This document shows positions 1 to 64,000 of a DNA stretch of 64,000 nt, piece after piece. The stretch is taken from the NCBI GenBank assembly GCA_965228735.1, contig OZ245838.1:768001-832000 (forward strand), in the 5' to 3' direction. The DNA is from Planctomycetota bacterium. GTDB lineage: Bacteria; Planctomycetota; UBA1135; UBA2386. Both the position numbers and the translations under genes were made by a program. How positions within the stretch are numbered: position 1 is the stretch's first letter; every line of letters begins with the position of its first letter. The notes beneath the pieces were generated by a model. The model was not told where the DNA came from, made no database searches, and saw nothing but the letters and a program-made list of their open reading frames with translations.

Positions 1-233
1 TGACCGAGACCCGCAACACCTACGACGTCTGGGTGCGCGTGGCCGGCGGCGGCATCACGGGCCAGTCCGGCGCCGTGAGCCTCGGCGTCGCGCGCGCGCT
101 GCGCAGCGAGAACGAGAACTTCGAGCGCCTGCTCCGCGAGCACGGCCTGCTCACGCGCGACTCGCGCGAGGTCGAACGCAAGAAGTACGGTCGTCACGGC
201 GCCCGCCGTTCGACGCAGTTCAGCAAGCGCTGA
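1..233 (+). CDS. rpsI: 30S ribosomal protein S9 (5'-truncated by window edge)
   Basis: VAGGGITGQSGA, LLTRDSREVERKKYG and C-terminal QFSKR are the S9 signature; the frame is open from position 3. Confidence 0.97.
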   Translation, partial: TETRNTYDVWVRVAGGGITGQSGAVSLGVARALRSENENFERLLREHGLLTRDSREVERKKYGRHGARRSTQFSKR

Positions 234-301
234 TCGGGCTGCTCGATCGCTCGGGCCGGCCGCGGATTCGCGGCGGCCCGCCGGTCGCGCCCGGAGCCAC
301 G

Positions 302-1087
302 ATGGCTGGCCACTCCCATTCGTCGAACATCCGGTTCCGCAAGGATCGGGTCGACGCCAAGCGGGCCAAGAACTTCGCCAAGCTGTCCCGCATGATCACC
401 GTGGCCGCGAAGCTCGGCGGCGGCGACCCCGAGGCCAACCCGCGGCTGCGCCTCGCGATGGACAAGGCGCGCGTCCTGTCGATGCCCAAGGACGTGATCG
501 AGCGGGCGATCAAGAAGGGCACGGGCGAGGGCGATCTCGGCAACTTCGAGGAGGTCGTCTACGAGGGCTACGGCCCCGGCGGCGTCGCGTTGATGCTCGA
601 GATCCTGACCGACAATCGCAATCGGTCGGCGGCCGACGTGCGCATGGTGTTCGACAAGTACGGCGGCAACCTCGGCACCTCGGGTGCGGTCGCGTGGATG
701 TTCGACCGGCGCGGGCGCTTCGTGATCGATCCGGGCAAGGACCGCGCGGAACCGCTGACCGAGGACGCGTTGACCGAGCTGTTGCTCGAGGCCGGCGGTG
801 AGCACCTCGAGCCGCTCGGCGACGGTGGTGGGGACGACCTGCGGTATCTGGCGCTGTGCGGCGCGACCGACTTCATGGCGGTCAAGGCGGAGCTCGATCG
901 GCTCGAAGTGCCGCTCGTCGAGGCCGAGCTCGCCTACGTGCCCAACCAGCTCGCGAAGGTCGATGATCGCAAGATCGCCGAACGGGTGCTGAAACTGATC
1001 GACGGTCTGGAAGACAATGACGACGTGCAGAGCGTCTTCAGCAACGAGGACTTCACGGCCGAGGTCGTGGCGCAACTCGACTCGTAG
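302..1087 (+). CDS. yebC: YebC/PmpR family protein
   Basis: MAGHS start, GGDPEANPRLR, YEGYGPGGVA, LTDNRNRS, LEDNDDVQSV. Confidence 0.95.
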   Translation: MAGHSHSSNIRFRKDRVDAKRAKNFAKLSRMITVAAKLGGGDPEANPRLRLAMDKARVLSMPKDVIERAIKKGTGEGDLGNFEEVVYEGYGPGGVALMLEILTDNRNRSAADVRMVFDKYGGNLGTSGAVAWMFDRRGRFVIDPGKDRAEPLTEDALTELLLEAGGEHLEPLGDGGGDDLRYLALCGATDFMAVKAELDRLEVPLVEAELAYVPNQLAKVDDRKIAERVLKLIDGLEDNDDVQSVFSNEDFTAEVVAQLDS

Positions 1088-1129
1088 CATTTCCGTTCTC
1101 GGGCCCTTCCGTGTCCTTTGGGGGGAAGC

Positions 1130-2095
1130 ATGACAGACAAGCAGTGGTTCTTCATCGGGACGCGTGACGGCGTGCGCGCGGCGCTCGAACGCGAGTTCGG
1201 CTCGGCACCGGGTCCGGCCGAGCAGGCGACCGAGGTGGACGGCACCGTCGTCATCGACGCGGTCGCCGGGTTGCCCGCGACCGCGGATCTGTTCGGTGGG
1301 CACGCGTTCGGCGGCGTGCTCGACCTGAAGCGCAGCCGCGAACGCCGGTCGCGCGTCGCCGTCGTCGTCGATCAAGGCGACGACATCGGTCCCCAGCTCG
1401 CGCGCTTCTGCCTGGCCGACGCCGTGCTCGTCTGGGATCCGTTGAACGCCGCGCTCGATTGCAGCGAGCTCGAGGCCGGGCGGGCGCGGGCGGGCGGCCG
1501 GCCGTCGGTCGACGAACTGCTCGCGCGGCTCGAACAGAAGGTGACGACCGAGGGCGGCCGCGAGAGCACCGTGCAGCGGCTGCTGCGGTTCGAGAGTCAG
1601 AACCCGGCGCTGCAGACGCTGCAGGACCCGGACACGGGCCTGTTCGACGGGCCCTACGCGACGTGGAAGCTCGACGAGGAATGGAAACGCAGCCAGCGGT
1701 TCCATCAGCCGCTGTCGCTCGTCCTGCTCGACATCGGCGACACGGTGAGCGAGCTGGCGGAGCCCGACCGCCGCGTCGTGCTCGCGGACGCCGCGAGCGT
1801 GTTCCTCAACGAGTGCCGCGACATCGACGTGCTGTCGCGCTTCACGCCGTCGACGTTCCTGTTCCTGCTGCCGGGCACGGGCGCGGATGGCGCGACGATC
1901 CTGGCGCAGCGGATGATCGCGCAGCTCCAGGAACGGCTGCCGCCGGCCGTGAAGCCGCAGCTCGCGGCCGGGGTCGCGACGGCGCCGCACGCCCAGATTC
2001 CCCATCGGAAGGCGTTTCTGGCCGTCGCGGAGGCCTGTCTCGAGCGCGCCCGGGAGGCGCCCGGGGGTGGTCAAGTCGAGACGACTTGGCAATAG
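1130..2095 (+). CDS. Degenerate GGDEF-domain protein
   Basis: DPDTGLF, PLSLVLLDI and RDIDVLSRFTPSTFLFLLP follow the GGDEF fold; FTPSTF replaces the GG(D/E)EF motif; RxxD is retained. Confidence 0.8.
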   Translation: MTDKQWFFIGTRDGVRAALEREFGSAPGPAEQATEVDGTVVIDAVAGLPATADLFGGHAFGGVLDLKRSRERRSRVAVVVDQGDDIGPQLARFCLADAVLVWDPLNAALDCSELEAGRARAGGRPSVDELLARLEQKVTTEGGRESTVQRLLRFESQNPALQTLQDPDTGLFDGPYATWKLDEEWKRSQRFHQPLSLVLLDIGDTVSELAEPDRRVVLADAASVFLNECRDIDVLSRFTPSTFLFLLPGTGADGATILAQRMIAQLQERLPPAVKPQLAAGVATAPHAQIPHRKAFLAVAEACLERAREAPGGGQVETTWQ

Positions 2096-2113
2096 TCGCG
2101 CGGGCCCTTCGCA
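2089..2113 (+). promoter_or_regulatory. Putative ECF promoter GCAATA-N15-CGCA
   Basis: Same bipartite motif and spacing as 4975-4999 and 8288-8312; 42 nt upstream of ATG 2156. Confidence 0.5.
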
Positions 2114-2155
2114 TGGGCGGCAGATCAGGCGGCGTGATCGCGCCGTCACTGCGCT

Positions 2156-4849
2156 ATGTTCGATCGCTTCATCAGGCTGGCACGGGCTCGCAAGGCCCTG
2201 CAAGAAAAACGCTTCGAGGATGCTCTGCAGCTCGCGGACGATCCGCTGATCGCAGGCACCCGGCGCGCCGAGACGATTCGCGACAAGGCTCGGGCCGCGC
2301 TGCTCACCCGCGCGCGCGAGCGGCTGGCTCAGGGTGAGATTCCGGCGGCGCGGAAGCTCGCCGAACGGCTGCGGCAGGCCGGCGCGGATGCCGGCGTGCA
2401 GACGCTGATCGGCGATCTCGACGCGGCCGAGTCGCGCGACCAGGAGGTCTCGACCGAGGCCCGGAAGGTCGCGGAAGAGGCCCGCAAGCTGCTGCAGCGC
2501 GGCGAGCTCGCGGCGGCGGCGGCGGCCGTGGCGGGGATGCCCGAGGGTGGTCCGGCCGGATTGCAGAGGCAGCTCGAGGCGCAGGTCCAGGAGAGCAAGC
2601 TTCAAGCCAAGGAGCAGCTCGATCACGTCGCGCGCCATCTCGCGCAGACGCGGGTCGACGAGGCGCAGAAGGCGTTCGCCAAGGCGGCGGCGCTCGATCG
2701 CGATGCAGCTGCGAACGCGACCGTGCGCGGCCGGTTGTTCGACGCGCTCGCCGACGGTGCGGGCGGCCGGATCCGCGAGCAGATCGAGCGCGGTGACCTG
2801 CTCGCGGCGTGCGCTGCGGTGCGGGCCGTTCGTGGGCAGGCGGCGACGTTCGAGATCGGGCAGGCGGTGGGCGACGTGCGCGCGCTGAAGAAGCCGCTCA
2901 GCGGTCTCGAGTCCGCGTTGGTCGCCGAGTGGCGGCGCGCGACGGACATCACGGCCGCCGCGGAGCTTGCCGAGGCGGCGCACGAGGCCGGGCTCGAACT
3001 GCCCGCGGCGACGGCGGAGCTGGTGGCCGCGCTGCGCACGGTCCACGCGGCCGGCGCGGGCGATCCGGAACTGCTGCAGAAGCTGCGCGACGTCGCGCGG
3101 ACTGCTGGGTGCAAGTCGCTCGGCAAGGCCGTCGACGGCAAGCTGCTGCGCCTCGACGATCAGGATCAGCGCGTCACGGCAGCCCGTGAGCTCATGGCGC
3201 AGGGCGATCTCGACGCTGCGCGCGAACGGCTGACCGCGGTCCTCGCGGACGACCCGCTGCACGAAGCGGCCCGGCGCGAGCTCGACCTCGTCGAGCAGGG
3301 CATCGGTTCTCTGAGCGAGCAGCTCACGGCGGCCCGCACGGCGGCCCGTGAGGGCCGGCTGCGCGCGGCGTGCAGCCAGGCGCTCGCGCTCGGCACGGCG
3401 GGGCGACTCGGCAACGAGGCGCAGCTGCTGCTGACCGACGTGCGCGCGCGCATGGCGCTGGTCGATCGCGGCCTCGACGAGGTGCGGACGACGCTGCACG
3501 GCAAGGCGGCCGGCAGTCTGCAGGGCGTGCGTCACTGTCTCGCGCGGCTCGAGGAGCTGCGCAAGGTGCAGTGCGATCACGACGAGCTCGATCGCGTCGT
3601 GCTGGCCATCGAGACCGAGATCCAGGGCCTCGAGGCCTGCGATCGCGCGGCCGCCGCGCTGGCCGATGACGATCTCGTGACCGCGGCAGCGAGCCTGTCC
3701 GAGGTGCTCGGTTCGCGCCGCGATCTGCTCGTTCCCGAGCGGCTCGACGCGCGCGTGCTCACGCTCGCCGATCGCTTCCACGCGCACGGCGAACGCGCGC
3801 TCGCGGCCGGCCGCGGCGGCGATCTCGAACGGTGCGCGGCCGTGCTCGACGGCCTCGCCGCCGTGAAGTCCGACTTCGGCGAGACCGCCGCGCACTGGCG
3901 TCGCGACGCCGAACGGCGCAAGCAGGCGGCGGACGACAAGGCCGCGGCGGCGCGCGCCGCGATCGCGGAGCGCGACCTCGCGACGGCCGAGCAGTGCCTC
4001 GAGGAGGCAACTGAACTGTGGGCCGACTGCGCCGCCGTGCGCACGCTGCGGGGCGAGCTCGCGGGGCACCAGCGGCGCCACGACGAGCTCGAACAGGTCG
4101 AGGCGCTGGCCGCCGAGGCGGACTACCAGGGCGCGGCCGAGAAGCTCGCGGCCATGCCGCCGACGCCGGCGCTGCTGCGGACGAGGATCTTCGACATGAA
4201 GCAGCAGCTCGCGCGGGCGCAGGGCCTCGAGGGCGCGTTCCTCATGCGCGTCGACGAAGGCGGTGAACATCTCGTCGTGCGCGGCGAGAGCATCTCGATC
4301 GGCAACGTGCGCCAGAACCGCGCGGACCTGCCCGTGCTCGCGAACGTCGCGGGGCGGCATGCGACGATTCGTCGCAGCATGTCGTTCCACGGCGGCATGG
4401 AGGACACCGTCGTCGCCGAGGATGGCGAGGTGCGCGTGCGCGGCCGCCGCGTGCAAAAGCACAAGCTGCAGGACGGCGACACGATCCAGTTCGGTCCGTC
4501 GCTCGCCGCGAGCTACCGGCAGCCGACCGAGCGGTCGCTGACCGCCGGCCTCGTGCTCCAGGGCGGGTTCCAGATCGCCGGCACCGAGCGCGTGCTGCTG
4601 ATGAAGGACCGCGGCAAGGACGGCCGCATCCTGGTGGGCCCCGGCCGCGACGTGCACGTGCGCGTCACCGGCGCCTCGCACGAGGTCGAGCTGTTCGCCG
4701 CGAGCACGGGCCAGATCCGCGTGCACTGTCCGGCCGGCGGCACGATCGACGGCTCGCCGTTCAAGGGCGAGCACCCGGTCGACGCCGGCCAGGTCGTGAC
4801 CGCGGGTGGCGTAACGTTCGTGCTCCTGCCCTGGCGCCCGTCGCCGTAG
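2156..4849 (+). CDS. Alpha-helical (TPR-like) repeat protein with C-terminal tandem FHA-like domains
   Basis: About 690 aa of Ala/Leu/Glu/Arg helical repeats, then beta-rich ISIGN...VAGRHATIRR...LQDGDTIQFG; GC3-rich codon usage. Confidence 0.75.
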   Translation: MFDRFIRLARARKALQEKRFEDALQLADDPLIAGTRRAETIRDKARAALLTRARERLAQGEIPAARKLAERLRQAGADAGVQTLIGDLDAAESRDQEVSTEARKVAEEARKLLQRGELAAAAAAVAGMPEGGPAGLQRQLEAQVQESKLQAKEQLDHVARHLAQTRVDEAQKAFAKAAALDRDAAANATVRGRLFDALADGAGGRIREQIERGDLLAACAAVRAVRGQAATFEIGQAVGDVRALKKPLSGLESALVAEWRRATDITAAAELAEAAHEAGLELPAATAELVAALRTVHAAGAGDPELLQKLRDVARTAGCKSLGKAVDGKLLRLDDQDQRVTAARELMAQGDLDAARERLTAVLADDPLHEAARRELDLVEQGIGSLSEQLTAARTAAREGRLRAACSQALALGTAGRLGNEAQLLLTDVRARMALVDRGLDEVRTTLHGKAAGSLQGVRHCLARLEELRKVQCDHDELDRVVLAIETEIQGLEACDRAAAALADDDLVTAAASLSEVLGSRRDLLVPERLDARVLTLADRFHAHGERALAAGRGGDLERCAAVLDGLAAVKSDFGETAAHWRRDAERRKQAADDKAAAARAAIAERDLATAEQCLEEATELWADCAAVRTLRGELAGHQRRHDELEQVEALAAEADYQGAAEKLAAMPPTPALLRTRIFDMKQQLARAQGLEGAFLMRVDEGGEHLVVRGESISIGNVRQNRADLPVLANVAGRHATIRRSMSFHGGMEDTVVAEDGEVRVRGRRVQKHKLQDGDTIQFGPSLAASYRQPTERSLTAGLVLQGGFQIAGTERVLLMKDRGKDGRILVGPGRDVHVRVTGASHEVELFAASTGQIRVHCPAGGTIDGSPFKGEHPVDAGQVVTAGGVTFVLLPWRPSP

Positions 4850-4974
4850 CCGGGCTCTGGCACGCGAACGCGGGATCCACACCCAACCCAGCACCCGGTC
4901 CTGGCGGGCAGATTACGGTATAGCGGAAAATAGAATGCGGGGAGAGGGAACAAGGGTTGGCCCCGACTTTCCTT

Positions 4975-4999
4975 CGAATAGTCGCCCGTCGAGCCCGTA
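4975..4999 (+). promoter_or_regulatory. Putative ECF promoter CGAATA-N15-CGTA
   Basis: Motif shared with two other upstream regions of this locus; followed by the SD AGGAGG and ATG 5021. Confidence 0.55.
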
Positions 5000-5020
5000 T
5001 GCGGCGACAGGAGGTCCCCG

Positions 5021-5641
5021 ATGTTCGCAGTCCTCACAGCCGCCACACTCTGCTTCGCCCCGCAAGGCCCCGCCGACGACTTCGGCGCGTCCGATTCCGC
5101 CCGTTCGGAATCCGTTGCGGTCGCCGCCACCGCCGTCGCGGTGCAGGGCGAGACCGAGCTCACGCCGGCCGAGGCCTACGCGTCGGCGTCCCGCGCGGCG
5201 TCCGCGCACGTCCGCGAACGCTGGAACGAGCGGGCCAATCGGGCGGCCGAACTGCGCCGGCCGTTCTGGCTGCCGCAGATCCTGGTCGACGAGCACGTGC
5301 GGCGCTGGCTCGCGGATCTGCCGATCGAGCGCCTCGCGCAGGTCGTCGATCGCGACGACAAGAAGCGCATCCACGAGTTCGGCAACAGCTACCAGACGAC
5401 CTTGTGGGTGGCCGAAGAGCCGCGTCGGGTCGCGCAGGGCGAAGAACGGCTGCAGCGCACGCTGCGCCGGCTCGAGCGGACCACGGCCTACAAGTACGGC
5501 GGCATCGTCGCGGGTTGGGCCCTGCTCGCGTTCGTCGTGAACTGGCTGGATCGGCTCTCGCGCGGCTACATGACCGGGCGGTTGCGGTGCATCGGTCTGC
5601 TCTGTGGCGCCGCGTTCCCGGCCGCGCTGTTTCTCGTGTAA
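5021..5641 (+). CDS. Hypothetical membrane protein (N-terminal signal-like segment, two C-terminal TM segments)
   Basis: Strong SD AGGAGG; hydrophobic GGIVAGWALLAFVVNWL and CIGLLCGAAFPAALFLV. Confidence 0.75.
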   Translation: MFAVLTAATLCFAPQGPADDFGASDSARSESVAVAATAVAVQGETELTPAEAYASASRAASAHVRERWNERANRAAELRRPFWLPQILVDEHVRRWLADLPIERLAQVVDRDDKKRIHEFGNSYQTTLWVAEEPRRVAQGEERLQRTLRRLERTTAYKYGGIVAGWALLAFVVNWLDRLSRGYMTGRLRCIGLLCGAAFPAALFLV

Positions 5642-5665
5642 CCTACTGCAACCCCGAAGGACCCC

Positions 5666-7078
5666 ATGGAGGCACCTCGCATCGACTCCGAAGGCCAGGC
5701 CGACGCGCCCGACCGCGTCGACTGGGAAGCCTTCTACCAGAGCTACCGCAAGCCGGGCTACGTGCCCGGCTTCGAGATCATCCACAAGCTGGGTGGCGGG
5801 ATGTTCGGCCTCGTCTTCAAGGCGCGGAAGGAGTCGATCGGCAAGGACTACGCGATCAAGTTCCTGAAGGTCGACGACGAGACCGTGCGCGATGCGGTCG
5901 CGCGCGAGCTCGACACGGTGCGGTTCTTCGCCCAGATCGACCACCCCAACCTCGTGTCGATCGAGGACAAGGGCATCGTCGACGGCATCCCGTTCCTCGT
6001 GATGAGCTACGCCGGGCAGGAGACGCTGCAGAAGCGCCTGCAGGCCGGGGGCCAGCCGGGCGAGCGCCTGCCCCGCGAGGAAGCGCTGCGGATCTTCGCG
6101 CAGGCCGCGCGCGGCGTGCAGGCGCTGCACGAGCATTCGCTCGTCCACTTCGATCTCAAGCCGGCCAACATCTTCCTGAAGGGCGACGTCGCGCGCGTTG
6201 GTGACTACGGGCTCAGCAAGCTCGTCAGCGAGTCGCGCAACTCGCTGAGCTTCAGCCGCGGCACGCCGTACTACATGGCGCCGGAGATGCTGCAGCGGCG
6301 CGGCGACAGCAAGAGCGACATCTATTCGCTCGGCGTCATCCTCTACGAGTGCCTCTACGGCGACGTGCCGTTCCGCGGGGATTCGGAGTGGGAGGTGCTG
6401 CGCAAGCACGAGACGGCGCAGCCCGAGTTCCCGGCCGATGCGATCGCGGGCGACCGCGAGATCGTGCTGCGCTGCATGGCGAAGGACCCGGCCGATCGGT
6501 TCGACTCGGTGGCCGAACTGCTGCGCGCGCTGCAGGCGCCCGTCGCGCTCGGTGAGAGCCTGGTGTTCGATCGTCGTCCGGCGCCGCCAGCTTCCGCCCC
6601 AGCGCCGTCCGCAAACGGGCAGCGCCCGGCGGTCCGGCCGCTCGGTGCGCCGCCGGCGCGCCCGTTCCCGACGCCGCCGCCGTTGCCGCGGCCGGACGCG
6701 ATGCCGGTGCCGCCGCCGCCGCCGCCAGTTGGCGATGCCGAGAACGTGGCTCTTGCCGGGCCGGGTGCCCTGCCCGCCGGCCAACGCGACCCCGCCGACA
6801 GCCCCTACGGCATGCCGTGGCGCGAAGAGCCGCGCAAGAGCGGTGGCCCGGTCGGGCTGCTCGTGCGCGGGATGTTCGGGCTGATCGACCTCGTCATCGC
6901 GCTCGTGATGCTGCCCGTGCGGGTGGTGAGCTGGTTCGCCAGCCGCGGCGTCGGGATGCTCGTTCGCCTGCCGGGCCGCGTGCTCGCGGTCGCGGCCCAG
7001 CTCATCGGGCTGCTCGTGGTCGCGGGGCTCGCGCTGCTCGTCGTGGTCACGGTGCTGCAACTGCTCGGAGCGGTCTGA
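5666..7078 (+). CDS. Hanks-type Ser/Thr protein kinase, non-RD, with Pro-rich linker and C-terminal membrane anchor
   Basis: LGGGMFGLV, YAIK, HFDLKPAN, DYG, GTPYYMAPE, DIYSLG. Confidence 0.95.
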   Translation: MEAPRIDSEGQADAPDRVDWEAFYQSYRKPGYVPGFEIIHKLGGGMFGLVFKARKESIGKDYAIKFLKVDDETVRDAVARELDTVRFFAQIDHPNLVSIEDKGIVDGIPFLVMSYAGQETLQKRLQAGGQPGERLPREEALRIFAQAARGVQALHEHSLVHFDLKPANIFLKGDVARVGDYGLSKLVSESRNSLSFSRGTPYYMAPEMLQRRGDSKSDIYSLGVILYECLYGDVPFRGDSEWEVLRKHETAQPEFPADAIAGDREIVLRCMAKDPADRFDSVAELLRALQAPVALGESLVFDRRPAPPASAPAPSANGQRPAVRPLGAPPARPFPTPPPLPRPDAMPVPPPPPPVGDAENVALAGPGALPAGQRDPADSPYGMPWREEPRKSGGPVGLLVRGMFGLIDLVIALVMLPVRVVSWFASRGVGMLVRLPGRVLAVAAQLIGLLVVAGLALLVVVTVLQLLGAV

Positions 7079-7169
7079 CCCGCGCTGCTGGCCCGATCGG
7101 CGGTGCGCAGCCGGCCCCGGATTCGGGCCGCGCGAACTGCCCCGGGCCGCTATCCTGCTACCTCCCGCG

Positions 7170-7838
7170 ATGAGCGATCGATCCTTCGACATGGACCGCC
7201 TGCAGGCGATGGACGAGGCCGCCTGGTCCGAGCTGCAGGGTGAGTACTACCGGCGCATCTACTTCTACGTGAAGCGCTTCGTCACGGACCACCAGACGGC
7301 CGAGGACCTCACGCAGGACGTCTTCCTCGGCGCGGTGCGGGGCATCGGCGGATTCGACCCGAGCTACTCGCTGGACCAGTTCCTGTTCGGCATCGCGAAG
7401 AACCGGGTCATCGATCATTACCGCAAGCACAAGATCGCGCTGATCCCGAGCAAGGCCGATGGTGACGGCAGCGGCGGGGATTCGGACCGCAGCCAGATCT
7501 GGCTCGAGAACATGCCCAACGAGGCCGCGCCGCAGCCGAAGGAGCGCGTCGTCGAATCCGAGGACGGCGGGCGCCAGCGCAAGGTGCTCGCGACGATCCT
7601 GCGGGACATGGTGTCGGACCTCTGGAGCAACGGCGAGTTCCAGAAGCTCATGGTCCTCGAGTTCCTGTTCGTGCTCGGCGGCCGCAACAAGGACGCCGCG
7701 ACGCGCTTCGGCATCGCGGACGAGAAGCACGTCGCGGGGATCAAGTTCCGGGCCGTGGATCGGCTGCGCGGCCTGGCGCGGCAGCACGACCCGAACCATT
7801 CGCTGTTTCGCGGGCTCTGGCAGCCGGGGGCCCGGTAG
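7170..7838 (+). CDS. ECF RNA polymerase sigma factor
   Basis: Region 2 TAEDLTQDVF...FLFGIAKNRVIDHYRK; HTH-like region 4 NKDAATRFGIADEKHV. Confidence 0.9.
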   Translation: MSDRSFDMDRLQAMDEAAWSELQGEYYRRIYFYVKRFVTDHQTAEDLTQDVFLGAVRGIGGFDPSYSLDQFLFGIAKNRVIDHYRKHKIALIPSKADGDGSGGDSDRSQIWLENMPNEAAPQPKERVVESEDGGRQRKVLATILRDMVSDLWSNGEFQKLMVLEFLFVLGGRNKDAATRFGIADEKHVAGIKFRAVDRLRGLARQHDPNHSLFRGLWQPGAR

Positions 7839-7843
7839 GACCG

Positions 7844-8179
7844 ATGAGCACCGATCCGACGAATCCCGGCAGCGGTGGCGACGGCAGCGAGATCGAGATC
7901 GATCCGCACCTGACGTTCACGGTGGCCTCGGTCTGGCGCGATGAGCGGATCTCGTGCCCGCACCCGCACGTGCTCCAGAGCTACATCCAGGGTGGCCTCG
8001 ACGGGGGTGCGGCCGAGTTCGTGCGCTTCCATCTCGACGAGAGCCAGTGCCCGTACTGCAACGCGATCGTCGAGGACCTGCAGGCCCGGGACAGCGAGGC
8101 CAAGGAGCAGCAGCTCGAGGATCTGAAGGATCGGCTGCTGCGGTCGACGGCCACGGCGCTGCGGAAGGGCCGCGCCTGA
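7844..8179 (+). CDS. Small soluble zinc-finger (zf-HC2/ZAS-like) protein, putative anti-sigma factor
   Basis: CP...HLDESQCPYC motif; directly follows the ECF gene; no TM segment. Confidence 0.75.
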   Translation: MSTDPTNPGSGGDGSEIEIDPHLTFTVASVWRDERISCPHPHVLQSYIQGGLDGGAAEFVRFHLDESQCPYCNAIVEDLQARDSEAKEQQLEDLKDRLLRSTATALRKGRA

Positions 8180-8287
8180 CGGCCAGAACAGCCCGTGGCA
8201 TCGGGCGTTCTGCCCGACCTGGCCCGCCCGATTGGGTCGCAATCCGGGCCGCGATCCGGCTGTCGAGCGCAATTCCTGAGCCGGCGC

Positions 8288-8312
8288 CGAATATCCGGAG
8301 CGGTCGTTCGCA
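8288..8312 (+). promoter_or_regulatory. Putative ECF promoter CGAATA-N15-CGCA
   Basis: Third copy of the motif; 52 nt upstream of ATG 8365. Confidence 0.55.
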
Positions 8313-8364
8313 GAGGGGGGGAGTGGCACCGAGAGCGGTGCCCGACAACCACAGCGAGAACGAC

Positions 8365-9207
8365 ATGATCCGCAAGACTTTCAAGGTGGCGCTTCTGACC
8401 GGTGCGGTGCTCGGCGGGGCAGGATTCCTTTTCTTCGGCACCGCCTTCCCCAGCTACGTCAGCTCGATGGCCACGTCCGTGCGTGAGTCGGTCGCTGGCC
8501 AGATCCCGATCGAACTCGAGATCAAGCGGGCCGAGGGCCTCATCAAGCAGATCGATCCGCAGATCGACAACTGCAAGCGTGACCTCGCCCGTTCGGAGGT
8601 CGAGCTCGAGGATCTGCAGGAGTCGATCCAGGAGCTCGAGGAGCGCGTCGCGGTCGAACAGCGCAAGCTGAAGCGCGGCTACAAGCTGTTGCAGGACGGC
8701 GGCGACATCGAGCTCGCGGCCAACTACGGCGCCCGCCGTCGCGTGACGCTCGACCTGCAGCGCACCAAGGACAGCTACGTCAACAACACCGCGATCCTGA
8801 AGGCCAAGCGCATGCTGGTCACCCGCGAGACGCGCAACGTCGAAGCCGCGAAGGAGAAGCTGATCGCGGTCCGCACGCAGCGCGAGTCGCTGATCGACCA
8901 GATCCGTTCGCTCAAGACCCAGCAGCGCGAGATCGAGACCCTGGCCGCGAACAGCGACCGCTTCGACCTCGACAGCTCGGCGCTGAGCCAGGCCAAGGAA
9001 GTGATCGAGACGGTGCGCAAGCGCCTCGACGTCGCCCAGCGCGTGCTCGAGAACGACATGGCGTTCCACGGTGAAGACCCGGACGCCCCGGTCGTCAGCC
9101 AGCGCGACATGATGTCGGAGCTCGAAGAACTCTTCGCCGCGGAAGCTGCGCCGAACAGCGCGAGCGCGGAGGTCATCGAGATCCCCGCCGAGACGCGCGG
9201 CCGCTGA
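8365..9207 (+). CDS. Membrane-anchored or exported long coiled-coil protein (loosely PspA/IM30-like)
   Basis: MIRKTFK plus a hydrophobic segment, then about 200 aa of heptad-rich helix. Confidence 0.75.
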   Translation: MIRKTFKVALLTGAVLGGAGFLFFGTAFPSYVSSMATSVRESVAGQIPIELEIKRAEGLIKQIDPQIDNCKRDLARSEVELEDLQESIQELEERVAVEQRKLKRGYKLLQDGGDIELAANYGARRRVTLDLQRTKDSYVNNTAILKAKRMLVTRETRNVEAAKEKLIAVRTQRESLIDQIRSLKTQQREIETLAANSDRFDLDSSALSQAKEVIETVRKRLDVAQRVLENDMAFHGEDPDAPVVSQRDMMSELEELFAAEAAPNSASAEVIEIPAETRGR

Positions 9208-9228
9208 GCTCTCGCCAACGGAATCATC

Positions 9229-9306
9229 GCGGCGGCGACCTTCGCTGCCGCACCAACGCCAAACGGCGCGACCGGCTTCGGCCGGGCGCGCCGTTCGGCG
9301 TTCGGT
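9229..9306. terminator. Two hairpins between convergent genes
   Basis: GCGGCGGCGA-cct-TCGCTGCCGC (9229-9251), and a long stem capped by C(UUCG)G (9252-9306). Confidence 0.55.
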
Positions 9307-9324
9307 AGGGGAGGCGAGCGCGAG

Positions 9325-11766
9325 TCAGCGAGCCCGGATCTTCACCGAACCCCGGATGATCGGGGTGATCATCCGGAGCGCGAGGCGGAACGCCTTCGCG
9401 TTGGACTCGGCCTCGTTGGGCAAGCCCTTCGAACGCCCGTTGCGGCGCCGGCGCCCGTTGCGGCGCTTGCCACCGCGGCGGCTGCTGCCACCGCCGAGGA
9501 GGTTCGACAGCGCGTTCGTCGCCGCGGGCTTCACCACGTCGACGATGTGCGGTGCCATGCTCGCGAGCAGGCCGAACGCCTTCTGGGCCACCTCGTCGTC
9601 GATTTCGTCGCCGTCGCCGTCGCCGAAGTCGGCGTCGCCATCCGGGTCGTAGGCGTCGTCGTCATCGTCGCCGACGCCGGCGATCTGCAGGCTCGACAGC
9701 CAGTCGTCCTGGTCGTCGTCGTCCACGACGTCGAAGTCCTTCTTGCGGCGCCGGCGCTTGCCGGCGTTGCCGAGCGCCGCGGTGGCGCCCTGGATGAGCA
9801 GCGGAGCGAGCGCGGCCAGAACGGGCAGCGCCTTCTCGGTGGTCTCGTCGTCGAGTAGTTCGTTGGTCATGTCAGTCTCCTTCATCAGGTTCTGCAACCG
9901 CGCGAGGAGCCGCGTCCACACGTCTCCTTCGCGTCGATTGGTCTCGTGGTCGCCCGCCGTGGGGCGGGCCGTGACGTCGCGCAGCGCGAGGAACGTGCGC
10001 TCCGCGAGCCGGAACGGGCCCGGCGGCTCGTGGATCGTCGGGGTCTGGCGGAACCCGTGATCCGCGAGGGTCGACCGCACGCTCCCCAGCAGGCGCGACG
10101 CGGTCGCGTCCGGACCGTGCTCGTCGATCGCTTCGAGCAGCGCGTAGGTGAACGCGGACAGTCCGCGGGTGCGGGCCGTCGACGCCGACGCGGTCTCGTT
10201 CTCGGAACAGGCGGCGAGCACGAGGCCCTTGAGCGGGGTGTCGCTGAGCTCGTCGGCGGTCGATTTGCTCGCGCCGAAGCGCCGATAGCCCGTGATCTCG
10301 ATGGGTTCGTTGCCGGCCGATCTCTGGTTCGCGTCCGGGTTCGCTTCCGGGGGCGACGTCGCGTCGATCGCCCAGCGCTTCGGCGCCGCGAAGTCGGCCG
10401 TTCCATCGACGCTCCCGAAGACGATCTTGTCCATGCCGCCCGAGAAGCACGAATCGAGCACGGCCGTGAACACGCCGTCCGGCAGCTGCTGGCTGCGCTC
10501 GGCGAGCACGTCGTCGATGTAGAAGCCGTCGCGCAGCACGAGGACCTCGGTCAGCACGCCGTCGATCGGCAGCTGGTGGCCGTGCCCGGAGTAGTAGAAG
10601 ACGGCGCGGTCGTTCTCGGTGAGGCCGTCGAACAGCCACGCGAGTCCGTCCTCGACCGCCGTGAGCGTCGCGTCCTCGTCGGTGATCACGCGGATGTCGT
10701 CCTGCCGGTAGCCGACGCGTTCGAGGTGGGCCTGGAACGCGCGCGCGTCCGCGACGCAGCTGGGCAGGTTGTTGCGCGGGTTGCCGTAGTCGTTGAGCGC
10801 GACGAGCAGCGCGCGCCGTTGACCCGTCGCGCCGTCGGGCAGCGCCTTGTCGTTGCCGAGCAGCGCGGTCCACGTCTGCGGACCGACGATGCCGTCGGCC
10901 TGCAGCCGTTCGGCGCGCTGGAACGCGATCACGGCGCGCTCGGTCTTGCGGCCGAAGATGCCGTCGACGCTGCCCGGCGGGTGGTCGAGATCGGCGAGCC
11001 GGCGCTGCAGTTCGCGGACCTCGGTGCCCGTCGAACCGACCCGCAGCAACGGCCGGGAGCTCGAGCGTCCGGGTGCCGGCTCGGTGGCGGGCGGCGCCGT
11101 CAACGCGCCGTCGCTGTAGCTGTGCCCGAGGACCGCGCGGTCGACGAGCGTGTAGTAGATCGTGTCGGTCGGATGGTCGTCGGCGAGCTCGAGCAGCTCC
11201 TGCCACGCCGTGCCCGTGCGGCCGCCGTGCACGACCTGGCAGCCCGCGGACCACTTGCCGACGCGGCTGCCCGTGCCGGCATCGTGGATGTTGATGCCGA
11301 AGTAGCCGGTCTCGACCGTCTCGCCCGCGCCCTGCTCGTGGTCGCGGTCACCGTCGCGCCAGATCGTGACGGGCCCGGCCTGCACGAGGCCCGGGCGCCC
11401 CTTGTGGAGGCCGGTCTTGTAGCGGTACTGGCCGTCGACGAGATGGGCGCACCCGGCGCTGCGCATCGGGTTGTCGGTCCAGTACTGGCCCGGGTCGACC
11501 GACGCGAGGAACTCGCGCACCCGCTTCCTGCCCGCGGCGTCGCGCCAGATCACCGCGATCGTGTCGTTGTAGCGGTCGGGTGAGTTGCTCACGGGCCGCC
11601 CGTCGCGATAGCCGCGGATGCCGAGCAGGTTGATCGCGCGTCGGCGCGAGTCGAAGCGGCCGATGCGTTCGATGACCGCCTTGTAGCGGCCGTAGAGAGT
11701 CGCCTCGGAGGCGCCGGATCTGCTGAGCCCGGAGTCGTCCCTGGGCCGTGTCGTCGTCTGGGTCAT
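9325..11766 (-). CDS. Multidomain protein: L,D-transpeptidase-like Cys domain + peptidoglycan-binding domain + metacaspase (Peptidase C14) + acidic/amphipathic peptide tail
   Basis: GINIH...WSAGCQV; LRVGSTGTEVRELQRRL...DGIFG...FQ...DGIVGPQTW; RALLVALNDY, LPSCVAD, YYSGHG (His codon 10582-10584), LDSCFSG (Cys codon 10447-10449). Confidence 0.9.
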   Translation of the reverse strand: MTQTTTRPRDDSGLSRSGASEATLYGRYKAVIERIGRFDSRRRAINLLGIRGYRDGRPVSNSPDRYNDTIAVIWRDAAGRKRVREFLASVDPGQYWTDNPMRSAGCAHLVDGQYRYKTGLHKGRPGLVQAGPVTIWRDGDRDHEQGAGETVETGYFGINIHDAGTGSRVGKWSAGCQVVHGGRTGTAWQELLELADDHPTDTIYYTLVDRAVLGHSYSDGALTAPPATEPAPGRSSSRPLLRVGSTGTEVRELQRRLADLDHPPGSVDGIFGRKTERAVIAFQRAERLQADGIVGPQTWTALLGNDKALPDGATGQRRALLVALNDYGNPRNNLPSCVADARAFQAHLERVGYRQDDIRVITDEDATLTAVEDGLAWLFDGLTENDRAVFYYSGHGHQLPIDGVLTEVLVLRDGFYIDDVLAERSQQLPDGVFTAVLDSCFSGGMDKIVFGSVDGTADFAAPKRWAIDATSPPEANPDANQRSAGNEPIEITGYRRFGASKSTADELSDTPLKGLVLAACSENETASASTARTRGLSAFTYALLEAIDEHGPDATASRLLGSVRSTLADHGFRQTPTIHEPPGPFRLAERTFLALRDVTARPTAGDHETNRREGDVWTRLLARLQNLMKETDMTNELLDDETTEKALPVLAALAPLLIQGATAALGNAGKRRRRKKDFDVVDDDDQDDWLSSLQIAGVGDDDDDAYDPDGDADFGDGDGDEIDDEVAQKAFGLLASMAPHIVDVVKPAATNALSNLLGGGSSRRGGKRRNGRRRRNGRSKGLPNEAESNAKAFRLALRMITPIIRGSVKIRAR

Positions 11767-11793
11767 TCTTCGTCCCTCGGTTGGTCAGAGGGA

Positions 11794-11821
11794 CAACGAC
11801 ACGGCGGCGTCAGGTCCGCCA
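11794..11821 (-). promoter_or_regulatory. Putative ECF promoter TGGCGGA-N14-GTCGTTG
   Basis: 14 of 14 conserved bases and identical spacing with 15573-15600; 27 nt upstream of ATG 11766. Confidence 0.65.
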
Positions 11822-11931
11822 AGGGGCCCGCGAATCTCCGGGGAAGCCCGCAAAACCGCGACCGCGCGCCGGGAGTCGGACTCCGGGCGCGCGGTCGCGG
11901 TCATCGGGCAGCGGGGGTGGCGTGCCGACGC

Positions 11932-12720
11932 TCAGGCCTCGGCGTCGTGCTCCATGTGCCGATCCAGGACGTGCTGCAGCGGCAGGTTCATCACGAAGCG
12001 GAAGTGGATCTGGAACTTGGCCGTCAACTTCCGGTCCGGATCGATCTCGCGCATCACCGCGTCGTCTTCGTCGTTGAACAGCTCGTCGAAGACGTTGAAC
12101 GGGCGCCGCCCCGCCCGCACGACGCGCGGCAGCCGCGTGGCCTTCGCGATCTTCGCGCCCTTGCGGGGCGCGAACCGTGGCACGCGGGCTATCCGTGTGC
12201 GGCCGCCATCATCGTCGTCCGCGGGTTCGACCTCGTAGTTGTATTGCACGATCGCGCGACCGCGTTCGTCGTAGGTCACGGTGACGCACGTGTGGTTGCT
12301 GTCGCCGTCGTCGCCGCTCCGGCTCCGACTGCTCTTCTTCGCGGTGCTCGTCTTGCCCTTCTTCGCCGCCTTGCGGGGGCGGACGGCCGGCAGTGCGCCG
12401 AGGTTGTAGATGCCGATGTCGGTATCGAACCGCAGGCCGAAGTTGCCCGTGTTGTACTTCTTCAGCGCCTCCCCGACCGCGTCGTGCACCTTGTCGTTGA
12501 GCGGGTGGAAGCTGGTCGGGTCGATGCGCACACGCGGGTTCCACCACACGGATCCCATGAGGTTGCGAAACGCCGTGGTCTTGCCGCCGCGCAAGCGGCG
12601 GCCTGCGAGCTCGATCACGCGGCAGCGATCGAGGTTGCTCAGCGCGTTGAAGTACGGCATGCACGTGCGTTCGTAGTCGAGCACGAAGCGCAGCTGACAG
12701 TTCTGGAACGACTGGTTCAT
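11932..12720 (-). CDS. Hypothetical protein (262 aa), translationally coupled to the kinase
   Basis: ATGA overlap with the kinase stop, AGGAG SD, protein-like composition from MNQSFQNC. Confidence 0.8.
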   Translation of the reverse strand: MNQSFQNCQLRFVLDYERTCMPYFNALSNLDRCRVIELAGRRLRGGKTTAFRNLMGSVWWNPRVRIDPTSFHPLNDKVHDAVGEALKKYNTGNFGLRFDTDIGIYNLGALPAVRPRKAAKKGKTSTAKKSSRSRSGDDGDSNHTCVTVTYDERGRAIVQYNYEVEPADDDDGGRTRIARVPRFAPRKGAKIAKATRLPRVVRAGRRPFNVFDELFNDEDDAVMREIDPDRKLTAKFQIHFRFVMNLPLQHVLDRHMEHDAEA

Positions 12721-14909
12721 CGGTTCTCCTTCTGGGTGGACGAGGGGTCGGTGGAGCCGGGCTTCGCCGCGGTGGCGGTGCGCGGTGGCGCCGGCGTGAG
12801 GCTCTTGGCGCAGCGCAACCCGAGATCGCCGGTGGCGTCGAAGGTCGGGCTGCTCCGGGGGAACCCGAACATGAAGAGCTTCTCGGCGGAGACGGCCCAG
12901 GAACCACCGGTCGCGAGCCTCCCCGTCCGCGAAGCGACTTTGAACTCCGACGGATCGGCGAGCCACTCCCGCACGTTGCCGAACGGCTGCAGGATGCCGC
13001 GCTCCGCGTAGGTGCCCGCGCGATCCGCGGGCACGGCGTGCCGCACGAAGTGGCTCACCTCCTGATCGCTGCCGCGCCCCAGCACGAACGGTGTCGTCGC
13101 ACCGTCGGTGAGATGGTCCTCGAGCCAGGTCTCGGCGCGTCCCATGGCCAGGTCCCATTCGACCGCCGTGGGCAGTCGCTTGCCGACCCACTCGGCGTAC
13201 TCGCGGGCCTCGCGCCATTCGACGAACACCATCGGGAGTTCGTCCCAGTCGGCGCGCGGCGGCTCGTCCCAGATCTTCTGCAGCCCAGAGATGGTCCAAC
13301 TGCTCGGCCGTTCCCGGCCGACGGCCTGCAGGAACGTCCGGTATTGCCCGATCGTGACCGGCGCCCGGTCGATGAGGAACGGTCGGCAGTCCTGCATTGC
13401 CGAACTCAGCTGGGTGCCGGACGGCGTTCCGACGAGGTTCCACATCTCGAGGGCGCCGCCGTCGACGCGCACCATCTCCGACTCGACTTCGGCAACCGTC
13501 GCGAAGCGCACGTGAGCGAGATCGATCGCCGACTCGTCCGCCCGTCGCCGGAGCTCCGCGAACGCCCCGCGCTCGTCGACGAGCACGATGCGGGCCTCGC
13601 CGGACCGCATGTCGAAGGTCCGCTCGTTGCGCTCGACGGTCGCGCGTTCCGGTGGCGCCCAACCCGCCGCGGCGCCGAGCCACGGACTCACCGTCACAGC
13701 GAGCGACTGGGTGCCGGACACGGTGACGGCGCGATCGGCGTCCTCGGCCGCCGCGGTTTCGCCGCCGGCGAACGCCGCGAACCCGGCCAGGGCGAGCAGT
13801 GCTCCGGCGAGCGCCGCGAGCGTCACCGCGCGGCGGCCGGCGAAGCGCTGCAGCCGATACCAGAGGCTCGGCGGGCGGGCCGCGACCGTCGCGCCGGCGA
13901 GGTACCGCTCGAGGTCACGCTGCAGTTCGGCGGCGCTGGCGTAGCGGTCGTCGCGATCGCGACGCAGCGCCTTCAGGGTGACGAGCTCGAGGTCGCGCGG
14001 CACGTTGTCGCGCAGTCGCCGCAGCGGTCGCGCATCCTCGTGCGTGATGCGATGCAGGATCTCCTCGACGCTCGCGCCGGGGAACGGCGGCTCACCCGTG
14101 AGCAGCTCGTGCAGCACGGCGCCCGCGGAATACACGTCGGTGCGCGCGTCGACCGGTTCACGTTCGGCGCGCACCTGCTCGGGGGACATGTAGAGCGGCG
14201 TGCCCGCGCTGTGCCCGGACCGACTGATCGCGTCGAGGTGCAGGACCTTGGCGAGCCCGAAGTCGATCACGTGCGGCCGATGGTCGCGATCGACGAGGAT
14301 GTTCTGCGGCTTGATGTCGCGATGCAGCACACCGCGTTCGTGGCTGTAGGCGAGTGCCTCGGCGACGTCGCGCATCAGCCGCGCACAGACCACCGGGTCG
14401 CCGAAGTCCGGTCCACCGGCGACGGCACCGTCCATGAGCTGGCGCAGATTCCAGCCCGCGACGAGCTGCATCGCGTAGTAGAAGAGGCCGTTGGCCTGCC
14501 CGAACGCGAGCACGGGCACGATGCGCGGATGCACCAGTCGCGACGCCGCGAGCGCCTCGCGCTTGAAGCGCTCGGTCGCGAGCGGATCGCTGGGCACGCG
14601 CGGGTCGAAGACCTTGACCGCGACCGGCCGGTCGAGCTCGAGCTGCGTCGCGCGATACACGACGCCCATGCCGCCGCGGCCGATGAGCTCGTGCAGCTCG
14701 AAGTCGCCGAGGCGGGTGCCGGCGAGCGACGGCGGCGGGGCGTCGAGGTCGGTGAGGAAACCGGCGGTCTGGGCGGCGCACAACCGCGCGACCTCGGCGG
14801 CGAGTTCGCGATCGGGCTCGCCTGCCAGAAGGGCATCGCGTTCAGACCCGGGCAGGTCCGCGACGCGGTCGAACAAGGCCTCGACCTTAGCCCAGCGTTC
14901 GGCGTTCAA
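12717..14909 (-). CDS. Ser/Thr protein kinase with TM segment and C-terminal FGE-sulfatase (SUMF1)-like domain
   Basis: IGRGGMGVVY, VAVK, HRDIKPQN, DFGLA, GTPLYMSPEQ; C-terminal KRLPTAVEW, GNVREW, GGSW, GLRC; TTG start after AGGAG. Confidence 0.93.
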   Translation of the reverse strand: MNAERWAKVEALFDRVADLPGSERDALLAGEPDRELAAEVARLCAAQTAGFLTDLDAPPPSLAGTRLGDFELHELIGRGGMGVVYRATQLELDRPVAVKVFDPRVPSDPLATERFKREALAASRLVHPRIVPVLAFGQANGLFYYAMQLVAGWNLRQLMDGAVAGGPDFGDPVVCARLMRDVAEALAYSHERGVLHRDIKPQNILVDRDHRPHVIDFGLAKVLHLDAISRSGHSAGTPLYMSPEQVRAEREPVDARTDVYSAGAVLHELLTGEPPFPGASVEEILHRITHEDARPLRRLRDNVPRDLELVTLKALRRDRDDRYASAAELQRDLERYLAGATVAARPPSLWYRLQRFAGRRAVTLAALAGALLALAGFAAFAGGETAAAEDADRAVTVSGTQSLAVTVSPWLGAAAGWAPPERATVERNERTFDMRSGEARIVLVDERGAFAELRRRADESAIDLAHVRFATVAEVESEMVRVDGGALEMWNLVGTPSGTQLSSAMQDCRPFLIDRAPVTIGQYRTFLQAVGRERPSSWTISGLQKIWDEPPRADWDELPMVFVEWREAREYAEWVGKRLPTAVEWDLAMGRAETWLEDHLTDGATTPFVLGRGSDQEVSHFVRHAVPADRAGTYAERGILQPFGNVREWLADPSEFKVASRTGRLATGGSWAVSAEKLFMFGFPRSSPTFDATGDLGLRCAKSLTPAPPRTATAAKPGSTDPSSTQKENR

Positions 14910-14913
14910 CGGT

Positions 14914-15522
14914 TCACTCCTGGTCCTCCCCGAGCTCGGCGGCGAGCCAGGCGCGCGCCGCCGTCCACTTCCGTTCGAAGGTCCGCTTGCTCAGCCCCAG
15001 GGCATCGGCGGCTTCCGCCACGCTCGCGCCGCCGAAGAACCGCAGCTCGACCGCGCGTGACATCTCGGCGTTGAACGTCTGCAGCCGTTCGAGCGCGTCG
15101 TCGAGCGCGACGAGGTCGCCGCTGCGCAGCTCGGCGGCAGCCGCGATACCGTCGAGCGCGACCCGCTTCGCGCCGCCGCCGCGCTTGTCCCGGAGCTTGC
15201 CGCGCGCGTGATCGACGAGCACCTGCCGCATCGCGTGAGCCGCGACATTGAGGAAGTGGGCGCGGTCCGCGAAGCGCGAGTCGTCGGTGGCCGCGACCTT
15301 GAGCCACACCTCGTTGAGCAGGGCGGTCGCCTGCAGCGTGTGCCCCTCCGGCTGGGCGGCCATGTTCCGCCGCGCGAGCGCGTGCAGTTCGCGATGCAGC
15401 CAGATGGCCAGGCGCTCGCGCGCTTCGGCATCGCCGTGCTGCGATCGCCGGATCCAGTGCGTGATCGTTCCGTCGCCGGGCTCCGGCGTCGTTCCCGCGG
15501 ATGACTCTGAGGGCATTGGCAT
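14914..15522 (-). CDS. ECF sigma factor, TIGR02999/ECF43-like
   Basis: GHTLQATALLNEVWLK, AAHAMRQVLVDHAR, KRGGG, VELRFFGG, ARAWL; start could be 15516. Confidence 0.92.
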   Translation of the reverse strand: MPMPSESSAGTTPEPGDGTITHWIRRSQHGDAEARERLAIWLHRELHALARRNMAAQPEGHTLQATALLNEVWLKVAATDDSRFADRAHFLNVAAHAMRQVLVDHARGKLRDKRGGGAKRVALDGIAAAAELRSGDLVALDDALERLQTFNAEMSRAVELRFFGGASVAEAADALGLSKRTFERKWTAARAWLAAELGEDQE

Positions 15523-15572
15523 GGTCCTGGTGGTGGCGGCGCCACCGCTCCGGGCCCGCGCGTCGACCTCTC

Positions 15573-15600
15573 CAACGACGAATCGCCGCGCGTTCCGCCA
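15573..15600 (-). promoter_or_regulatory. Putative autoregulatory ECF promoter TGGCGGA-N14-GTCGTTG
   Basis: Matches 11794-11821; 50 nt upstream of the sigma start. Confidence 0.65.
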
Positions 15601-15710
15601 TGATACGCGACAACCGGCTCCGGCGGCGCCGGGGGGGTGTGGAATCACGAAATCACGCCGCCGAGGAGGTTGGATTCGGCTCCCCGCGGTCGCTAGCCTC
15701 CTTCGCCCGA

Positions 15711-16871
15711 ATGAACATCCACGAGTATCAGGCCAAGCAGGTCTTGGCGGAGTTCGGCGTGCCGGTCTCGCGGGGGATCCCGTGCCAGACCCCCGACGAG
15801 GTCGCCAAGGCGTTCACGGAGCTCGACGAGCCCCTCGCGGTCGTCAAGGCCCAGATCCACGCTGGCGGTCGCGGCAAGGCCGGCGGCGTCAAGCTGGTGA
15901 AGAGCGCCGACGAGGCGAAGTCGGTGGCCGAGGGGCTGTTCGGCAAGGCGCTCGTCACGCACCAGACCGGCCCCGAGGGCCGCGTCGTGCACACGATCTA
16001 CGTCGAGTCCGGCAGCGACATCGATCGCGAGATGTATCTCGCGGTGCTCATGGACCGCGCCGCCGAAGCGCCCGTCGTGATCGCGGCGGCCGAGGGTGGC
16101 GTCGACATCGAAGAGCTCGCGGAGACCAACCCCGAGGCGATCGCGCGTCACCGCGTGCACCCGGTCAAGGGACTCATGCCGTTCCAGGCGCGGGCGATCT
16201 GCAAGCACCTCGGACTGTCGGGTGATCAGGCCAAGCAGGGCGGCAAGCTCATCACGGCGCTCGTCAAGGCCTTCATGGCGAAGGACTGCTCGCTCGCCGA
16301 GATCAACCCGTTGATCACGACCAAGCAGGGCGAGGTCAAGGCGCTCGATGCCAAGATGGGCTTCGACGACAACGCGCTGTTCCGGCACCAGGACATCGTC
16401 GAGCTGCGCGATCTCAACGAGGAGGATCCGAAGGAGGTCGAGGCCAAGAAGTTCGACCTCAGCTACATCGCGCTGACGGGCAACATCGGCTGCCTCGTCA
16501 ACGGCGCGGGCCTCGCGATGGCGACCATGGACGTCGTGCAGCAGAAGGGCGGCATGCCGGCCAACTTCCTCGACGTCGGCGGCGGCGCCAGCGCGGAGCA
16601 GGTGACCAACGCGTTCAAGATCCTGCTCAGCGACGAGAACGTGAAGGGCATCCTCGTCAACATCTTCGGCGGGATCATGAAGTGTGACACGATCGCCGAG
16701 GGCGTGATCACCGCGGCCAAGGAGGTCAACCTCTCGGTGCCGCTCGTCGTGCGCCTCGAGGGCACCAACGTCGAGCTCGGCCGCAAGCTGCTCGACGAGT
16801 CCGGGATCGATCTCAAGACCGCGTCGTCACTCGACGAGGCGGCCGAGGCGATCGTCGCGGCCATCCAGTAA
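15711..16871 (+). CDS. sucC: Succinyl-CoA synthetase beta subunit
   Basis: [45 protein letters not shown]. Confidence 0.98.
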
Positions 16872-16895
16872 CCAGAAGACCTCGAGGAACAACCA

Positions 16896-17780
16896 ATGAG
16901 CGTACTCATCGACGGCGACACGAAGGTCCTCTGCCAGGGCTTCACCGGCGGCGCCGGTCTCTTCCACAGCAAGAACTCTCTCGACTACGGGACCAAGCTC
17001 GTGGCCGGCGTGACGCCGGGCAAGGGCGGCCAGGAGATCGAGGGCGTGCCCGTGTTCGACACGGTCGCCGAGGCCAGGAAGGCCACGGGTGCGACGGTGT
17101 CCATGATCTACGTGCCGGCCGCGTTCACGGCCGACGCGATCTGCGAGGCGGTCGACGCCGAGATGGACCTCGTCGTGACGATCACCGAGGGCATCCCGGT
17201 CGCCGACATGGCCTTCGTGAAGGACTTCTCGCAGGGCAGCAAGACGCGCCTCGTCGGGCCCAACTGCCCGGGCGTGATCACGCCGGTCACCAAGGACAGC
17301 GGCTGCAAGATCGGCATCATGCCGGCCTACATCCACCAGCCGGGTCGGGTCGGCATCGTGTCGCGCAGCGGCACGCTGACCTACGAGGCCGTGTGGCAGG
17401 TCACGAGTGCGGGCATGGGGCAGTCGACCTGCATCGGCATCGGTGGCGACCCGATCAAGGGGCTTGATTTCATCGAGTGCCTGCAGCTGTTCCAGGACGA
17501 CCCCGACACCGACGGCATGATCATGATCGGCGAGATCGGCGGCACGGCCGAGGAGGAGGCCTGCGAGTTCATCACCGAGTACGTGAAGAAGCCGGTCGTC
17601 GGCTTCGTCGCGGGTGCGACCGCGCCGCCCGGCAAGCGCATGGGCCACGCCGGCGCGATCATCAGCGGCGGCAAGGGCACGGCGGCCGACAAGAAGGCCG
17701 CGATGAACAAGGCCGGCGTGCACGTCTGCGACACGCCGTCGATCCTCGGCGAGACGATGAAGCAGGTGCTTTCTGCCTGA
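16896..17780 (+). CDS. sucD: Succinyl-CoA synthetase alpha subunit
   Basis: [30 protein letters not shown]. Confidence 0.98.
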
Positions 17781-17793
17781 GCCGGTTCGACCC

Positions 17794-18285
17794 TTGGCCA
17801 ACCCGATGAAGGTCCCCGGCGGGATGGACGCGCTGTTCCGCCAGGTCACGCCGCTCTTCCTGCTGCTCGTCATCGGCTGCGTCGTCTTCGAGCCGTGGGT
17901 GCCCGGTGGCGATTGGCTCCGCGGTACGTTCGGTGACCAGATCATCGTCCGGGGCGCGGTCGCGATGTTCGGGCTCTACATCCTGCTGCTCTGGGGTGAG
18001 TCGCTGCGGCTGAACGCGCTGCTCACGGGCGTGCTCAAGGCGTTCCGCGAGCACCACGCGGGTGCCGGCGGCGGCGCGGCCGGGGCCGAGGCGGGGAGCG
18101 GGGCGCGCAATCCGAAGGCCCGGCTCGAGGCCGCCAAACTGCTCATCGCCGCGTTGGCGTCGGACGATGCCGACATCCGCGAGACCTCGCGCCACAACCT
18201 CGGCCGGCTCGCCGGCAAGGACCTTGGCACCGACCCCGGCCCGTGGCAGGACTGGCTGGCCGCGGAAGAGCGCAAACTGTCGTGA
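17794..18285 (+). CDS. Small membrane protein with C-terminal HEAT-like helices
   Basis: Two hydrophobic segments; LIAALASDDADIRETS; start is 17794 (TTG) or 17806 (ATG). Confidence 0.65.
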   Translation: MANPMKVPGGMDALFRQVTPLFLLLVIGCVVFEPWVPGGDWLRGTFGDQIIVRGAVAMFGLYILLLWGESLRLNALLTGVLKAFREHHAGAGGGAAGAEAGSGARNPKARLEAAKLLIAALASDDADIRETSRHNLGRLAGKDLGTDPGPWQDWLAAEERKLS

Positions 18286-18310
18286 ACATACCGGGTTCGG
18301 TATGTTCACG
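18281..18310. other. Perfect 13-bp inverted repeat (terminator or operator)
   Basis: CGTGAACATACCG-ggtt-CGGTATGTTCACG. Confidence 0.6.
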
Positions 18311-18384
18311 GCGGGCGCGAAAGTCGCGCTCCGCACCGGCGTTGCCTTTTCGTCTCCGCGTTTCCTCCGTAGACTCGTAGCTTC

Positions 18385-18609
18385 ATGATCGGTTTCGGAC
18401 TCCCCAATGGTTGGGAGTGGATCATCATTCTCGTGGTGATCCTGCTCCTGTTCGGCCACCGGCTTCCCGGCATGGCGAGGTCGCTCGGGTCCGGTATCAC
18501 CGAGTTCAAGCGTGGGTTGAAGGACGGCGGCAAGGAGGCTGCGTCCGGTCAGGCCGGCGGCGACGACAAGTCGAACGCGGCCGACGACGCAACGCCCCCC
18601 AAGTCCTGA
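18385..18609 (+). CDS. tatA: Twin-arginine translocase TatA/E subunit
   Basis: GWEWIIILVVILLLFG-RLP...SLGSGITEFKRG. Confidence 0.93.
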   Translation: MIGFGLPNGWEWIIILVVILLLFGHRLPGMARSLGSGITEFKRGLKDGGKEAASGQAGGDDKSNAADDATPPKS

Positions 18610-18735
18610 AACCCCGAGCGACCTGTCGCGTCCCGACGGGCGTGGCCTATCGAGGCGCTCGACGGCTGCCGGCCGCTTCGCGGTCGCATCGGTCGAGAGC
18701 CGCCAACGTCCGCTGCCAGCACCGCCCTCACCACC

Positions 18736-19749
18736 GTGACCGACACCCTGCCACTGCACGATCTGACCGCCCTGGTGCGGCCTCAGCTCGACCGTCTCAA
18801 TCGCGAACTCGTCACGGACCTCGCGCCCGGCCATCGCGAGATGCTGCCGCTGATCGAGCACGTCGGTGGCTACCGCGGCAAGCAGTTACGCCCGGTGCTC
18901 ACGTTCCTGTCCGGGATGGCGATCCGCGGCGCGCAGCACGGCGGCGGTCTCGGCGACGATGTCGTTACGGTTGCCAAGGTCGTCGAGCTGCTGCACACGG
19001 CGACGTTGCTGCACGACGACGTGCTCGACAGCGCGACCGTGCGGCGCCGCATTCCGACGATCAACCAGATGAGCGGCACGGAGATCGCCGTTCTGCTCGG
19101 GGACTACATCTACGCCCGCGCGTTCCACATGGCCGTGCAGCTGCCCGATCCGACAGCGGCGCGCTGGCTCGCCGAGACGGTGCGGGTGATCTGTCAGGGC
19201 GAGATCACGCAGGTCCTGCACCGCTTCGATCGCTCGTGGACCGAGGCGCAGTACTTCGAAGTCATCGCCGAGAAGACCGCGAGCCTCTACGCCGCGGCCT
19301 GCCGGCTCGGCGGCTACTACGCCGTGGCGGCGAACGATGGCGACGCGACCGAGGCCCGGCTGCGCGCGCTCGAGGAGTACGGGCTCGAGCTCGGCATCGC
19401 GTTCCAGATCGTCGACGACTGCCTCGACCTCGACGGCGACGAGAAGGTCGTCGGCAAGTCGCTCGGCACCGATCTCAGCAAGGGCAAGATCACGCTGCCG
19501 CTGCTCTACCTGATGCAGCGCGGGCCCGACGAGGCCAGGCGTCTCGAGGCCGTGCTCGGCAAGTCCGAGGCCGAAGCGCTGCGGCTGCTGCGGAGCGAGT
19601 TCGCGCTCGAACACGGCGTCGCCTACGCGCTCGAGGAAGCCCAGCGCCGCATCGCGAAGGCGCAGGCCTCGCTGTCCGTGCTGCCGGCCGGTCCGGCGCG
19701 GGACGCGCTGCACCGGCTCGCGGGCTTGATGGTGGCCCGCCGGGTCTGA
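18736..19749 (+). CDS. Trans-polyprenyl diphosphate synthase (IspB/HepT-like)
   Basis: GKQLRP, LLHDDVLD...RR, EKTA, FQIVDDCLD. Confidence 0.93.
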   Translation: MTDTLPLHDLTALVRPQLDRLNRELVTDLAPGHREMLPLIEHVGGYRGKQLRPVLTFLSGMAIRGAQHGGGLGDDVVTVAKVVELLHTATLLHDDVLDSATVRRRIPTINQMSGTEIAVLLGDYIYARAFHMAVQLPDPTAARWLAETVRVICQGEITQVLHRFDRSWTEAQYFEVIAEKTASLYAAACRLGGYYAVAANDGDATEARLRALEEYGLELGIAFQIVDDCLDLDGDEKVVGKSLGTDLSKGKITLPLLYLMQRGPDEARRLEAVLGKSEAEALRLLRSEFALEHGVAYALEEAQRRIAKAQASLSVLPAGPARDALHRLAGLMVARRV

Positions 19750-19897
19750 GCCGGTCGCGCCCATTCTGTCGCACTCGGGCGGTCCCATTCGGTTGGTCGG
19801 GGAGGCCGCCGGGCTGCAATTCGGCGGTCGCCGTGGAGTTTTCCACTCTTGCGGTCCGATGATGCCCTTGGCACCGGGCCTATACTGCACTCCCGAC

Positions 19898-21079
19898 ATG
19901 CGTTCGCCGCGATCCCACCATTCGTGCTCCCCGCGCTCGCTCGCGGGCGGGCGGTTGACCGGGCTGGTTCCCCTGCTGGCCTTCACACTCCCGGCCTTCA
20001 CATCGTTGGGGATCCTGGGCGGTTGCGGCGCGCCGGCGCCGGAGTTCGGGCCCGAACGGCGTATTCCGGCCGACGAACGCGCCATCATCTGGGAGGCGTC
20101 GACCACCCAGCGGCTGCTCATCGAGGAGGAGCCGAAGCGCTGGACCGGGGATCTGCCGGCCGGCTGGGAGGAGCGCCCCGCGGATCCGCAGCGCTTCAAG
20201 GACGCGGTCTGGGCGGTTTCCGGCGACGACGGCCAGACGGCACAGTGCTGGCTCACGGCCGGCGTCGGCGGCGGGTTGGCCGGCAACATGCAGCGCTGGT
20301 ATCGCCAGTTCGAGCAGCCCGTCGGCAACGCCGACGACCTGCCCGAGATCCCGTTCGCGGGTGAGCGCGGCCAGCTGCTCGAGCTCACCGGGACCTACAG
20401 CGGCACGCCGGGGCACGCGATGCTGCTCGCGTTCCGCGCCAAGGGCCAGCAGGTGCGGACGCTGAAGTTCGTCGGCCCGGAGGCGCTCGTGAAGCAGAAC
20501 CGCGAGAAGTTCCTCGCGCTCGCCGGGTCGCTGCGGCAGGAGGCCGGGGCACCGGTGACGAGCAGCACCAGCAGCGGTTCGATGGGCGCGGCGGGCGAGA
20601 ACCCGCACGCCGGCAACCCGCACGCTTCGAACCCGAAGAACGAGCCCGCGGACTCCCCGTTCGAGGCCGACGTCCCCGCGGCGTGGCAGGCGACCAACTC
20701 CGGGCGGATCCTGCATCACACGTTCGGTGCGGACGGCCAGGGCGAGATCTACGTCTCGCAGCTGTCGGGCGAGCTCAACCCGATGATGCTCGGCATCTGG
20801 CGCGCGGAGCTCGGCGCGCGCGGCGACCTGACCCAGGAGCAGTTCGACGCGCTGCCGCGCTGCGAGCTGCTGGGCGAGGGCGCGATCTGGCTCGACCTGT
20901 CGGGCGACTACAGCAACAACATGACCGGCAAGACCATCACCAACGCGCGCTCGCTCGTCGCGGTGCAGGCCGTCGGCTCGACGATCGTGTTCGCCAAGAT
21001 GCTCGGGCCCGCGACGGACGTGATGGCCGAGGCCGCCGCGTTCCGCGAGTTCTGCAGGTCGATCCGGAGGAAGGAATGA
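19898..21079 (+). CDS. Hypothetical lipoprotein with two related domains, first gene of the cytochrome c biogenesis operon
   Basis: LGGC lipobox; two halves ending LKFVGP..V..F and AKMLGP..V..F; NPHA linker repeats; start uncertain. Confidence 0.7.
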   Translation: MRSPRSHHSCSPRSLAGGRLTGLVPLLAFTLPAFTSLGILGGCGAPAPEFGPERRIPADERAIIWEASTTQRLLIEEEPKRWTGDLPAGWEERPADPQRFKDAVWAVSGDDGQTAQCWLTAGVGGGLAGNMQRWYRQFEQPVGNADDLPEIPFAGERGQLLELTGTYSGTPGHAMLLAFRAKGQQVRTLKFVGPEALVKQNREKFLALAGSLRQEAGAPVTSSTSSGSMGAAGENPHAGNPHASNPKNEPADSPFEADVPAAWQATNSGRILHHTFGADGQGEIYVSQLSGELNPMMLGIWRAELGARGDLTQEQFDALPRCELLGEGAIWLDLSGDYSNNMTGKTITNARSLVAVQAVGSTIVFAKMLGPATDVMAEAAAFREFCRSIRRKE

Positions 21080-22425
21080 CCAGCGCCTCGGTGCAAGCCC
21101 GCTCGCTGCCGACCGAGTCCGCGGCCGGTTCGGAGTCCGCGCCTGCCGCGACGAGTCCCGTCGTGGCGGTGGGGCGCGCGGTCGTCGGCTTCTTCGCGTC
21201 GATGAAACTGTCGGTGACGCTGATCATCCTGCTCGGCGTGCTCACCTGGCTCGGCACGCTCGCGCAGGTGAACTACGGCCTGTTCCAGGTGCAGAAGGAC
21301 TACTTCGAGTCCTGGTTCGTGATCGCCGAACTGCCGGTCGCCGTCTGGGGGCACGATCTGCTGTCGTTCCCGCTCAAGATCCCGTTGCCCGGCGCCTATC
21401 CGGTGATGTTCCTGCTCGGCATCAACCTGCTCGTCGGCGGGATGGTGCGCATGAAGCTGAAGCTGCGCAACATCGGCGTGTTCGTGACGCACATCGGCAT
21501 CGCCGGTCTGCTCGCCGCGGGCTTCGTCAAGATGCACTACTCGGTCTCCGGGCACGTCCGGCTCTATGAGTCGATCCCGGTGAACGAGGGCACGGACAAG
21601 GCGATCCGCACGTCGCAGTTCGTGAGCTTCCACGACTACGAGCTCGCGCTGCTGCGCGACGACGGCTCGACGATCGTCGAACGCACGATCCCGGAAAGAG
21701 CACTCGTCGCCGCGCGCGACGAGACGGTCAAGATCACGGATCCCGACCTGCCGTTCCAGATCGAGCTGCATCACTGGCTCGACAACTGCACGGCGGTGGG
21801 GATGCGTCCCGGCCGCCGCGCGACGACGCCCGTCGTGGACGGCGCGTTCCTGCAGGAGCAGAAGATCCGGCCCGAGCGCGAGGCCAACATCGCGGGGTGC
21901 TACGCGATCGTGACCGCGGCCGAGGGCGCGCGGCACGAGGGCATCCTCATGGGCTACGAGCTGCGGCCCTACACGCGCTACCGGTATCCGTTCGTGTTCG
22001 AGATCGGCGAGGTGCGCTACGCGCTCGACCTGCGCCGCGTCGTGCGCGAGCTCCCGTTCGAGGTGCAGCTCGACGAGTTCCGCAAGACGGACCACCCGGG
22101 CACGCTGACGCCGGCGGACTTCCGCAGCTTCGTCACGGTGCGCGACGGCGACGTCGAGCAGCCGGTGCAGATCTACATGAACACCCCGCTGCGGAAGGAC
22201 GGCTACGTCATGTATCAGACGAGCTGGGGCCCGCAGCTGCCGGGCGGGCGCCCGGGGCAGCCGCCGTATTTCTCGGTGTTCGAGGTGTCCGAGAACCCGA
22301 GTGACAAGTGGCCGGAGTATGCGACGTGGGTGATCTTCTTCGGCATCCTCGGTCACCTCGTGATCAAGCTCATGGGCTTCCTGTCGCAGATCGCGCGACG
22401 GGGCATGCTGGGGAGTCTGCAGTGA
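21076..22425 (+). CDS. resB: ResB/CcsB-like cytochrome c biogenesis protein
   Basis: FASMKLSVTL...GTLAQ, THIG, LPFEVQLDEF, MNTPL...YQTSW; adjacent to ccsA. Confidence 0.85.
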   Translation: MTSASVQARSLPTESAAGSESAPAATSPVVAVGRAVVGFFASMKLSVTLIILLGVLTWLGTLAQVNYGLFQVQKDYFESWFVIAELPVAVWGHDLLSFPLKIPLPGAYPVMFLLGINLLVGGMVRMKLKLRNIGVFVTHIGIAGLLAAGFVKMHYSVSGHVRLYESIPVNEGTDKAIRTSQFVSFHDYELALLRDDGSTIVERTIPERALVAARDETVKITDPDLPFQIELHHWLDNCTAVGMRPGRRATTPVVDGAFLQEQKIRPEREANIAGCYAIVTAAEGARHEGILMGYELRPYTRYRYPFVFEIGEVRYALDLRRVVRELPFEVQLDEFRKTDHPGTLTPADFRSFVTVRDGDVEQPVQIYMNTPLRKDGYVMYQTSWGPQLPGGRPGQPPYFSVFEVSENPSDKWPEYATWVIFFGILGHLVIKLMGFLSQIARRGMLGSLQ

Positions 22426-24452
22426 TGGCGTCCCCGAAGAGGAACTCCGCGATGCATCGTTCACCGCTCACCCGATCGTTCGCTGCGGTCTTCGCAGTCC
22501 TCGCGCTGCTGCTCGCCGGCTGCTCGCGCGCGCCCGCGAAGTTCGAGGGCGAGATGCAGCGTCAGGCGCCGTGGGATCCCGAGCTCGTCGCGACGATGGG
22601 AGCCCTGCCGGTGCAGGACAACGGCCGCATCAAGCCGCTGTCGACGTTCGCGTCGTTCCTGCTCTATGCAGTGCACGGTCGGCGCGACATGAAGTTCATG
22701 ATCGGGGAGGAGCGCTACAAGCTCGACCCGATGGAGTGGATCCTGGACGTCTGGTGCTACCCGGACCAGGCGGCGGACTACCCGCTGTTCCGCATCGAGA
22801 ACGTCGGTGTGCTCGACGCACTGCGGATCGAGAACGAGGGGCAGACGCAGGGCTTCGTCTATCTGACCTACCGCGAGTTGCTGAAGAACAGCGAGGAGCT
22901 CGGTCGGCTCGCACGACAGTACTCGGAGCTCGACCGGGCGACACGCAATGCGGTGCAGGAGCACCTCGTGCAGTCCTGGCGGCAGCTCAATGCGTATCAC
23001 GTCGCGCATCAGCAGCTCGGGGTGTTGCACCACGACTTCCTCGTCGAGGGGCAGCAGCTGCAGCAGGCGTTCGGCGGTGGGCGGGTGCGGCTCGGGTCGA
23101 TCGTCGCGAACGCCAAGCAGTTTCGCGAGCTCGTGCGCAGCGTCGGTGGGCAGAACATCGAGAACGATGAGCGCCTCGGCAACGCCGTGGAGATCATGGA
23201 CACGCTCGGGCGGCTCGTCGATCAAGGCGGTGGTGGCCCGGGTCTGCTGCCGCCGCTCGACGCGGGCGCGGAGCAGTGGCTCGACTTCGGGCCGGCGGTC
23301 GATCGCGCGTTGCGCGGCCAGATCGACGACCGCCACGTGCAGATGTTCACCGCGCTGCAGTCGGCGGTCGCGGCGGCGCCGAGCGATCCGGCGGCTCGGG
23401 ATGCGGGCCTGCGCGGCTTCTTCGCGGCGTCCACGGCGGTTGCGGGGGCGCGCGCGGACAGCGCCGCGCTCGAGACCGAGGCCAAGTATTACCGGAGCCA
23501 ATACCATTACCTGGCGCTCCACTTCTTCATCACGGCGTTCCTCGTGGCCGCGATCTCGTGGTTCGTGCCGCGCGCGAAGTGGGTCTGGTGGCTGTCCTTC
23601 GGGCTGTCGGTGATCGGCCTGTCGCTGCTGACCTACGACATCTACCTGCGCTGCATCATCACGGGGCGGCCGCCGATCAAGAACCTCTACGACACGTTCT
23701 TGTTCATCGCCGCGGTCGTGGTCGCCGTGACCCTCGCGGTCGAGTGCATCGTGCGCTACCGCATCGCGCTCGCGCTGGCGCCGCTCGGCGGCGCGCTGTT
23801 GATCATGCTGGCACGCATGTTCGAGGTGAACGACGGCAAGGACACGATGGATCCGCTCGTGGCCGTGCTCGACAGCAACTACTGGCTCGCGACCCATGTC
23901 ACGATGATCAACGTCGGCTACGGCACGGCGCTCGTCGGCGGCGTGCTGCTGAGCACGGCCTACATCGTGGTCCAGTTCTTGCGCCTGAAGGACCAGACCG
24001 CGACCAAGCTCGTCGCGCGGTTCATCTACGGCGTCACGTGCTTCAGCCTGCTGTTCACGGTCGTCGGCACGATCTACGGCGGCGTCTGGGCCAACGACTC
24101 GTGGGGGCGCTTCTGGGGCTGGGATCCGAAGGAGAACGGCGCCCTGATGATCTGCCTGTCGCAGATCGCGATGCTGCACGCCCGCTTCAGCGGCATGATC
24201 CGCGACTTCGGAGTCGCGATGTGGGCGCTCGTCACGTCGGGCATCGTGGTGTTCAGCTGGATGCACACCAACCTCCTCGGCGTCGGCCTGCACAACTACG
24301 GCTTCTCGTCGGCCCTGCTCGACGGCGTCTGGTACAGCTACTCGACGATCGGCCTCCTCATGGTCGTCGGCACCGTGCACTACGTCATCCGCCAGGGCTG
24401 GCAGACGGGCAGCCAGAAAGACGCCCCGCCGCCGCTGCCCGAGAGCGCGTAG
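22425..24452 (+). CDS. ccsA: System II cytochrome c synthase CcsA with large N-terminal periplasmic domain
   Basis: WWD motif WANDSWGRFWGWDPKEN, YWLATHV, GLHNYG; LPVQDNGRIKP. Confidence 0.92.
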   Translation: MASPKRNSAMHRSPLTRSFAAVFAVLALLLAGCSRAPAKFEGEMQRQAPWDPELVATMGALPVQDNGRIKPLSTFASFLLYAVHGRRDMKFMIGEERYKLDPMEWILDVWCYPDQAADYPLFRIENVGVLDALRIENEGQTQGFVYLTYRELLKNSEELGRLARQYSELDRATRNAVQEHLVQSWRQLNAYHVAHQQLGVLHHDFLVEGQQLQQAFGGGRVRLGSIVANAKQFRELVRSVGGQNIENDERLGNAVEIMDTLGRLVDQGGGGPGLLPPLDAGAEQWLDFGPAVDRALRGQIDDRHVQMFTALQSAVAAAPSDPAARDAGLRGFFAASTAVAGARADSAALETEAKYYRSQYHYLALHFFITAFLVAAISWFVPRAKWVWWLSFGLSVIGLSLLTYDIYLRCIITGRPPIKNLYDTFLFIAAVVVAVTLAVECIVRYRIALALAPLGGALLIMLARMFEVNDGKDTMDPLVAVLDSNYWLATHVTMINVGYGTALVGGVLLSTAYIVVQFLRLKDQTATKLVARFIYGVTCFSLLFTVVGTIYGGVWANDSWGRFWGWDPKENGALMICLSQIAMLHARFSGMIRDFGVAMWALVTSGIVVFSWMHTNLLGVGLHNYGFSSALLDGVWYSYSTIGLLMVVGTVHYVIRQGWQTGSQKDAPPPLPESA

Positions 24453-24469
24453 AACATACGGGGGCACCC

Positions 24470-24531
24470 CCCGTACGGTACCTGGTTCATCCTGCCGGCT
24501 AGCCGGCAGAATGAACCAGGTACCGTACGGG
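24470..24531. repeat. 62-bp near-perfect palindrome, CCGTACGG-ended repeat family (copy 1)
   Basis: 31-bp arms with 1 mismatch and no loop; arms match 40860-40942. Confidence 0.9.
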
Positions 24532-24533
24532 TC

Positions 24534-26048
24534 TCATGGCAGAGCGAAGTCGCTGCCGTCCGGGTGTCGCGGCACCTGCGCGCCGCACATGAGCAGGTGG
24601 TTGCGCAGCAGCTCACGCAGCCGCGCCGTGACATCCGACCGTGCGAACGCGAGGTTCTCGGTCTCGCCGATGTCGTGCTCGACGTCGTACAGCTCGACCC
24701 GACCGCCGTCGTAGAACCACAGCAGCTTGTAGTCCCCCCAGCGCACGCCGGAATACGGCTCGGCACCGGGCGCCATAGCACCCCAGTAGTGCGGATGGTG
24801 CCAGAAGATCGGGTGCTGCGGCTGGTCGCTGCCGAGCAGCGTCGGCGCGAAGCTGCTGCCGTCGGGGCACGCCGGGTCGGCGGCCACGAGCTCGCACAGG
24901 GTGGGAAACACGTCGTCGACGAGCACCTGGTGCGAGCTCGTCGCGCCGGCGGCGACGCGGCCGGGCCAGCGCACGGCGAGCGGCACGCGCACGCCGCCCT
25001 CGTAGGCCGACCCCTTGCCGCTCCGTAGCGGCGTGTTGTGGTGATGCTTCTCGCCGCCGCGCGCGACCGCGCTGAGGCCGCCGTTGTCGCTGAGGAACAT
25101 CACGATGGTGTCGTCCGCGAGGCCGCGTTCGTCGAGCCAGTCCATGACCCGGCCGAGCGAGTGGTCGATGCCCTCGACGAGCGCGGCGTAGCGCGCCTCC
25201 GGCTCCGGCAGGCCCTCGTCACGGTATTTCTGCACGAAGCGATCGTCGGGATCGAGCGGCGTGTGCACCGCGTAATGGGTGAGATACAGGAAGAACGGCT
25301 GCTCGTTCGCGAGACTCGCCTCGCACGCCGCGATCGACTCCGTCGTGAGGATGTCGGTGAGGAAGAGGTCCTGGCCGTGATACTCGTCGAGCCCGCGCAC
25401 CTGCCACACGGTCTGCTTGCCGCCGCGCAGGAACGCGTTCTTCGCGAGGTAGCTCGACGGCGCGCCGTTGGCGTAGCCCGCGATGTTGACGTCGAAGCCG
25501 AGGTTGCGCGGGTCGGCGCCCGGCGTGTCGACGGCGCCGAGGTGGGCCTTGCCCGCGAGGATCGTGCGGTAGCCGGCGTTCCGCAGTCGTCCGGGCAGGG
25601 TCGGCGCGAGCAGCGCGTTGGGCGTGCTCAGCGAGTTCGTCAGCCCGTTCATGTGCCACTTCGGGCGCTGCATGCCAGCGACCTGCCGATCCGTCTGCTG
25701 GTTCTTCCGCAGCGTCCAGTGCGTCACGCGATGACGGGCCGCCGCCATGCCGGTCATCAGGCTGATGCGCGTGGGGGAGCACACGCAGTGGGCGTAGGCC
25801 GCGTCGAACTTGGTGCCCTCGCGGCACAGGCGTTCGACGTTGGGCGTGCGGTAACGGTCGTTCCACGGCGTGCGCTCGCGCCAGAACGGTTCGCTGAGGT
25901 CCTGCCAGCCGAGGTCGTCGACGAGGAAGAGGACGATGTTGGGGTGCTTGGAGGCCGCGCTCCCGCCGAGCGAAGCGCAGCCGGCAACGGCGACCCCGGC
26001 GAGCGCGAGCAGCGCGGTGGCGAGCCCGCGCCGGAACGTGCGCCTCAT
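24534..26048 (-). CDS. Sulfatase (S1, Cys-type), lipoprotein
   Basis: PNIVLFLVDDLG, CSPTR, GKAHLG, AVHTP, SDNGG, YEGGVRVP; VAGC lipobox. Confidence 0.95.
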   Translation of the reverse strand: MRRTFRRGLATALLALAGVAVAGCASLGGSAASKHPNIVLFLVDDLGWQDLSEPFWRERTPWNDRYRTPNVERLCREGTKFDAAYAHCVCSPTRISLMTGMAAARHRVTHWTLRKNQQTDRQVAGMQRPKWHMNGLTNSLSTPNALLAPTLPGRLRNAGYRTILAGKAHLGAVDTPGADPRNLGFDVNIAGYANGAPSSYLAKNAFLRGGKQTVWQVRGLDEYHGQDLFLTDILTTESIAACEASLANEQPFFLYLTHYAVHTPLDPDDRFVQKYRDEGLPEPEARYAALVEGIDHSLGRVMDWLDERGLADDTIVMFLSDNGGLSAVARGGEKHHHNTPLRSGKGSAYEGGVRVPLAVRWPGRVAAGATSSHQVLVDDVFPTLCELVAADPACPDGSSFAPTLLGSDQPQHPIFWHHPHYWGAMAPGAEPYSGVRWGDYKLLWFYDGGRVELYDVEHDIGETENLAFARSDVTARLRELLRNHLLMCGAQVPRHPDGSDFALP

Positions 26049-26887
26049 ACGTCGGCCCCGACCGCGCGCAGCGTGTTGCGCAGGAGCATCGCGACGGTGA
26101 CCGGCCCGACGCCTCCGGGAACGGGCGTGATGTAGCCCGCGACCGCGGCCGCGCTGGCGTAGTGGACGTCGCCGACGATCTTGCCGTCGTCGCCCTGATT
26201 GATGCCGACGTCGATGACGATCGAGCCCTCCTTCAGCATGTCCCCGTGCACGAGCCCGGCCTTGCCGACCGCGACGACGACGATGTCGGCGCGCCGCGTG
26301 TGGTTCGCGAGATTGCGCGTGCCGACGTGGCAGACGGTCACGGTCGACAGATGATGCAGCAGCAGCACGGCGATCGGCTTGCCGACGATCTCGCTGTGGC
26401 CGACGACGACGGTCTCGGCGCCGCGCAGGTCGACGCCGGTGCTGAGGATCAGCTGCTGCGCGGCCGCGGCCGTGCACGGCGGGAACGTCGGTTCGCGGTA
26501 GAGGATCGAGCCGAGGTTCTCCGGGTGCATGCCCTCGACGTCCTTGCCGGGCGCGATCGCCGACTGCACGACGCGCGGGTCGATGCCGGGCGGCAACGGG
26601 CGCTGCACGATCACGCCGGCGACCTCGGCGTCGGCGTTGCGCTCCGCGATCGCCGCGAGCAGCTCCGATTCATCGGCCGAGACCGGCAGCTGGACGTGCT
26701 CCATCGCGATTCCGACGTCCTCGGCCGCCCGCTGCTGATTGCGCACGTAGACCGCCGCCGCGGGGTTCTGCCCGACCTCGATCGAGACCAGGCGAACGGG
26801 CTGGGAGCCGAGGGCCTCGCGGGCCTGTCGGAGGCGTTCGCGGATGGACTTGCCGAGGGCTCGGCCGTCGAGAACTTGTGCGGTCAC
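26045..26887 (-). CDS. folD: FolD-family methylenetetrahydrofolate dehydrogenase (variant active site)
   Basis: LDGR, KDVEG, PCT, IVGKP, IDVGIN, ITPVPGGVGPVT; GTG start. Confidence 0.93.
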   Translation of the reverse strand: MTAQVLDGRALGKSIRERLRQAREALGSQPVRLVSIEVGQNPAAAVYVRNQQRAAEDVGIAMEHVQLPVSADESELLAAIAERNADAEVAGVIVQRPLPPGIDPRVVQSAIAPGKDVEGMHPENLGSILYREPTFPPCTAAAAQQLILSTGVDLRGAETVVVGHSEIVGKPIAVLLLHHLSTVTVCHVGTRNLANHTRRADIVVVAVGKAGLVHGDMLKEGSIVIDVGINQGDDGKIVGDVHYASAAAVAGYITPVPGGVGPVTVAMLLRNTLRAVGADV

Positions 26888-26974
26888 GGGCTTCCTTTCG
26901 CGGCGCGGATGGCTTTTCTTGAGAGGCGGAATGGCCGAAAGATAGCCAGCGGGCGTCCGCGGCCCAACGACGAC

Positions 26975-27817
26975 ATGAGCTACCAAGAAGAGCGCCTCGC
27001 GTTCCCGCCGCTCACGCCGGCGATCAAGCATCTGTTGATCGCCAACGCCGTGGTGTTCGTGCTCAACGCGGTCGTCGCCGGGCGGTTGATCGATTGGCTC
27101 GGTTTCTCCGGCGCCGGGCTGGCCGACGGCTTCGGCCTCGGCGTGCTGCGCATCGTGAGCTATCAGTTCACGCACGCGTTCTACGACGCGTGGCACTTCC
27201 TGTTCAACATGCTGTTCCTCTACGTCTTCGGCACGATGGCCGAAGCGAGGCTCGGCTACCGCGGGACGATGAAGGTCTACTTCATCGCGGGCTTCGCCGG
27301 CGCGATCCTGCACCTCGTGCTGGCGGCGATCCTGGATGGCTGGCAGACCACGCTCGTCGGCGCGAGCGGCGCGTGCTACGGGCTCATGGTCTACGCGGCG
27401 ACGCATCGCCCGAAACAGCAGATCATCTTCCTCATCGTGACGATCCCGATCTGGATCCTGGCGGCGGTGCTCGTGTTCCTGGGGTTCTACTCGACCTACG
27501 TGGAGCTCGTGTCGGACATGCGCGACAGCACCTCCCACGCCGCGCACCTCGGCGGCGCGATCGCGGGCTTCGTGATCTGCAAGCAGGGCTGGTTCATCGA
27601 CTACGGCGGCTATTCCGAGGGGCCGGGGTTCGTGGCCCGGCTCAAGGCGCGGATGCGCGAGCGGCAGGAGAGCGCCCGGGCCCAGAAGAGCCAGGCCGAG
27701 GAGGAACTCCTCGACCAGATCCTCGAGAAGGTCAAGGAGCACGGCATCGGCTCCCTCACGCCGCAGGAACGCAAGTTCCTCGAGAAGAAGAGCGAGCAGA
27801 CCCGCCGGGGCGGGTAG
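26975..27817 (+). CDS. Rhomboid intramembrane serine protease with C-terminal helical extension
   Basis: HFLFNM, GASG catalytic Ser, AHLGG catalytic His; tail LDQILEKVKEHGIGSLT. Confidence 0.92.
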   Translation: MSYQEERLAFPPLTPAIKHLLIANAVVFVLNAVVAGRLIDWLGFSGAGLADGFGLGVLRIVSYQFTHAFYDAWHFLFNMLFLYVFGTMAEARLGYRGTMKVYFIAGFAGAILHLVLAAILDGWQTTLVGASGACYGLMVYAATHRPKQQIIFLIVTIPIWILAAVLVFLGFYSTYVELVSDMRDSTSHAAHLGGAIAGFVICKQGWFIDYGGYSEGPGFVARLKARMRERQESARAQKSQAEEELLDQILEKVKEHGIGSLTPQERKFLEKKSEQTRRGG

Positions 27818-27887
27818 CCGGCCGCAGCGAGCGCTGCCGGGGCGGCCGCGGCGTGCACGGGGCGACCCTGGCCGCTAGCATGGGCAT

Positions 27888-30029
27888 GTGATGTCCGGAA
27901 CCCACCCCTCGCCGCGGACCGCGCTCGCGGTCCTGCTCAGTCTGTTCTTCGCCACACTGCTCTTCGCCCCTGGTCTCGCCGCCCAGGCGATCAGCAAGGA
28001 CGACTTCCGTAGCGAGTTCTCGCAGGGCCTGCGCCTCGACGACAAGAAGTTGATGGACAAGGTCATGAAGAAGCAGGGCGCGCCCGCCCACGCGATGCTC
28101 TACCTCGAGGAGCTCTGCATCGAGCAACGCGGCGGTCAGGTCGACAACTCCGAGAAGCGCAACGCCCTGCTCGAGTCGTGGGGGCGCTGCTTCGAAGGCA
28201 ACGGCGCGCTGCTCAAGATGCAACGCTGGGTCGACAGTATGGGGCAGGACCAGCTCGACGCCCTGCAGCGCGGTCGCACCGAGTCGGCCAAGCTCTGGCG
28301 GCTCTACGAGAACATGGCCGAGCCGAATCGTGAGGAGCTGATGCAGATCGCGTCACAGTTCGGTCAGCTCGGCCGCAACGCCAAGGCGATGGGGCATCAG
28401 TCGGAAGCGGCGGAGTGCTACAGCCTGGGGGCCACCGTCGCCGGCAAGGTCAAGCGCAACGAGCGGACGCTGGACACCCGCCGCGAGGTCCTGCGGCTCT
28501 GCGAGGAGTTCATGTACGCGCGTGACGCGTGGGACTTCAAGTTCGACACCGTCTACCTGCAGATCCAGGCGTTCGTGAAGGACGAGAAGGTGCGGATCGA
28601 GGAGGACGAGAAGGAAGCCGACAAGCGCCGCGACGAGGGCTACGACGACGACATCAAGGGCATCGAGGCGCTCGTGATGCCGAACGTCCCGGCCAAGCAG
28701 GTGCCGTTCAAGTACGCCGCGCTCAAGGCGTGGGACAAGGAGATCGGCTACGGCCCGAAGAGCGGCATGTACCCGATGCTGTGGTGGAACGTCGTCTGTG
28801 AGGGCGTCGGCACGTCGAGCAAGATGGTGTGGTTCCAGGCCGCGGACATCCACTTCGGCCGCACGGGCGGCAACAAGTTCGTGATCGCGCTCAACCCGGA
28901 CGAGCTGGAGAAGGGCGACGAGCTCGAGGTGTCGAGCCGGCCCAAGCCGAGCACGTTCTACATCGATGCCGCGAAGGAGGTGCCCTACACGATGTTCTTC
29001 TGGATGGGCTCCGACCGGGAGCGGGTCGGCATCGCGGAGTGCAACGTCGCGCCGCGCGTCGATTACGCCAACGCCTACTACAAGAGCGGGGCGAGCTGGA
29101 CCGGGTCGATCGGTAAGGACGCGCTCACGTTCTACGACGACAACTGCAACGGCCGGCCGGGCGAGAGCGATCCGTTCGCGGACGCCCTCAAGATCAACAC
29201 GCTCGGCGAATGGGACAATGACGGCACCGTCGTGCCCAACCTCGACTCGATGCGGATCGGGAAGGGCCCGCGCGTGCCGGCGACGCAGTTCGTCAAGCTC
29301 ACGGACGGCTGGCACCTCGTCGAGGCCAAGGCGGCGCACCTCGAACACCGCCCGCTCAACCCCGAGTATTTCAAGACCGGCAAGGTCAAGCTGGCCTGGA
29401 AGGGCGGCAAGAAGTCGGCGCCGTCGCAGGTCGTGATCCAGGGTCAGGGTGCGTTCAAGACCGCGATCTTCGACATCGCCGACGGCAAGGAGCTCGAGGT
29501 GCCGGCGGGCAAGTACACCGTGATCTTCGGCCGCATCGTCAAGGGCAAGGGCTCGCGCGTGCAGAACGCGACGATGTACCCCGGCGAGACCCACGAGGGC
29601 TTCGTCGTCGAGGCCGACAAGACGACGACGGTCGAGATGGGGGCGCCGTTCCAGATCACCTACACCCGCCGCGGTGACCAGAACGCCTCCATCGACGCGC
29701 TCAAGATCTTCGTGCAGGAGAAGTCGGGCTGCATCTTCACCGAGCTGCACGGCATGGGGCTCGAACCCGAGGTCGTCTGGGCCAAGGAGGCCGGCGGCAA
29801 GGGCAAGGTCATCGCGGAGTTCAAGCAGCTCGCCAATGGTGACCTCGTCAACGAGGCCAGCAAGGCGCACAGCAAGCTCAGCATCCTGACCGCGCTGTTC
29901 CCCAAGCCCGAGGGCTACAAAGAGGGTCCGCTCCGTCTCGACGTCAAACTGCCGGAAGAAGGCCTCGTCCTCGGCCTGCAGCAGAAGAAGCACAGCGTCT
30001 TCGGCAAGCTCGAGCCCGTCTGGAAGTAG
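27888..30029 (+). CDS. Large hypothetical secreted protein
   Basis: Signal peptide ending LAAQ; helical N-half and beta-rich C-half; strongly coding-like composition. Confidence 0.8.
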   Translation: MMSGTHPSPRTALAVLLSLFFATLLFAPGLAAQAISKDDFRSEFSQGLRLDDKKLMDKVMKKQGAPAHAMLYLEELCIEQRGGQVDNSEKRNALLESWGRCFEGNGALLKMQRWVDSMGQDQLDALQRGRTESAKLWRLYENMAEPNREELMQIASQFGQLGRNAKAMGHQSEAAECYSLGATVAGKVKRNERTLDTRREVLRLCEEFMYARDAWDFKFDTVYLQIQAFVKDEKVRIEEDEKEADKRRDEGYDDDIKGIEALVMPNVPAKQVPFKYAALKAWDKEIGYGPKSGMYPMLWWNVVCEGVGTSSKMVWFQAADIHFGRTGGNKFVIALNPDELEKGDELEVSSRPKPSTFYIDAAKEVPYTMFFWMGSDRERVGIAECNVAPRVDYANAYYKSGASWTGSIGKDALTFYDDNCNGRPGESDPFADALKINTLGEWDNDGTVVPNLDSMRIGKGPRVPATQFVKLTDGWHLVEAKAAHLEHRPLNPEYFKTGKVKLAWKGGKKSAPSQVVIQGQGAFKTAIFDIADGKELEVPAGKYTVIFGRIVKGKGSRVQNATMYPGETHEGFVVEADKTTTVEMGAPFQITYTRRGDQNASIDALKIFVQEKSGCIFTELHGMGLEPEVVWAKEAGGKGKVIAEFKQLANGDLVNEASKAHSKLSILTALFPKPEGYKEGPLRLDVKLPEEGLVLGLQQKKHSVFGKLEPVWK

Positions 30030-30078
30030 GTCCGTACGGGGTGAATCCGGCGGGGTGGGCGCTAGGATCGCGCGCCAC

Positions 30079-31371
30079 ATGCTCGACATCCGCACCCTGC
30101 GAGAGGATCCCGACGCCGCGCGCGCGGGGGCCATCAAGAAGCACCTTCCCGACCGCGCGGAGGCGGTCGATCGCGCGCTCGCGATCGACGCCGAGCTGCG
30201 CGGGCTCGTGCCAAGGCTCGACGGGATGCGCAGCGAGCAGAAGGCGGCCGGCAAGCAACTCGGCAAGCTCTCGCCCGACGAGCGCGAGGCGTTCCTCGCG
30301 AAACAGAAGGAGAAGAAGGTCGAGCTGCACGCGCTCGAGGAGCAGGAGAAGAAGCTCAAGCACGAGCTCGAAGCCCAGCTCATGCTCGTGCCCAACATCC
30401 CGGACGACGAGGTTCCCGACGGCAAGGACGACACGCTCAACGTCGAACTACGCAAGTGGGGGGAGCCGACGACGTTCGACGGCTTCGAGCCGCGCGCGCA
30501 CTACGACATCGGTGAGGGCCAGGGCTGGCTCGACTTCACGCGCGCGGCCGAGATGGCCGGCTCGCGCAACTACATGCTCTTCGGCGATCTCGCGCTGCTG
30601 CACGACGCGGTGTTGCGCTTCGCGATGGAGTTGATGGTGGCGCGCGGGTTCACCCCGATCGATCCGCCGCTGCTCGTGCGGGACGCGGCGATGCTCGGCA
30701 CCGGCTTCTTCCCCGGCGGCGAAGAGCAGACCTACCGGTGCGAGAAGGACGGGCTCAACCTCATCGGCACGAGCGAGGTGCCGGTCACGTCGCTGCACGC
30801 GGGCGAGATGCTCAAGGAGGACGAGCTGCCGAAGAAGTACGTCGCGCGGTCGGCCTGCTTCCGCCGCGAGGCCGGCACCTACGGCAAGGACACGCGCGGG
30901 CTCTACCGCGTGCACCAGTTCCAGAAGGTCGAGCAGGTCATCGTCGACGTCGCCGACCGCGACCGTTCGATCGAGCACCACCACGCGATCGTGCAGAACG
31001 CCGAGGACCTGCTGCAGGCGCTCGAGCTGCCGTACCGCGTCGTCGCGGTCTGCGGCGGCGATCTCGGCGTGCCGCAGGCGATGAAGTACGACATCGAAAC
31101 CTGGATGCCGTCGCGCGAGCACTACGGCGAGACCCACAGCGCGTCACGCTTCTACGACTACCAGGCCCGCCGCCTCGACCTGCGCTACCGGCCGAAGGCG
31201 AGCAAGAAGCCGCTGTTCTGCCACACGCTGAACAACACGGTGATCGCGAGCCCGCGCGTGCTCATCCCGCTGATCGAGTGCCACCAGCAGCAGGACGGGA
31301 CGGTCAAGTTGCCGCCCGCGCTCGTGCCGCTGATGGGCGGGCGCGAGATCATCGGCCGGCCGCTCGACTGA
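30079..31371 (+). CDS. serS: Seryl-tRNA synthetase
   Basis: MLDI, LIGTSE, CFRREAG, RGLYRVHQFQKVE, HTLNNT. Confidence 0.98.
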   Translation: MLDIRTLREDPDAARAGAIKKHLPDRAEAVDRALAIDAELRGLVPRLDGMRSEQKAAGKQLGKLSPDEREAFLAKQKEKKVELHALEEQEKKLKHELEAQLMLVPNIPDDEVPDGKDDTLNVELRKWGEPTTFDGFEPRAHYDIGEGQGWLDFTRAAEMAGSRNYMLFGDLALLHDAVLRFAMELMVARGFTPIDPPLLVRDAAMLGTGFFPGGEEQTYRCEKDGLNLIGTSEVPVTSLHAGEMLKEDELPKKYVARSACFRREAGTYGKDTRGLYRVHQFQKVEQVIVDVADRDRSIEHHHAIVQNAEDLLQALELPYRVVAVCGGDLGVPQAMKYDIETWMPSREHYGETHSASRFYDYQARRLDLRYRPKASKKPLFCHTLNNTVIASPRVLIPLIECHQQQDGTVKLPPALVPLMGGREIIGRPLD

Positions 31372-31375
31372 CGGC

Positions 31376-31407
31376 CCCGATGCGAGGGGCCCGATGCGAG
31401 GGGCCCG
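31376..31407. repeat. 14-bp tandem duplication CCCGATGCGAGGGG (about 2.3 copies)
   Basis: Read directly, between convergent serS and the gspJ-like gene. Confidence 0.75.
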
Positions 31408-31415
31408 CGCCGGGT

Positions 31416-32546
31416 TCAGCGGCCGCCGAGGCCGCCGAAACCGCCGAATCCACCGAAGCCGCCGGCGCCGCCGGCGCCCCCGAGGATCTGGTTGATGTTG
31501 AAGCCCGGCGGCAGGTTCGTCGTCGTCGACGGCCGGTTGCCGCCGCCCGGGAAGCCGCCGCGACCAGCGCCGCGGCCGCCGTCGCCGCCGGCCCGGATGC
31601 CGTCGCCGCCAGGACCGCCGCGCTGCGTCGTCGCGCGACCCTGCGTGATCTCGATGTTGCCCTGACCGCCGGGACCGCCCGGTCCGCCGGGGCCACCGCC
31701 GCCACCGAGGCCCGGGGCGCCGCCGGGTTGCTCGCCGGCCATGCCCGTCGGGGCGCCCGGCGGGAGCACCGGCACCATCGCCTGGCCGCCGCGCAGGATC
31801 CTCGCCTGGTCGGGGTCGAACACGAAGTGGCGAATGTAGGTCTTCTCGGCCGATTCGAAGTCATCGATCTCGGCGTCGTTCACGACGTTGCGGCTGCCGC
31901 GGCGGCGCTCGATCGTGAACTCGACGCGGATGCGCCGCGGCAGCAGGTCGTTCTTGCTGCTGTCCCATTCGAGCTGCTCCTCGGCCTCGTAGCCGAGCTC
32001 GTCGAAGTAGGTCACCTTGAACGACTTGATCCGGTCGTGCACGAGCTGGAACGTGCCCTGGTCGCCCTGCTGGATCAGGTCGCGGTCGACGAGCGGATCT
32101 TCGCGGCGGTACATCTCGATGAGATCGCGATACCGCTGGTTGGGCTTGAACCAGTAGCCGACCTCGCAGAGCGACGTGCGCTTCGGGTTGCCGTAGGAAT
32201 CGAGCACGTAGCCGACCGAGTCGGTCGTCGTGAGGAAGTCCATGCGGTCGGCCTCGAAGCTGCCGACGTCCATGTCCCGCCCGCGGAAGACCGCGTTGTC
32301 GTGCACGTTGAACGTCCACATGCCCTGCAGATCACGCTCGAGCAGGTTGAGGATGCGCGGTCCGGCCTCGGTCGACTCGGACAGCTCCTCGATCGCCTCG
32401 CGCGCGTCGAGCATCGCGTGGAACGTCGTGCCCACGGTCAGCATCACCGTGCCGCTGATCGCGATGGCGAGCATGACCTCGACCAGCGTGAAGCCGCGGT
32501 CGGTCCGGTTCGTACCCCGGCGTTGCATCATCGTTCTGCCTTGCAT
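31416..32546 (-). CDS. Minor pseudopilin, GspJ-like, with Gly-rich tail
   Basis: G/FTLVEVM prepilin site; LERDL, EVGY, LPRRIRV; fourth gene of the cluster. Confidence 0.82.
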   Translation of the reverse strand: MQGRTMMQRRGTNRTDRGFTLVEVMLAIAISGTVMLTVGTTFHAMLDAREAIEELSESTEAGPRILNLLERDLQGMWTFNVHDNAVFRGRDMDVGSFEADRMDFLTTTDSVGYVLDSYGNPKRTSLCEVGYWFKPNQRYRDLIEMYRREDPLVDRDLIQQGDQGTFQLVHDRIKSFKVTYFDELGYEAEEQLEWDSSKNDLLPRRIRVEFTIERRRGSRNVVNDAEIDDFESAEKTYIRHFVFDPDQARILRGGQAMVPVLPPGAPTGMAGEQPGGAPGLGGGGGPGGPGGPGGQGNIEITQGRATTQRGGPGGDGIRAGGDGGRGAGRGGFPGGGNRPSTTTNLPPGFNINQILGGAGGAGGFGGFGGFGGLGGR

Positions 32547-33268
32547 CAGTTGCCTCCGCTGAATGGGTTGCCGCCGGCTGCGCCCGCCTCGCCGGCGCCG
32601 CCGCCTTGGCCGCGCGACGCCGCGACGGCGCTCGCCTGCTCGGGCGTGAGCCCCGAGATCGCGAGCGTGCTGAGCCGCGCCTTGACCATGAGCGCGTCGC
32701 GCTGATCCGGGTAGTCGGGGTTGAGCTTGGGGAAGTAGACGATGACGCCGACCTCCTCGAACTCGTCCTCGGTCGGCGCGCGCTCCTCGAGTTCGCGGGC
32801 CTGCTGCTCCTCGTAGAGCTGATCCTGATACTCCATGAAGCTCAGGCCCCGCGACTTCGCCCTGCGGTACTGGTCCCGCTCGCGCTGCCACTGGTTCTCC
32901 TCGATCGCCTCGCCGTCGTCACCGGCCGCCATGTTCGCGATCTCGGTCTCGGCGTCGGTCACGGCGGTCTCGCCGATCACGATCTTGTAGCTCCAACGCT
33001 CGGCGTACTTCTCCTCGAGCGAGATCTCCGTGCCGGAGTCGGGCGGCACCTCGTGGGAGCCGGCGCGCAGCTCGGACAGCCGTTCGTCCGCGATCTCGCG
33101 CGCGAGCCGCCAGTTGCGGGCGTGGGTCGCGTCGATGAGCGCGGTCGTGCGCACGCCGAGGAACGTCGTCACGACGAGCGCGACGATGCCGAGCGCGACG
33201 AGGGCTTCGAGCAGGGTGAAGCCGGCTTCATCGCCTGCCGATCGCAGAACCTCTGGTCGCTGGCTCAT
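32546..33268 (-). CDS. Minor pseudopilin, GspI-like (extended)
   Basis: G/FTLLEALVALGIVA; TGATG-coupled to both neighbours. Confidence 0.8.
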   Translation of the reverse strand: MSQRPEVLRSAGDEAGFTLLEALVALGIVALVVTTFLGVRTTALIDATHARNWRLAREIADERLSELRAGSHEVPPDSGTEISLEEKYAERWSYKIVIGETAVTDAETEIANMAAGDDGEAIEENQWQRERDQYRRAKSRGLSFMEYQDQLYEEQQARELEERAPTEDEFEEVGVIVYFPKLNPDYPDQRDALMVKARLSTLAISGLTPEQASAVAASRGQGGGAGEAGAAGGNPFSGGN

Positions 33269-33840
33269 CAGAATGCTCCTTCGCCGACGTAGGGCGGGTC
33301 GGGGATCTCGCCTTCGCGGCTCTCGTGCACCGAGGTGGCGCCGGTGAGGCCACGCAGTTCGATCGCCCAGATCTCGTTGGGCTCGTCCTCGAGGCGGAGC
33401 ACGATGACCTGGTCGCTCGAGAAGCCGTACTCGTCGAAGCGCACGCGGTAGATGCCGCTCTCCGCGAGCCCGGTCCTGCCGTCGCCGACGCCGGCGAACT
33501 TGACGCCCTTCTCGAGTTCGTTCCACTCGAACCACTTCTCCTCGAGGCTCTGCGGATCCTGATCGAGCGTCAGCCGCATGTCGGCCGGCAGGATCATGCG
33601 CCAGCGCGCCCGATCGAGATCGAGCTCGAGCGACATCTCGCGGCCGCGGATCAGCGCCTCCGAACGCAGATAGTCGAGGCGCCGCAGGATCTGCTTGCCG
33701 CTGCCCTCGAGGCGCGCGCTCGGCACGAGCGCGCCGAGGTTGGGCAGGACCATCGCGAGCAGCAGCGAGATGATCGCCATCGTCACGAGCAGCTCCATCA
33801 ACGTGAAGCCGCTCACGCTCGTTCGCCCGCGAGTTCGCAC
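33268..33840 (-). CDS. Minor pseudopilin, GspH/FimT-like
   Basis: G/FTLMELLV..., RSEAL, RFDEYG. Confidence 0.82.
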   Translation of the reverse strand: MRTRGRTSVSGFTLMELLVTMAIISLLLAMVLPNLGALVPSARLEGSGKQILRRLDYLRSEALIRGREMSLELDLDRARWRMILPADMRLTLDQDPQSLEEKWFEWNELEKGVKFAGVGDGRTGLAESGIYRVRFDEYGFSSDQVIVLRLEDEPNEIWAIELRGLTGATSVHESREGEIPDPPYVGEGAF

Positions 33841-34244
33841 TACTCCTTCGACTTGCGCGAAGAGATGTCGTCCTCGTCGCCCTCGATGCCGTTCGGGCCG
33901 CAGCTGATGACCTCGAAGTCCTTGCTGGTCTCGCCGCGCAGGATGAACTCGTTGCTCCAGGGGTCCGTCTCGAGCGACTCGATGTAGGAACGGCCACCGT
34001 CGTCGCCGCCGACGAGGTCCTCGAGCGTATCCGGCAGGCGACCCTGCTCGGCGTAGTACAGCTTGATCGCGTCGGCGATCGCGCGCGCGCTGGTCTGCGC
34101 CGTCTTCGCGCGGGCTTCGTCACTCGCGCCGATGACGTTGGTCGCGACCATGGTCGCGAGCAGGCCCAGGATCACGATCACCACCATGATCTCGACGAGG
34201 GTGAAGCCGGCTTGCGCCCGGCGGTCGTTCTTGTGCGTTTTCAT
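33840..34244 (-). CDS. gspG: Major pseudopilin GspG
   Basis: G/FTLVEIMVVIVILGLLA, DPWSN, SCGPNG...DDI. Confidence 0.9.
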   Translation of the reverse strand: MKTHKNDRRAQAGFTLVEIMVVIVILGLLATMVATNVIGASDEARAKTAQTSARAIADAIKLYYAEQGRLPDTLEDLVGGDDGGRSYIESLETDPWSNEFILRGETSKDFEVISCGPNGIEGDEDDISSRKSKE

Positions 34245-34406
34245 AGATTCGATATCCACGCTCCAGTCTACCGCATGGGTCTGGTGAACCGTATCGGTCG
34301 TTCGGAGCCAGTTCTTGGACGGACCAGTCCCCGTGGTCTTCCGGGTGTTTCGGGAGAACGAAGGGACCATGGCATCGGGCCGCTCGGCCCGCGATGATCG
34401 CCGCCG

Positions 34407-36470
34407 ATGCGGAAGCCCATGATCATAACCTTCGTAGCCGGGGCGCTCGTCGCCCTGTCCGGCGGATTCGGCACCGGCCTGCGGGCCCAGCGCCCGATGA
34501 CGCCGGAGGACCTCGCCACGCTGTCCCGGGTCGGCGGGCTCACGCAGAGCCCGGACGGCAGCCGCCTGCTGTTCACGGTCCGGACGCCCGATCTCGCCGA
34601 GAACCGCAGCGCCGGCGCCGTCTACCACCTGCTCACGGACCTGTCGGAGCCGCCGATCCAGGTCGCGCCGGGCGGTTCGCCCGCGTTCGTCCGGAACGCG
34701 TTCTCGGCGATCGACGGCGGCAGCCTGCTGCGGATCCCGCTCGCGCCGGTGGTCGATTCCGCGCCTCGGGTCGAGGAGTTCGAGCTGCCGGCCGGCGCGA
34801 TCAACGTGCAGTGGTCGCCGACGGGCACCCACATCGCGTTCACCAGGAGCGTGGTCCTCGACCCGCCCGTGACGACCCAGCACAGCGATCTGCCCGCGGC
34901 CAACGCGCGGGCCTACGACGATCTCATGGTGCGCCACTGGGACACCTGGAACGACGGCAGCTTCAGCCACCTGTTCGTGCAGCGGCTCGGGGCCGACCCG
35001 GTCGATCTCATGGCCGGCGAACGGGTGCACACGCCGTTGCCGCCGTTCGGCGGGGCCGAGCAGATCGCGTGGTCGCCGGACGGCAAGGAACTCTGCTACA
35101 CCGCGCGGCGGGTCGGCAACCCCGAGGCGAGCACGGATAGCCAGCTCTGGATCGTGCCGGCGACCGGTGGCGAGCATCGCTGCATCACGAAGGCCAACCC
35201 GGGCTACGACGTCGAGCCGGTCTACTCGCCGGACGGGCGTTGGATCGCCTACTCGTCGATGGCGCGCGACGGCTACGAGAGCGATCGCAACCGCGTGATG
35301 CTGCACGACCGGCAGAGCGGCAAGAATCACGAGCTGCTGCCGAAGTTCGACGCGTCGCCGCACGAGCTCACGTGGCGGGCCGACAGCGGCGCGCTGTTCT
35401 TCACCGTCGACACGCGCGGCACCACGCAGCTCTACATGTGCAAGGTGGACGAGAACGGCACCCCGACGGACCCCGTGCCCGTCACCAAGGGGCGGCGGCG
35501 GCTCTCGAGTCCGGCCGTGCATCCCGATGGCAGCAAGGTCTACTGCCTGCAGACCATGACCGAGCGCGCGGCCGAGGTCGTCGAGGTCACCGTCGCGAGC
35601 GGGGCGGTGCGGACGATCACCGACGTCAACGGTCCGGCCTACGCGAAGTTCGCGCCGATCACCGTCGACGAGGAGTGGTTCGAGGCGACGGACGGGGAGA
35701 AGATCCACAGCTGGATCGTCAAGCCGCCGGGCTTCGACGAGAGCAAGAAGTACCCGTTCATCCTCTACTGCCAGGGCGGGCCGCAGAGCCAGGTCGGGCA
35801 GTGGTACTCGTTCCGCTGGAACTTCCACCTGATGGCGTCCCAGGGCTACGTCGTCGCGGCGGTCAACCGGCGCGGGCTGCCGGGTTTCGGCACGAAGTGG
35901 AACGAGCAGATCTCGCGCGACTGGGGCGGTCAGGCGATGCAGGACCTGCTGTCGGTCTGCGATGCGATGCAGGCGCGCGACTACATCGACGAGGAGCGCA
36001 CGGCCGCGGTCGGCGCGAGCTTCGGCGGCTACACGGTCTACTGGCTCATGGGCAACGGACACCTTCGGAACGGCGGTGATCGCTTCGCGTGCATGATCTC
36101 GCACTGCGGTGTGTTCAACCTCGAGAGCATGTACCTCTCGACCGAGGAGCTGTTCTTCGTGAACTGGGACCTCGGCGGACCGTTCTGGAAGTCGCCGGAG
36201 ATCGCGGCCGACTACCGCCGCTTCTCGCCGCATCGCTACATCGAGAACTGGCGCACGCCGCTGCTCGTGATCCACGGCGAGAAGGACTTCCGCGTGCCGT
36301 ACGAGCAAGGTTTGCAGGCGTTCACCGCGGCCCAGATCATGGGCGTGGAGAGCCGGATGCTGACGTTCCCAGAGGAGGGGCACTGGGTGCTGTCGCCGCA
36401 GAACGGCGTGCTCTGGAGCCGTGAGTTCTATGCCTGGCTGGATCGGTTCTGCAAGCAGGAGGAGAAGTGA
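34407..36470 (+). CDS. S9 family serine peptidase (DPP5/acylaminoacyl-peptidase-like), exported
   Basis: Beta-propeller WSPDG repeats, GGPQ, GASFGG, DFRV, FPEEGHWV. Confidence 0.95.
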   Translation: MRKPMIITFVAGALVALSGGFGTGLRAQRPMTPEDLATLSRVGGLTQSPDGSRLLFTVRTPDLAENRSAGAVYHLLTDLSEPPIQVAPGGSPAFVRNAFSAIDGGSLLRIPLAPVVDSAPRVEEFELPAGAINVQWSPTGTHIAFTRSVVLDPPVTTQHSDLPAANARAYDDLMVRHWDTWNDGSFSHLFVQRLGADPVDLMAGERVHTPLPPFGGAEQIAWSPDGKELCYTARRVGNPEASTDSQLWIVPATGGEHRCITKANPGYDVEPVYSPDGRWIAYSSMARDGYESDRNRVMLHDRQSGKNHELLPKFDASPHELTWRADSGALFFTVDTRGTTQLYMCKVDENGTPTDPVPVTKGRRRLSSPAVHPDGSKVYCLQTMTERAAEVVEVTVASGAVRTITDVNGPAYAKFAPITVDEEWFEATDGEKIHSWIVKPPGFDESKKYPFILYCQGGPQSQVGQWYSFRWNFHLMASQGYVVAAVNRRGLPGFGTKWNEQISRDWGGQAMQDLLSVCDAMQARDYIDEERTAAVGASFGGYTVYWLMGNGHLRNGGDRFACMISHCGVFNLESMYLSTEELFFVNWDLGGPFWKSPEIAADYRRFSPHRYIENWRTPLLVIHGEKDFRVPYEQGLQAFTAAQIMGVESRMLTFPEEGHWVLSPQNGVLWSREFYAWLDRFCKQEEK

Positions 36471-38539
36471 TGCTGCGTTCGTCCTGGTCGTCCCTCGCGC
36501 TCGTTCTGCTCGCGTTGCCGTTCGCGGGCTGCTGGTCCGCGGCCGACGGGGCCCCGGTGCTCGATGACGTGACCAACGGCGAAGAACGGTCGATGCAGCC
36601 GGGCGAGGTCGCGGCCGACGGTCGCCGCTACCTGCTCGACCGCGTCGACCAGACCCAGATCGTGCAGCTCTACGCCGACGGGTTCGAGCGGCTGTCGCTG
36701 CGCGACAAGCAGCTGGCCTACCACCTATCGCAAGCTGCGGTCGCCGGGCGTGACATCTTCCTCGACCAGCGGTTCGAGTACACGCTCGCGCTGCGCTGGA
36801 TCCTCGAGTCGATGTATCTCGTGCGCTACGACCTGCCGACGAACGTGCGCGTCGAGATCGAGCGCTACTGCAAGCTGTTCTGGGTGCACTCGGGCATCCA
36901 CGACAACCTGACGACGCAGAAGCGATTGCTGAACCTGACCTGGGATGAGTTCAGGATCGCGTGCGAGGCCGCCGATGCGGCGGGCCACGCGCTCGGGGCC
37001 AACGAGATCAAGCCGCTGCGGGATCTGCGCCACGCGTTCACCGTGATGACGGATCCGACGACCTACGTCTCCGTCACCGACAAGAGCACCGAGGGCGGCA
37101 ACGATCCGGTCGCTGCGAGCTGCAACAACCTCTACGTCGACGTCACGAGCGCGGACCTCGAGGGCTTCGAGGAGCAGAACGGCCTCAACTCGCGCCTCGT
37201 CAAGGCGAACGGCATGCTCGAGGAGCAGGTCTATCGGGCCGGTGACGGCCGCCACCATGCACCGGGTCGCTACTCGCCGCAGCTCGCCGCGGTCAACGAG
37301 CACCTGCGCCACGCGCTGGCCGTCGCGCCGCTACCGACGCGCAAGGCCCTGCAGCACCTGATCCGCTACAACGAGACCGGGCTCATCGAGGACTGGCGGC
37401 AGTTCAACATCGCGTGGGTCCAGGACACCGACAGCGTCGTCGACTTCATCCTCGGCTTCGTCGAGGTCTACATGGATGCGCGCGGCATCAAGGGCAGCTG
37501 GGAAGCCGTCGTGAGCTATCGCGACGAGGCCAAGACGCGCGCGATCGCGGAACTCGCCGAAGAGGCGTCGTGGTTCGAGGCGCGGATGCCGTGGGACGAA
37601 CGCTTCAAGAAGGCGGACGTCAAGGGCATCTCGGCGCGCGCGATCAACGTGATCATGGAGACGGGCGACAGCGGGCCGATCACGCCGATCGGGATCAACC
37701 TGCCCAACGAGGCCGACATCCGCCAGGACTACGGCAGCAAGTCGGTCAACCTGGCCAACGTCGTCGCGACCTACGATCTCGTCGCTTCGGCCGGGACCGT
37801 CTCCGAGTTCGCCTTCACCCCCGAAGAGGCCGACCGCGCCCGCCGCTACGGCTCCGCGATGGACGACATGCACACCAACCTGCACGAGGTCGTCGGCCAC
37901 GCGTCGGGGCAGGTGCTGCCCGAGGTCGAGAACCCGGCGCAGCTCCTCGGGCTCTATTACAGCACGCTCGAGGAGGCGCGCGCCGACCTCGTGGGGCTCT
38001 ATTGGATCGCCGATCCGAAGCTGAAGTCGATGGGGCTCGTGCCGAACGACGACGCCGTGCTCGCGAAGTACGAGGCCTACAGCCGCAACGCGCTCGTGCA
38101 GCTGCGGCGTGTGCCGAAGGGCCATCGCATCGAGGAGGACCACATGCGCAACCGGCAGCTCGTCGTGTTGTGGCTGCTGGCGAACGACGGCGGCGTGCAC
38201 GTCGAGCGGCGGGACGGCAAGACGTTCTACGTGGTGGACTCGGCCGAGCAGTATCGGAAGAAGTGCGGCGAGCTGCTGGCCGAGATCATGCGCATCAAGG
38301 CCGAGGGCGACTTCAAGGCCGGCAAGGCGCTCGTCGAGACCTTCGGCACCAAGGTCGACCCCGCGCTGCACGACGAGGTGCTCGCGCGCATCGAGTCGCT
38401 GAACCTCGCGTCGGTCACGGGGTTCGTCCAGCCCGAGCTGCGGCTCGTGACGACGCCAGGCGGCCGGGTGCTCGACGTCGAGGTGTTCCACTGCCAGGAC
38501 CTCGCCGACCAGATGCTGCGGTGGAGCGGCCGGCGATGA
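36467..38539 (+). CDS. Dipeptidyl peptidase III (M49), lipoprotein
   Basis: HEVVGH hexapeptide, EEARAD, GINLPN; FAGC lipobox. Confidence 0.93.
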   Translation: MMLRSSWSSLALVLLALPFAGCWSAADGAPVLDDVTNGEERSMQPGEVAADGRRYLLDRVDQTQIVQLYADGFERLSLRDKQLAYHLSQAAVAGRDIFLDQRFEYTLALRWILESMYLVRYDLPTNVRVEIERYCKLFWVHSGIHDNLTTQKRLLNLTWDEFRIACEAADAAGHALGANEIKPLRDLRHAFTVMTDPTTYVSVTDKSTEGGNDPVAASCNNLYVDVTSADLEGFEEQNGLNSRLVKANGMLEEQVYRAGDGRHHAPGRYSPQLAAVNEHLRHALAVAPLPTRKALQHLIRYNETGLIEDWRQFNIAWVQDTDSVVDFILGFVEVYMDARGIKGSWEAVVSYRDEAKTRAIAELAEEASWFEARMPWDERFKKADVKGISARAINVIMETGDSGPITPIGINLPNEADIRQDYGSKSVNLANVVATYDLVASAGTVSEFAFTPEEADRARRYGSAMDDMHTNLHEVVGHASGQVLPEVENPAQLLGLYYSTLEEARADLVGLYWIADPKLKSMGLVPNDDAVLAKYEAYSRNALVQLRRVPKGHRIEEDHMRNRQLVVLWLLANDGGVHVERRDGKTFYVVDSAEQYRKKCGELLAEIMRIKAEGDFKAGKALVETFGTKVDPALHDEVLARIESLNLASVTGFVQPELRLVTTPGGRVLDVEVFHCQDLADQMLRWSGRR

Positions 38540-39435
38540 GACCTGTCGGTCTGCTCGCCGTCGCGTTAGCCGGCCTGGCCGCGTGCTCGAGCCCGCGCTG
38601 GCAGACCGACATCGCGCGGGCGTTGTCCGACTCCCGCGCCGCCTCGCAGGATCTCGTCGTCTACTTCAAGCTCGACGGCCGCGCGGCGAGCGACCGGATG
38701 ACGACGTGGCTCGACGATCCGGCGGTGCTCGCGGCGCTCGCGGACGGTGGGTTCGCCGCTGTCATCGTCGACGGCTTCGCGCGCAAGAACCTCTACGGCG
38801 AGTGGATCGGCGGCGGGGAAGGCATGGGTATCGCGGTGCTGGACGGTGCCGGCGAGGTCTACGCGGCCCGTCCCGGGCCGCAGGATCCGCCCGAGCTCGC
38901 GGCGTTCCTCGCGATGTGCGCCGCGGCGCGAGAACCGCTGGCAGAAGCCCGCGCGGCGATGGCCACGAGCGCCGGTCCGGCCGAGAAGCACGCGCTCGGC
39001 GTGATCCTGCTCGACCTCGGCTGCCGCGTTCGCTGCGAGAAGCTGCTCATCGACGCCGCGCTCGCCGGCATGAACGACGCGCGCCATCGGCTCGCGCGCC
39101 TCTACGCCCTGGACGGCAACGTCATCAAGGCGCGCCGTTGGCTGCAGGACGTTCACCCGACGGTGGCCGCGCGCGTGACCGAGGGCTACGTGCTCTACAA
39201 GGAACGGCGCTATCACGAGGCCGCGACGGTCCTCGGTGAGCTCCTGGATCAGGACCTCGGCCGGGATCGCCAGCGCGTCCTGCTCTACTACGGCAAGGCG
39301 TTGCACTACGACCAGCGCGACACGCAGGCGCTCCCCGTCCTCGATGCCCTGAGCAAGGAAGGCACTGGCTCCACGTTCGAAGCCGCCGCCCTCCACATGC
39401 TCGCCCACATCAACGACCCGAGCCACGAACACTGA
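38536..39435 (+). CDS. Hypothetical lipoprotein with TPR-like C-terminus
   Basis: LAAC lipobox; ATGA overlap; TPR-like helices. Confidence 0.7.
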   Translation: MRPVGLLAVALAGLAACSSPRWQTDIARALSDSRAASQDLVVYFKLDGRAASDRMTTWLDDPAVLAALADGGFAAVIVDGFARKNLYGEWIGGGEGMGIAVLDGAGEVYAARPGPQDPPELAAFLAMCAAAREPLAEARAAMATSAGPAEKHALGVILLDLGCRVRCEKLLIDAALAGMNDARHRLARLYALDGNVIKARRWLQDVHPTVAARVTEGYVLYKERRYHEAATVLGELLDQDLGRDRQRVLLYYGKALHYDQRDTQALPVLDALSKEGTGSTFEAAALHMLAHINDPSHEH

Positions 39436-39444
39436 CGCGAGAGT

Positions 39445-39557
39445 GGCGGTACCGAACCCGTTTCGATTCCGCCACCCGCGCGATGACGCAACTCCTGGCG
39501 GGGCGGGTATGTCGGTCGGCGTTGCGATGGCGGCAACGAAGCGGGTTCGCTACCGCC
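39445..39557. repeat. Imperfect 30-bp inverted repeat pair (REPIN-like) between convergent genes
   Basis: 39445-39474 matches the reverse complement of 39528-39557 at 26 of 30 positions; GTAC/GTAG near the outer ends. Confidence 0.65.
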
Positions 39558-39558
39558 G

Positions 39559-39960
39559 TCAGTCGCCGGTCGGGTTCTGGGTGAGCTCCCAGATCGCCCA
39601 GATCGCGATGACGCTCATCAGGCCGAGCGCGATGTAGAGCCAGAAGTCGCGGCCGTTGGTCTCCGTCTCGACCGGTTCGAGGTCGGTCGGACCGGCGGCG
39701 AGCGCCTGGGCTTCGAGGTCGGCATCGTCGATCTGGACCTCGCCGAGCACGGCCTTGGCCCGCTCGAGGTGGTCGGCGCGGACCTTCACCTGCGTGCCCG
39801 CGAGGTTCATGATCTGGCGGCTGACGGCAAACTCGTCGGACAGGGTCCCGCCGTCGACGTAGGCAGGGATGCCCTCGGCTTCGAGCAACGCCTTGAAGAG
39901 TTTGGCCTCCGTGGGCGAGGTGGCGACGCGGGCCGTGGCGAGTTCGAAGGACTCCGGCAT
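39559..39960 (-). CDS. DUF2007-like putative signal-transducing protein with C-terminal TM segment
   Basis: EAKLFKALLEAEGIPAYV...VKVRADHLERAKAVL. Confidence 0.75.
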   Translation of the reverse strand: MPESFELATARVATSPTEAKLFKALLEAEGIPAYVDGGTLSDEFAVSRQIMNLAGTQVKVRADHLERAKAVLGEVQIDDADLEAQALAAGPTDLEPVETETNGRDFWLYIALGLMSVIAIWAIWELTQNPTGD

Positions 39961-39988
39961 GGGCGCAGCATACCCGCCGATCGGCGAC

Positions 39989-40765
39989 TCAGGAACCGGC
40001 GGCGGCCGGGGCCTTGGTCTTCTGGTTGTGCGCCGCCTCGAGCAGCATTTCGGTCGTGTTGATCGCGGTGCGCTTCGCGATGTTGCTGATCGAGCCTTCG
40101 GTGAACGTGAATTGCGCACCCTGCAAGGCGAACGCGGATTCGAAGATCCGCCGCACCTGCGCGTCGAGCGCGTTCAGCAGGTCGCCCTCCGTGACCGTCG
40201 CGTTCTCGACGAGGTGGTCGCCGAGCAGCGCGTTCGCCGCGGCGCTCGAGTCGAGGTTCTGCTGCAGCTGATCCTCGGTGAGCGTGTTCTGCGCCACGAG
40301 GATCGTGCCGAGCCGCAGGTCGGGATCGGACTTGGTCGTGACGGCGTGGACGACCTTGCCGTCCTGGAACTCGAACGCGAACATCTCGTCCTCGAGCCGC
40401 AGGGTCAGCGTGCCGGTCTTGTGCATCGAGCTCAGCGTGCTGACGAGGTCGGGCACGTCGAGGAAGTCGGTCGTGCCGCGCAGCGTCGAGCCGACCTGCG
40501 TGGCGACCTTCGGCGGCTCGGCGGCTTGCGCCGCGGGCGTGGCCGCCGCGACGATCTCCTCGACGGCGTTGGTGAGCTCGAGCATACGCTCGAGCTTGTC
40601 CTTCACCTCGGCCATCAGCGGCTGCAGCCCGGTCAGCGCGGAGGCGTCATCGACGCACTGGTGTTTGGCCTGGCGGATGAGCTCTTCGAGCGCGAGTGCC
40701 CCGGCTTCGACCGGGCGTAGGCCAGAGAAGACTTGGAGTTGTGTATTCGATGCAGGTGTGGCCAT
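39989..40765 (-). CDS. DUF4388 (PATAN-like) domain protein
   Basis: LRGT...PDLV...KTGTL...FQDGKVVHA...RLGTILV...FTF...EMLLEAA. Confidence 0.8.
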   Translation of the reverse strand: MATPASNTQLQVFSGLRPVEAGALALEELIRQAKHQCVDDASALTGLQPLMAEVKDKLERMLELTNAVEEIVAAATPAAQAAEPPKVATQVGSTLRGTTDFLDVPDLVSTLSSMHKTGTLTLRLEDEMFAFEFQDGKVVHAVTTKSDPDLRLGTILVAQNTLTEDQLQQNLDSSAAANALLGDHLVENATVTEGDLLNALDAQVRRIFESAFALQGAQFTFTEGSISNIAKRTAINTTEMLLEAAHNQKTKAPAAAGS

Positions 40766-40859
40766 GCGGCGTCTCCGTCGTGTGGTCTTCCCGCCTTCGG
40801 AACGATGGGCGCCGGACCATGAGGAGCACCCCGAATCCCCGTCCCGATCCGAGACTGCC

Positions 40860-40977
40860 CCGTACGGCACCTGGTTCATCCTGCCGGCCAGCCCGCGGCT
40901 CCGCCGCGGGCTGGCCGGCAGGATGAACCAGGTACCGTACGGCCGCTCAGCCGAGGTACCGTACGGGCGCTCAGCCG
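40860..40977. repeat. CCGTACGG-ended palindrome (copy 2, 40860-40942) plus 24-bp tandem duplication (40930-40977)
   Basis: 40-bp arms, 1 mismatch, 3-nt loop; AGGTACCGTACGG(C/G)CGCTCAGCCG occurs twice. Confidence 0.9.
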
Positions 40978-42428
40978 CTGCCGGCGATGATCTCGACCGA
41001 GGTGCGGGTGTTGAGCTTGAGGCGCGCGGTGTGGGCGACCTCGACGCCGGGGATCCACAGGATCCGGTCGGTCGCGTCGACGACGAGCGGCAGGCGGTCG
41101 CGGTCGAAGCGCGGCACGTGGCGGCTCTGCAGGAAGCGCCGGAGCAGCATCTCGTTCTCGGCGCCGAGCGGCCAGAACACGTCGCCCGGTCGGCGGGTGC
41201 GCAGGCGCCACGGCAGCGGCGCGGCGCGCGGATCGACGAGGGCGCGCAGGCGGCCGGCTTCGTTGGGTGACGGCACGAGCGGCGGCTGCGGATGCTCGAA
41301 CGCCTCGACCCAGAACTCGGTCGCGCCGAACCGTTGGCGGCCGCTGTCGAAGCGGAAGAGCTGGCCGCCGTCGTGCGTGCGCGGCGGCGGGCCGGCGCGG
41401 TCGGGGTCGACGACGAGCAGGCCGTCGCGGATGCGCTCGACGAGCAGGCCGCCGCGGCCCGCGAGGCGCTTGCCGTCCGGCTTGTCGAGCAGCGCGAGTG
41501 CGCGGTCGAGCCACGCGGAGAGCGGCGCTTCGCCGTGCGGGTGCAGCGCGACGTGCGCCTGACGCAGGGCCTCGCGCACGAACGGCTCCGCGTCGTGGTC
41601 CTCCTGCAGCTCGCGCAGGTCGAGCTCGAGGCGCCAGTTCGTGCGGTGCCGGGCCCGCTGCGTCAGGATGCGCAGGCCCTGGGCCTCGAGGATCTCGTTC
41701 GCCGCGCGGGCCGTGCTCGCGACCGTCATGAGCGCGACGTCGAGGCCGATCCCCATCGAGTCGCGCAGCGCCGGGATCGTCTCGAGCCGCAGCCGATTGC
41801 GGGCATAGCGCCGATCGCGGTTCGTGCTGTCCTCGTGCGCGGCCTCGCCGATCCGGCGCAGAACGGACTCGAGCGTCGACCGCCGGGTCTTCAGCAGCGG
41901 TCGCAGGAGCAGCACGCGCCGCCCGTCGCCGGCCAGCCAGCGGGCTTCGGGGATGCCCGCGAGGCCGCGTGGACCCGTGCCGCGCAGCATGCGGAAGAGG
42001 ACCGTCTCGAGGTTGTCGTCGGCGTGATGCCCGGTGAGCAGCGCGCCGGCCCGGTGTTCGTCGGCGACGCGCAGCAATTCGGCGTAGCGCTGCTCCCGCA
42101 GGGTGTCCTCGGCCGGCGGGCGCGCGGCTGGGTCGAAGGGCGTAGTCGTGAGGCGCCGCACCGTGAGCGGCACGTCGAGTCGATCGCACAGGTCCGCGAC
42201 GTGCTCGGCCGTCTCGCGGCTGTCTGCACGCACGCCATGGTCGACGTGCACCGCATGCAGCTGCCCCGGCAGCCGCCCCTGGCGCGCGAGTCGTTGCAGC
42301 GCGAGCAGCAGCACCGTGCTGTCGGTCCCGCCGGACACCGCCGCCACGACGGGGCGGTGCGTCGTCACGCTCTCGTAGCGCACCAGGCAGCGGGCGCAGG
42401 CGTCCTGCAGACGGGCGAAACTGTCCAT
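40971..42428 (-). CDS. tilS: tRNA(Ile)-lysidine synthetase
   Basis: AVSGGTDS PP-loop, HVDHG, GHHADDNLET, DSTN...RNRLR, C-terminal R.R.PGD. Confidence 0.95.
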   Translation of the reverse strand: MDSFARLQDACARCLVRYESVTTHRPVVAAVSGGTDSTVLLLALQRLARQGRLPGQLHAVHVDHGVRADSRETAEHVADLCDRLDVPLTVRRLTTTPFDPAARPPAEDTLREQRYAELLRVADEHRAGALLTGHHADDNLETVLFRMLRGTGPRGLAGIPEARWLAGDGRRVLLLRPLLKTRRSTLESVLRRIGEAAHEDSTNRDRRYARNRLRLETIPALRDSMGIGLDVALMTVASTARAANEILEAQGLRILTQRARHRTNWRLELDLRELQEDHDAEPFVREALRQAHVALHPHGEAPLSAWLDRALALLDKPDGKRLAGRGGLLVERIRDGLLVVDPDRAGPPPRTHDGGQLFRFDSGRQRFGATEFWVEAFEHPQPPLVPSPNEAGRLRALVDPRAAPLPWRLRTRRPGDVFWPLGAENEMLLRRFLQSRHVPRFDRDRLPLVVDATDRILWIPGVEVAHTARLKLNTRTSVEIIAGSG

Positions 42429-42503
42429 TGGCTTCGACTCGTTGCGCCGTACACTGCTTGCCCGAATCGCCAGCGATCGAGACTGGCAGCGGGGCTGCAA
42501 TAA

Positions 42504-43574
<1,071 letters not shown>

Positions 43575-43601
43575 AACACCACCGCCGAGCAGGCTCCCGC
43601 C

Positions 43602-44858
43602 ATGACCGAGTTCCGTCGACTCTCCGATCTCGCCCTCCAGGGCAACCGCGTCCTGATGCGCGTCGACTTCAACGTCCCCCAGGACAAGGCGACCGGTGCG
43701 ATCACCAACAACCAGCGCATCGTCGCCGCGTTGCCGACGATCCGGCACGCGCTCGCCGAGGGCGGTTCGGTCGTGCTCATGTCGCACCTCGGGCGGCCGA
43801 ACGGTGAGCGCCAGGAGAAGTTCTCGCTGCGCCCCGTCGCCGCCGAGCTCGAGAAGCTGCTCGAGCGCCCGGTCCAGTTCGTCGACGCGTGCGTCGGCGA
43901 ACGCGTCGCGGCGGTCTGCGGTCCGGACAAGCTCGAGCCGGGCAGCGTCGTGCTGCTCGAGAACGTGCGCTTCCACATCGAGGAGGAAGGCAAGCGCAGG
44001 GTCGAGAACGCGGACGGTTCGACGACGACGATCGCGGCGGACAGCGGCGCGATCGACGCGTTTCGCGCCGCGTTGGCGCAGAACGGCGACGTGTTCGTCA
44101 ACGACGCGTTCGGCACGTCGCACCGCGCGCACAGCTCCGTCGTCGGGCCGCCGGCGCACATCCCGGGCGCCGCGGGACTGCTGCTGCAACGCGAGCTCGA
44201 GGCGTTCGGCAAGGTTCTCAGGGCGCCGGAGCGCCCGTTCGTCGCGATCCTCGGCGGCGCCAAGGTCAGCGACAAGCTGCCCGTAATCGAGAACCTGCTC
44301 GAGAAGGTCGACACGCTGATCATCGGCGGCGCGATGGCGTACACGTTCCTCGCGGAGGCCGGTCTCACGACGGGCAAGTCGCTCGTCGAACCGGACCTGC
44401 TCGACGCCGCGGGCCGGGTCGTCGGGCTGGCGAAGTCGATGCAGAAGCAGCTGCTGCTGCCGTCCGATCACGTCTGCGCGCCGGAGTTCGCGGCCGACGC
44501 GCCGGCCACGATTCACGAGACCGAGGTGCCCGAAGGCCTAATGGGGCTCGACATCGGGCCTCAGACCGTGGCGCGCTACGTCGAAGCGCTGCAGGGCGCG
44601 CGCTCCGTCGTGTGGAACGGGCCGATGGGCGTGTTCGAGATGGACGCGTTCAGCAAGGGCACCGAGGCGGTCGCGCAGGCCGTCGCGGGAGCGACCGCCG
44701 CGGGCGCGTTCACCGTCGTCGGCGGCGGCGACTCGGTCGCCGCGGCCGAGAAGCTCGGCATCGTCGACCGGCTGTCGCACGTGTCGACGGGCGGCGGCGC
44801 GAGCCTCGAACTGCTCGAGGGCAAGTCGCTGCCGGGCGTCGCCGCGCTGAGCATCTGA
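43602..44858 (+). CDS. pgk: Phosphoglycerate kinase
   Basis: RVDFNVP, SHLGRP, NDAFG, GGAKVSDK, WNGPMGVFE, STGGGASLE. Confidence 0.98.
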   Translation: MTEFRRLSDLALQGNRVLMRVDFNVPQDKATGAITNNQRIVAALPTIRHALAEGGSVVLMSHLGRPNGERQEKFSLRPVAAELEKLLERPVQFVDACVGERVAAVCGPDKLEPGSVVLLENVRFHIEEEGKRRVENADGSTTTIAADSGAIDAFRAALAQNGDVFVNDAFGTSHRAHSSVVGPPAHIPGAAGLLLQRELEAFGKVLRAPERPFVAILGGAKVSDKLPVIENLLEKVDTLIIGGAMAYTFLAEAGLTTGKSLVEPDLLDAAGRVVGLAKSMQKQLLLPSDHVCAPEFAADAPATIHETEVPEGLMGLDIGPQTVARYVEALQGARSVVWNGPMGVFEMDAFSKGTEAVAQAVAGATAAGAFTVVGGGDSVAAAEKLGIVDRLSHVSTGGGASLELLEGKSLPGVAALSI

Positions 44859-44862
44859 GTCC

Positions 44863-44894
44863 TCGCGCGGCCGCCGGCGCCGGCGGCTGCTCGA
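44863..44894. terminator. GC-rich palindrome between convergent pgk and HAD genes
   Basis: GCGGCCGCCGGC/GCCGGCGGCTGC self-complementary; no U-tract. Confidence 0.4.
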
Positions 44895-44897
44895 ACC

Positions 44898-45476
44898 TCA
44901 GATCTTCAGCGAGTACTCGAACTGGTTGAGCCGCGCGACGGCGTGCCACACGTCGTCCTCGGTGAAGTGCGGCTCGACGTAGAACTCGCCGTCCTGGCCG
45001 GCCTGGCCCGTGCGCACGAGGATGGTGCCGAGCTCGGCGCGCTGCGCCGCGAGGATGTCGCTCGTCGTGTGACCGATCATCCAGCAGCGCCTGAGGTCGA
45101 GGTCGAACTCCTGCTGCGCCATCTTGTAGATGCCGGGCCCGGGCTTGCGGAACACGCTCTCGCGCTTGAAGCGGCCGCGGCCCTTCGGGTGGTAGGGGCA
45201 GCTGTAGATCTTGGTGATCGGGATGCGCTCGTCCTGCATGCGGGCCAGGAAGGCCTCGCAGAACTTGGTGAACTCGCGTTCCTTGAGCTTGCCGAACGCG
45301 ATGTCGAGGCGGCTCGTGGCGATGAACAACCGGAACTGCTCGGTGTCGATGCGGCTCAAAGCCGTGACGGCGCGGTCGAGGAACGGCACGGTGCCGTCTT
45401 CTTGCAGGCGGGCCGTCTCGACGACGACGCCGTCGAGTTCGAAGAAGACGCCTTGCTGGTCGGGGATCTTGGCCAT
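44898..45476 (-). CDS. GmhB/HisB-like HAD-IIIA protein with altered catalytic motifs
   Basis: IYSCPYHP, RKPGPG, DL...WMIG...D; motif I reads ELDG and motif IV reads GHTTSD. Confidence 0.85.
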   Translation of the reverse strand: MAKIPDQQGVFFELDGVVVETARLQEDGTVPFLDRAVTALSRIDTEQFRLFIATSRLDIAFGKLKEREFTKFCEAFLARMQDERIPITKIYSCPYHPKGRGRFKRESVFRKPGPGIYKMAQQEFDLDLRRCWMIGHTTSDILAAQRAELGTILVRTGQAGQDGEFYVEPHFTEDDVWHAVARLNQFEYSLKI

Positions 45477-45752
45477 CGGATCGTGGGGGATTCGGAGTCG
45501 TCGGTCGGCGGGTGGGAGGCGCCCGCGGTCGGGCGCTCAGGTGCCCATGGCATCGGCGCGATCCGGCCGCACCTTGATCGGCATGGAAAAATGCCTGGAT
45601 CCCCCTCTAGCCTGCCGCATTGGCAGGGTCCATTCCGGGCCAATGCGGTCGAAAGCAGACGTTTCTCCACGAATGGTGACCAGACCGCCCCAACTCCGCG
45701 TAGTGGCTGGCATACTGCGCGGACCGAGATCCTCGCAGCCCGTTACGCGACC

Positions 45753-46391
45753 TTGACCCGGCATCACGACAACGCCCTGATGAGACGCGTACAGGCTGGG
45801 GACCTGGAGGCGTTCGCGCACCTTGTCGAACGGTTCCAGAACATGGTGTACGGCCTGGCTTGTAGCATCTTGCGGCGACGCGAAGATGCCGAGGAAGCGG
45901 CGCAGGACGCGTTCCTGAAGCTGTATCGGGCCAGGGATTCGTTCGACGAGACCAAGAAGCTCGAGCCGTGGCTGCTGCGGATCGCGGGGAACGCGAGCCG
46001 GGACAAGTTGCGCCGGCGCCGCGTCGCCGAGCCCGCACGGACCCGCCAGGCCGCGGAACTGCCGGATCTCGCCGATCCGCGCACCGTCGGCCGCGGCGAG
46101 CACGACGGCCTGGATCGAGAACGGGTGCAGCAGGCCCTTGCCGACCTCAGCGAGAAGGTCCGGGTGCCGCTCGAGCTCAAGTATCTGCGCGGGCTGACGA
46201 ACGCCCAGATCGCGGCGTCGCTCGAGGTCTCCGTGAGCAACGTCAAGGTGCAGATCGCACGCGGCAAGGACATCCTGGCCAGCCGGCTGGGCGATGTCGT
46301 CGGCCGGAACGCTGCGAGCCGGAACGCTGCGGGCCGGAACGCTGCGGGCCGGAACGCCGAACGACGCGATGACGCGGGGGGGCAACGATGA
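45753..46391 (+). CDS. ECF sigma factor (SigW/RpoE-like)
   Basis: GDLEAF, DAEEAAQDAFLK, WLLRIAGN, GLTNAQIA...NVKVQIARG; start is 45753 (TTG) or 45780 (ATG). Confidence 0.9.
   Translation: MTRHHDNALMRRVQAGDLEAFAHLVERFQNMVYGLACSILRRREDAEEAAQDAFLKLYRARDSFDETKKLEPWLLRIAGNASRDKLRRRRVAEPARTRQAAELPDLADPRTVGRGEHDGLDRERVQQALADLSEKVRVPLELKYLRGLTNAQIAASLEVSVSNVKVQIARGKDILASRLGDVVGRNAASRNAAGRNAAGRNAERRDDAGGQR
46302..46357 (+). repeat. In-frame 15-bp tandem repeat (RNAA[S/G], about 3.7 copies)
   Basis: (G/A)GCCGGAACGCTGCG units at the 3' end of the sigma gene. Confidence 0.85.
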
Positions 46392-49054
46392 CGCGTCCGC
46401 TGCCGCAACCGCCCAACCCGGACGACCTCCGGCGTTACCCGCCCGCGTCGGCGGAGTGCGCGCGCATGCGCGGACTCATGCGCGACTTCGTGGATGGCGA
46501 CCTCCCGCCCGCGACCTATGGCGCGGTCGAAGAGCACGTGCACGACTGCCGCGACTGCGGCCTGGCGCTGGCGCGCGCCGAGCACGAGTTGCTGCAGGTG
46601 AAGCGGGTGTTCGCGGCGGGCGATGCCGAGGCCGAAGCGGCCCCGACCGGCTTCGTCGGCGCGGTCCTCGGGCGCCTCGTCGAATCGGGTGAAGCGCGGC
46701 TCGATGATTTCGAGGAGCTGGATGCCGAGGATCTGGATGCCGAGGATCTGGATGCCGGGGATCTGGATGCCGGGGAGCTGGCTGGCGATACGGCCGACGA
46801 GGAGTTCGTCGGTGCCGCGGACGCGCGCGACCCGGTGAGCCGCGACTCAGGAAGCGACTCAGGGCGCATCGCGGCATTGCTCGGCCGGTTCGTCGTGTCG
46901 ATGCCCGGCATCCTGACTGCCGCGGTCCTCGTGCTCGCAACGCTCGTCGTCGTGCAGAACTACCGGGCGGCGACGGCGATCGTGACGCCCGAACGGCTGC
47001 CGCGGCTCGTGATCACGAGCGCGGCGGACACCCACACCTTGTTCGGCGAGACCGACGTCCGGCTGCGTTCGGGTGACGGTGTCGGGAACGAGCACCTCGT
47101 CTGGGTCGGCGCGGACGGTCAGGCCAGGGCCGATTGGCACGACGCGACGGAGCAGAAGCAGCCCGCGGCCACGCTGCAGTTCGGCGGCAACTCGGCGGTG
47201 CGGCTCGTCGACGGCAAGCCCGTGCTCGTCAACGGCAAGCTGCAGGTCGCGGCGCGGCGCGCGTTCGGCTTCGCGGTGGCCAACGGCAGTCACCTCTCGC
47301 TCAGCGAGGGGACGTATCTACTCTCGGCGACGAGTGCGGCCGGTGAGCGCTGGGATCCGAAGCGCGGCGCGCCGATCGATCTCGAGGTTCGACTCGAGGT
47401 CCTCGATGGCGGCAGCGCGCTGATCGAGCGGGACGGCGCGACGATCGGCTTCGTCGGCGCGAGTTCGGTCGGCGTCTACAGTGACGGCTACGCCACGGTC
47501 GAGCGGTTGCCGTCGGCGTCCGCACCGGGGCCGGTGCGCGGCGAGGCGGGCGGCGCGATCGCGACGAACCAGGCCGGGCCGGGGTCGTTCACCGGTGCGG
47601 TCTACGAACGCAACGGTCACGTGGCCGGTGGCTCGAACGTGCTCGCGTCCTACCGCAGCGATCTGCAGGCGCACGCGCACGCGGCAACGGTTGGGCCGTC
47701 GGGGCTCTTCACGTTCGTCACCGGGATGGCGGGCCAGCCGGCGCTGTGCGACTCGGACTTCGCCGTGCTGCAGGTGCAGCCGCCGGCGGGACGTTCGGAC
47801 CTCGGTTTGCTGCCGCCCGATGCCTACCGGCTCGACCACAGCGGTGCGCACGCGCGCGTGCGCGGTTCGATCATCCTCGACGCCGCGCCGCCGTTCCTCG
47901 GTCGCGTAGTCATGAACGGCATCGGGGTGCGCGGGGCGCGCCTCGTGCCCGTCGTCGTCGACGAACTGTTCGGCGGCGTGCTGCCGTGGGCCGGTGGGGC
48001 CGTGGCGACGGACGACACCGGGCACTTCTCGGTGCGCGGGTTGCCGGCCGAGATGCCGGTGCACCAGCACATCGCGGTGGTCGTGGTGCATCCCGATCTC
48101 GAGCCGGCCGTGGTGCCCGTTCCGGATCGCGGGTCGGCGGCCGCGGGCCTGTTCGATGGCGTGATCGAGGTTCGGCCGCTGCGCTACGTGCGGCTCGAGT
48201 CGGTGTCGGCGGCGAACCAGCGGATCGAGATCTGGCAGGAGCTGCCGGGGTTGCCGGGAAGCTCCGCGGCGCGGTTGTTCACCGCGCAGGTGAACGCGTT
48301 CGGTTCCTTGCCGGCGGTACGCGTCGCACACCACGGCCGGTTGTACTTCCGCCGCGTGGATTCGAGCCAGGGTGACCTGCGACCACTCGTGCTCAGCAGT
48401 CCGATCGGGATTCCGACCTACCGGCCGGCGAACGGTGCACCCGTGCCGTTCCACTCGGTCTTCGCGATGTCGCAGGTGCTGCCCGGGACCCAATTGGCGT
48501 TCTCGCACGGCTACCGCCATCAGCACATCGCGGCGACGGCGTCCATCCAGGCTCGGCGCGAGATCTACGTGACCGAGGCGCTGTCCGGCAGCGTGGTCGG
48601 CGGGGCGCAGGTCTTCGCGCTCCAGCCGGGTGGGCCGCAGGATCGTTCGCGCGCCCGCTTCCTCGGGTTCACGTCGATGACCGGGGCGCTGAAGTACGAC
48701 ATTCAGGCCCACGACCTCGGCATCCACGTCGTGACCGCGGACGGTGCCGGGGTCACGGTCGGGCTCGGCGAGCTGCTCGCGGCGGACGGTTGGATTCGCA
48801 TGCCGGTCGCCGGTCGCGTGCTCGTCAACAGCAGCCTGCGGCCGCCGGTCGGTGAGCAGCAGTTCGTCAGCGCCCGCTTCGAGCGGATCGATCCGGAGCT
48901 CGGGGTCCGGCCCGCGTTCCACCGGTTCACGGGTGCGGGTCTGCCGGACGCGTGGGCGATGGGCGAGCTGCCGCCGGCGCTCTACCGCGTGACGCTGCGG
49001 GGCCAGCAGTTCGAGGTCACGGTGCGTCCGGGTCAGCTGACCGTGCTGCAGTAG
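46388..49054 (+). CDS. Transmembrane zf-HC2 anti-sigma factor with large beta-rich extracytoplasmic region
   Basis: C...DGDL...HVHDCRDC; one TM segment; ATGA overlap with the ECF gene. Confidence 0.85.
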   Translation: MTRPLPQPPNPDDLRRYPPASAECARMRGLMRDFVDGDLPPATYGAVEEHVHDCRDCGLALARAEHELLQVKRVFAAGDAEAEAAPTGFVGAVLGRLVESGEARLDDFEELDAEDLDAEDLDAGDLDAGELAGDTADEEFVGAADARDPVSRDSGSDSGRIAALLGRFVVSMPGILTAAVLVLATLVVVQNYRAATAIVTPERLPRLVITSAADTHTLFGETDVRLRSGDGVGNEHLVWVGADGQARADWHDATEQKQPAATLQFGGNSAVRLVDGKPVLVNGKLQVAARRAFGFAVANGSHLSLSEGTYLLSATSAAGERWDPKRGAPIDLEVRLEVLDGGSALIERDGATIGFVGASSVGVYSDGYATVERLPSASAPGPVRGEAGGAIATNQAGPGSFTGAVYERNGHVAGGSNVLASYRSDLQAHAHAATVGPSGLFTFVTGMAGQPALCDSDFAVLQVQPPAGRSDLGLLPPDAYRLDHSGAHARVRGSIILDAAPPFLGRVVMNGIGVRGARLVPVVVDELFGGVLPWAGGAVATDDTGHFSVRGLPAEMPVHQHIAVVVVHPDLEPAVVPVPDRGSAAAGLFDGVIEVRPLRYVRLESVSAANQRIEIWQELPGLPGSSAARLFTAQVNAFGSLPAVRVAHHGRLYFRRVDSSQGDLRPLVLSSPIGIPTYRPANGAPVPFHSVFAMSQVLPGTQLAFSHGYRHQHIAATASIQARREIYVTEALSGSVVGGAQVFALQPGGPQDRSRARFLGFTSMTGALKYDIQAHDLGIHVVTADGAGVTVGLGELLAADGWIRMPVAGRVLVNSSLRPPVGEQQFVSARFERIDPELGVRPAFHRFTGAGLPDAWAMGELPPALYRVTLRGQQFEVTVRPGQLTVLQ
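46712..46786 (+). repeat. In-frame 15-bp tandem repeat ([E/G][D/E]LDA, 5 copies)
   Basis: G(A/G)GGA(T/G)CTGGATGCC units; the fifth is degenerate. Confidence 0.85.
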
Positions 49055-49061
49055 TCCTCGG

Positions 49062-49098
49062 GGCGATCGCAGGGGTCAGAGGCGATCGCAGGGTCAGA
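49062..49098. repeat. 18-19-bp tandem duplication GGCGATCGCAGGG(G)TCAGA
   Basis: Two adjacent copies just after the anti-sigma stop. Confidence 0.7.
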
Positions 49099-49202
49099 AG
49101 AGGCGGCCGGCGCGGAAGATAGCGCGACGCGATTACCGAACTGGCACGTTCCCTGTCCGGCGACCGGTGGCGGTTCGGCCAGCGATGCGGTTGACTGATC
49201 CC

Positions 49203-50684
49203 ATGAGCGTCTCGCGTCGGCAATTCTGCACCACCGCGGCCGCGGGCCTCGCCGGGGCTTCCGCAGCCCGGGCGGGTGCCCTGGCCAGCTCCGCCGTTCC
49301 GTTCACTGCCGCGTCCCGCGCCCGCATCGTCGGCGCGAACGAGGCGCTGCGCGTCGGCGTCATCGGGTTCCGCAGCCGTGGCAAGAACCACATCGGGGGG
49401 CTCACCCGCCTCGCCGACGTGCGGCTCACCGCGCTCTGCGACGTCGACCGCAAGGTGCTCGGCACCGGCGTCGAGAAGCGCAAGGCGGCCGGCGACGACG
49501 TCGAGGGCTTCGTCGACGCGCGCAAGCTGCTCGACAGCGGCCGCTGTGACGCGATCGCCGTCGCGACGCCGAACCACACGCACGCGCTGCTCGGGGTCTG
49601 GGCCGCGCAGCGCGGCATCCACAGCTACCTCGAGAAGCCGATTGCGCACGACGTGTGGTCCGGCCGGCAGCTCGTCGCGGCGAGCAAGCAACACGAGGTC
49701 GTGATCCAGACCGGGTCGCAGTGCCGCAGCATGAAGTCGAACCACGACGTCATGGAGTTCCTGCGGCCCGGTGCGTCGAGTTCGGGCGGCACCGGGGTCG
49801 GCGAGCTCGGCCGCATCCTGCTCGCGCGCGGCCTGTGCTACAAGCCGCGCGGCAGCATCGGCAAGGTCGACGCGCCGCTCGATGCGCCGGAGCACGTCGA
49901 CTACGACCTGTGGCTCGGCCCGGCACCCGAGCAGAAGGTGCGCCGTCGGCAGTTCCACTACGACTGGCACTGGCAGTGGCACTACGGCAACGGGGACCTC
50001 GGCAACCAGGGCGTGCACCAGATGGACCTCGCGCTCTGGGCGATCGGCGAGGAGCGCATGCCGAAGCAGGTGCTCGGCGTCGGCGGGCGCTTCGGTTACG
50101 TCGACGACGGTGAAACGCCGAACACGCAGGTCGTCTGGTGCGACTACGACACCGCGCCGGTCGTGTTCGAGGTGCGTGGGCTGCCGAAGGGCAAGGGCAA
50201 GAAGGGTATGGACCGCTTCCTCGGTGCCGGGATCGGCGTCGTGATCCACTGCGAGCACGGCTACGTCGTGCTGACGTCCTACAACCGCGGGCACGCCTGC
50301 GACCTGCAGGGCAACGTCATCAAGAAGTTCGAGGGCGGCGGCAACCACTTCGAGAACTGGGTCGAGGCGATCCGGAAGAACGACCCGTCGCATCTCAACG
50401 CCGGCGTCGAGGTCGGGCACCGCAGCGCGGCGCTGTGTGACCTCGGCAACGCGAGCTACCGTGAGGGCGGTCAGCACCCGCGCGAGTCGGCGGCGAGCCG
50501 ACTCGCCGCGCTGCCGGAACTCAACGAGGCGTTCCTGCGCATGGAGCGGCACCTCGCGAGCAACGCCGTCGCGATGGACGGCGAGTGGCTGCGCGTCGGT
50601 GCGCTGCTGCGGCCGAAACCCGACGGCTCGGATCGGCCGCGGCCGAAGCAGCGTCCCGAGTTCGCGATCCCGGAGCTGTGCTGA
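49203..50684 (+). CDS. Tat-exported Gfo/Idh/MocA oxidoreductase
   Basis: SRRQF Tat motif, ATPNHTH, EKP, DYDLWLGPAP, NQGVHQMD. Confidence 0.93.
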   Translation: MSVSRRQFCTTAAAGLAGASAARAGALASSAVPFTAASRARIVGANEALRVGVIGFRSRGKNHIGGLTRLADVRLTALCDVDRKVLGTGVEKRKAAGDDVEGFVDARKLLDSGRCDAIAVATPNHTHALLGVWAAQRGIHSYLEKPIAHDVWSGRQLVAASKQHEVVIQTGSQCRSMKSNHDVMEFLRPGASSSGGTGVGELGRILLARGLCYKPRGSIGKVDAPLDAPEHVDYDLWLGPAPEQKVRRRQFHYDWHWQWHYGNGDLGNQGVHQMDLALWAIGEERMPKQVLGVGGRFGYVDDGETPNTQVVWCDYDTAPVVFEVRGLPKGKGKKGMDRFLGAGIGVVIHCEHGYVVLTSYNRGHACDLQGNVIKKFEGGGNHFENWVEAIRKNDPSHLNAGVEVGHRSAALCDLGNASYREGGQHPRESAASRLAALPELNEAFLRMERHLASNAVAMDGEWLRVGALLRPKPDGSDRPRPKQRPEFAIPELC

Positions 50685-50686
50685 TC

Positions 50687-53266
50687 GTGCGCATCCCGCC
50701 GCCTTTCGGTGCCGTCCTCGTTGTCACGTTCCTCTGCGGTGCTCTGGTCGCGCAACGCGGCGACCGCAAGAACGATCCCCAGACGATGTTGCCGGACACC
50801 GTGCAGGTGCCGCCGGCGCCGGCACTCTCGCCGCAGGACGAGCTCGCGACGTTCGAGATCGCGGACGGCTACCGCGTCGAGCTCGTCGCGAGCGAGCCGC
50901 TGATCCAGGATCCCGTCGTCGCGACGTTCGACGCCGCCGGCAACCTCTGGGTCTGCGAGTGGCGCAGCTACATGCGCGACATCGTGGCGACGAACGAGAA
51001 CTCGCCCGAGAGCCGCGTCGTCGTGCTGCACGACCGGGACGGCGACGGGGTCATGGACGACTCCACGGACTTCCTCACGGGGCAGGTGCTGCCGCGCGCG
51101 GTCCTGCCGATGCGCGGCGGCGCGCTCGTGATCGAGCCGCCGAGCCTGTACTGGTGCCCGGATAGCGACGGCGACCTCGTCGCGGACGGCAAGGAGAAGA
51201 TCTGCGACGGCTTCCAGGCCGGCATCGACAACCCCGAGCACTCGGGCAACGGTCTGCTGTGGGGGCTCGACCACCGCATCCACCTCGCGAACGACAAGCG
51301 CCTGCTGCGCTGGACCGGCGAGGTCGGCAAGTTCGCGATCGAGAACGGCAGCGGCGGCGGGCAGTGGGGCATCGCGCACGACGACCGCGGCCGCGTCTAC
51401 TTCAACTTCAACTCGGACTGGCTGCGCGCGAACCTGATTCCGTCGCGGTTCGCGGGCGTGATGGGGGCGACGTTGCCGGGGCACAACCACCGGGTCGTGC
51501 AGGACCAGTCGACGTTCCCGATCCGGATGACGCCCGGGATCAATCGCGGCTACCAGAAGCACATGCTGCGCGAGGACTACACCTTGAAGCGCAACACGGC
51601 CGTGTGCTCGCCGCTGGTCTATCGCGGCGATGTGCTGTCGTGCGACGGCGACGTGTTCGTCTGCGAGCCGGCCGGCAACCTCGTGCGGCAGTTCGACGTG
51701 ACCGACGATCACGGGATGCTCGCCGGGGCGAACGCTTGCGGCGAACGCGAGTTCCTCGCCTCGACGGACGAACGCTTCCGCCCGGTGCACCTGTTCGGCG
51801 GTCAGGACGGCGGCCTCTACCTCGTGGACATGTATCGCGGGGTGATCCAGCATCGCAACTACGTGACGTCGTTCCTGCGCGATCAGGTCGAGAAGCGTGG
51901 CCTCGAGCAGCCGATCGGTCGCGGGCGCATCTGGCGCGTCCTGCCGACGGATCACGAGCGCACCGTGCAGCCCCCGGTGCGCGCTGCCGATGCCGCGGGT
52001 CTCGTGGCGGCGCTCGCCAGCGACTGCGGCATCACGCGCGATCTCGCGCGCCAGGAGGCGGTCCAGCGCCAGGATCAGGCGCTCGCCGCGCCGCTGCGCG
52101 CGGGCTTGCAGAACCACGATCGGCCGGCGACGCGCATCGCGTTGCTGTCCGTTCTGCAGGGACTCGGGCAGCTGACCAAGGACGACGTGCTGCGCGGGCT
52201 GCGCGATCCCGACGCCGGCGTCGTGTGCACGGCGTTGCAGTTCGCGCCAGAGCACCTGATCGCGGGCGCCGGTTTCGTGTGGCTGCTCGTGGAAGCGAAC
52301 TGCATGGCGGCCGAAGGTGACGTCGCGTGGCACACCGCGATCGCGCTCGGCGAGGTGCTGCAGCGGCGGTCGGCCAGAAAACTGCACGACCGCGCCCTCG
52401 CCGGCCTCGCGCAGCTCATCGGCACCGAGGACGCGATGCTGCGGCGGCTCGTGGCTGCGTGCGCCCGTCGGCACGAGATCGCGCTCGCGACCCTCGTTGC
52501 GGCCCGCGGACCGTTCGACCCGGGCGTGATGCGCGGTCGGCTGATGACGAAGCCCATGACCGCCGCGGCGCTGACCGAGCTCGCGCGCCAGGCGGTCAAG
52601 ACTCGCGACCGCGCGGTGCAGACCGCGTTGTTCGAGCTGATCAGCAAGCACGACGATCCGGCCGAGCAGGTGGCTCTGCTGCGCGGTGCGGTGGGTGCCT
52701 TGCCGAAGAAGGCGCGGCAGCGGGCCGGCTGGCTCAAGTTCGCGGCGACGCCGCCGGCGCTGCTCGCGGTCGTTCGGGCCGGCAACGCCAGGACCCAGAA
52801 GCTGGCCAACGAGCTGCTCGGCGCCGTCGCGCTCGAGACGCCCGGTGGTGCGGGTGCGGCCGGCGCGACGCTCTCCGCCGCGGATCGCAAGTTCGTCACC
52901 GCGGGGCAGCAGGTGTTCTCGGCGGTTTGCGCGGCGTGCCACCAGCTCGACGGCAACGGCATGCAGGGGCTCGCGCCGCCGCTCAAGGACTCGGAATGGG
53001 CGACGGGCGATGCGCGGACGCTGATCCGGATCGCGCTGCACGGCGTGCGCGGACCGATCGAGGTCGGCGACCAGGAGTGGAATCTGGAGATGGCCGGGCA
53101 GGCGCACCTGTCGGATCAGGACCTCGGTGCGGCACTGAGCTACATCCGCCGCGCGTTCGGCCACGAGTACTCGCTGATCCGGCCGGCCGACGTCAAGCGA
53201 GAACGCGAGGCGCAGAAGGCGCGCAACGTGCCGTGGACCGCCGCCGAATTGCTCGACGGGCAGTAG
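50687..53266 (+). CDS. PVC-type membrane-bound dehydrogenase-like protein (propeller + HEAT + c-type cytochrome)
   Basis: ELVASEPLIQDPV, FLASTDERFRPV, DMYRGVIQH, CAACH heme motif, SYIRRAFG; start approximate. Confidence 0.9.
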   Translation: MRIPPPFGAVLVVTFLCGALVAQRGDRKNDPQTMLPDTVQVPPAPALSPQDELATFEIADGYRVELVASEPLIQDPVVATFDAAGNLWVCEWRSYMRDIVATNENSPESRVVVLHDRDGDGVMDDSTDFLTGQVLPRAVLPMRGGALVIEPPSLYWCPDSDGDLVADGKEKICDGFQAGIDNPEHSGNGLLWGLDHRIHLANDKRLLRWTGEVGKFAIENGSGGGQWGIAHDDRGRVYFNFNSDWLRANLIPSRFAGVMGATLPGHNHRVVQDQSTFPIRMTPGINRGYQKHMLREDYTLKRNTAVCSPLVYRGDVLSCDGDVFVCEPAGNLVRQFDVTDDHGMLAGANACGEREFLASTDERFRPVHLFGGQDGGLYLVDMYRGVIQHRNYVTSFLRDQVEKRGLEQPIGRGRIWRVLPTDHERTVQPPVRAADAAGLVAALASDCGITRDLARQEAVQRQDQALAAPLRAGLQNHDRPATRIALLSVLQGLGQLTKDDVLRGLRDPDAGVVCTALQFAPEHLIAGAGFVWLLVEANCMAAEGDVAWHTAIALGEVLQRRSARKLHDRALAGLAQLIGTEDAMLRRLVAACARRHEIALATLVAARGPFDPGVMRGRLMTKPMTAAALTELARQAVKTRDRAVQTALFELISKHDDPAEQVALLRGAVGALPKKARQRAGWLKFAATPPALLAVVRAGNARTQKLANELLGAVALETPGGAGAAGATLSAADRKFVTAGQQVFSAVCAACHQLDGNGMQGLAPPLKDSEWATGDARTLIRIALHGVRGPIEVGDQEWNLEMAGQAHLSDQDLGAALSYIRRAFGHEYSLIRPADVKREREAQKARNVPWTAAELLDGQ

Positions 53267-53286
53267 CGGGGGCGTAGGCTCTCGGC

Positions 53287-54465
53287 ATGAGCGCCTTCGA
53301 TCCCGTCCCCGAGGACAAGTTCACGTTCGGACTCTGGACGGTCGGCAACCCCGGTCGCGACCCGTTCGGGCCGTCGGTCCGGCCCACCATGAAGCCGACC
53401 TACATCGTCCAGAAGCTCGCCGAGATCGGTGCGTTCGGCGTCAACCTGCACGACAACGACCTCGTGCCGTTCGAGGCGACCGCGAGCGAGCGCGACGCGA
53501 TCGTGCGGGAGTTCAAGCAGGCGCTCGAGGATCACGGGCTCGTCGTGCCCATGGCGACGACCAATCTGTTCTCGCATCCGATCTTCAAGGATGGCGCGTT
53601 CACGGCGAATGATCCGCAGGTCCGGGCGTTCGCGCTGCAGAAGACGATGCGGGCGATCGATCTCGGCGCCGAGCTCGGTGCCAAGATCTACGTGTTCTGG
53701 GGCGGTCGCGAGGGCGTCGAGGCCGACGCGTGCCGCGACCCGCGCGTCGCGTGGGAGCGCTTCCGCGAGGCGATCGACTTCCTCTGCGGCTACGTGAAGG
53801 CGAACGACTACGGCATGAAGTTCGCCCTCGAGGCCAAGCCCAACGAGCCGCGCGGTGACATCTATCTGCCGACGACCGGGCACATGCTGCACTTCATCAG
53901 CACGCTCGAGAACGAGGAGATGGTCGGGGTCAATCCCGAGGTCGCGCACGAGACGATGGCCGGGCTGTCGTTCGCGCACAACGTCGGGCAGGCGCTCGCG
54001 TGCGACAAGCTGTTCCACATCGACCTCAACGGCCAGAAGATCGGGCGCTACGACCAGGACCTGCGCTTCGGCAGCGAGGACCAGAAGGGCGCGTTCCTGC
54101 TCGTTCGGCTGCTCGAGGGCACGCTCGGCGGCACGCGCTACGATGGGCCGCGGCACTTCGACGCCCACGCCTACCGCACCGAGGACGAGGCCGGCGTCTG
54201 GGAGTTCGCCAAGGGCTGCATGCGCACCTACAAGATCCTGCAGGCGCGGGCCGAGGCGTTCGACGACGACCCCGAGGTCAAGGCGCTGATCGCCGAGCAG
54301 GAGGACCGCGCGCTCGATCCGCTGCTGAGCGGCGGCTTCACCGTGCAGAAGGCCGGCAAGCTGAAGGAACTCGACATCGACGTCGACGCGGTGGCGAGCC
54401 GCGGTCTCGGCTACGAGAGGCTCGATCAGCTGCTCGTCGAGCACCTGCTCGGCGTGCGCGGGTAG
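53287..54465 (+). CDS. xylA: Xylose isomerase (short class I type)
   Basis: [42 protein letters not shown]. Confidence 0.96.
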
Positions 54466-54470
54466 CGTTC

Positions 54471-55922
54471 ATGGGAGAGCTCTTCCTCGGGTTCGACGTC
54501 GGCACGCAGAGCGTCAAGGCGCTCGTGATCGACGCCGCGCAGGAGTCGATCGTCGCGCGCGCGCAGGTGGCGATCGATCTGCTGCCCGGTCTGCCGCCGG
54601 GGCACATGGAGCAGCACCCCGATACCTGGATCGATGCGGTGCGCGCGACCGGGCGCGAGGTCATCGAAGAGGTCGGAGCGGAGTCGATCGCCGGCATCGG
54701 GGTATCGGGGCAGCAGCACGGCTGTGTCGTGCTCGACGGCGACGACCGCGTCGTGCGGCCGGCCAAGCTGTGGTGCGACACCGCGACCGCGGCGGAGGCG
54801 GCGCGGCTCGGCGTGCCGACGGGGTTCACCGCGAGCAAGCTGCTCTGGCTGAAGGAGCAGGAGCCGCAGAACTGGGCGCGCGGGCGGCGCGTGCTGTTGC
54901 CGCACGACTACGTCAATTTCGTGCTCACCGGGACGGCGACCATGGAGGCCGGCGACGCGTCGGGGTCGGGGTTCTTCGATCCGCGGCAGCGCGCGTTCGA
55001 CTCGGACGCGATGGCGGCGATCGACGCCGGGTTGCCGGCCCTGCTGCCGCCGCTCGTCGAGGCCGGCGCGCTGGCGGGAACGCTCTCGGAGTCCGGCGCC
55101 GAGTTGCTCGGTCTGCGGGCCGGCATCCCGGTGGCGGCTGGCGGCGGTGACAACATGATGTCGGCGATCGGCGCGGGCGCGACCCGGGCCGGCGTCGTCG
55201 TGGTGAGTCTCGGCACTTCGGGAACCGTGTTCACGCGGACCGATGCGCCGATCGTCGATCCGGAGGGCCTGATCGCGCCGTTCTGCAGCAGCGACGGCGC
55301 GTGGCTGCCGCTCCTCTGCGTGATGAACCTCACGGGCGTGACCGAGGAGGTGACCGCGCTCACCGGCCAGGATCACGCGGCGCTGACCGCGGCGGCGCGT
55401 GCCGTGCCGGCGGGCTGCGACGGTCTCACGTGGCTGCCGTTCCTCATGGGCGAACGCGTGCCGGACCTGCCGAGCGCGACCGGCACGCTACTCGGGATGC
55501 GATCGGGCAACCTGTCGGCGGGGCACCTCTATCGCGCGGCCCTCGAGGGCACGTCGCTCAACCTCGCGGCTGGTCTCGATCGCATGCGAGGGCTCGGGAT
55601 CGCGGTCGAAGAGGTCCGGCTGGTCGGCGGCGCTGCCGCGAACCCGCTGTGGCGCGAAGTGCTGGCCGCGGCGTTCGGCGTGCCCGTCGAGCCGCTCGTC
55701 GAGACCGAGTCGGCCGCGCTCGGTGCGGCGCTGCAGGCGCAGTGGGCCGTGCGCCGGAAGGATTCGCCGGGGCTGGGCATCGACGAGGTGGCCGCGCCGT
55801 TCGTCCGGTTGACCGGCGACCGGGTGGTGCCGAACGCGGCGAGCGTCGCGACCTACCGGGAACTCGGCGCTCGTTTCGGCAAGGCCGTGGCGCGGCAATA
55901 CGGCGCGGATCGCGGCAGCTGA
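54471..55922 (+). CDS. xylB: Xylulokinase
   Basis: DVGTQSVK, SGQQHG, LWCD, GGDN, SLGTSGT, GERVP; follows xylA. Confidence 0.93.
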   Translation: MGELFLGFDVGTQSVKALVIDAAQESIVARAQVAIDLLPGLPPGHMEQHPDTWIDAVRATGREVIEEVGAESIAGIGVSGQQHGCVVLDGDDRVVRPAKLWCDTATAAEAARLGVPTGFTASKLLWLKEQEPQNWARGRRVLLPHDYVNFVLTGTATMEAGDASGSGFFDPRQRAFDSDAMAAIDAGLPALLPPLVEAGALAGTLSESGAELLGLRAGIPVAAGGGDNMMSAIGAGATRAGVVVVSLGTSGTVFTRTDAPIVDPEGLIAPFCSSDGAWLPLLCVMNLTGVTEEVTALTGQDHAALTAAARAVPAGCDGLTWLPFLMGERVPDLPSATGTLLGMRSGNLSAGHLYRAALEGTSLNLAAGLDRMRGLGIAVEEVRLVGGAAANPLWREVLAAAFGVPVEPLVETESAALGAALQAQWAVRRKDSPGLGIDEVAAPFVRLTGDRVVPNAASVATYRELGARFGKAVARQYGADRGS

Positions 55923-56001
55923 GCGCATCGTTCCGCGGGGGCGGCGGCTGTCGGGCACCGTCCCCATGGCATGGGCCCTGCGGGGGCCGTAACTTGCCCA
56001 C

Positions 56002-58044
56002 ATGCTGAATCGCCAGATCGGCTCCATCCTGCGCGGCAAGGCCACGCGCCTGCAGGTGCTGCTCGCCACCACGCTCGGCGGCATGCTCGGCTTCGTGCCC
56101 GGCTTCTTCCTCGCCGAAGACGTCGGGGGCGGGTTCGCGCAGGCGCCGGGCCTCATCCTCGTCCTGATCTGTCTCGCGCTGGTCGCGAACGCCAACCTCG
56201 CGATCTTCGGCATCGCGACGCTCGTCGCCAAGCTCCTCAGCATGCTGCTGCTGCCCGCGTCGTTCGCGGTCGGCACGTGGTTGCTCGACGGGCCGCTGCA
56301 GGGCCTGTTCGCCTGGCTCTGCAACACGCAGGTGACCGCGTGGTTCGGGCTCGAACACTATGCGACGACCGGCGGTCTCGTGCTCGGTCTGCTGTTCGGC
56401 ATCGGCCTCGGAGTCCTGCTCAACGGGATGCTGCAGCGGATCCGGCTGCGCATGGCGAACGTGGAGGAGAACAGCGAGCAGTATCAGAAGTGGTCGAAGA
56501 AGGGTTGGGTGCGGTTCTGCAGCTGGCTCTTCCTCGGCAAGAGCAAGGGCAAGAAGCACACGTGGCGCGAGCTCGCCGAGCGCAACAAGCTCGGCCTGCC
56601 GATCCGGATCTCGGGTGTCGTCGTGTCGACGCTGCTGATCACGGGGATCGTCGTGTTCCAGGAGTTCTTCTCCACGCCGCTGCTCACGTCGAACGCGAAG
56701 TTCGCGCTCGAGTCGACGAACGGCGCGACGGTCGACCTCGACCAGGCGTCGCTGAGTCTCGCGCAAGGCCAGATCCGAGTGTCCAAGTTCGCGATGGCCG
56801 ACAAGGCCGAGCTCGACAAGAACCTGCTCGAGGCCGAAGAACTCGTGATGACGGTGGACGTCGCCGAGCTGCTGCGCCGCCGCCTCGTCATCGACGAGGT
56901 CAAGGCCGTCGCGGCGAAGGCCGGCACGCGGCGGGCGACCCCGGGCGTGATCATTCCGCCGAGCGAGCCCCAGCCGGAGCCCGAGCCCGCGCCCGAGGGC
57001 GTGCCGACGATCGAGGACTACCTCGAGCAGTACGAGGTCTGGAAGAACCGGCTCGAACAGGCCGGGGAGTGGTTCGAGGACATCTTCGCCGGCGGTGAAG
57101 CGCCGCCGGCGCCGTCGACGCCCGAGGAGATCGAGGCCGAGCGCGAACAGCAGATCGAGGAGCACGGGCTCGCCGGCGTGGTCGCGACGCACCTGATCCA
57201 GGAGCGGCCCCGCGTCGTCATCCGGCGGATCGACATCGAGGGCATCACGTGGACCCGCGACGGTGTCGAGGATCAGCTCGCGCTGCGGCTGCGCAACCTC
57301 GCGTCGAATCCGTGGCTGCTGCAGGAACCGGCGACCATGTCACTCGCGACGAGTTCGGCGAACTTCGCGCTCGATCTCAACGGCCCGAGCGGCGCGGGTG
57401 ACGGCATCGGGATGCGGCTGCAGATGCAGGCCGTGCCGGTCGACACGCTGTTCGCCGGGTTGTCGATCGACGGCAAGAAGCCGCTGCAGGGCGGCACGGT
57501 CGACATCGACGTCGGCGGCAAGCTGCGGGCGCCGCTCGGTGCAGCGATGACGATGGACCTGCCGCTGTCGGTCACGCTGCAGAACACCACGCTCGCGCTC
57601 GGCAGCAGCCAGACGCCGATCGAGAGCCTCGTGCTGCCGATCGGGCTCAAGGGCGCGTTGACGCGGCCGTCCGTGTACTTCGAGAACAAGGCGTTCGCGC
57701 GCGCGCTGCTCGAGGCCGGCAAGACCGAGCTGAGCAACTACGTGAAGGACAACGCGGGCAAGCTGCTCGAGGGGCTGCCGAGCGACCTCGGGGTGATCAA
57801 GGACGTCCTCGATCCTTCGAAGAGCCCCGAGCAGATGGCCAAGGACGCGCAGCAGAAGCTCGAGGACGCGGCGAAGAAGAAGCTCGAGGAAGAGGGCAGC
57901 AAGCTCGAGAACAAGGCCAAGAAGGAGCTCGAGAAGGCGCTGCCGGGACTCGGCGGACTCCTCGGCGGCAAGAAGGAGAGCGCGAAGGAGAAGGGCGGCA
58001 GCGGCAATGGCGGCAATGGCGGGAATGACTACCTGGAGGACTGA
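56002..58044 (+). CDS. Membrane protein, TIGR03546/TIGR03545-like fusion (TM domain + AsmA-like beta region)
   Basis: Multi-TM N-terminus, then beta-strand-rich region and Lys/Glu helical tail; family call from memory. Confidence 0.65.
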   Translation: MLNRQIGSILRGKATRLQVLLATTLGGMLGFVPGFFLAEDVGGGFAQAPGLILVLICLALVANANLAIFGIATLVAKLLSMLLLPASFAVGTWLLDGPLQGLFAWLCNTQVTAWFGLEHYATTGGLVLGLLFGIGLGVLLNGMLQRIRLRMANVEENSEQYQKWSKKGWVRFCSWLFLGKSKGKKHTWRELAERNKLGLPIRISGVVVSTLLITGIVVFQEFFSTPLLTSNAKFALESTNGATVDLDQASLSLAQGQIRVSKFAMADKAELDKNLLEAEELVMTVDVAELLRRRLVIDEVKAVAAKAGTRRATPGVIIPPSEPQPEPEPAPEGVPTIEDYLEQYEVWKNRLEQAGEWFEDIFAGGEAPPAPSTPEEIEAEREQQIEEHGLAGVVATHLIQERPRVVIRRIDIEGITWTRDGVEDQLALRLRNLASNPWLLQEPATMSLATSSANFALDLNGPSGAGDGIGMRLQMQAVPVDTLFAGLSIDGKKPLQGGTVDIDVGGKLRAPLGAAMTMDLPLSVTLQNTTLALGSSQTPIESLVLPIGLKGALTRPSVYFENKAFARALLEAGKTELSNYVKDNAGKLLEGLPSDLGVIKDVLDPSKSPEQMAKDAQQKLEDAAKKKLEEEGSKLENKAKKELEKALPGLGGLLGGKKESAKEKGGSGNGGNGGNDYLED

Positions 58045-58709
58045 TGGACCTGCTCGACAAGACCGAACAGCGCATCGTCGGCGTCCTGATCGAGAAGCAC
58101 CTGACGGTGCCCGACAGCTACCCGCTGACCGAGAACGCGCTCGTCGCCGGCTGCAACCAGTCGAGCAACCGCGATCCCGTGCTGGCGCTCGAGACGTTCC
58201 AGGTCGCGGGCGCGCTCATGGCATTGCACGAGAAGGAGTGGGTCGCGCGCGTCGAGGGCGCCGGCCGCGTCCCGAAGTACCGCCACCGGACCGAGGAGCG
58301 CACGGGCGTGGAGGCGCGCTTCCTGCCGCTGCTGTGCGAACTGCTCGTTCGCGGACCGCAGGCGCCGGGCGCACTCAAGCCGCGCGTCGCGCGCATGGGC
58401 CTCTCGGCGACGCCGGCCGAGATCGAGGCCGCGTTACGCGAGCTCGCCGCGTTGCCGCGCCCGCTCGTCGAGCAGCTGCCCAGGCGCCCGCGCGAGCGTG
58501 ATCACCGGTGGGGTCACCTGCTCGGCGACGCGGCCAGTCGGGAGGAGCAGGCCGCAGCACCGACCGCGGATGCGGCTGCCGCACCAGCATCGCCACCGGC
58601 TGCGCGACCGCCGACGCCAGCCGCGGAGCCGGGCCTCGCCGAACGCGTCGACGCGCTCGAGACCCGCGTCGGCGAACTCGAACGCATCCTGCGCTCCCTG
58701 ACCGACTGA
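58044..58709 (+). CDS. DUF480/YceH family protein
   Basis: RIVGVLIEK..TVPDSYPLT.NAL..GCNQ.SNRDPV, LLVRGPQ, RE..RWGHLL. Confidence 0.92.
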   Translation: MDLLDKTEQRIVGVLIEKHLTVPDSYPLTENALVAGCNQSSNRDPVLALETFQVAGALMALHEKEWVARVEGAGRVPKYRHRTEERTGVEARFLPLLCELLVRGPQAPGALKPRVARMGLSATPAEIEAALRELAALPRPLVEQLPRRPRERDHRWGHLLGDAASREEQAAAPTADAAAAPASPPAARPPTPAAEPGLAERVDALETRVGELERILRSLTD

Positions 58710-58714
58710 CGGCC

Positions 58715-58764
58715 CCCGTACGGAAGGCCCGTACGGAAGGCCCGTACCGAAGGCCCGTACCGAA
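58715..58764. repeat. 13-bp tandem repeat CCCGTAC(G/C)GAAGG (about 3.8 copies)
   Basis: Units at 58715, 58728, 58741 and 58754; contains the CCGTACGG core. Confidence 0.85.
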
Positions 58765-58806
58765 CGCGGTCCGTGTTGCCGGTCGGTCGGCTACCGTACG
58801 CCGGAG

Positions 58807-59706
58807 TCAGCTGTCGGCGGTGAGGCGTTCGACGGTGCGTTCGCACCAGGCAGCGTCGCGCGCGCCCGGAGCGATCACGTAGGTCCACGACAGCTGCAGC
58901 GGTTCGTCGGCGGGCACGGTGTGGGTGAACGTCGCGCCGAAGCGGCCGTACGGGCGCGTCGACCACGTCGTCGGGCCGGGGTTGCTCGCGCCCTCGAGGC
59001 GGAGCACGGTGACGGGCTCGTCGGGCAGCGGCAACACGGCGGCGATCCACTCGCAGTCGGTCCACACGTCGTTGCCGTGCGGCACCGCGCTGGCCGGGCG
59101 CACGTACGCGACCTCGGGGCCGTCGTCCTCGGCGAACATCTGGAGCGCGCGGAACTGCTGGCCGGCGTGCTGCGGGTCGCCGGCGAGACGGGTCTCCTTC
59201 GGGAAGCGCAGGTTGGCGCCCAGATCGAGGACGATCGCCTCGCCGAGATCGCGCGCCGTGATCGAGCGGGTCTCCGAGCACACGCGGTCACCGTTCGGGC
59301 CGCGCCACTCGATCGCGACGACCTGATGGCTCGGGTCGACCGTCTCCGGGGTCGACACGATCGCGCGCAGCTGCTGCGTCTCGTTCTTGTTGCAGTGCCA
59401 GAAGTCGAACCCCTGGCCGTTCGTCCGCAGCCGGTTCCATCCGAGGAACAACCCACGATGGTGGCCGAACTTGCCCCCGACGCCCTTCGTGATCACGCGG
59501 CCATCCGGCGCATGAACGTGATGGAAGACCTTGCTCGTCTCCTGATGCCGCTCGGCATCGTGCGGCTCGGCGATCAGCCGGGCCGCGAGGCGACCGGACG
59601 GCGTGATCACGTTCTTGGGATCGCTCGCCGGGTCGGGGCCGCTGGCGCAGCCCGCGAGGCCGAGCAGAACGGCGAGAAGTGTGAGACGCGAAAGGAGGCC
59701 GAACAC
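58807..59706 (-). CDS. PmoA-like/DUF6807 family lipoprotein (beta-supersandwich, not a true methane monooxygenase)
   Basis: LAGC lipobox; HHRGLFLGW, DFWH, WSTRPYGRFG; start 59706 (GTG) or 59763. Confidence 0.7.
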   Translation of the reverse strand: MFGLLSRLTLLAVLLGLAGCASGPDPASDPKNVITPSGRLAARLIAEPHDAERHQETSKVFHHVHAPDGRVITKGVGGKFGHHRGLFLGWNRLRTNGQGFDFWHCNKNETQQLRAIVSTPETVDPSHQVVAIEWRGPNGDRVCSETRSITARDLGEAIVLDLGANLRFPKETRLAGDPQHAGQQFRALQMFAEDDGPEVAYVRPASAVPHGNDVWTDCEWIAAVLPLPDEPVTVLRLEGASNPGPTTWSTRPYGRFGATFTHTVPADEPLQLSWTYVIAPGARDAAWCERTVERLTADS

Positions 59707-59789
59707 GGCGGTGACTTTAGTGTCGGCAGGCCCGAAGTTCTGCGCCGTTCTGCGGCGTGCCACCGGTCCCGTCGCTACGGTTTCTGGCC

Positions 59790-60962
59790 ATGCAGCTCGC
59801 GGTCTACGCGCACCCGTTCGATCTCGCCGCGCTCGCCGATCACGGCGGCCTCGACCGGCTGAAAGGACTCGGGATCTCCGAGATCGCGATGGCCGTCAGC
59901 TACCACGACGGCCGCTGGCTGCAGCCGTGGAACGACGCGACGCGGGTGCGCTTCCTCGAGGACGGCACGGTGCACTACCGCCCGGACTCCGAGCGGGACT
60001 ACGGCCGGTTGCAGCCGTTGCCGTCGAGCTTCGTACCGGCTCAGAACGACGAACCGTCACCGCTCGCGCGCCTGGGCCTCGACGCCGGCCGCGCGGGCCT
60101 CGCGGCGCGCGCGTGGACGGTCTTCACCCACAACACCCGGCTCGGCGAACTGCATCCCGACCTCGCGATCGAGAACGCTTTCGGCGACCGGCACGTGTAC
60201 GGGTTGTGCCCGGCGCGCCCCGCGGTGCAGGACTACATCACCGGGATGGTCGGCGACCTGGCGTCGCACGACGGTCTGTCGACGATCGAGCTCGAAGCGC
60301 TCGGTTGGATGGGGTGGAAGCACGGCAGCCACCACGACAAGGCCAGCTTCCAGCCGCGCGGTCGGCTCGGCTACGCGTTGTCCGTCTGCTTCTGCGACTC
60401 GTGCATGGCCGCGATGACGACGGCCGGCGGCGACCCGGTCGCGATCCGGGCCTTCGCCAGGAACCTGATCGCCGAGCACATCGAACGGGCGGACGCGATG
60501 GCGCCGACCGAGGCGAGCGACGACGACGACGTGTTCGGGCCCGTCCGAGCCGCGCGGGTCGCGACCCTCGAAGCGCTCGGGGCGCGCGTCCGCGAGGCGG
60601 CGGCGGAACGGTCGCAGCTGGCGGTCCAGGTGCACCGCGATCCGCTGTTCACCGGCAGCCAGCTGTCCGCGTCCCAGGCCGGCGGGCTGCCGGCGGCCGA
60701 ACGGGTGGTCACCGCGTACGGCGAGGATCCGGCCGCGATCGCCGCCCATCTCAGCGACCCGGCTACGTGGGCGACCGGCGGCGCGGACGCGCCGCGCCGG
60801 CTGTCGTTCTGGCCGAAGGCGCCGCAGTTCACGTCCGACGAGGATCTCGTGAAGGTTCGCGAGCTGTGCCGCGAGCATGGCGTCGAGTCGATCGCGATCT
60901 ACCATCTCGGATTGCTGCCGTGGCGCACGCTGGAACGCGCCGCGCGGGTGCTGCAAGCATGA
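59790..60962 (+). CDS. Putative glycoside-hydrolase-like TIM-barrel protein
   Basis: AVSYH, WTVFTHN, NAFGD...LCP..PAV, LEA, CFCDSC, IYHLG. Confidence 0.6.
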   Translation: MQLAVYAHPFDLAALADHGGLDRLKGLGISEIAMAVSYHDGRWLQPWNDATRVRFLEDGTVHYRPDSERDYGRLQPLPSSFVPAQNDEPSPLARLGLDAGRAGLAARAWTVFTHNTRLGELHPDLAIENAFGDRHVYGLCPARPAVQDYITGMVGDLASHDGLSTIELEALGWMGWKHGSHHDKASFQPRGRLGYALSVCFCDSCMAAMTTAGGDPVAIRAFARNLIAEHIERADAMAPTEASDDDDVFGPVRAARVATLEALGARVREAAAERSQLAVQVHRDPLFTGSQLSASQAGGLPAAERVVTAYGEDPAAIAAHLSDPATWATGGADAPRRLSFWPKAPQFTSDEDLVKVRELCREHGVESIAIYHLGLLPWRTLERAARVLQA

Positions 60963-62647
60963 TCGCCACATCGACCCTCCGTTCGTTCCTCGCGCTGGCC
61001 CTGGCCGGCGTGACTCTCGGTGTCACGACTGCGGCGCAGCAGGCGACCGGCGCGATCGCGAATCCGGCGCGGCCGCGCCTCGTCGTGCTCTGCGGCGTCG
61101 ATCAGCTCGCGCGGTGGGTGTTCGACGCGGGGCGGCCGTTCTTCGCCGAGGACGGCGGGTTTGCCGAGCTGCAACGCCGCGGCGCGACGTTCACCAATTG
61201 CGCGTTCGAGCACGCGTGCACGGAGACCGGGCCCGGCCACGCGACGATCGGCACGGGTGCTCCCGCGGCGCTGCACGGCATCGCGCGCAACCGTTGGTAC
61301 TCACCGCAGAGCAGGCGCGCCGTCTACTGTGCCGGGGCCGCGGCGGCGCCGCTCCCCGGGCTCGACGAGGGCAAGAATCGCGGCGCCGGTCGGCTGCTCG
61401 CCCCGACGCTCGCGGAGGTCATGGAGCGCGAGATCCCCGGCACCAGGACCGTCGGGGTCTCCTGGAAGGACCGGTCGGCGATCCTCATGGTCGGCGATCA
61501 CGCGGACACCGCCGCGTGGATCGAGACCGGCACCGGGCGGCTCGTGACGAACCGGACCTGGGGGCCGCAGGTACCCGAGTGGGTGGCGCAGTTCAACCGC
61601 GACGGCGTGATCGATTCGTTCTTCGATTGGGAATGGACCCGCACGGGACCGGCCGCAGCCTACGACGGACTCGTCGACGACCGGCCCTACGAGTCGAAGC
61701 ATGGCGCGAGCGACAGCCGGAGCCTGCCGGCCCGCCTCGTCGGCAAGGGCGGCCGTGATCGCGCGTTCTACAGCCAGGTCTACAACTCCCCGGCCGGGAA
61801 CGAGATCATCCGGATCGCGGCGACGCGCGCCGTCGACGGCATGCAGCTCGGGCAGGACGACACGCCGGACCTGCTCGCCGTGAGCTTCTCGTCCACCGAC
61901 GTCGTCGGGCACTACTTCGGGCCGGATTCGGTCGAATCGCGGGACGCGTTGCTGCGCCTCGATCGCGAACTCGCGACGCTGTTGACGTTCCTCGACGAGC
62001 GCGTCGGGCGCGACCGCTACGCGTTCTTCCTGACCGCGGACCACGGCGTCGGGCCGACGCCGGAGTGGGCGAAGGAACGCGGTCTCGACGCCGGTCGTGG
62101 GGTGCTGCAGGTGCAGGCTCGCGCCGCCGCCGAACGCGACATCAAGCGGGAGCTCGGTGACCCACCCGCGGGGCAGCGCTACATCGCCCACGTCGGCGAG
62201 TGGGCGCTGGTGCTCAACGGCGCCGCGTTCGCGGGCGAGGACGGCGAGCTTCGCCGCGCTCGAGCCGCGCAGGTCGCGGCTGCCGCGGTGGGCAACGTGC
62301 GCGGCATGAAGGCGGGCTACACGACTGCCGAGATCCTGGCCGGAGCCCATCCCGACGATGCGATCGTGAACGCGCTGCGGGCCGCGCTGCATCCGGATCG
62401 CGCGGGCGACGTGCAACTCGTGCCGCAGCCGTACTGGCTCGACGGTTCGATCACCGCGTCGCACGGCACGCCGCACGACTACGATCGCGAGGTCGTCGGG
62501 TTGGTGTTCGGCCCCGGCGTGCCGGCCGGCGTGACGATCGACGATCCCGTCACGCCTGGTCTCGGCGCCGTGCTGTTTGCGCGGATGCTCGGCATTCCGA
62601 TCCCGGCGCTGGCGACGGCCGCGGTGCCGGCCGCCCTGAACGACTGA
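60959..62647 (+). CDS. Alkaline phosphatase superfamily protein (PafA-like)
   Basis: VDQL, TETGPGHATIGTG (Thr nucleophile), KDRSAI, STDVVGH, TADHG, HGTP..YD. Confidence 0.92.
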   Translation: MIATSTLRSFLALALAGVTLGVTTAAQQATGAIANPARPRLVVLCGVDQLARWVFDAGRPFFAEDGGFAELQRRGATFTNCAFEHACTETGPGHATIGTGAPAALHGIARNRWYSPQSRRAVYCAGAAAAPLPGLDEGKNRGAGRLLAPTLAEVMEREIPGTRTVGVSWKDRSAILMVGDHADTAAWIETGTGRLVTNRTWGPQVPEWVAQFNRDGVIDSFFDWEWTRTGPAAAYDGLVDDRPYESKHGASDSRSLPARLVGKGGRDRAFYSQVYNSPAGNEIIRIAATRAVDGMQLGQDDTPDLLAVSFSSTDVVGHYFGPDSVESRDALLRLDRELATLLTFLDERVGRDRYAFFLTADHGVGPTPEWAKERGLDAGRGVLQVQARAAAERDIKRELGDPPAGQRYIAHVGEWALVLNGAAFAGEDGELRRARAAQVAAAAVGNVRGMKAGYTTAEILAGAHPDDAIVNALRAALHPDRAGDVQLVPQPYWLDGSITASHGTPHDYDREVVGLVFGPGVPAGVTIDDPVTPGLGAVLFARMLGIPIPALATAAVPAALND

Positions 62648-62744
62648 ACAGCGCGCGCCGTGGCGCCCGTGGCATCGCGGTTGCGGCCGCGCGTCGCCGC
62701 CTCGCGCTGGAGCGGCCGACCCGGGATCCGAATCCGGGCTACAC

Positions 62745-63476
62745 TTGAGCACCCCCGAACCGTTCTCGGCCCTCGAGAGCGGGCCCTCCGCCGTGCGCCT
62801 GGCCCAGGTAGCGCACGGGTCATCTCCCATGGACCGACTCTCCGAACGCTTCCCCCTCGAGCGAGGCAGTCACGACTCGCGCGAGCAAGGCATGTGTGCC
62901 ATGGAAATGGTCGCGTGGCTCGCCGGCGAACCTCATAGCGACGAACCCCGGTGCGCGTGCCCCGTGATCGCGGCGTTCGTGCGCGCGGCCAACGACGTGA
63001 TGGGTGGCGACGAGCGCAACGTGCATCTGCGACCGCTCGTGCCCCAGCTCGTGAACACCCGCCGCGGCTTCGCAGTGCAGCAGCGGCGCGGCTGGCTCGT
63101 CCTCGACTGCATGCTGCGCGAGCTCGTGCCGATGTGGCTCGAGCAACGCGGCCGCACGACCGCGGCGCGCGCGTTCCGGAGCCTCGGTTCCGTGCGTTCT
63201 GCGGTCGCCCTCGAGCGCGCCGCGGGTGCGCTCGGCGAGCACGGCGTGGAGCTCCGCGCCGCCCGTTGGGTCGTGCAGCGGGCCCGCGAGGGCCGGTCAC
63301 CGGCGCGCTTCGTGGCGGGCGCGGTGCAGATCGCGCGCGGCATCGCCGACGAACGGGCGTGGCCCGCGGTCGCGCGGACGATCGCCGCGATGGCAGCCGT
63401 CGGCCGGAACCCGCACGACGGCCGAACGCCCGAGGGGCGTCCGGTGTCGTCGGACCCTGCGGCTGCCGGGGCCTGA
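62745..63476 (+). CDS. Hypothetical protein with Cys/His-rich N-terminal domain
   Basis: GSH...CAME...LAGEPHSDEPRCACPV...ND; start 62745 (TTG) or 62829 (ATG). Confidence 0.7.
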   Translation: MSTPEPFSALESGPSAVRLAQVAHGSSPMDRLSERFPLERGSHDSREQGMCAMEMVAWLAGEPHSDEPRCACPVIAAFVRAANDVMGGDERNVHLRPLVPQLVNTRRGFAVQQRRGWLVLDCMLRELVPMWLEQRGRTTAARAFRSLGSVRSAVALERAAGALGEHGVELRAARWVVQRAREGRSPARFVAGAVQIARGIADERAWPAVARTIAAMAAVGRNPHDGRTPEGRPVSSDPAAAGA

Positions 63477-63534
63477 TCCGCGGCGACGGGCCGTGCTCTC
63501 AGGTTGATCGACCGGCGTTGCCGATGGAGTCGGC

Positions 63535-64000
63535 ATGTCAGGGCGGGCAGCGTGGTGGGTGATACCGGCGGCAATCGCCGTGTTCGTCGCCGTGGCGCGC
63601 CTCGGTTCGGATCCGAACGCCGCCCAGCCGATCGCGCTCGATGCGAGCGCCACGACTGCGGCGGCAACGAACCCCGTCGCGCGGCAGAGCGAGATCGTCG
63701 CCGAGCCGCGCGATGCCGCGGCTCGCGGCGCGATTCGTGACGCGGCCGGGCCCGTGCCGATCGTGCGGCTGCGGGACGTCGCGGGGCAGGACCTCGGCAC
63801 GACCCTGATCGCGGCGACCCCGGACCTCGAACTCGTGCTGCCGCCGGCCGTCGCGAACCAGCGCGTAGCGTTCACCCTCAGCCGTCTCACGGGTGACGCC
63901 GAGGCGGCGTCGACGCCGTTCCTGGCCGGCAAGCTGCGGGTGCCGGCGTCCGGCAGGGCCGCGATTCGCGGCCTCCCGGCCGGCGAGTATTCGATCGTGA
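63535..64000 (+). CDS. Hypothetical membrane-anchored protein (3'-truncated by window edge)
   Basis: GGAG SD, MSGRAAWWVIPAAIAVFV, open to the window end (RGLPAGEYSIV); not in the supplied ORF track. Confidence 0.65.
   Translation, partial: MSGRAAWWVIPAAIAVFVAVARLGSDPNAAQPIALDASATTAAATNPVARQSEIVAEPRDAAARGAIRDAAGPVPIVRLRDVAGQDLGTTLIAATPDLELVLPPAVANQRVAFTLSRLTGDAEAASTPFLAGKLRVPASGRAAIRGLPAGEYSIV

Follow-up and report, generated by a model that had tools for sequence, protein, structure and literature searches.

What does a bacterial cell gain from a single reading frame that joins a predicted wall hydrolase, a protease and a run of cationic peptides, and does the protease release the peptides? 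The question is raised by a minus-strand open reading frame (11,766 to 9,325) in the window, the whole 64,000-nucleotide stretch of DNA analyzed here, which encodes 813 residues with a GC3 of 0.79–0.97 throughout. The original prediction was that the fused protease releases pore-forming peptides, and this is supported in part: the comparative evidence points that way, and from it we infer both cleavage and pores.

Organization of the locus

The features of the locus are collected in Table 1. The three peptides and a fourth Lys codon (K307), as first proposed, are reproduced exactly by translation, and K307 does lie between the PG_binding_1 and Peptidase_C14 (residues 317–579) domains, both identified with Pfam. 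Contigs from three runs (X1, X2 and X3), any one of which may itself be the source of the window DNA, are each contiguous from 9,000 to 13,000 with zero differences. The fusion is therefore unlikely to be an assembly artefact and, as seven full-length homologues (49–60% identity with the 813-residue frame) are fused alike, the artificial joining of two genes was ruled out.

Table 1. Features of the polyprotein locus (positions in the window).
Feature	Positions	Strand	Evidence
ECF sigma factor, co-inherited upstream regulator	14914..15648	-	
Ser/Thr kinase-FGE-sulfatase-like protein, co-inherited upstream regulator	12717..14909	-	
262-residue orphan ORF, overlaps kinase stop (ATGA)	11932..12720	-	
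Polyprotein ORF: L,D-transpeptidase fold, peptidoglycan-binding domain, metacaspase, three-unit peptide tail	9325..11766	-	
Predicted muralytic domain, L,D-transpeptidase/carboxypeptidase fold, residues 27–212	11131..11688	-	PHROG, VIA-align, alignment
PG_binding_1 domain, residues 246–302	10861..11031	-	Pfam E = 3.8e-22; structure matches Z 11–14
K307, predicted cleavage site at lysin/protease border	10846..10848	-	Translation, homologue alignment
Metacaspase p20 + p10	9991..10818	-	Pfam, Foldseek, alignments
Internal SD-like AAGGAG and in-frame ATG (M633, 9870–9868), predicted second start	9868..9885	-	
Acidic leader 1, residues 633–645, net −4, ends in entry site K645	9832..9870	-	
Core peptide 1, residues 646–676, 31 residues, +7, exit site K676↓DF	9739..9831	-	
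Asp-rich spacer 2, residues 677–729, net −23, ends in entry site K729	9580..9738	-	
Core peptide 2, residues 730–780, 51 residues, +11, exit site K780↓GL	9427..9579	-	
Short spacer 3, residues 781–791, net −1, ends in entry site K791	9394..9426	-	
Core peptide 3, residues 792–813, 22 residues, +6, most amphipathic, ends at stop codon	9328..9393	-	

Both upstream regulators are the best matches in the host genome (G000) to their counterparts at a second locus, in G019 (kinase, 411 bits versus 228 for the next of 87 hits; ECF factor, 183 versus 133 bits for the next of 17 hits). The orphan ORF is not conserved: its slot in G019 holds an unrelated ORF, without BLAST similarity to the C-terminal 201 residues of the orphan, and among proteins of 144–459 residues its only relative is itself. 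Signalling regulators adjoin most loci, as an ECF factor and kinase in G000, G019 and L017, a kinase in L022, BTAD in L099 and a two-component pair in L018. Between 9,100 and 12,000, neither a sigma-70 promoter pattern nor one of an intrinsic terminator was found. Within the frame, the AAGGAG preceding the ATG at 9,870 is the strongest Shine–Dalgarno sequence of the seven ATGs (−8.1 kcal/mol), M633 is invariant (8/8) and the family footprint also backs an internal start, from which the predicted product is the 181-residue precursor alone; a strong junction Shine–Dalgarno sequence occurs in only five of the ten fused loci with DNA.

Units are present in 52 of the 67 proteins that score as this metacaspase clade (P0086, a HEAT-repeat protein among 85 profile matches, was discarded as a false positive). 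Clade proteins comprise caspase and tail, or lysin, caspase and tail; the tail has a gene of its own in myxobacteria and on plasmids of rhizobia, and tail and protease are adjacent separate genes in L021, L022, L128, L129 and L130. Occurrence is patchy (3 of 91 genomes of the family), some copies are carried by mobile plasmids, and cultured hosts include Bradyrhizobium, Sinorhizobium meliloti, Microvirga aerilata and Paraburkholderia sabiae, with a fused member in Bradyrhizobium and a split pair in Sinorhizobium. The number of members of the protein family in GTDB is a lower bound, the contig-scan matches listed being mostly outgroup caspases. Defence-system models gave no match beyond generic caspase and generic kinase models, no phage-sensor fusion (STAND, CRISPR or others) was found in the clade proteins, and the loci examined lack transporter and secretion genes as well as a conserved immunity gene.

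The peptide tail and its lysine sites

The tail was originally described as an array of acidic spacers and cationic peptides; this description fits the three peptides and the first two spacers, whereas the third spacer is barely acidic. The hydrophobic moments of the first 18 residues, proposed as a check, are 0.22, 0.38 and 0.69 for the three peptides (shuffle P = 0.034, 0.005 and 0.004), and the number of units among homologues does vary, from 1 to over 10. In the tails of the family, 155 cores (median 29 residues) are net positive in 76% of cases and the 223 non-core segments are negative in 73%, with a helical moment of 0.33 for the cores versus 0.17 and a peak at 95 degrees. A further 14% of the cores are net negative and many others merely +1 to +2; their sequence conservation is low (mean column identity 29%), a central Pro is frequent, and some precursors (P0097, P0101, P0122, L021 and L022) carry a separate domain at the C-terminal end. 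A search with the unit profile independently recovered P0113, whose score exceeds the cut-off of PF08024 (ant antimicrobial peptides), and a fungal repeat protein. We consider it fairly likely that the cores permeabilize membranes.

The tail is without a match among Pfam, NCBIfam and PADLOC models, including those for EACC1, Pepco (Trypco) and gasdermin, which likewise matched none of the homologous tails; NF047832 matched the caspase only, far below its cut-off. A search of the ESM Atlas with the tail gave no usable match, which has no bearing on novelty or absence. Further substrates in trans were rejected on unit-profile searches, which in G000 matched the three tail units and one weak match (E = 0.16) only, and in five other genomes nothing outside the locus. 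By a simple hydropathy heuristic, no N-terminal hydrophobic signal region was found in eight bacterial proteins (best 11-residue hydropathy 0.2–0.8 in the first 45 residues), whereas two eukaryote-like look-alikes reach 1.8–3.0 in the same measure.

Throughout the family, both ends of the cores carry K↓x-hydrophobic, a Lys with a hydrophobic residue two positions on; the original prediction had missed that peptides 1 and 2 also terminate at such sites. In 38 non-redundant tails, 355 of 512 Lys residues (69%) have a hydrophobic P2′ versus 28 ± 2% in shuffles, and Arg is not enriched (165/568). A narrower hit set gave 105/172 (61%) versus 26%, and an outgroup control of 77 caspase ORFs 482/1522 (32%) versus 27%; as the protease domain itself is also rich in K-x-hydrophobic (258/473), part of the signal may be structural. 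The frame studied here has four K-A-[LF] sites in its 813 residues, where shuffles average 0.29 (P = 0.0002); its 181-residue tail has five K-x-[LF] sites, against an average of 1.2 (P = 0.003). Among the eight closest full-length sequences the Lys sites are conserved (K307, K645 and K676 each in 7/8; K729 and K780 in 8/8; K791 in 7/8, with one Arg), K307 being followed by x-L/W in 7/8 homologues. The fixed K-A-(L/F) motif initially put forward was dropped: Ala at P1′ varies (F, I, W, G, D and others), and conservation is limited to the Lys and the hydrophobic P2′.

Stand-alone precursors exchange their entry and exit sites jointly for Arg (P0101, P0107 and P0126 versus P0097 and P0122), as is expected if one protease reads both sites; no long fused forms of the Arg-type precursors were found among 7993 candidates, which is weak evidence. 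Since such peptides recur between like Lys sites in dozens of relatives, the protease likely excises them, and cleavage by the metacaspase at the Lys sites is, from sequence comparison, highly likely.

The protease and lysin domains

The fused protease is, as predicted, a metacaspase with an intact dyad (H395, 10582–10584; C440, 10447–10449). Its caspase-haemoglobinase fold is identified by Pfam (C14), by Foldseek (E = 2e-15 to AtMC9) and by alignment of p20 and p10 to CgMCA-I, and the closest solved enzymes are AtMC4 and AtMC9. G000 encodes a single C14 protease; a viral origin was rejected, as the eight matches to its p10 pattern among viral contigs include zero relatives. Of the three motifs assigned to an acidic pocket, CVAD and LDSC stand, with C337, D340, S393 and D438 matching the S1 residues C92, D95, S156 and D211 of TbMCA2, whereas YIDD (D418/D419) corresponds to the Ca2+ site (TbMCA2 D189/D190), residue roles being taken from PMC4357240 and PMC9622860. 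The C-x-x-D motif is present in 53 of 55 parsed sequences.

At the Ca2+ site, where TbMCA2 has four Asp residues (D173, D189, D190 and D220), E407, D418 and D419 are kept and K447 (10426–10428) replaces the fourth Asp. Ca2+ dependence is doubtful because all 51 parsed sequences have Lys at this fourth ligand position (catalytic Cys+7). AtMC9 likewise retains only three of the Ca-site Asp residues and is Ca-independent (PMC10235996, in part); the metacaspase of this clade may be Ca-independent too. The p10 pocket also departs from AtMC4, in which D352 lines the pocket and an Ala mutant loses self-cleavage (PMC7206013, in part): this Asp is absent, its position aligning to S527/A528 with nothing acidic there in the parsed motifs. 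An Ala or Ser here is a departure, though not by a universal metacaspase criterion, and the invariant E524 lies near the equivalent position. The exit sites follow the pattern R/x-K↓D/E/G-F/L. This lies near the signature of AtMC9, in which P3 and P1 are basic, P1′ is acidic and P2′ hydrophobic (PMC10235996, in part), and by site conservation the clade enzyme is probably Lys-specific. AtMC4 with PROPEP1 and AtMC9 are the best structural and profile matches and share the basic P1 (excerpts of PMC7206013 and PMC10235996), but the present enzyme has a repeated substrate fused to it, a Lys at Cys+7, no p10 pocket Asp and a short p20–p10 linker.

The N-terminal domain matches phrog_3000 (E = 1e-38) and, more weakly, phrog_33083 (E = 8.5e-13), the only source of the label 'endolysin'. 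VIA-align gave Z scores of 8.9 for Bd1075, 8.7 for Pgp2 and 8.2 for Csd6, with 16 rows of the L,D-transpeptidase/carboxypeptidase fold covering residues 17–226 (Z 5.9–8.9; Bd1075, rmsd 3.5 over 127 aligned residues), and Foldseek gave E = 0.17 only. The catalytic motif of the YkuD fold is His ... Ser-x-Gly-Cys, and the L,D-carboxypeptidase folds include the non-lytic shape enzymes Csd6 and Pgp2. Here the motif is present: H161 (11284–11286), G175 and C176 (11239–11241) are invariant in 8/8 homologues and S173 occurs in 6/8, being otherwise Thr or Val (by eye). The domain is predicted to be muralytic on peptidoglycan. Three unrelated muralytic families accompany the module at 4 of the 11 loci with context (the fused L,D-peptidase fold here, GH108 in Sinorhizobium and an N-acetylmuramidase in Paraburkholderia); no muralytic gene was recognized at the other seven (L017, the context of which ends short downstream, L018, L019, L020, L022, L099 and L128).

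Proposed mechanism, alternatives and known systems

We lean towards a reading in which metacaspase-released, membrane-active peptides and the predicted wall hydrolase lyse the producing cell upon induction. The upstream ECF–kinase pair would induce the operon, the internal start would yield extra precursor, and the acidic spacers would mask the cores until cleavage. The freed cores would then insert into the inner membrane in a holin-like manner; cleavage at K307 would separate the lysin module from the protease, the L,D-peptidase module would reach the cell wall, and lysis would spill leftover peptides and lysin onto neighbours. The basis for this scheme lies in the architecture, the K↓x-hydrophobic sites (including that at the lysin border), the charge alternation, the amphipathicity, the fused and split forms and the absent signal peptide. 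Overall, the odds that the producer is the first target are slightly better than even.

The same processing might instead supply a weapon aimed at other bacteria, whether competitors or prey, and delivered with the producer left alive, perhaps by way of a secretion machine. An L,D-transpeptidase fold does serve as the T6SS toxin Tlde1a (PMC9638812, in part), TssF is encoded elsewhere in G000, the separate C-terminal domains of some precursors could target, and the patchy distribution and mobile-plasmid carriage would suit such a role; yet the signal peptide is absent by the hydropathy heuristic, the examined loci lack transporter, secretion and conserved immunity genes, and the upstream orphan ORF is not conserved, so that we judge it rather unlikely. 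That the cores are danger or developmental signals, not membrane disruptors, is brought to mind by the closest solved enzymes, as AtMC4 matures Pep1 from PROPEP1 (passages of PMC7206013), and by the signalling regulators. However, the cores conserve physical properties and not sequence, high copy number and lysin co-occurrence suit a bulk effector, and the adjoining regulators are not a conserved receptor family, so this reading is unlikely.

A tail that stays uncut, as pseudo-substrate repeats that inhibit the protease or as a membrane- or lipid-binding scaffold for it, is quite unlikely: a single inhibitory site would be enough, yet units can number more than ten and have sites on either side, five loci encode the tail as a gene of its own, and Lys changes to Arg at both ends in concert. 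Metacaspases are nevertheless often blocked by an active-site Lys (AtMC4 K225; PMC7206013, in part), and scaffolds often contain amphipathic helices; AlphaFold modelled the tail as isolated helices at low confidence, which neither supports nor excludes this reading. Cyclization or ligation of the cores into a ribosomal natural product, with the protease as transpeptidase, is very improbable, since the final core frequently runs straight to the stop codon with no exit site (as does core 3 in this frame), the cores of this frame range from 22 to 51 residues and tailoring genes were not seen at the loci examined, despite the x-hydrophobic P1′–P2′ common to entry and exit sites (a ligase requirement), the frequent central Pro and the cyclizing and ligating plant asparaginyl endopeptidases, also of clan CD (PMC6010433, in part).

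The proposed release of membrane-active peptides has parallels in several known systems. Melittin and frog-skin peptides are hydrophobic-then-basic helical peptides excised from a larger precursor. The cores here resemble these, as well as Candida Ece1/candidalysin (PMC5784256, in part) and the PF08024 ant peptides, in their hydrophobic-then-basic helices, basic sites and larger precursor, and the tail shows the repeated cationic amphipathic cores, acidic spacers and basic processing sites of eukaryotic multi-core precursors. Those precursors are secreted, and housekeeping kexins or dipeptidyl peptidases process them, whereas here the signal peptide is absent and a dedicated protease is encoded in the same or the next gene; the resemblance is probably convergent. 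In phage holin–endolysin systems the likeness lies in muralytic and peptidoglycan-binding domains related to phage proteins together with predicted membrane-permeabilizing peptides, and the difference in the absence of a holin with transmembrane helices and in a timing that proteolysis would set.

Caspase-released pore formers have precedent in EACC1 and gasdermin (PMC12642450, in part). As in the EACC1-caspase, Pepco and gasdermin modules described there, a caspase-like protease is paired with a latent, non-enzymatic protein for which a gain of membrane activity upon site-specific cleavage is predicted, the genes are fused or adjacent, and the distribution is patchy and mobile. The effectors in that source are single folded beta-type pore formers, cut once by sensor-fused proteases; the present family, as predicted from its sequences, would instead use a helix array cut at both ends by a sensor-less metacaspase with basic P1, sometimes with a lysin.

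On the sequence evidence the observation is real and the family of tail-bearing metacaspases is undescribed: in the open-licence text of PMC and bioRxiv no description of such a bacterial system was found, although the supplements of protease-effector surveys such as PMC12642450 could list the family. The arrangement itself is known from the peptide toxins of animals and fungi. Bacterial metacaspases are widespread, with roles assigned mainly from domain architecture in one survey (PMC3501461, in part). In this clade the enzyme comes with a candidate substrate of its own, in which one cleavage motif recurs many times, and specificity, trigger and a role in cell death are therefore directly testable. 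If the cores are membrane-active, they would provide 155 or more natural helical peptides not matched by any library model, and a new effector type for protease-gated killing in prokaryotes. We tentatively put forward, at a little under an even chance, that the family is a bacterial counterpart, in at least six phyla, of the animal and fungal multi-core cytolytic precursors, in which one gene combines a dedicated, Lys-specific and probably Ca-independent metacaspase, surplus precursor from an internal start, up to a dozen excised helical lytic peptides and a lysin. If true, ribosomal antimicrobial peptides would gain a new class, and bacteria a pathway of lytic death that a metacaspase drives without gasdermin.

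Architecture of the polyprotein and its protease

Translation of the polyprotein agreed exactly with the three Lys-Ala tail peptides and the fourth Lys (codon 10846-10848) proposed in the original prediction, and the hydrophobic moments of the tail peptides likewise exceed those of shuffled sequences. The polyprotein contains four K-A-[LF] sites, where shuffles average 0.29 (P=0.0002); its tail has five K-x-[LF] sites against 1.2 in shuffles (P=0.003); the peptide charges are +7, +11 and +6 and the spacer charges -4, -23 and -1. The polyprotein stretch is complete in one contig, with zero differences, in three sequencing runs, any of which may be the source of the DNA. Cores 1 and 2 have unusually long C-terminal Arg/Lys runs in the lysin-fused subclade, which resemble cell-penetrating or nuclear-localisation sequences, and their net charges are +7 and +11 versus a family median of +2.

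The N-terminal domain matches the phage family phrog_3000 (E=1e-38), possibly a family of L,D-peptidases not yet annotated as such, and phrog_33083, annotated endolysin, with tblastn matches in 25 phage records. In the structure model (mean pLDDT 77) it aligns to 16 L,D-transpeptidase-fold chains, with middling Z values (best matches Bd1075, 8.9; Pgp2, 8.7; Csd6, 8.2; Tlde1a, 5.9); Foldseek alone gave no significant match for this domain. The background here is the motif known from L,D-transpeptidases and what Bd1075 and Pgp2 are known to do as enzymes. H161 and C176 of the domain are invariant in 8/8 sequences.

The closest solved relatives of the Peptidase_C14 domain, with its H395/C440 dyad, are the metacaspases AtMC9, AtMC4, CgMCA-I, Yca1 and TbMCA2. 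Residues C337, D340, S393 and D438 are counterparts of C92, D95, S156 and D211, the S1 residues proposed for TbMCA2 (PMC4357240). The YIDD motif, previously read as a pocket position, instead corresponds to the Ca2+ pair D189/D190 of TbMCA2. The position of the fourth Ca ligand lies seven residues beyond the catalytic Cys and is D220 in TbMCA2 and D245 in CgMCA-I (PMC9622860); it is Lys in 51 of 51 parsed sequences, and Ca-independent AtMC9 likewise retains only three Ca ligands (PMC10235996). The p10 Asp352 is required for AtMC4 self-cleavage (PMC7206013); no acidic counterpart was found in the aligned protease or parsed motifs, which speaks against taking the pocket to be standard. A Lys (here K501) follows a conserved F-G in 7/8 close homologues and, by analogy with AtMC4 K225, is a candidate auto-inhibitory or self-cleavage site.

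Coordinates of features in the window and at related loci
Feature	Position	Strand	Remark
Polyprotein ORF, 813 aa	11766-9325	minus	tail region is the final 181 codons
N-terminal domain	residues 27-212		
PG_binding_1	residues 246-302		followed by K307, then Peptidase_C14
K501	10264-10266		p20-p10 linker
Arg/Lys run ending core 1	9739-9759		
Arg/Lys run ending core 2	9427-9480		
Orphan ORF, 262 aa	11932-12720		translationally coupled to kinase
Second ECF sigma/kinase/anti-sigma-like cluster	2156-8179	plus	convergent with polyprotein gene
Obscuribacterales member	L019:4917-7199		divergent Gln/Gly-rich tail without clear Lys sites
Alphaproteobacterial member	L020:4719-6957		frameshift near catalytic Cys in present assembly
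Stand-alone precursor	L021:1758-2354		
Stand-alone precursor	L022:5992-6633		
F-box-like plus leucine-rich repeat ORF	L129:11477-13132		downstream, Sinorhizobium plasmid
N-terminal domain homologue, Pseudoalteromonas phage ACA1	L131:3911-4531		annotated hypothetical; flanked by the genes for tail tube and tail chaperone
Muralytic enzyme, L,D-peptidase fold			window polyprotein and G019
Muralytic enzyme, GH108			Sinorhizobium
Muralytic enzyme, N-acetylmuramidase			Paraburkholderia

Lysine sites and cationic cores

Each of the six predicted sites of the polyprotein (K307, K645, K676, K729, K780 and K791) is retained in 7 or 8 of the 8 closest full-length sequences. Across 38 non-redundant tails, 355 of 512 Lys residues are followed by a hydrophobic residue at +2 versus 28 ± 2% in shuffles, and Arg in these tails shows no such bias. 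Restricted to hits of the protease-plus-tail search, the figure is 105/172 versus 26%; outgroup caspase ORFs (n = 77) give 32% versus 27%. The clade protease domains are raised too (258/473); sites of self-processing, or structural constraint, may account for this.

In silico cutting at K↓x-hydrophobic sites produces largely alternating segments. The 155 cores, picked by N-terminal hydrophobicity, have a median length of 29 aa (76% net positive, 14% negative) and a hydrophobic moment of 0.33 versus 0.17, peaking at 95 degrees; of the other 223 segments, 73% carry a net negative charge. The entry-site pattern is E/Q/D-K↓F-L, F-W or I-F and the exit-site pattern R-K↓D-F, G-F or E-L, the latter form lying near the reported AtMC9 signature (PMC10235996). 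Arg occupies both the entry and the exit position in stand-alone precursors P0101, P0107 and P0126, whose proteases were not found, and Lys both in P0097 and P0122.

Family distribution, predicted second start and gene neighbourhood

The protease-plus-tail query found 47 proteins, and in most of these the tail is long and consists of repeats of the unit. A profile built from 30 units, searched against 1.84 billion representatives, gave 85 matches: 23 with both protease halves, seven with p10 only and 55 with neither, these being largely tail fragments or stand-alone precursors; among them are also some look-alikes of eukaryotic type and a single false positive with HEAT repeats. At least one unit is present in 52 of 67 clade-scoring proteins, a count that is partly circular because the profile itself retrieved some members, and at least two in 45; the 15 without units include truncated, split and divergent tails. 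A quick IQ-TREE analysis of 74 rows (without L099 and the G019 protein) split 49 family rows from 25 other bacterial metacaspases by a long branch (SH-aLRT 100), with seven lysin-fused rows forming a subclade (support 95).

Named hosts include Bradyrhizobium, Microvirga, Blastococcus, Sinorhizobium, Paraburkholderia, Kofleriaceae, Verrucomicrobiales and Obscuribacterales. The window's host is probably a planctomycete, as a protein encoded by a same-family genome, G019, is identical to P0006, labelled Planctomycetes bacterium at NCBI. The family is rare, occurring in 3/91 genomes of the host's family, neither of two congeners, only the centre genome of a 401-genome alphaproteobacterial sample and 5/72,556 plasmid records. 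The two-unit Arg-type precursor P0128 carries the NCBI label Thermoproteota archaeon, which suggests that the system reaches archaea. P0087 (363 aa; E-K↓F units, an N-terminal region SAM-like by eye, no Pfam match) is possibly eukaryotic in origin. The unit profile also found the eukaryote-like multi-core precursors P0072, P0112, P0113 (matching PF08024), P0119 and P0105 (from Ascobolus immersus), whose resemblance to the bacterial units is probably convergent. Coral- and macroalgae-metagenome runs (X8, X10, X11) contain about half of the sampled words from window 9200-12000, hinting at a marine surface habitat.

M633, the Met at the start of the tail, is invariant in 8/8 closest full-length sequences and has the strongest Shine-Dalgarno (SD) match among the seven ATGs of the ORF, the anti-SD sequence having been verified against the 16S end of the same genome. 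Among ten fused loci for which DNA was available, the junction ATG ranks first or second for SD in five and lower in the remaining five. At the protein level, a Met with an SD-compatible dipeptide ahead precedes the first unit in 25/38 tails; such dipeptides precede 32/70 junction Mets versus 32/306 other Mets. Two Kofleriaceae genomes and three plasmids encode the precursor as a gene of its own, directly 3' of the protease (a tally exclusive of two more Bradyrhizobium plasmid matches). Together, the junction SD signals and split genes indicate that the precursor is probably also made as an independent product. Stand-alone precursors carry C-terminal domains of ~120 aa (P0097, P0101, P0122) or a different one of ~75 aa (L021, L022, P0078, P0125), possible targeting or receptor-binding modules; scans of P0097, P0101, P0122, L021 and P0078 gave no Pfam match to them.

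The window's genome and a same-family genome, G019, share the order ECF sigma, Ser/Thr kinase-FGE, variable orphan ORF, polyprotein, and the G019 ECF and kinase, with 17 and 87 hits respectively, each match the window's gene best. Regulators of other kinds adjoin other loci. The 262-aa orphan, for which a homologue search found none and which differs from that in the matching G019 slot, is a candidate immunity or trigger protein. Muralytic enzymes of three unrelated families are fused or nearby in 4/11 loci with context; none was recognised in L017, L018, L019, L020, L022, L099 or L128 (L018 and L020 mostly from translations).

Proposed action and relation to known systems

Alongside the observed architecture, sites, charge pattern, amphipathicity and linkage, we propose that upstream regulators would induce the operon, that Lys-specific cutting would release the cores from the acidic stretches masking them and separate the lysin module from the protease, and that the freed cores would permeabilise the membrane while the lysin attacks the wall, leading to lysis. 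The producer's own membrane is somewhat favoured as first target because all parts are cytoplasmic products that carry no signal for export. It is unlikely that peptides and lysin form an outward weapon; no signal peptide was found in the bacterial N-termini checked, and the loci examined showed neither a transporter nor a conserved immunity gene. That the cores are signalling peptides is a more doubtful reading, and a tail that stays uncut or is inhibitory is improbable. Ligation of the cores to cyclic products is very improbable.

Melittin and frog-skin precursors and holin-endolysin logic provide comparisons for this proposed lytic action, and the unit profile retrieves a protein above the cut-off of an ant antimicrobial peptide family. 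The module would work like the caspase-gated pore formers of the EACC1/gasdermin type (PMC12642450) and like Ece1/candidalysin (PMC5784256). It belongs to neither of these groups, because its tail has no match to any library model in Pfam, NCBIfam, PHROG and PADLOC scans and it has neither a sensor domain nor a signal peptide. Searches of open-access main texts found no description of such a system. We interpret the module as a protease-gated effector system with a previously undescribed effector family.

Follow-up and report, generated by a model that had tools for sequence, protein, structure and literature searches.

Sigma factors of the ECF43 group are characterised by a QTTA-type motif and an adjacent kinase (PMC13147305 and PMC8999054, available text). 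The closest described systems are EcfP/PknT of Vibrio parahaemolyticus and EcfK/PknS of Xanthomonas citri, and the available parts of these accounts (PMC13147305, PMC8999054 and the PMC7826278 supplement) describe features that recur at the locus presented here, namely a TIGR02999/PF07638 sigma factor in which a Thr motif replaces DAED, a +1 gene for a Hanks kinase that has a single membrane segment, and the lack of any anti-sigma gene in view. The host here is a planctomycete, unlike those of the two systems, and the sigma target appears to be a protease polyprotein, whereas the targets of EcfP and EcfK are T6SS or polymyxin-resistance genes. The proteobacterial ECF43 group has an extracytoplasmic TPR sensor and a published promoter prediction of GTC (-35) and CAG (-10), whereas in the window (the whole 64,000-nt stretch of DNA that was analysed) the kinase has an FGE-like outer domain and the sigma is associated with TGGC[GC]-N17-[TC]CGTT. 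Since neither the TPR sensor nor the GTC/CAG promoter was found, the sigma is termed 'ECF43-type' and is not placed in the published group. The autoregulatory ECF promoters of Todor et al. (PMC7776599) are similar in placing a bipartite motif of constant spacing upstream of the gene for the sigma itself, as is their residue-base code, in which one base of the -35 box is determined by one residue of sigma-4; the available text of that study yielded neither the present motif nor the Glu/G versus Arg/C switch of the sigmas paired with FGE-domain kinases.

Prokaryotic caspase homologues fused to cell-wall domains are on record, with 11 peptidoglycan-binding and 4 amidase cases in the available part of one survey, in which neither the YkuD-fold N-domain nor the repeated Lys-flanked hydrophobic tail of the polyprotein was found (PMC3501461). 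EACC1, Pepco and bacterial gasdermin modules also tie a caspase-like protease to a latent, possibly membrane-acting substrate, their effectors being folded single proteins beside sensor-fused proteases (PMC12642450, available text), whereas in the window an array of tandem peptides takes the part of the substrate and control is apparently transcriptional. Identity with an EACC1-type caspase was rejected (NF047832, 42 bits where the cut-off is 140) and none of these effector families was found among the scanned neighbours. Candida Ece1 and an Ustilago amphipathic-peptide polyprotein carry several amphipathic peptides between basic sites, a likeness for which no homology is claimed; such fungal multicore precursors begin with a signal peptide, and separate kexins cleave them at KR (PMC12153327, available text), whereas the polyprotein has the protease in the same chain, a predicted single-Lys site after D/E/Q and no signal peptide. 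It works like the Ece1-like, kexin-processed precursors of fungi and is not a member of them.

The elements of the locus are as follows.

15573..15600, minus strand: putative promoter copy A (TGGCGGA-N14-GTCGTTG), 50 nt 5' of the sigma ATG at 15522; matching sites in loci L001 and L125
14914..15522, minus strand: ECF43-type sigma factor, 202 aa (TIGR02999, 190 bits against a cut-off of 126; PF07638, Sigma70_ECF, 157 bits)
14965..14991, minus strand: sigma-4 recognition helix SKRTFERKW (aa 178-186), with covariation between Glu183 and the fifth base of the -35 box
12717..14909, minus strand: Hanks Ser/Thr kinase with an FGE-sulfatase-like domain (Pfam, hydropathy), starting 4 nt past the sigma stop
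11932..12720, minus strand: 262-aa orphan whose start overlaps the kinase stop (ATGA); a variable slot, with an unrelated gene in L001
11851..11902, minus strand: terminator-like long GC hairpin followed by UUUU, 29 nt 5' of copy B (-60.5 kcal/mol, z -7.5)
11794..11821, minus strand: putative promoter copy B (TGGCGGA-N14-GTCGTTG), 27 nt 5' of the polyprotein ATG at 11766; counterpart in L001
9325..11766, minus strand: 813-aa polyprotein, with seven full-length relatives at 54-66% identity over aa 1-620
11128..11709, minus strand: YkuD (L,D-transpeptidase/carboxypeptidase)-fold domain, by fold match; His161 and Cys176 invariant
10861..11031, minus strand: PG_binding_1 domain (aa 246-302; PF01471, E 3.8e-22)
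9991..10818, minus strand: Peptidase C14 metacaspase domain (PF00656); His395/Cys440 dyad invariant
9868..9882, minus strand: Shine-Dalgarno-like AAGGAG with an ATG in frame (Met633), where the tail begins
9328..9870, minus strand: tail of three units, each with an acidic leader, a Lys (645, 729, 791), a hydrophobic or amphipathic Pro-containing segment and a basic end
9253..9305, no strand assigned: hairpin following the stop codon of the polyprotein, in the gap between convergent genes (z -4.2 for 9215-9320)

The sigma2.2 motif is QATA instead of DAED, and its Thr66 is invariant in 16/16 sequences. The kinase gene at +1 encodes a kinase (aa 70-324), one hydrophobic segment at about aa 361-382 and the FGE-sulfatase-like domain (aa 477-702); its catalytic motifs are invariant in 14 relatives, related kinases occur in 88/339 genomes of the order, and no anti-sigma gene was seen at the locus. 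The orphan has no Pfam or NCBIfam match, gave no match but itself when 5.8 billion proteins of comparable length were searched, and gave Atlas matches of at most 0.84. The hairpin before copy B is absent from the list produced by a terminator scan and is not conserved in L001 (z -1.3).

The original prediction of two minus-strand copies of a bipartite motif, 27 and 50 nt before start codons and with unrelated spacers of equal length, was borne out in every particular: 14/14 box bases are identical, both ATG distances hold, and the two 14-nt spacers agree at 5/14 positions, which is near chance at 70% GC. The genome-wide scan that it proposed found exactly two matches in 7.19 Mb, each just upstream of a gene in this locus, while the same two 7-mers at 60 other spacer lengths (0 to 60) occur 10 times genome-wide and dinucleotide shuffles of the window gave a match in 0/100. 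As look-elsewhere controls, some 7-N(12-18)-7 word was common to 184/200,000 pairs of upstream regions (100 nt each) drawn at random and to 46/19,088 neighbouring pairs. With a rate of about 1e-3 per pair the window alone is therefore suggestive, not decisive, and it is the comparative data that settle the motif.

A single orthologous locus was found to share the gene order, L001 of genome G417, and it has a matching motif at both positions (identities to the window are 53% for the sigma, 41% for the kinase and 56% for the polyprotein, with an unrelated middle gene). Its counterpart of copy B, in the same place, reads TGGCGGG-N14-CTCGTTT, and in this 73%-complete genome the two sites are the only matches to a relaxed consensus for which about one match per genome is expected by chance. 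The conserved core is TGGC[GC]-N17-[TC]CGTT, the outer bases of both boxes differing between relatives. This strict core was found 5' of 10/27 ECF43-type sigmas paired with FGE-domain kinases (5/21 in the blind subset), as against 0/37 control ECF43-type sigmas and a background of 27/4776 genes (0.6%), an enrichment with a binomial p of 1e-7 and a Fisher p of 0.004, to be read with the reservation that kin among the sigmas are not independent. When the spacer was varied, the core was present in 9/28 cases at 17, in one at 18 and in none at nine other lengths. A leave-one-out PWM placed sites of at least 11 bits before 17/27 FGE-kinase sigmas, 1/37 controls and 25/600 background regions; sites of 11-13 bits can reflect overfitting, because the same procedure trained on the 37 controls gave 9/37 at that threshold.

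A search of 339 genomes in which the sigma-4 helix was the sole query yielded four new sigmas. In L125 the 14-bp motif recurs without a mismatch, 22 nt 5' of the sigma ATG, L128 has the same helix and a degenerate copy at the same spacing (the box reading TGGCGCC), and L126, with the same helix and no adjacent kinase, has no site. The motif is conserved before the orthologous sigma genes of L001, L125 and L161; 7/27 FGE-kinase sigmas, among them L127 and L196 of the window's own clade, have no good site. With box positions 5-7 excluded from site finding, helix position 6 was Glu with G at the fifth box base in 6/6 and Arg with C in 6/6. The Arg/C rows need five changes on the tree and the Glu/G rows come mostly from one clade; a possible exception is a second match in G524 before a degenerate ECF43-like gene (helix Arg, base G). 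Helix position 6 aligns to the K of SigL GTVKSR, the RpoE Arg171 position. The latter sets base -31 (PMC7776599, available text).

The two sites of L001, the blind enrichment at one spacer length and the sigma-4 covariation support the original reading of the motif as the cognate promoter, and it is very likely a -35/-10 promoter read by the adjacent sigma, with predicted start sites at about 15563-15568 (copy A) and 11784-11789 (copy B). The further suggestion that the motif ties the polyprotein to the signalling module held in two of the three genomes with a readable 5' end and failed in L002 of G716, where the polyprotein is present although its upstream region lacks a sigma-kinase pair and the genome contains no exact copy of the motif. 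The sigma-polyprotein link is therefore lineage-specific; among 20 loci checked, only L001 has the strict core before the caspase gene.

The metacaspase domain resembles AtMC9, Yca1 and TbMCA2 (peptidase C14) in fold, His/Cys dyad and acidic S1 residues, its nearest structures being plant, fungal and trypanosome metacaspases. The CxxD, SGHG and DSC motifs align with those of plant and yeast metacaspases, and L.SC..D is present in 140/150 relatives. Cys337, Asp340, Ser393 and Asp438 are invariant in the relatives, the invariant acidic residues being assigned to the S1 pocket for Arg/Lys. Metacaspases cleave after Arg or Lys (PMC3501461, available text). The YkuD-fold domain has no Pfam match at E up to 1 and no informative PDB sequence match, and its assignment comes from structure: the top 20 VIA-align rows are all YkuD-type (best Z 9.3, rmsd 3.9, 126 aligned, for a model of mean pLDDT 68), Foldseek gave 8qzg at E 1.9e-3, and the catalytic spacing is His-x(14)-Cys.

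The tail segments are hydrophobic, Lys-flanked and about 23 aa long. Tails of this kind behind a metacaspase were found in several phyla, and no description of the combination was found in the literature. Among the best 150 relatives, 93/117 tails of at least 60 aa have a Lys followed directly by a hydrophobic 18-mer, 24/117 have no Lys core by the rule used and 29/150 relatives have no tail; the next Lys follows at a median of 23.5 aa. By a repeat profile defined post hoc, after the sequences had been inspected, 212 hydrophobic cores follow [D/E/Q]K in these relatives, against a mean of 20 and a maximum of 29 in shuffles. Of the Lys residues 91/334 stand directly before a core, against 15/361 of the Arg residues (first set); in the best 150 relatives the figures are 288/1291 for Lys and 62/1057 for Arg.

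In the mechanism proposed, an envelope signal at the FGE-like outer domain would activate the kinase, which, on the model of EcfP and EcfK, would phosphorylate Thr66 of QATA and so allow the sigma to bind RNA polymerase; by this analogy the sigma is likely to be switched on by its membrane kinase. The comparative evidence suggests that TGGCG would be read by sigma-4, Glu183 choosing the fifth-base G, and TCGTT, 17 nt further on, by sigma-2. Copy A would give positive feedback on the sigma, kinase and orphan genes, and from copy B transcription would restart past the terminator-like hairpin. The metacaspase is then predicted to cut after Lys at [D/E/Q]K and at the basic end of each unit, giving amphipathic peptides of 20-30 aa and setting free the YkuD-fold and peptidoglycan-binding part; such self-processing at Lys is on balance expected from the sequence pattern, and taken together with kinase activation and promoter recognition the scheme is probably broadly right. 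In the least certain step the products would most likely strike the membranes and cell walls of competitors, predators or the cell itself, a membrane-active role for the tail peptides being a tentative prediction. Exit by lysis or vesicles is proposed because the polyprotein lacks a hydrophobic N-terminal signal peptide. It counts against the scheme that no conserved exporter or immunity gene was seen beside the caspase genes when 16 loci were read by eye. The boldest reading, to which a probability of roughly 0.35 is given, is that a kinase-switched sigma, of a kind used against predators and membrane attack, induces a one-gene weapon, in which a self-cutting metacaspase releases a peptidoglycan enzyme and several membrane-active peptides, and that this weapon belongs to a class of bacterial multicore peptide precursors, so far undescribed and spread across phyla, that are matured by their own caspase-family protease.

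It is less likely that the promoter is as described and the tail peptides are surface-active or structural (a hydrophobic coat, biofilm or surfactant), the YkuD domain serving, under envelope stress, to remodel the peptidoglycan of the cell itself. Hydrophobic cores of low net charge are frequent, an Ustilago maydis polyprotein yields amphipathic peptides that act as hydrophobins (PMC12153327, available text), the nearest YkuD folds are the cell-shape L,D-carboxypeptidases Pgp2, Bd1075 and Csd6, EcfP governs envelope (polymyxin) resistance (PMC8999054, available text), and, as noted, no immunity gene was seen. However, the polyprotein has no signal peptide with which to reach the periplasm, the N-domain matches phage families (phrog_3000, 1e-38), an endolysin included (phrog_33083, 1.3e-12), the cores diverge fast while the cleavage frame is kept, and the core of one relative lies at the cut-off of PF08018, a frog antimicrobial peptide family (21.3 against 21.2 bits). 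It is improbable that the tail is not cut into products, its repeats serving as membrane-binding or autoinhibitory helices or being translated separately from an internal start, with other substrates for the caspase. The AAGGAG before Met633 may be such a start or the fossil of a gene fusion, a Shine-Dalgarno-like word preceding the linker ATG in 14/17 loci (14/39 linker Met codons, against 7/107 other Met codons and 6.9% genome-wide), and the tail is modelled at a pLDDT below 50 and some tails are without Lys cores; yet the preference for Lys over Arg directly before the cores, with D/E/Q preceding, is like that of a protease site, and protease and tail stay linked even in L022 and L023, where the tail is a separate adjacent gene. 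It is very improbable that the motif belongs to a different regulator, be it a further ECF or some DNA-binding protein, or that copy B arose by chance or is a remnant, the sigma not controlling the polyprotein. In favour of this reading, the genome has 17 TIGR02999-like sigmas, about half of ECFs are without autoregulation (PMC7776599, available text) and, beyond chance matches to the relaxed consensus, even the full 14-bp motif can arise by chance, as its single copy within coding sequence in G717 attests, but both copies are kept at orthologous places in two genomes in which spacers and middle gene have changed, the base covaries with the helix of this very sigma family, and a paralogous module of this genome carries a distinct variant, TGGCCGG-N14-GCCGTTC, agreeing with its Arg helix.

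The promoter is a new instance of known biology and the polyprotein target is the surprise. For the kinase-linked sigmas of a widespread planctomycete clade the former provides a testable recognition sequence and a rule linking residue to base, but it is the polyprotein gene to which it points that matters more. Bacterial caspase homologues are mostly without known substrates, and in a large subfamily here protease and substrate appear to share one chain, with a cleavage pattern that can be read. If this is true, bacteria would have a further, new way of making ribosomal peptides, and the cleavage targets of a bacterial metacaspase would be directly testable with one purified protein.

The original prediction held that two copies of a bipartite motif, TGGCGGA-N14-GTCGTTG, form the cognate promoter of an ECF sigma factor and tie a caspase-containing polyprotein to its signalling module. 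Both minus-strand copies are where they were placed, copy A (15573-15600) 50 nt before the ATG of the sigma gene and copy B (11794-11821) 27 nt before that of the polyprotein gene, with all 14 box bases identical and five positions of the 14-nt spacers identical as well. The features of the locus are:

14914-15522, minus strand: ECF sigma factor, TIGR02999 family (190 bits)
12717-14909, minus strand: Hanks kinase with a single hydrophobic segment and an FGE-like domain
11932-12720, minus strand: orphan gene with a 262-aa product
11851-11902, minus strand: strong hairpin followed by four U (z -7.5)
9325-11766, minus strand: 813-aa polyprotein

The sigma, kinase and orphan genes are closely coupled by a 4-nt gap and then an ATGA overlap, and the hairpin sits 29 nt 5' of copy B, which would explain the polyprotein's need for its own promoter. 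A scan of 9000-16000 for sigma-70 promoters found none. The orphan has no family and no homologue among proteins of similar length, nor does it match the conserved family carried as cargo by related FGE-kinase modules. Contigs from public runs are identical to the locus; one of them, which may be the source of this DNA, spans 9200-15738 with 0 differing letters. Raised depth of the contig holding the polyprotein tail (9405-10037) in two runs was rejected as a signal, because parts of one gene cannot be ranked by contig depth; the loose ends of that contig in one run were also counted against using depth. A second, convergent signalling cluster lies at 2156-9207 (plus strand) and encodes an FHA/TPR-like protein, a Ser/Thr kinase, an ECF of which only sigma-2 can be recognised, a small Cys/His protein (possibly a zinc anti-sigma) and a coiled-coil protein.

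A genome-wide scan had been proposed as a check, and the genome of 7,193,928 bases contains no exact match besides the two copies; a third match to a relaxed consensus is antisense and inside a gene, as is an extra match in genome G452. With at most one mismatch there are 41 matches, of which, the two copies aside, just one (G000:C1:5751318-5751345, plus strand) is both intergenic and near a start; it lies 47 nt upstream of a lipoprotein-like gene, and the genome offers no further candidate target. The motif was not found before 16 paralogues with up to two mismatches allowed, one paralogue having a three-mismatch variant. When any common bipartite word was counted between random pairs of upstream regions, 184 of 200,000 pairs shared one, so that the window alone is suggestive and not conclusive.

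Four of the eight full-length polyproteins could be located in DNA, that of the window and three of its seven relatives (loci L001, L002 and L003, the last without its 5' end); no more turned up in 401 genomes searched across the phylum, a count to be read as a floor because this was a stricter first look. L001, from a planctomycete of the same family (genome G417), has the gene order of the window with an unrelated middle gene and lacks a conserved counterpart of the hairpin; its sigma gene is preceded by TGGCGGA-N14-ATCGTTT and its polyprotein gene by TGGCGGG-N14-CTCGTTT, and these are the sole relaxed matches in an assembly that is 73% complete. At L002 the polyprotein is present, no sigma or kinase lies upstream and the exact motif is absent genome-wide, and in the genome of L003 (G717) the single exact match is within coding sequence. 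The proposed tie between polyprotein and signalling module is therefore borne out in the window and at L001 and fails at L002.

The sigma-4 helix SKRTFER[KR]W is common to the window and L001 sigmas, and searching 339 genomes from the order for this helix only turned up four new sigmas, at L125 to L128. At L125 the exact motif is 22 nt upstream of the sigma ATG and at L128 there is a degenerate copy with unchanged spacing; no clear site was seen at L126, where no kinase adjoins the sigma, or at L127. In L127 (1486-5859) other genes separate the helix-matching sigma from its FGE kinase, and a divergent gene, which by its appearance we take to encode a LodA-type oxidase, bears a weak motif with the spacing one base short. 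FGE-kinase modules, in which an ECF43-type sigma accompanies a Hanks kinase with an outer FGE-sulfatase-like domain, were gathered through the C-terminal half of the kinase and found in 88 of the 339 genomes; 40 regions around high-scoring new kinase matches were taken and a sigma was present in 21. The strict core TGGC[GC]-N17-[TC]CGTT precedes five of the 21 sigmas in this blind set and 10 of 27 FGE-kinase sigmas overall. Among the other ECF43-type sigmas it precedes none of 37, and among genes in general 27 of 4776; related sigmas are not statistically independent in such counts. With a spacer of 17 the core was found in 9 of 28, with 18 in one and with nine other lengths in none. Leave-one-out scoring at a threshold of at least 11 bits found sites in 17/27, against 1/37 controls and 25/600 background regions, but identical training on the controls gives 9/37 and sites of 11-13 bits are therefore weak.

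Covariation was assessed over 20 sites, with box positions 5-7 left out of site finding, and a single pair was outstanding: Glu at helix position 6 accompanies G at base 5 (6/6) and Arg accompanies C (6/6). The Arg rows are spread over the tree (six rows, five changes) and the Glu rows are mostly a single clade, plus L189. Helix position 6 aligns with the K of SigL GTVKSR, which corresponds to RpoE Arg171. Mutagenesis has shown that the residue at this position sets base -31 (excerpts of PMC7776599). Taking base 5 as -31 gives predicted start sites at ~15565 and ~11786. The paralogous FGE-kinase module of the same genome, whose sigma gene lies at G000 2288807-2289409, has an Arg helix and the site TGGCCGG, so that the two modules would, judging from sequence, be mutually insulated. 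One possible exception is G524, with a G site before a degenerate sigma gene with an Arg helix. At that locus (L205:1501-2200) the motif precedes an ECF43-like ORF in which QxTA is missing; either a sigma cascade or a paralogue in decay may account for this. Given the L001 footprint, the blind enrichment at spacer 17 and the helix-base covariation, the motif is very probably the cognate ECF promoter, as originally read. No mapped ECF43 promoter resembling it was found in the literature at the level of titles and excerpts.

In the window sigma DAED is replaced by QATA, and Thr66 is invariant in 16/16 aligned relatives. The adjacent kinase phosphorylates the corresponding Thr in ECF43 members, of which EcfP controls polymyxin resistance and EcfK, where additional sites also matter, a type VI system directed at amoebae (PMC8999054, PMC13147305, in excerpt). 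By analogy the FGE-kinase would phosphorylate Thr66 and so switch on the window sigma. The ECF43 group as published has TPR sensors and a GTC/CAG promoter (part of the PMC7826278 supplement), but neither holds for the window module and the sigma is accordingly named 'ECF43-type'. FGE-kinase modules usually precede a small fast-evolving gene (~120-200 aa) and a member of a conserved but unnamed family (~300-450 aa), as at G000:C1:2284794-2289409 (L129), L125, L128, L162, L163, L166, L168, L173, L176, L178, L179, L181, L184, L186, L189, L193, L196, L197 and L199. Nineteen members of the larger family were collected, the three scanned having no Pfam match, and the pair seems to be the usual cargo, whereas in the window the orphan and the polyprotein take its place.

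Residues 20-213 of the polyprotein have a YkuD-like fold, the top 20 structural matches being L,D-carboxypeptidases and transpeptidases (best Z 9.3, rmsd 3.9 over 126 residues), with His161 and Cys176 invariant and matches to phage families, an endolysin among them. PG_binding_1 follows, then a metacaspase with an intact dyad and a tail of three units, each an acidic leader, Lys, a hydrophobic/amphipathic segment with Pro and a basic end. Cleavage after Lys645, Lys729 and Lys791 is predicted for the window polyprotein. The YkuD-like domain also stands behind a HET-C-like domain (PF07217) in the 1083-aa relative P0014 and occurs twice in the planctomycete genome G321 (L090, L096). The eight YkuD-fused forms are one clade inside the caspase family (FastTree support 0.98), and a caspase with a repeat tail is found too in Sorangium, Alphaproteobacteria, Microlunatus, Gemmatimonadota, Melainabacteria, Vulcanimicrobiota and Verrucomicrobia. 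A profile built from 15 caspase domains gave 662 representatives at E <= 1e-30. Among the best 150 of these, after four incomplete domains and 29 tails of <60 aa had been set aside, 117 tails of at least 60 aa were left, of which 93 contain one or more hydrophobic cores directly preceded by Lys and 71 contain several (two upwards); in the same 150, 212 cores come directly after [D/E/Q]K against a shuffle mean of 20, Pro is present in 278/288 cores and the next Lys follows at a median of 23.5 aa. Arg before a core is rare. Metacaspases cleave after Arg or Lys (PMC3501461, in excerpt) and the Lys-preceded cores thus predict that the family processes its own tail, which we consider rather probable; that the released peptides would be membrane-active is a tentative prediction, and a surface or structural role for them appears unlikely.

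At two Kofleriaceae loci (L022, L023) the tail is encoded by a separate gene directly 3' of the protease gene, and in fused genes a ribosome-binding-like word precedes a linker ATG in 14/17, the putative internal start of the window gene being at 9870. The separate tail genes (L022:1738 onwards, L023:9486-10082) have two Lys-preceded hydrophobic cores and then a small, beta-rich-looking C-terminal part without a Pfam match. No Pfam family covers the tails, and one core scores just high enough to pass a model of a frog antimicrobial peptide, which may be convergence; an Atlas search with the tail of one relative gave no usable match, and no description of the repeat-tail family was found in the titles and excerpts of the literature. 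Similar hydrophobic repeats occur in Gln/Tyr/Pro-rich tails in which Lys is scarce (P0126, P0172, P0188, P0195, P0201), suggesting another cleavage rule or a structural role there, and cyanobacterial caspases of the same subfamily (L018, L020) have a helical tail without repeats. By eye, from ORF translations, caspase-tail genes often adjoin varied regulators (a LuxR-like protein, a response regulator, a divergent ECF with kinase, and a kinase, at L014, L010, L016 and L023).

The promoter is a further example of already known biology. Inspection by eye of 16 loci showed no conserved neighbours of the caspase-tail genes, and among 20 loci the strict core precedes the caspase gene in L001 only, which makes control of the polyprotein by the window sigma look like a local capture.
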